Shown here piece after piece: positions 1 to 6,659 of a stretch of DNA of 6,659 nt (its first letter is position 1; the number at the start of each line of letters is the position of its first letter). Both the position numbers and the translations under genes were made by a program. The notes beneath the pieces were generated by a model. That model was not told the DNA's origin. It did not search any database and was given only the letters and a program-made list of their open reading frames with translations. Source of the DNA: a virus; the IMG/VR virus record IMGVR_UViG_3300029584_000073, positions 1 to 6,659 of that record; one strand, written 5' to 3'.

Positions 1-99
1 ATAAAAAGCGTAAGCAGTTACAATAATGCCAGGTTTTTTTGCAGGTGCTGGTGGTGCGCTAATTGGTGGCGCACTTTCCGGCATCTCTAATTTATTCGG
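1..99. repeat. Terminal direct repeat, copy 1 (identical to 6561-6659). It is the assembly overlap of a circular genome.
   Basis: Base-by-base reading shows 1-99 (ataaaaagcgtaagcagttacaataatgcc...tttattcgg) repeated exactly at 6561-6659. The repeat cuts through two ORFs that only make sense when the sequence is circularised. Confidence 0.95.
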
Positions 100-1069
100 T
101 GGTCATTCTCAGAATCAGTCTGTTAAGAAACAGCTCGCGGCGGCGCGTGAAGAAGCAGAGAAGACCCGTAAATGGCAGACCTCTGAACGTGAGGCTCAAA
201 ATGATTGGAATTTTAAACTTTGGCAGGCTAATAATGAGTATAATACTCCTGCTGCTGTTCAGTCTCGTTTAAGAGCTGCCTATATTAACCCTGATTTATA
301 CGCTACTAATGGTGCGTTACAAGGTTCATCTGTTCAGGCACAAGGCGGTCATACTCCCTCTGGTCCTGTTGCTGACACTTCCGCATGGAATCGTTATAAA
401 CCTCTCGGAAGCATTGCTTCTCAGGCTCTTGCTGATACAGCCTTGTCTGCTCAAATAGCTAAGACTAATGCAGAGACTAAAGGTCAGGAACATACGAATG
501 ATATTCTTGCATCTGATGCTTCATTTAGAGATGCGTTTAATCAAGGTCAATTGGACACTATGGATAGTGTTATTCTTGTCAATGATAGTAAGGTAAATCT
601 TAATGATGCACAAGCTTCTGAAGCTCGCAGCATGGTCGAACAGATTAACGCTTCTATTCGTAAGATAGATTCGGAGATTGATCTTCTGGTTTCGAATGCT
701 GCTGATGTTGATAGTCGTATTTGGGAACGTCACGTTCGTGTGGCTTTGGATTCATTCATTGAACATGGTAAACTTAAGGTTATGCAAGGTCAGTTAGGTG
801 TCTCTAAAGAGAAGCTTAAAATTGCTTTCCAGGAACTTGCAGCACAATTACCTCTCATGAAATCTGATGAAAAACGGAATCAGGCTTTAGCTTCGTTCTA
901 TCAGGATTTAGGCTTTAAGGTAAACGCTGAAGCGGATCGTCTTCGCTTTGACCTTACGCAGGATATGGACTGGTCTGATTTCGAACGGACTATGAAACAG
1001 ATTCACCTGGTTCTTCGTGATGTCGCATCTTTTATACCTTTTGCTAATCCGCGTTCCTCGGAAGAATAA
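26..1069 (+). CDS. VP2: Microviridae VP2-like minor capsid / DNA pilot protein (347 aa)
   Basis: ATG at 26 overlaps the stop of the upstream ORF (TAATG). The N-terminus is Gly/Ala-rich and hydrophobic (MPGFFAGAGGALIGGALSGISNLFGG), followed by long helical, charged, coiled-coil-like segments. This is typical of microvirus pilot proteins. The gene sits just downstream of the capsid gene module and shares the T-rich third-codon bias of the other genes. Confidence 0.75.
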   Translation: MPGFFAGAGGALIGGALSGISNLFGGHSQNQSVKKQLAAAREEAEKTRKWQTSEREAQNDWNFKLWQANNEYNTPAAVQSRLRAAYINPDLYATNGALQGSSVQAQGGHTPSGPVADTSAWNRYKPLGSIASQALADTALSAQIAKTNAETKGQEHTNDILASDASFRDAFNQGQLDTMDSVILVNDSKVNLNDAQASEARSMVEQINASIRKIDSEIDLLVSNAADVDSRIWERHVRVALDSFIEHGKLKVMQGQLGVSKEKLKIAFQELAAQLPLMKSDEKRNQALASFYQDLGFKVNAEADRLRFDLTQDMDWSDFERTMKQIHLVLRDVASFIPFANPRSSEE

Positions 1070-1088
1070 CATTCTTTAACGCGAAACT

Positions 1089-1120
1089 TTTGATAAATAT
1101 ATAAGGAATGTCTATCTTTG
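1089..1120 (+). promoter_or_regulatory. Bacteroides-type promoter P1: TTTG (-33) N20 TATCTTTG (-7)
   Basis: TTTG at 1089-1092, a 20-nt spacer, then TATCTTTG at 1113-1120. This matches the published Bacteroides consensus TTTG / TAnnTTTG. It lies in one of only two non-coding gaps, ~47 nt upstream of the ATG at 1167. Confidence 0.6.
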
Positions 1121-1166
1121 TAGTGTTGAAAGAAATAAGATTATTAACCTTTTAAACATTACGATT

Positions 1167-1451
1167 ATGGACATTCTTTTGCAATTACAAAGTGCCAGGA
1201 AAAAGAAAACATTTTACGTTTGTGTTGAAAACTTGCCCGTTAACACTCTCTTGCGTGCTCTTCTTGAGCTAAATTTTTCGTCGGAGACACTTCGTGCCTT
1301 GCCTCTCATAGAGGAAAAACTTAATGATGATTTTTATGTTGCAGGCCTTATTGATAAATCATTTTGTAACCGAAAGGTTACATTTACTGTATCCTACGAC
1401 GATTTTCATCGTCGAGCTTGTGGACTGGGTGAAACATCCAGCATTGACTAA
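1167..1451 (+). CDS. Hypothetical protein, 94 aa (orphan accessory ORF with its own promoter)
   Basis: ATG-initiated ORF preceded by P1 and an A/T-rich leader. By hand count ~44% of its codons end in T, similar to a ~86-codon sample of VP1 (~43%), which supports real coding. I recognise no family motif. Confidence 0.55.
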   Translation: MDILLQLQSARKKKTFYVCVENLPVNTLLRALLELNFSSETLRALPLIEEKLNDDFYVAGLIDKSFCNRKVTFTVSYDDFHRRACGLGETSSID

Positions 1452-1478
1452 CTTGATATATGTAGCACAACTGACACA
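1449..1478 (+). promoter_or_regulatory. Putative (+)-strand replication origin / Rep nick site, phiX174-like core AACTTGATAT
   Basis: TAACTTGATATATGTAGCACAACTGACACA aligns without gaps to the phiX174 30-nt origin CAACTTGATATTAATAACACTATAGACCAC. The match is 19/30, including 10 contiguous identities (1450-1459) that cover the known G/A cleavage position, here G1455/A1456. Confidence 0.5.
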
Positions 1479-1509
1479 TTGCTCAGCTTGTGTGAATAGA
1501 TCTGAATGT

Positions 1510-1526
1510 GGAGCGCCTTGCGCTCC
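1510..1526 (+). other. Perfect stem-loop GGAGCGC-CTT-GCGCTCC (7-bp stem, 3-nt loop)
   Basis: Hand-checked pairing from 1510-1516 to 1520-1526, located in non-coding DNA downstream of the ORF94 stop. Confidence 0.8.
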
Positions 1527-1551
1527 CTTGTCCAATCAGGCTACAGCCTTA

Positions 1552-1568
1552 CGAAGTTCCCAACTTCG
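1552..1568 (+). other. Perfect stem-loop CGAAGTT-CCC-AACTTCG (7-bp stem, 3-nt loop), followed by T-rich sequence
   Basis: Hand-checked pairing of 1552-1558 with 1562-1568. It is followed by GTTTGCGTTCTT. The loop and 3' arm contain CAACTTCG, which resembles the CAACTTG origin core. Confidence 0.8.
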
Positions 1569-1691
1569 GTTTGCGTTCTTATCCATTCTGTCTCTACTTA
1601 TCGCAAACATCAAAGCATATTTTTCCTTTTTTCTTTCGAGACGTGCAATAAAACAATGCGTAGGGAAAAATAGCGTTTGGCGTTCTGTAGT

Positions 1692-1731
1692 AAACTATGT
1701 TAAACAAAGCGTAGCGACTTTAACATAGTTT
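1692..1731 (+). repeat. 13-bp perfect inverted repeat AAACTATGTTAAA N14 TTTAACATAGTTT
   Basis: Hand-checked: 1692-1704 is the reverse complement of 1719-1731. The 14-nt loop CAAAGCGTAGCGAC contains a GCGTAGC motif. The arm CTATGTTAAAC matches 9/11 of the E. coli dif XerD arm TTATGTTAAAT. Confidence 0.85.
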
Positions 1732-1767
1732 GGTACAGGTTGATAAACGATATTTTTAACTACACTT

Positions 1768-1775
1768 TATCTTTG
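1768..1775 (+). promoter_or_regulatory. Second TATCTTTG (-7 type) box: candidate promoter P2 for rep and downstream genes
   Basis: This octamer is identical to the P1 -7 box and matches TAnnTTTG. It lies ~210 nt upstream of the VP4 ATG. No well-spaced TTTG -33 element is present: GTTG sits 25 nt upstream and TTTG 35 nt upstream. Confidence 0.4.
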
Positions 1776-1804
1776 CACATCTTGAGAGATAAAAGGAAAT
1801 TATG

Positions 1805-1960
1805 AAATCGTGAGCGCGGTAGCGCGAACACCTCTCTGTCATCTTGGATGACGCCTCTGTATGTATTGCGTAGCGTAGCGAAGCGCGTTAGGGATAGGAG
1901 CGAGTATTCGCGAAGCGAATTTGTTTGAGCGGATAGCCCGACCCCTTTAGGGGTAACGCC
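1805..1960 (+). other. GC-rich structured island (candidate complementary-strand origin and/or structured 5' leader of rep)
   Basis: By hand count, 1811-1960 is about 55% G+C in a visibly AT-rich genome. The island contains the hairpins GTCATC-TTG-GATGAC (1838-1852), ATTCGC-GAA-GCGAAT (1906-1920) and ACCCC-TTTA-GGGGT (1941-1954). It also contains CGCG-GTAG-CGCG (1815-1826), the direct repeat GGATAG (1892-1897, 1931-1936) and many AGCG/GCGNA units. Confidence 0.7.
1868..1887 (+). repeat. Tandem pentamers GCGTA-GCGTA-GCGAA-GCGCG, forming three overlapping GCGNAGC mini-hairpin motifs
   Basis: Read directly: GCGTAGC at 1868-1874, GCGTAGC at 1873-1879, GCGAAGC at 1878-1884. Confidence 0.85.
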
Positions 1961-1986
1961 CAAATTAAAATTAAAAATTAAAAACT
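1961..1986 (+). promoter_or_regulatory. A-rich, SD-less translation leader of rep with short tandem AAATTA/AAAATTA units
   Basis: The sequence caaattaaaattaaaaattaaaaact lies immediately before the ATG at 1987. No GGAGG-like motif precedes any gene in the window, consistent with Bacteroidota-style initiation. Confidence 0.5.
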
Positions 1987-3384
1987 ATGACAAATATTCT
2001 TTGTGAAAAACCAAAATATATTTTAAATCCTGCTTTTAAAGATGCACTTTTGCAAACTGGAAAATATGTTTATGACGGAAATGCAACTTTTGTACCGGAA
2101 ATGCAACTCGCTGCATGGCGTTGGAACTTTCCGTATGCCCTGTTTTCGCCGAAAAACATTGATTTTCAAAACCTTGTGTCATGGCAAGACAGTTTTTATG
2201 CCATTGACCGCGATAGTGACGCCGTACCGATGTTCCTTGCGATTCCATGTCGTAAATGTAGTCTTTGTCGAAAGAGGAACGCCCGTGATTGGATGTTTCG
2301 AGCTGTTGCAGAAACGCAGTCGTCCCGTTCTGTCCCCTATTTTATTACCCTTACTTACAACCCCATACATCGCCCCGTGGACGGTGTAGATAAAAAACAT
2401 GTACAAGATTTTCTTAAGCGTTTGCGTCAGATTCTTATTAGAGACCATAACTATGATGAGAAAATTCGGTATTTTGCCGCCGCTGAGTATGGTAGCCATA
2501 CGAAATTGCCTCATTATCATCTTATTTTGTGGAATATGCCTATTCATATGTCTGCTATGGATGTTTACCAGGTTGTCCATCAAGCTTGGTCTGAACGAAA
2601 ACGAATTTATAATAAACTTACTCATCGCTTTGATTGGGATTATGTAGGCGAACTTGGATTTGTCTATTGTAAACCTTGTACTCAAGGTGGTATTCAATAT
2701 TGTATGAAATATATGCGTAAAGAAAGTGATGTTCCTAAAGGTTGTAAACCAACCTTTTACTTATCCTCCCGCCGTGGCGGCGGTCTTGGTTATAAATGGT
2801 GTCTTGATCATGTTATGTGGTTCTATCAGAATCCTGATGTTTTGACTGTTGAAATTGTTGACAAGTTCACAGGTGAACGTTTTACTTCTTATATTCCTGC
2901 ATATTTTCGTCGAAAACTTTATCCGACTCCCTCTATGCTTATTCGAAAAGAAATACGTGATACTATTCAGCTTGCTGATTACTTTTTATCACTTCGCGCT
3001 TGTCTTTGGCAGATACATCTTCGTATGCCTGATAAGAAAGTTAATGTAACTCGTAAACATCTTCAGGAAAAGTATCCTTTCTACAATTTTGACACTTGTG
3101 TAGAACGTTTCCCTCGCTTTATTTTTGATAATGCGAAGAATTTTTATGCTATTCATCAGGAAGATAGTCTTATCGTTATGGAACATATTCTTGAACCCCT
3201 TATAGCTATGCTTGAGGCTTACGAATTTGATCTCGAGTATTACAAAATGATGACTTCTGCTAAGCGTGAACATCATGAGTTTATGAGTGAATATATGTCA
3301 ACACAACCTGAGATTGATATAACGTATGTTAAATATAAAACAGATAATGAGAATATTCTTGCTATTTATAAAGAAACTTTGTAA
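1987..3384 (+). CDS. VP4: Microviridae VP4 / gene-A-type HUH rolling-circle replication initiator (465 aa)
   Basis: Motif I is YFITLTY (nt 2338-2358). The HUH motif is LPHYHLILW, with HYH at nt 2512-2520. The two-tyrosine motif III is YCMKYMRKESD (Y238/Y242, nt 2698-2712), close to phiX174 A protein YVAKYVNK. An N-terminal PCRKCSLCRK cysteine cluster lies at nt 2245-2268. Confidence 0.93.
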   Translation: MTNILCEKPKYILNPAFKDALLQTGKYVYDGNATFVPEMQLAAWRWNFPYALFSPKNIDFQNLVSWQDSFYAIDRDSDAVPMFLAIPCRKCSLCRKRNARDWMFRAVAETQSSRSVPYFITLTYNPIHRPVDGVDKKHVQDFLKRLRQILIRDHNYDEKIRYFAAAEYGSHTKLPHYHLILWNMPIHMSAMDVYQVVHQAWSERKRIYNKLTHRFDWDYVGELGFVYCKPCTQGGIQYCMKYMRKESDVPKGCKPTFYLSSRRGGGLGYKWCLDHVMWFYQNPDVLTVEIVDKFTGERFTSYIPAYFRRKLYPTPSMLIRKEIRDTIQLADYFLSLRACLWQIHLRMPDKKVNVTRKHLQEKYPFYNFDTCVERFPRFIFDNAKNFYAIHQEDSLIVMEHILEPLIAMLEAYEFDLEYYKMMTSAKREHHEFMSEYMSTQPEIDITYVKYKTDNENILAIYKETL

Positions 3385-3386
3385 CT

Positions 3387-3566
3387 ATGCCGTACATTTA
3401 TGCTAAGATATATCCGAAGGTGATGTTGAATTATGAAAAGGACAAGATTTCTTATCGCACCTTTGAAACTCTTGACGATTATATCTTATTTGTGAATTTT
3501 GAATTACCTGGACTCATGCAGGATGATTACCTGATAGTCCTATCTAATAATTTTTGTTTCACTTAA
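3387..3566 (+). CDS. Hypothetical small protein, 59 aa (below the ORF-track length cutoff)
   Basis: Hand translation gives MPYIYAKIYPKVMLNYEKDKISYRTFETLDDYILFVNFELPGLMQDDYLIVLSNNFCFT*. The ATG is 2 nt after the VP4 stop (TAACTATG). The ORF fills an otherwise unexplained 194-nt gap in a tightly packed genome. Confidence 0.45.
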   Translation: MPYIYAKIYPKVMLNYEKDKISYRTFETLDDYILFVNFELPGLMQDDYLIVLSNNFCFT

Positions 3567-3578
3567 AATTTTTACATT

Positions 3579-3803
3579 ATGGTAAAATTAAACGTAGATT
3601 GCTGTTCAGTCACAGCACAAGACAACGAACCTCGTGTTACTTTTACAACTCGTAAATTTCTGTCTGCTCAGGAAGAAATGCCGACTGTTGTTGTGGTTCG
3701 TGAACACATTCCCCTCTCTGCTGCTATGCAGTTGATTGTTACTGACCGTCAATTTCCTGACGGTATGTATGAACAATATCTAGTTGAGCCGGAAAATGAC
3801 TAA
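3579..3803 (+). CDS. Hypothetical acidic small protein, 74 aa
   Basis: ATG-initiated ORF in the rep-to-capsid gene string. Its stop overlaps the start of the next ORF (ATGACTAA). I recognise no motif. Confidence 0.5.
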   Translation: MVKLNVDCCSVTAQDNEPRVTFTTRKFLSAQEEMPTVVVVREHIPLSAAMQLIVTDRQFPDGMYEQYLVEPEND

Positions 3804-3996
3804 GCAACAGATTTATAAAATTATAGAGCTCGCGACTACTTTCATTTTAGGAGTAGCCGCGGCTATTCTTTTGGATAGCTGTACTGCTTCTATGTCCTTA
3901 TTTTGGAAAAACCAGAATTCTTCTCAGGGCACGCAACAGTCTACTACTACGCGTGTGGATACATTAAAAACTCCTGATATTAATGTCAATTTATAA
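3796..3996 (+). CDS. Small membrane / lipoprotein-like protein, 66 aa (from ATG 3796; the ORF track starts at TTG 3784)
   Basis: The protein begins MTKQQIYKIIELATTFILGVAAAILLDSC, with a basic N-terminus, an ~18-residue hydrophobic core, then LDSC (Cys29, nt 3880-3882), resembling a signal peptidase II lipobox. The tail is polar and Q/S/T-rich. The ATG overlaps the upstream stop, and the ORF's own stop lies 2 nt before the VP1 ATG. Confidence 0.6.
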   Translation: MTKQQIYKIIELATTFILGVAAAILLDSCTASMSLFWKNQNSSQGTQQSTTTRVDTLKTPDINVNL

Positions 3997-3998
3997 TT

Positions 3999-6272
3999 AT
4001 GGCAAATATATTTCGTAAAAAAGACGCATATATAGATCGTGTCAATCGGTCTACTTTTGACCTTTCTTTTGTGAATAACCTGACGATGAAGTTCGGCGCT
4101 ATCACTCCGGTGTGCCTGTTACCGGTTTCTTTTGGTGATTCATTTCAGATAAACGCCCGTTTCAATTTGCAATTGCTTCCGACCGTGTTCCCTATACAGA
4201 CACAGTTGTATGTGCGGTTGCATTTTGTTTATGTTCGCACTCGTACTCTTTGGGAAGATTGGATGTCGTTCTTTGGAGGTGATGAAACTGTAACTCCTCC
4301 TTGGATGGATGTTCTTGCTAACGGTAATACTCCTCAACGAAAACAACAGTTTAATTTACCTGATGACTTACAAACTGGTTCTCTTGCGGATTATCTCGGT
4401 GTGCCTACAACGATTACAGGCACTTATGGTTCTACTGTTAATGGAGTATTACACTCGCCTATATATACATCAGAAAAATCGTCTCCGAATTTTGGTCGAG
4501 GTTTTTATACAGCTTTAGCTACGCCAAATACTTCTGATGTATTTACTCTTAATGATTTGATTGCTAAAAAAGGGCTTGGACTTGGCGAACTTTTTGTATA
4601 TCAAAATGAGTCATTCATTGGTATTAATGATTATGGCTTTTCTAAAACCCTTATGGCTTTTGAATATAACTTTCAAAGTAACCAATCAACGCAGTCTCCT
4701 CAGGTTATACTTTCTTGTGCTGGATTTCCTGAATTAATTCAATATTTACAAACTTCTCGTTTGGGTTATATTTTTTCGGAAGATTCCTCTTTGGCTACTG
4801 AAATTGGCAAAATTGATTCTTCGGTTGTTTCTGGCACAGATATTATTTTAACTTTTAAGGCATCTAATGCTATTACTTCTTTTAAGTTCTATCTTGTTAT
4901 AGAGTTTGACGCTCATGACCGGAAACCTCATTCTGACGCTCTAACGTATACCTATATTGACTCGTCAAATTCTGTTTATCCTTATGGTTCAGGTATATAT
5001 GAATCTTTGCGTCAAAAATTCAATTCTATGAATGTTGCTGCTGTTATGTCTTCTAATGAATGGGTTAAACCCGAAGCTGCTAATTGTCCTTTCTATGCTA
5101 CTTCCGGTATGCCTTCTATTCCGCTGTCTGCACTTCCTTTTCGTGCGTATGAAGCTTATTATAATGCATTTGGCCGTGACATTCGTAATAATCCGTTTAT
5201 CGTGGACGGTAAACCGGAATACAATAAGTATGTCCCCTCTGTAAAAGGTGGACCTGATAGTTATAAATATCAATTACATTATGCTAATTGGGAACCTGAC
5301 GCTTATACTACGGCTTTACAGTCTCCACAAGCTGGTATTGCTCCTCTTGTAGGTATTACTTCTCTTGGTGAAGCTACATTCCGTGATGCTGCTGGTACTG
5401 AATACCATGCGCAGCTTGAAACTGCTGAAGACGGTGATACTGTTACTGGTTTTCAGGTTAAATCTTCTAATGCTCCTGCTGATGTTGTTCGGAATCTTAT
5501 AGGTATGGCTACTTCTGGTATATCTATTTCTGATTTCCGGAATGTTAACTCTTTGCAACGTTTCCTTGAAATTCGTATTCGTCAGTCTCCGCGTTATAAG
5601 AATCTTGTTAAGGGTCTCTTTGACGTTAATTTGGATTATGACGAACTCATGATGCCCGAATTCCTTGGTGGTATTTCTGATACTATACCTGTATATAAGG
5701 TAACTCAAACTACACCTACAGAGGGTAATCCTCTTGGTAGTTTTGCTGGTCAAGGTTCCTTGCAGTCCGGTATGCGTCATGTTATTCGTAAATATTGTCC
5801 GGAAGACGGTTATATTCTTGGTGTCATGTCGGTTGTACCTGCTGCGAACTATTCGCAGTTGTTGCCGCCTCATTTTACCCGTATGAACCTTTTGGATTGG
5901 CATTTTCCGCAATTCAATAACATTAGTTATCAGCCTATGCTGTATAAACATCTTTGTCCGTATCAGGCCTATGCTGTTAATCCTCAAAACGTTAATAATG
6001 TATTTGGTTATCAGCGTGCATATTGGGATTTAATTGCATCTTTTGATGAAGTCCATGGTGAATTCCGTGGTTCTATGAGAAATTTCCTTATTAACCGTGT
6101 TTTTGATAAAGCGCCTGAACTTTCTAAGGATTTTTTACTCGTTAATCCTGATCATGTCAATGATGTATTTGCTATGACTTCGGAGAATGGTGATAAGATT
6201 TTGGGTTCTGTTGCATTTGAAATAACTAAAAAGACAACTATACCTCGTAATTCTGTACCTCATATTGAATAA
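3999..6272 (+). CDS. VP1: Microviridae VP1 / F-type major capsid protein (757 aa, unusually long)
   Basis: Conserved microvirus capsid blocks are present: N-terminal FDLSF...GAITPV...LPVSFGDSF, LADYLGVP (D131 at nt 4389), SALPFRAYEAYYNAFGRD (S377 at nt 5127), MPEFLGG and FGYQRAYWD. It is the longest ORF and has strong T3 codon bias. Confidence 0.93.
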   Translation: MANIFRKKDAYIDRVNRSTFDLSFVNNLTMKFGAITPVCLLPVSFGDSFQINARFNLQLLPTVFPIQTQLYVRLHFVYVRTRTLWEDWMSFFGGDETVTPPWMDVLANGNTPQRKQQFNLPDDLQTGSLADYLGVPTTITGTYGSTVNGVLHSPIYTSEKSSPNFGRGFYTALATPNTSDVFTLNDLIAKKGLGLGELFVYQNESFIGINDYGFSKTLMAFEYNFQSNQSTQSPQVILSCAGFPELIQYLQTSRLGYIFSEDSSLATEIGKIDSSVVSGTDIILTFKASNAITSFKFYLVIEFDAHDRKPHSDALTYTYIDSSNSVYPYGSGIYESLRQKFNSMNVAAVMSSNEWVKPEAANCPFYATSGMPSIPLSALPFRAYEAYYNAFGRDIRNNPFIVDGKPEYNKYVPSVKGGPDSYKYQLHYANWEPDAYTTALQSPQAGIAPLVGITSLGEATFRDAAGTEYHAQLETAEDGDTVTGFQVKSSNAPADVVRNLIGMATSGISISDFRNVNSLQRFLEIRIRQSPRYKNLVKGLFDVNLDYDELMMPEFLGGISDTIPVYKVTQTTPTEGNPLGSFAGQGSLQSGMRHVIRKYCPEDGYILGVMSVVPAANYSQLLPPHFTRMNLLDWHFPQFNNISYQPMLYKHLCPYQAYAVNPQNVNNVFGYQRAYWDLIASFDEVHGEFRGSMRNFLINRVFDKAPELSKDFLLVNPDHVNDVFAMTSENGDKILGSVAFEITKKTTIPRNSVPHIE

Positions 6273-6274
6273 TT

Positions 6275-6586
6275 ATGAAACAAGTAGTAATTCACGCATG
6301 GAACACTCACACGTGTACATGTACTCGGAAACCGGGCGAACTTCCTGTACGTGGTGACCTTGCATATACTCCCGCTCAAATGTATGAAGCTGCCAAAGCT
6401 GGTGTACCTATTTCTTCTCAAAATATTTCGCAGCTGCCCTCTGATGATTTTATGGATGAAGAATCTTGGATTGTTCCCGTTGAATATCGTCGAGGTCAGG
6501 ATATTGCTGATATTTGGAATGCTCAACGTGATGCACGCGCTAAAATTGTAGCCGCCTACAATAAAAAGCGTAAGCAGTTACAATAA
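6275..6586 (+). CDS. Hypothetical protein, 103 aa, between VP1 and VP2; it spans the circular junction
   Basis: The ATG is 2 nt after the VP1 stop (TAATTATG, the same junction as upstream of VP1). Its stop overlaps the VP2 ATG (TAATG). The middle is acidic (SDDFMDEESW) and the C-terminus basic (AYNKKRKQLQ). A scaffolding or DNA-binding role is a guess from position only. Confidence 0.6.
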   Translation: MKQVVIHAWNTHTCTCTRKPGELPVRGDLAYTPAQMYEAAKAGVPISSQNISQLPSDDFMDEESWIVPVEYRRGQDIADIWNAQRDARAKIVAAYNKKRKQLQ

Positions 6587-6659
6587 TGCCAGGTTTTTTT
6601 GCAGGTGCTGGTGGTGCGCTAATTGGTGGCGCACTTTCCGGCATCTCTAATTTATTCGG
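6561..6659. repeat. Terminal direct repeat, copy 2 (identical to 1-99)
   Basis: See copy 1. Confidence 0.95.
6586..6659 (+). CDS. VP2: Redundant partial copy of the VP2 5' end (same bases as 26-99), an artefact of linearisation
   Basis: It lies entirely within terminal repeat copy 2 and its sequence is identical to 26-99. Confidence 0.9.
   Translation, partial: MPGFFAGAGGALIGGALSGISNLF

Follow-up and report, generated by a model that had tools for sequence, protein, structure and literature searches.

A conserved two-box module near rep as the probable rolling-circle origin of an Alpavirinae-like microvirus and its relatives

Gene layout and the module at the end of ORF94

The window, by which we mean the whole stretch of DNA that was analysed, is a circular microvirus genome of 6560 nt, given as 6659 bases that include a 99-nt terminal redundancy. 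All of its genes are carried by the + strand: a VP2-like ORF (26–1069), ORF94 (1167–1451, with the stop codon TAA at 1449–1451), a VP4-type rep gene encoding 465 aa (1987–3384), three small ORFs, VP1 (3999–6272, Pfam Phage_F) and ORF103. No tRNA or tmRNA gene was found in the window. The first-pass annotation, made from the sequence of the window, had described a single large non-coding region, and this is correct: only 1452–1986 qualifies, with the module described below at its 5' edge. Relatives of the window in GenBank, recovered from the gut of humans and lemurs, are unclassified Microviridae. An Alpavirinae-like affiliation is likely, and so is a Bacteroidales host, given a relative integrated in a Barnesiella metagenome-assembled genome (MAG).

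The module (1449–1478, + strand, TAACTTGATATATGTAGCACAACTGACACA) overlaps the stop codon of ORF94, and rep starts 537 nt downstream. It had been reported as an origin-like core outside rep, about 530 nt upstream of it, and both statements hold. It is the positional counterpart of the 30-nt ori(+) of phiX174 and is made of three parts. Box 1, the predicted nick box (AACTTGATA, 1450–1458, an exact single copy), is followed by a 10-nt spacer of variable sequence (TATGTAGCAC, 1459–1468), whose first 7 nt are AT-rich (TATGTAG, A/T at 5 of 7 positions). Box 2, the putative Rep-binding box (AACTGACAC, 1469–1477), stands in place of the phiX 3' region TATAGACCA and contains a hexamer resembling the −35 box of sigma-70 promoters (CTGACA/TTGACA).

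The phiX174 30-mer quoted in the first-pass annotation proved to be exact; it lies at 4299–4328 of phiX174, inside gene A, and is identical in G4. The ten contiguous identities claimed with this sequence were also found, as an exact copy of AACTTGATAT that is single in the window (1450–1459, + strand). At 1449–1458 the + strand reads tAACTTGATA, against CAACTTG/ATA for the phiX nick core, so that the first base is T and not C. From this homology, cleavage is predicted between G1455 and A1456. In phiX174 the nick falls between G4305 and A4306, and the catalytic residues are Tyr343 and Tyr347 (bioRxiv 10.64898/2026.07.25.740675).

How far this resemblance exceeds chance was estimated within the window. 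Given the actual composition of the window, 0.036 exact copies of the 10-mer would be expected, and 14 of 300 shuffles had one, so that the chance of about 1% proposed earlier was too optimistic. The similarity over the whole 30-mer (19/30) carries no meaning: matches at least as good occurred in 103 of 300 shuffles (34%), and a 20/30 match exists elsewhere in the window on the − strand. We therefore kept the ten-base core, which is real, and dropped the 30-mer similarity as evidence. Taken from the window only, the match is weak and marginally unlikely by chance (p ~0.04), hence its significance comes from comparative data.

The enzyme presumed to act on the module is the product of rep. As had been claimed, this protein has a phiX-like two-tyrosine motif, Y238-C-M-K-Y242 (Tyr238 encoded at 2698–2700, Tyr242 at 2710–2712), and it also has an HUH motif of the form HYH (H176–H178, encoded at 2512–2520). 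In an alignment of graded Rep homologues, H176, Y177, H178, Y238 and Y242 were invariant in 21 Reps, and the HUH and two-tyrosine motifs were kept by Rep in all lineages compared. The only Pfam family matched by the Rep of the window was PF23343 (REP_ORF2-G2P); neither PF05840 (Phage_GPA) nor PF01446 (Rep_1) was detected.

ORF94, a putative gene, had no Pfam match, and its column identity (0.55–0.87) is far below that of the module overlapping its end (0.99).

Conservation of the two boxes among relatives

A Rep-based scan of IMG/VR gave 26 close genomes, with 78–97% identity in Rep. The exact 10-mer was present once, on the + strand, in 24 of them, and in the 22 loci where motif and rep follow each other in this order on the linearised contig, it lay 476–566 nt upstream of rep. 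Conservation of AACTTGATA in position, which the first-pass annotation had put forward as a check, was thus found. The two close relatives without the motif are a truncated contig (L026) and a contig that is most likely an assembly chimera (L015). The latter was discarded as an informative absence: tailed-phage lysis and integrase genes are joined to codon 3 of rep. In this contig, segment 1–5426 abuts segment 5427–10675, genes for a tyrosine recombinase, an amidase/lysin and a holin-like protein are present, and the origin region is absent. When the window and its relatives were aligned (25 genomes), 37 of the 40 columns of 1450–1489 were invariant. This is the highest conservation in 1050–2150, and it exceeds that of the adjoining ORF94 (mean column identity 0.55–0.87).

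To go further in divergence, 54 more IMG/VR loci were taken, whose Reps were 31–52% identical; they were chosen by protein and not by motif. In nearly all of them a two-box module was located on the rep strand, mostly 60–120 nt upstream of rep, with the form (T/A)AACT[T/C]GAT[A/T], a 10-nt gap of which the first ~7 nt are AT-rich, and AAYTGACAC. The strict pattern was found on the + strand in 42 of the 54 loci, never on the − strand, and in none of 1600 shuffled genomes. The remaining 12 loci had recognisable variants of the module in the same place, among them CTTGGTA..AGTGACAC, CTCTCGTCC, CTCTTGATA, ACTAACAC as box 2, and a longer spacer; in L048 a deletion takes out most of box 1. Spacer length was 10 in all Rep-bearing matches of the Alpavirinae-like type, and 11 in L109 and L124. 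Every module found in Rep-bearing contigs was on the rep strand.

Only the two boxes reached 90% conservation. The flanks and the sequence of the spacer varied, with 64 distinct 90-mers among 69 sources. The earlier view that a phiX-type core is conserved holds for box 1, and the second conserved box (AAYTGACAC) differs from the 3' part of the phiX origin.

A second copy of AACTTGATA (within gAACTTGATAACGG) was observed on the + strand in the loci L032–L056, some 2.4–2.7 kb upstream of rep (at 1554 in L032 and at 510 in L043). It was rejected as an origin, being inside a coding region, where it is read E-L-D-N-G, and having no box 2. The phiX decamer alone suffices for cleavage of single-stranded DNA; if box 1 alone likewise suffices, this conserved second copy would be a place where termination might occur internally. 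In the window AACTTGATA has no second copy of this kind.

Hairpins and the gokushovirus-like form

Upstream of box 1, a hairpin (CTGGGTG-AAA-CATCCAG, 1425–1441, + strand) lies inside the 3' end of ORF94 and ends 8 nt before the box. Compensatory changes preserve this stem (CTGG/CCAG, CCGG/CCGG, and in L077 GTGG/CCAC) and alter the C-terminal residues of ORF94. More distant relatives have different hairpins, such as ACGATTT..AAATCGT, equally far from box 1, and over the 64 distinct 90-mers the lineage-specific hairpin always ended 5–10 nt 5' of the box. The 1425–1441 hairpin may have a role in the origin. As regards ORF94 itself, its last residues vary (..SSID versus ..SGIV) while the pairing of the DNA hairpin stays.

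Downstream, a second hairpin (CACAACTGA..TCAGcTTGTG, 1465–1493, + strand) includes box 2. It is present only in the clade of the window and in L028, and the case for its being real is weak. The single-stranded fold of 1415–1500 was no more stable than that of shuffled sequences (z = −0.25), therefore the flanking hairpins are not claimed on energy alone. In this fold box 1 lies in an unpaired linker between hairpins 1425–1441 and 1465–1493, and no hairpin of at least 7 bp was found around box 1 in the clade of the window or in the Alpavirinae-like relatives.

A long imperfect hairpin of ~190 nt (1616–1806, + strand) lies between the module and rep, outside the nick module proper. The fold of 1500–1986 reached −89 kcal/mol, versus −55 for shuffles (z = −7.3). 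Compensatory pairs across the clade (1689–1734, AT/GC; 1695–1728, CG/TA; 1696–1727, TA/GC; and 1666–1757) and self-inverted BLAST matches of this region in relatives were observed as well. This hairpin is a candidate for the complementary-strand origin or for a primosome site. The only Rfam match in the window, to mir-1891 at 1674–1750, which arises from this long hairpin, was below threshold (31 bits, for a gathering score of 70) and was set aside as spurious. Further small GC-rich hairpins were noted at 1510–1526, 1552–1568, 1811–1830 and 1906–1920. The segment 1550–1569 (TACGAAGTTCCCAACTTCGG) does not vary within the clade at 17 of its 20 columns, and its score is that of a terminator-like element.

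The two boxes were also searched for as a pattern throughout IMG/VR. Among the matches listed were the Alpavirinae-like genomes described above and at least seven gokushovirus-like genomes of 4.1–4.7 kb. In these seven, which encode Reps of 260–350 aa with YxxxY, box 1 was in the loop of a 9–10-bp hairpin and box 2 came after the stem. At least about 40 matches in large non-microvirus contigs were rejected: they had no Rep, their spacers were variable, and their number fits the chance expectation, itself a back-of-envelope estimate.

In order to avoid ascertainment bias, 80 gokushovirus-like genomes were then taken by Rep alignment and scanned for a hairpin whose stem has 7 bp or more and whose loop carries ..CT[T/C]GA.., followed by TGACA. 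This hairpin-loop module was detected in 46 of the 80 genomes, versus 5 on the − strand and 0 of 80 shuffles. The 46 modules had 41 different stem sequences, which amounts to covariation, and 44 of them were outside long ORFs. Box 2 generalises in these genomes to [C/G/T]TGACA[C/G], and the distance and order of the module relative to rep vary. The same hairpin with its loop recurs in Chlamydia phage Chp2, in the VP3–rep intergenic region (2908–2945). As defined by this rule the element is not universal, since no convincing module was found in phiMH2K and SpV4, and 34 of the 80 genomes were not detected.

The predicted gokushovirus-like origins, that of Chp2 included, share with the window the CTTGAT core and the TGACAC second box. 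They differ in that their nick box is in a hairpin loop, as in the stem-loop origins of CRESS-DNA viruses, whereas in the clade of the window hairpins flank box 1 instead. A nick box in a hairpin loop is the usual arrangement for HUH enzymes.

Altogether, the two-box signal was found upstream of or near rep in microviruses that are only distantly related and number well above 100. That a Rep recognition core might be conserved across very distant Microviridae had been proposed from the window; at the computational level this idea is supported, with the strict module in 42 and variants in 12 of the 54 distant loci, and CTTGAT/TGACAC in the gokushovirus-like sample. One 44-mer of the gokushovirus type matches 207 GenBank microvirus records. 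Among the 30 of these matches listed, an origin was never annotated, the feature being almost always 'none', and the module is likewise unannotated in two GenBank relatives of the window.

Origin reading and its alternatives

These observations lead us to regard 1449–1478 as, with good probability, the viral (+)-strand rolling-circle origin, where the two-tyrosine HUH Rep would cut between G1455 and A1456. This reading is founded on the identity with the phiX core, the strand, which is the one that phiX nicks and packages, the copy number, the positional conservation, the two-box architecture and the motifs of Rep. The gokushovirus-like hairpins, the CTTGATA nick site of Rep_1 plasmids and the unpaired position of box 1 in the fold also speak for it. 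Several points were counted against it: the match is marginal when the window is taken alone; box 2 differs from the phiX 3' domain; the element is not universal as defined; the module is ~500 nt from rep in the clade of the window, versus 60–120 nt in most relatives; Rep belongs to PF23343 and not to PF05840; and box 2 contains the −35-like hexamer, so that it may have a transcriptional role.

By analogy with phiX, initiation would proceed as follows. The 465-aa Rep (HYH and Y238-x-x-x-Y242) would recognise the duplex replicative form via box 2 and the adjacent AT-rich spacer, which would melt easily, and would cut the + strand in box 1 (AACTTG/ATA) between G1455 and A1456. One tyrosine would become joined to the 5' phosphate of A1456, and a host polymerase would extend the 3' OH of G1455. 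After one round, the second tyrosine would cut the regenerated box 1, terminating and reinitiating replication, and the displaced strand would be ligated into a circle. An unpaired box 1 between hairpins would suit the termination cleavage.

The element of the window is evidently homologous to the phiX ori(+). The phiX174/G4 origin, CAACTTG/ATATTAATAACACTATAGACCAC, is cut by the gene A protein and shares with the window ten identical bases across the nick. Common to both are the + strand, the succession of nick box, AT-rich spacer and second box within ~30 nt, a nick without hairpin, and a Rep with HUH and YxxxY motifs. The phiX origin was reportedly dissected into three domains (recognition, spacer and binding sequences) by Baas, Heidekamp, Fluit and van Mansfeld in the 1980s. 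The second box is TATAGACCAC in phiX and AACTGACAC in the window. The phiX 3' binding domain CACTATAGACCAC is absent from the module, which has AAYTGACAC in its place; as only 4 of 9 positions are identical, Rep binding by box 2 is proposed by analogy only. The exact position of the nick, carried over from phiX in the same manner, is likewise a prediction. Two other differences are that the phiX174 origin lies inside gene A, whereas the module is intergenic at the end of ORF94 (which probably does not define the mechanism), and that the phiX initiator is a Phage_GPA protein, whereas the Rep of the window belongs to PF23343. Around the phiX174 origin (4270–4345), a small GCACA..TGTGC hairpin stops 5 nt short of the core on its 5' side, and a second one, CCCC-GAA-GGGG, comes after the 30-mer. 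The likeness to the hairpin-then-box-1 order of Alpavirinae-like genomes may be coincidental, because this region codes for protein A.

The core is found outside Microviridae too. In Rep_1 plasmids of the pC194 type, nicking takes place at a conserved CTTGATA (PMC10378824), and the double-strand origin of the pC194/pUB110 type resembles the module by this core and by its place in a non-coding region upstream of rep (PMC10378824, PMC5703833). The pC194 Rep, however, uses a single catalytic Tyr and a Glu (PMC5703833), it belongs to another family, and the flanks of its origin are not shared with the window.

Among the alternatives, the one that survives best is a role in the transcription of rep, played by the whole module or at least by box 2, as a −35-like box or as an operator to which Rep or a host factor binds; box 1 would then be identical to the phiX core by coincidence. 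We consider it unlikely. In most Alpavirinae-like relatives the module does lie 60–120 nt upstream of rep, a distance fitting this role, and CTGACA/TTGACA is near the sigma-70 −35 consensus; but the distance grows to 476–566 nt in the clade of the window, and in gokushovirus-like genomes both distance and order vary. A sigma-70 promoter scan gave nothing at 1449–1500, and the three terminator-like hairpins returned by the promoter and terminator scan were elsewhere than in the module. Moreover, the likely hosts are Bacteroidota, as the Barnesiella prophage indicates, whose promoters, with the Bacteroides sigma-ABfr consensus, are not known to use TTGACA. Finally, CTTGAT in a hairpin loop is typical of HUH nick sites and not of promoters, and phiX is proven to be nicked at this core.

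The element might otherwise be a cis signal for complementary-strand priming (sso/ssi) or for packaging, which appears improbable to us. It is conserved, strand-specific and non-coding, as such signals would be. Minus-strand origins, however, tend to be extended hairpins whose primary sequence is not conserved, and for priming the window offers a much better candidate in 1616–1806. As to packaging, the phiX origin is also required for it (PMC13386984), and a role of this kind would come on top of that as an origin, as it does in phiX, without replacing it.

Still less probable is a role in lysogeny, with the motif belonging to a dif-like attachment site of XerC/XerD. Such sites are described next to rep in the prophages of Bacteroides microviruses (BMV; Krupovic and Forterre 2011, PMC3091885), and in some relatives the module has the sequence TTGATAATGTAT, similar to the dif core CATAATGTATA. 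The second arm, AAYTGACAC, is nevertheless unlike a XerD arm, and one integrated relative allows the two elements to be told apart. This complete prophage of ~6.26 kb (L178) lies in the MAG of Candidatus Barnesiella excrementavium, between gyrA and a TPR gene on the left and THUMP, aminotransferase and FtsX genes on the right. At its borders stand the copies of a direct repeat of 19 nt that resembles dif, TATAAATTATAGGACAAAT (5110–5128 and 11369–11387), 34 nt after the stop codon of rep, whereas the module is internal (9932–9958), 69 nt upstream of rep. From this layout, the att site is an element distinct from the origin module, although both are short conserved non-coding sites near rep. The prophage is also a clue to the host of this microvirus group.

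Lastly, a chance resemblance in an AT-rich genome, which the 0.036 expected copies of the 10-mer and the 34% of shuffles reaching 19/30 could have suggested, is the least probable reading of all and is already refuted by the comparative data, that is, by the conservation, the strand bias (no strict match on the − strand), the 0 of 1600 shuffles and the fixed architecture across lineages with 31% Rep identity.

Returning to the origin reading, we lean slightly towards a single ancestral two-box signature (CT[T/C]GAT, ~10 nt, TGACA[C/G]) running through much of Microviridae. It would be adjacent to a hairpin in Alpavirinae-like genomes and presented in a loop in gokushovirus-like ones, its second box would have diverged in Bullavirinae, and its nick core would be common to pC194-type plasmids. 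To our knowledge, replication origins have been defined experimentally only in phiX-like microviruses. A literature search for CTTGATA or ACTTGATA as an origin in Microviridae, Alpavirinae or gokushoviruses, with older chlamydiaphage papers outside its scope, returned no description, and origins are not mentioned in Roux 2012, Kirchberger 2020 or Kirchberger 2022. The novel part appears to be the family-wide consensus, with its hairpin-adjacent and loop-presented forms.

Mechanistically an origin of this kind is not surprising, but for most microviruses it turns an annotation gap into a testable 30-nt prediction. Gokushovirus-like and Alpavirinae-like microviruses dominate the ssDNA viromes of the gut and of the environment. 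If the single signature is true, it provides a universal rule for locating the origin, for setting genome start coordinates and for designing nicking assays and replicons in thousands of uncultured microviruses. With it, the nick site becomes testable with a 40-mer and purified Rep, metagenomic genomes can be linearised and annotated consistently, and in temperate lineages the origin can be kept apart from the site of dif-like integration. The signature would also supply the cis element for Rep-dependent replicons or packaging vectors in Bacteroidales, and the CTTGATA link between microvirus origins and pC194-type plasmids bears on the plasmid ancestry of the microvirus Reps.

Two side observations concern the phage and its relatives more generally. 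A free contig of 6689 nt with 78% Rep identity to the window (L176, NZ_QTJV01000041.1, identical to L024) comes from the assembly of a Bacteroidota isolate, Chitinophaga silvisoli K20C18050901, in which it may be either an episomal phage or a contaminant. In VP1, BLAST alignments between the window and members of its clade break consistently at ~4430–5050, which indicates a putative hypervariable capsid insertion loop.

Follow-up and report, generated by a model that had tools for sequence, protein, structure and literature searches.

A conserved non-coding hairpin cassette with a Flavo-1-type element beside the Rep gene of a Bacteroidota microvirus: a candidate single-strand initiation region

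Described single-strand origins and the cassette

Microviruses are among the commonest phages of the human gut, and to our knowledge the start of the complementary strand is not known in those beyond the phiX174/G4 group. Initiation is dependent on RNA polymerase in M13 and in plasmid single-strand origins (sso), and on primase in G4. DNA mini-hairpins are documented in G4, St-1, and alpha3, at the complementary-strand origins that depend on primase, as well as in ssiA of RSF1010 and in the hairpin promoters of N4, and their DNA form is far more stable than their RNA form (PMC13037366). Hairpin I of the G4, St-1, and alpha3 origins carries GCGAAAGC or GCGTTAGC. In the reekeekee- and roodoodooviruses, conserved hairpins upstream of Rep show compensatory changes and an invariant loop and have been tentatively tied to negative-strand initiation (PMC9865509).

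The window, i.e., the whole stretch of DNA analysed here, is a 6,659-nt record whose positions 1-99 recur exactly at 6561-6659; the repeat is an assembly overlap, and the circle measures 6560 nt. A non-coding cassette (about 1606-1986, + strand) lies between the pilot-protein block and the gene for the replication initiator Rep (1987..3384, + strand; Pfam PF23343, E = 1.3e-17; PHROG 942, E = 5e-56). On the coding strand, presumed to be the packaged one, the cassette combines a 190-nt hairpin, two smaller hairpins (H2 and H3), a pentamer run, a microvirus-specific Flavo-1 subtype, and an A-rich leader. An A-rich spacer (1961..1986, + strand), reported by Tandem Repeats Finder as (AAATTAA)x3.4, runs to the Rep start codon. 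A coding role for the region was considered and rejected: the − strand ORF at 1760-1963 and the ORF at 1324-1728 have no family matches, and the latter is disrupted by an indel in relatives. The search for tRNA and tmRNA genes found none.

Like the G4-type origins, the cassette is an intergenic array of viral-strand hairpins in a microvirus, with GCG(N)NAGC tips (PMC13037366), but it has no sequence homology to them, no assignable CTG-type primase start, and a host from another phylum; one of its hairpins reaches 190 nt, and a repeat of host type makes up part of the array. It resembles the M13/f1 minus-strand origin, the plasmid sso, and F Frpo in having, on the strand that is packaged or transferred, a long imperfect hairpin with a stem that could rebuild a promoter. 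The −7-like box in the 3' arm is oriented so that RNA made on the folded strand would extend as the complementary strand. In contrast to these systems, the promoter assignment is weak and a correctly spaced −33 box is missing. The hairpins of the reekeekee- and roodoodooviruses are likewise conserved and intergenic, adjoin Rep, and carry compensatory substitutions (PMC9865509), but they come from another clade and another host, are far shorter at 13-64 nt, and include no host-repeat module.

The motif cluster and its hairpins

The initial annotation proposed that a dense cluster of GCGNAGC-type mini-hairpin motifs marks a complementary-strand origin. On re-scan, every motif coordinate it gave was correct. 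On the + strand, GCGTAGC lies at 1709-1715 in the apex loop of the 190-nt hairpin, GCGGTAGC at 1816-1823 inside H2, two GCGTAGC (1868-1874 and 1873-1879) and one GCGAAGC (1878-1884) in the pentamer run, another GCGAAGC at 1910-1916 at the P2 apex of the Flavo-1-type element, and GCGCAGC at 5409-5415, outside the cluster. GCGTAAGC occurs at 8-15 and again at 6568; the second position had been omitted, although it is the same site, because the window ends overlap. In total, the + strand has six GCG(N1-2)AGC sites within 1709-1916, where ~0.3 would be expected; the − strand of the whole genome has one GCGNAGC, at 4518. The enrichment is genuine and specific to the + strand. The observed counts also exceed those of every shuffle. 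Genome-wide, nine matches compare with a mean of 1.19 (sd 1.09) in 2000 dinucleotide-preserving shuffles that never reached nine; any 208-nt span of 2000 shuffled genomes held at most three; and in shuffles of 1690-1960 alone, matches averaged 0.30 and never exceeded three, against six observed. The GC-rich island in an AT-rich genome is likewise real, with 53% GC at 1800-1960 against 39% for the genome.

The 13-bp inverted repeat that had been described around the GCGTAGC loop is genuine, but it is merely the tip of an imperfect hairpin of 190 nt (1616..1805, + strand), with arms at 1622-1704 and 1719-1799 and an apex loop at 1705-1719. Two inverted repeats, I1 and I2, were detected in this hairpin, and it is also the sole other Rfam match, a weak hit to mir-1891 that we rejected. 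Its DNA minimum free energy is −41.4 kcal/mol on the + strand (z = −8.5), compared with −37.3 on the − strand. Across 20 relatives, five pairs changed on both sides, one-sided changes gave G·T, and 98.6% of cells remained paired; the four closest genomes differ by one substitution. Three genomes with capsids only about 23% identical (L023, L039, and L091) carry the whole cassette at 78% identity, there upstream of the pilot gene and not of Rep. Their long hairpin is also 78% identical but differs at the apex, where L091 has exchanged GCGTAGC for another GC-rich tip.

Hairpin H2 (1810..1829, + strand) consists of the pairs G1810-C1829 and T1811-A1828, tandem G·A mismatches, a GCGC/GCGC stem, and a GGTA loop. 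Two of its pairs covary, GCGC/GCGC becoming GCTC/GAGC and GCAC/GTGC, and G1810-C1829 becoming A-T, with GGTA or GGGA as the loop in relatives. Hairpin H3 (1838..1852, + strand; GTCATC-TTG-GATGAC) has a DNA fold with z = −5.1 and the compensatory variants GCCATC/GATGGC and GTCGTC/GACGAC. Over the cassette alignment, eight pairs change on both sides and one-sided changes again give G·T, a result unmatched by any shuffle or slid register. The cassette stems, in which G·T pairs are numerous, are kept by compensatory change and favour the + strand, and the long hairpin, H2, and H3 lie on the coding strand across the whole lineage. The region is ~99% identical between genomes whose genes are 81-94% identical. 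For the four sense-orientation lineages that were tested, folding stability along the genome, taken in 180-nt stretches, is highest directly upstream of the Flavo-1-type element (in the window itself, the stretch at this place is the third most stable). The long hairpin, H2, and H3 are almost invariant and make a reasonable, if still putative, single-strand initiation signal. The G·T pairs and the covariation agree equally well with single-stranded DNA and with a hairpin formed in the RNA of a + sense transcript.

The motifs themselves fared unevenly in relatives. Three motif sites are hairpin tips, and relatives keep them as GNA or GNNA caps while the stems covary; the three cassette hairpins concerned are closed by C·G with GNA or GNNA loops, and chromosomal Flavo-1 copies often have such a cap at their apex. 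Two relatives without a homologous cassette have 3-4 motifs on the + strand of the same pilot-Rep spacer, where they cap hairpins. The triple motif is different. It arises from the pentamer run GCGTA GCGTA GCGAA GCGCG (1868..1887, + strand), which yields three overlapping GCGNAGC at the 5' flank of the Flavo-1-type element. The three motifs at 1868-1884 are present as reported but cannot all fold simultaneously, and most relatives have not kept them. Most relatives with Rep 78-95% identical have GCGTAACGAAGTGAAGC at this site, and in most of them the run reads GCGTA ACGAA GTGAA GCGCG, so the period is kept and the GC closures are lost. With nearest-neighbour DNA parameters the run folds no better than shuffles (z = +0.55). 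In the Rfam model, the pentamer run aligns with an unpaired UAGC that is conserved on the 5' side of the Flavo-1 consensus stem.

A possible promoter lies within the long hairpin. TATCTTTG (1768..1775, + strand), in the 3' arm, matches the Bacteroidota −7 promoter motif TAnnTTTG perfectly. TAnnTTTG is at chance level genome-wide (8 observed vs 7.6 expected), and no −33 TTTG occurs at the usual 19-21 nt spacing from TATCTTTG, which we treat only as a lead to a promoter box. The sigma-70 promoter scan had no matches, as expected for Bacteroidota.

The Flavo-1-type element

Flavo-1, among the most abundant motifs in Rfam, has been an orphan "RNA motif" for 15 years. It was described by Weinberg et al. 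in 2010 (Rfam RF01705; PMC2864571), and the literature searched assigns it no function and holds no report of it in ssDNA phages. In the window, a three-helix Flavo-1-type element of ~76 nt occupies 1885..1960 (+ strand). Helix P1 pairs 1885-1890 with 1954-1959; P2 (1891-1939) contains conserved A·G and G·A mismatches and ends in the apex ATTCGC-GAA-GCGAAT (1906-1920), which holds the GCGAAGC at 1910-1916; and P3 (1942-1953) is CCCC-TTTA-GGGG. The DNA fold of the element alone is not exceptional (z = −1.0), and a search of 1600-1880 with filters off found no second, degenerate copy. With blastn, the element was found in otherwise unrelated microviruses. Across 30 viral copies P1, P2, and P3 covary, with an observed score reached by 0/500 shuffles; covarying columns include 19/86 (UA 20, AU 9) and 24/81 (CG 11, GC 7, UA 5).

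By direct comparison, the window copy stays below the Rfam gathering score of 42: 1873-1947 scores 18 bits (E = 0.13 in a 161-nt search), and the whole-window Rfam scan at E ≤ 1 does not list Flavo-1. L028 reaches 30-33 bits, also below the gathering score. In the model alignment, however, the window copy shows the conserved core of the family: GGGAUWG.AG and CGGAWAGCCCGA pair, with G·A mismatches inside the pairing. A loose pattern scan of viruses, with about half its matches due to chance, inside genes, was replaced by a covariance model. Model R1, built from viral copies only, found 111 copies in 100 bacterial loci at 30-86 bits. Several of them exceed the Rfam threshold at 50-65 bits, and the R1 matches in L186, L157, L133, L168, L201, L132, and L185 coincide with Rfam Flavo-1 matches of 54.6-65.3 bits. 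These coincidences provide a chain of sequence homology from the window element to accepted Flavo-1 members, and the 3' part of the cassette (about 76-90 nt) is a divergent, phage-adapted member of the family. It shares with RF01705 the pairing of the core GGGAUWGNAG...NAGCGGAWAGCCCGA, the conserved G·A mismatches, the unpaired UAGC on the 5' side, the range of Bacteroidota plus a few spirochaetes, and the passing of the Rfam threshold by bacterial copies found with the phage-built model. It differs in its score (18 bits vs 42), in the outer helix P1 and the 3' hairpin P3, which are not in the Rfam model, and in the middle of P2, which is replaced by GAGTAT...TGTYTGAG in microviruses only.

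The last difference defines a microvirus-specific Flavo-1 subtype: GAGTAT...TGTYTGAG in the middle of P2 occurs in 22 viral copies and in 0/128 bacterial copies, and the subtype is 80-92% identical between phages with proteins about 25% identical. GCGNAGC caps the P2 apex in 30/124 bacterial and 9/38 viral unique copies. The loops of the element are C-GNA-G, GNNA, or T-rich; GNRA accounts for 4/78 tetraloops and UNCG for none. Across microviruses the element is always on the T-rich strand, and in about half of the lineages that have it this is the strand opposite the genes. In every sense-orientation lineage it is followed by a ~20-30 nt A-rich stretch and then by ATG. The element is missing or incomplete in some relatives: it is deleted or truncated in the close relatives L253 and L261, which keep the upstream hairpins, and KX513875 and Dulem virus 258 have no Flavo-1-type element. 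Its loss in L253 resembles a microhomology deletion rather than precise excision.

Bacterial copies are multi-copy in Bacteroidota, stand in each of the four possible orientations to the genes beside them, and abut gene 3' ends, adjoining stop codons and not starts. Their replication-strand bias is not significant (60:48 and 63:45). Inverted pairs of the element bracket gene cassettes in L219 and L172, where the enclosed genes encode an HNH_2 protein, accompanied by small ORFs, and a HerA-like ATPase; no HUH tyrosine or REP-associated transposase was found between the pairs at these two loci. In a check for cultured dsDNA phages, the GenBank matches of the canonical element were limited to two records, both uncultured and about 7.2 kb long. 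Large, putatively viral IMG/VR contigs also hold the element, and we do not put it forward as a general phage element. A prophage attachment site was considered and rejected: in L067, 5.8 kb separate two weak copies, but the intervening genes are not microviral. In about 120 bacterial loci with Flavo-1, tblastn with 17 gene sets from microviruses found no microvirus genes. The packaged strand could not be read from base skew, which is not diagnostic because phiMH2K, a cultured phage, likewise shows an AT skew of +0.29, nor from substitution spectra, where singleton counts showed no usable deamination asymmetry.

Competing explanations and implications

We give even chances to an explanation in which the motifs of the cluster sit at the tips of hairpins that belong to a single cassette, non-coding, conserved, and portable, with a role in single-strand initiation and with an accessory Flavo-1 module attached. 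The long hairpin, H2, and H3 would act as folded viral-strand DNA that resists the coat of single-strand binding protein, letting the host start the complementary strand in either an RNA-polymerase-dependent (M13, sso) or a primase-dependent (G4) manner. In the double-stranded replicative form, the same stretch may serve as promoter and leader for the downstream gene. The Flavo-1 module would be a dispensable accessory, probably bound by the same host factor as the chromosomal copies. The original proposal of a complementary-strand origin is thus only partly supported: the long hairpin, H2, and H3 remain reasonable candidates, but the Flavo-1 part, being deleted or absent in relatives and antisense elsewhere, is a poor candidate for an essential origin. 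Taken literally, with the cluster of GCGNAGC and GCGNNAGC mini-hairpins as such, including 1868-1916, forming the origin for host primase or RNA polymerase, the proposal is quite unlikely. The strong + strand-only enrichment, the precedents of the G4, St-1, and alpha3 origins, ssiA, and the N4 promoters, the conservation of the motif at three sites, and its presence in non-homologous spacers all speak for it, as does the viral distribution of the element, which is found chiefly in ssDNA microviruses and invariably occupies the T-rich strand. Against it stand the loss of the triple motif in most relatives, the poor fold of the pentamer run, the deletion of the element with the 1910 motif in L253 and L261 and its absence from KX513875 and Dulem virus 258, its abundance in bacterial chromosomes, and its antisense orientation to genes in many microviruses.

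The hairpins and Flavo-1 could instead act as RNA, as a structured leader of ~200 nt that affects the stability or translation of the Rep mRNA and, in antisense lineages, as a 3'-end or antisense structure. We regard this as possible but unlikely. The ~25 nt A-rich spacer and start codon after the element in all sense-orientation lineages, the −7-like box upstream at 1768, the filing of Flavo-1 as RNA in Rfam, and the tolerance of G·T (G·U) pairs favour it; however, the caps are C-GNA-G, GNNA, or T-rich with few GNRA and no UNCG loops, and their RNA form is much less stable, antisense lineages would have just the complement of the element in their mRNA, and bacterial copies abut stop codons. 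In Flavobacterium psychrophilum, moreover, Flavo-1 matches are sense or antisense to transcripts and many are untranscribed (PMC9723704). A selfish or hitch-hiking host repeat of REP or MITE type, captured in the sole insertion-tolerant region and without a phage role, is a minority possibility for the Flavo-1 part. Like REP/BIME, Flavo-1 is multi-copy, intergenic, near gene 3' ends in either orientation (all four in bacteria, both in microviruses), and built of imperfect hairpins, and its sporadic occurrence among related microviruses, its natural deletions, and the inverted pairs in L219 and L172 agree with such an origin. Unlike REP/BIME, it is no simple palindrome but a structure of three helices in which unpaired purines are strongly conserved, and no tyrosine transposase was found between its inverted pairs at the two loci examined; the microvirus-only subtype, conserved between phages with dissimilar proteins, the compensatory change that maintains its structure within phage lineages, and the imprecise loss in L253 also argue against it. 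It is highly improbable that the long hairpin serves, in the manner of CTXphi, as an attachment site of folded single-stranded DNA in Xer-mediated lysogeny. Dif-like sites do flank the microvirus prophages of Bacteroidota, in some cases as two inverted sequences (PMC3091885), and 9/11 positions of the E. coli XerD arm are matched by CTATGTTAAAC in the stem, but ~1.5 such matches are expected by chance in the genome. The hairpin has no recognisable XerC arm or central region and, in contrast to CTXphi attP, lacks two inverted dif-like sites; the about 120 bacterial loci, with no microvirus genes beside their Flavo-1 copies, also speak against lysogeny.

Preferring the cassette with an accessory Flavo-1 module, we narrow the origin candidate in one Bacteroidota lineage to ~250 nt (1616-1852) and set apart from it a host-derived, potentially misleading module. 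Flavo-1 itself gains a new context, the microviruses, and may act as DNA, given its microvirus subtype, its DNA mini-hairpin caps in place of RNA tetraloops, and a strand that tracks base composition and not gene direction. A bolder proposal, which we consider a long shot, is that Flavo-1 elements are folded ssDNA signals, not RNAs, read by a Bacteroidota replication or priming factor, with the microvirus subtype placed in a single-strand origin and an A-rich-coding clade that is negative-sense. Since the element and its neighbouring hairpins are always on, and fold best on, the T-rich strand, this clade would package the strand antisense to its genes. If Flavo-1 does act as DNA, the family would have to be classified anew, and positive sense might not hold for all microviruses.

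The motif cluster and its genome

The cluster of GCG(N1-2)AGC mini-hairpin motifs is real, strand-specific and far beyond chance. A rescan of the window returned every motif where the initial annotation had placed it, with + strand sites at 8 (= 6568), 1709, 1816, 1868, 1873, 1878, 1910 and 5409, and a single − strand site at 4518. The claimed enrichment also held up at the whole-genome scale: dinucleotide-preserving shuffles gave 1.19 ± 1.09 matches per genome and never reached nine, and shuffled genomes placed at most three motifs within any 208 nt. When 1690-1960 was shuffled alone, 0.30 motifs were expected compared to six observed. The GC content is 53% in this island compared to 39% in the genome.

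The window is a complete microvirus genome, and its + strand holds every large ORF, including the genes for the pilot protein (26-1069, +), Rep (1987-3384, +; PF23343) and the 757-aa major capsid protein (3999-6272, +; Phage_F). Positions 1-99 exactly repeat 6561-6659, a 99-nt assembly overlap, so the true genome is a 6560-nt circle and GCGTAAGC at 8 and 6568 is one site. The nearest GenBank records are gut microviruses, namely SH-CHD12, Dulem virus 258 and the human-faeces capsid-gene fragment OP971957. The 134-aa ORF at 1324-1728 is probably not a gene; it carries a 1-nt indel near 1598 in relatives and enters the invariant left arm of a long hairpin. Part of 1450-1509 shares 87–88% identity with SH-CHD12 and Dulem virus 258. 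Two further hairpins, at 1510-1526 and 1552-1578, precede the cassette discussed below; one is GGAGCGC-CTT-GCGCTCC, and the terminator-like CGAAGTT-CCC-AACTTCG is followed by a T-rich tail.

Conserved hairpins and a Flavo-1-type element upstream of Rep

The 13-bp inverted repeat around the 1709 motif tops a much longer imperfect hairpin of 190 nt at 1616-1805, with a DNA minimum free energy of -41.4 kcal/mol (z = -8.5) and a weaker − strand fold (-37.3 kcal/mol). It is followed by H2 (1810-1829), with a GGTA loop and tandem G·A within the stem, and by the short hairpin H3 (1838-1852). Across 20 genomes with Rep 78–97% identical to that of the window, two-sided changes occur in eight pairs of these upstream hairpins, such as AAACTATG/CATAGTTT to AAATGATG/CATCATTT, GCGC/GCGC to GCTC/GAGC or GCAC/GTGC, and GTCATC/GATGAC to GCCATC/GATGGC. 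Where only one side has changed, the result is a G·T pair, and several G·T pairs are invariant. Among four genomes, 1610-1990 is ~99% identical, compared to 81–94% elsewhere. Directly after AAAGGAAATT at the long-hairpin base lies a three-codon mini-ORF, ATGAAATCGTGA (1802-1813), which most relatives keep and an extra T frameshifts in some.

A second structured element lies at 1885-1960. In a blastn search of 1450-1990 against GenBank phages, matches were confined to ~1885-1987, and the matched microviruses share no further nucleotide similarity with the window. Their aligned copies consist of conserved blocks split by two hairpins whose sequence varies and whose complementarity is kept. Further copies were drawn from IMG/VR, where the initial pattern was too loose and half its matches were chance. 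Thirty distinct viral copies gave a three-helix consensus, in which P1 (CGUK/MACG) encloses P2, a long helix whose A·G and G·A mismatches are conserved, and P3, a short hairpin. Two-sided changes occur in 5 of 14 pairs with 98% of cells paired, and neither shuffles nor slid registers of this alignment came near the observed covariation.

In Rfam, the element core matches Flavo-1 (RF01705) below the gathering score of 42, at 18 bits in the window and 30–33 bits in L028, a compared contig. When a covariance model trained on the viral copies alone was run on 100 loci from a bacterial-genome scan, it found 111 copies scoring up to 86 bits in Flavobacteriaceae, Bacteroidales, Sphingobacteriaceae, Chitinophagaceae, Saprospiraceae and a few Treponema. 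Because the viral-copy model recovers bacterial copies, several of which are themselves Rfam Flavo-1 hits (50–65 bits), 1885-1960 belongs, on the evidence of these models, to the Flavo-1 family, though as a divergent copy. Its membership supports a Bacteroidota host. A GAGTAT...TGTYTGAG subtype is present in both orientation classes of microviruses and in 0/128 bacterial copies.

Several motifs coincide with parts of this element and its flank. The P2 apex of the window, ATTCGC-GAA-GCGAAT, is the 1910 motif, and GCGNAGC, with N being any base, caps P2 in 30/124 bacterial and 9/38 viral unique copies against a background of ~0.15 per kb. In the P3 loop, C-GNA-G closure is frequent, and bacterial P3 tetraloops are GNRA in 4/78 and UNCG in 0/78. 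On the 5' side of the stem, the Rfam consensus carries an unpaired UAGC; the window's flank is expanded to GCGTA GCGTA GCGAA GCGCG (pentamer run 1868-1887), producing three motifs that overlap within 1868-1884. In most relatives (Rep 78–95% identical) the sequence is GCGTA ACGAA GTGAA GCGCG instead, retaining the period and losing the mini-hairpin closures, and the fold of the run is no better than that of shuffles. Three of the six motif sites are conserved hairpin caps, because the 1709 apex GCGTAGC is invariant in 23/23 genomes of this Rep lineage, the H2 loop is GGTA or GGGA throughout with covarying closing pairs, and the Flavo-1 GAA loop is mostly retained despite a stem change from TCGC/GCGA to CGGC/GCCG.

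Portability and orientation of the cassette

The whole cassette, comprising the long hairpin, H2, H3, the flank, the Flavo-1 module and an A-rich spacer, which in the window is an (AAATTAA)x3.4 tandem repeat at 1962-1984 ahead of the Rep start codon, recurs at 78% nucleotide identity in L023 (5731-6100), L039 and L091 (3066-3435), contigs whose capsids are only ~23% identical to that of the window. In these contigs the gene downstream of it is that of the pilot protein, not Rep, and the long-hairpin apex differs. The cassette appears to be exchanged as a module. P3 is missing from many genomes of the window lineage, L253 and L261 show near-total loss of the Flavo-1 element and L267 has a decayed copy, with the upstream hairpins retained in every case; judging from such genomes, the Flavo-1 module is dispensable within the cassette.

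SH-CHD12 and Dulem virus 258 have their genes in the same order as the window, with 78% nucleotide identity in the capsid gene, and neither has the long hairpin or a detectable Flavo-1 element. Their pilot-Rep spacers hold three to four + strand GCG(N1-2)AGC motifs, several tipping hairpins, which bears out the expectation that the motif rather than the exact sequence persists in relatives. These same spacers (L283 5908-6363; L284 3674-4134) also contain GC-rich hairpins, for example ATAGGC-GTA-GCCTAT, as well as GCGAAGTGAAACGGAGCGCGAGCGAAGCGAG, which is similar to the window's pentamer run.

Orientation of the element divides its carriers. It lies on the coding strand in the window lineage, L023/L091, L015 and L120, where it is followed by a ~25-nt A-rich spacer and a start codon. 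It is antisense and abuts the Rep stop codon in L010, L085, L064/69/84/105/111, L019/76/87, L079/94, mar49 and two other GenBank microviruses. The coding-strand AT skew is -0.05 to -0.13 (T-rich) in sense carriers and +0.28 to +0.35 (A-rich) in antisense carriers; since orientation tracks base composition without exception, the element is always on the T-rich strand, a pattern that includes L280 of the A-rich-coding, antisense group. Four sense-orientation lineages were tested, and in each the 180 nt directly upstream of the element form the most stable stretch of that length in the genome, except in the window itself, where they rank third. On the antisense side, the 140 nt preceding the element fold more stably on its own strand than on the coding one in 10/11 genomes, and windows elsewhere in those genomes show no such asymmetry. 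If every microvirus packages its coding strand, half of the carriers cannot be using the element as a virion-strand signal. The AT skew of the A-rich clade is shared by cultured phiMH2K, and substitution spectra were uninformative on the strand that this clade packages. The correlation of orientation with composition may mean no more than a split into two deep clades.

Bacterial Flavo-1 copies take each of the four possible arrangements with respect to the genes on either side, and they lie near stop codons rather than starts, often 0–30 nt from a convergent gene's stop, with no significant strand-composition bias. Paired copies surround gene cassettes on bacterial or viral contigs (L219 2333-3509; L172 307-2520; L149 5934-6370; L028 1254-4670). 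Two loci have inverted pairs that enclose, at a distance of a few nt, an HNH-type cassette (an HNH_2 gene set) and the gene of a HerA/DUF87-like ATPase, respectively, with no transposase inside. Tandem copies lie 330 nt apart at one paired locus, and direct copies 3.3 kb apart flank DUF4948 genes at another. One transcriptome paper reports Flavo-1 matches sense or antisense to transcripts, many being untranscribed (PMC9723704); the literature searched links Flavo-1 to no microvirus and assigns it no function.

A candidate single-strand initiation signal

The analysis shows the structures, how they are conserved and which family the element belongs to. Regarding function, the best-supported reading, and an inference, is that 1606-1986 serves as the main cis-acting cassette of the phage. 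The initial annotation had proposed 1709-1916 as a complementary-strand origin; the motif cluster stands as observed, and its interpretation as an origin is partly supported. The long hairpin, H2 and H3 form a plausible candidate for a single-strand initiation signal. They are + strand-specific and nearly invariant, their caps are of the kind known from the origin hairpins of G4, St-1 and alpha3, from ssiA and from the hairpin promoters of N4 (PMC13037366), and they resemble conserved pre-Rep hairpins reported in other microviruses (PMC9865509). Within the long hairpin, the 3' arm carries a putative -7-type box (1768-1775), a chance-level match. RNA begun there on the folded strand would be extended as the complementary strand, and in duplex form the box would drive the downstream gene. 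The Flavo-1 module would be an accessory, recruiting a host factor that recognises chromosomal copies. The rival readings are an RNA leader, a selfish repeat, a folded attP and a literal mini-hairpin origin.

The element is a microvirus-adapted Flavo-1 within a conserved hairpin cassette. What adds to its importance is its unexplained confinement to the T-rich strand, together with a hint that Flavo-1, an abundant "RNA motif", may act as DNA.
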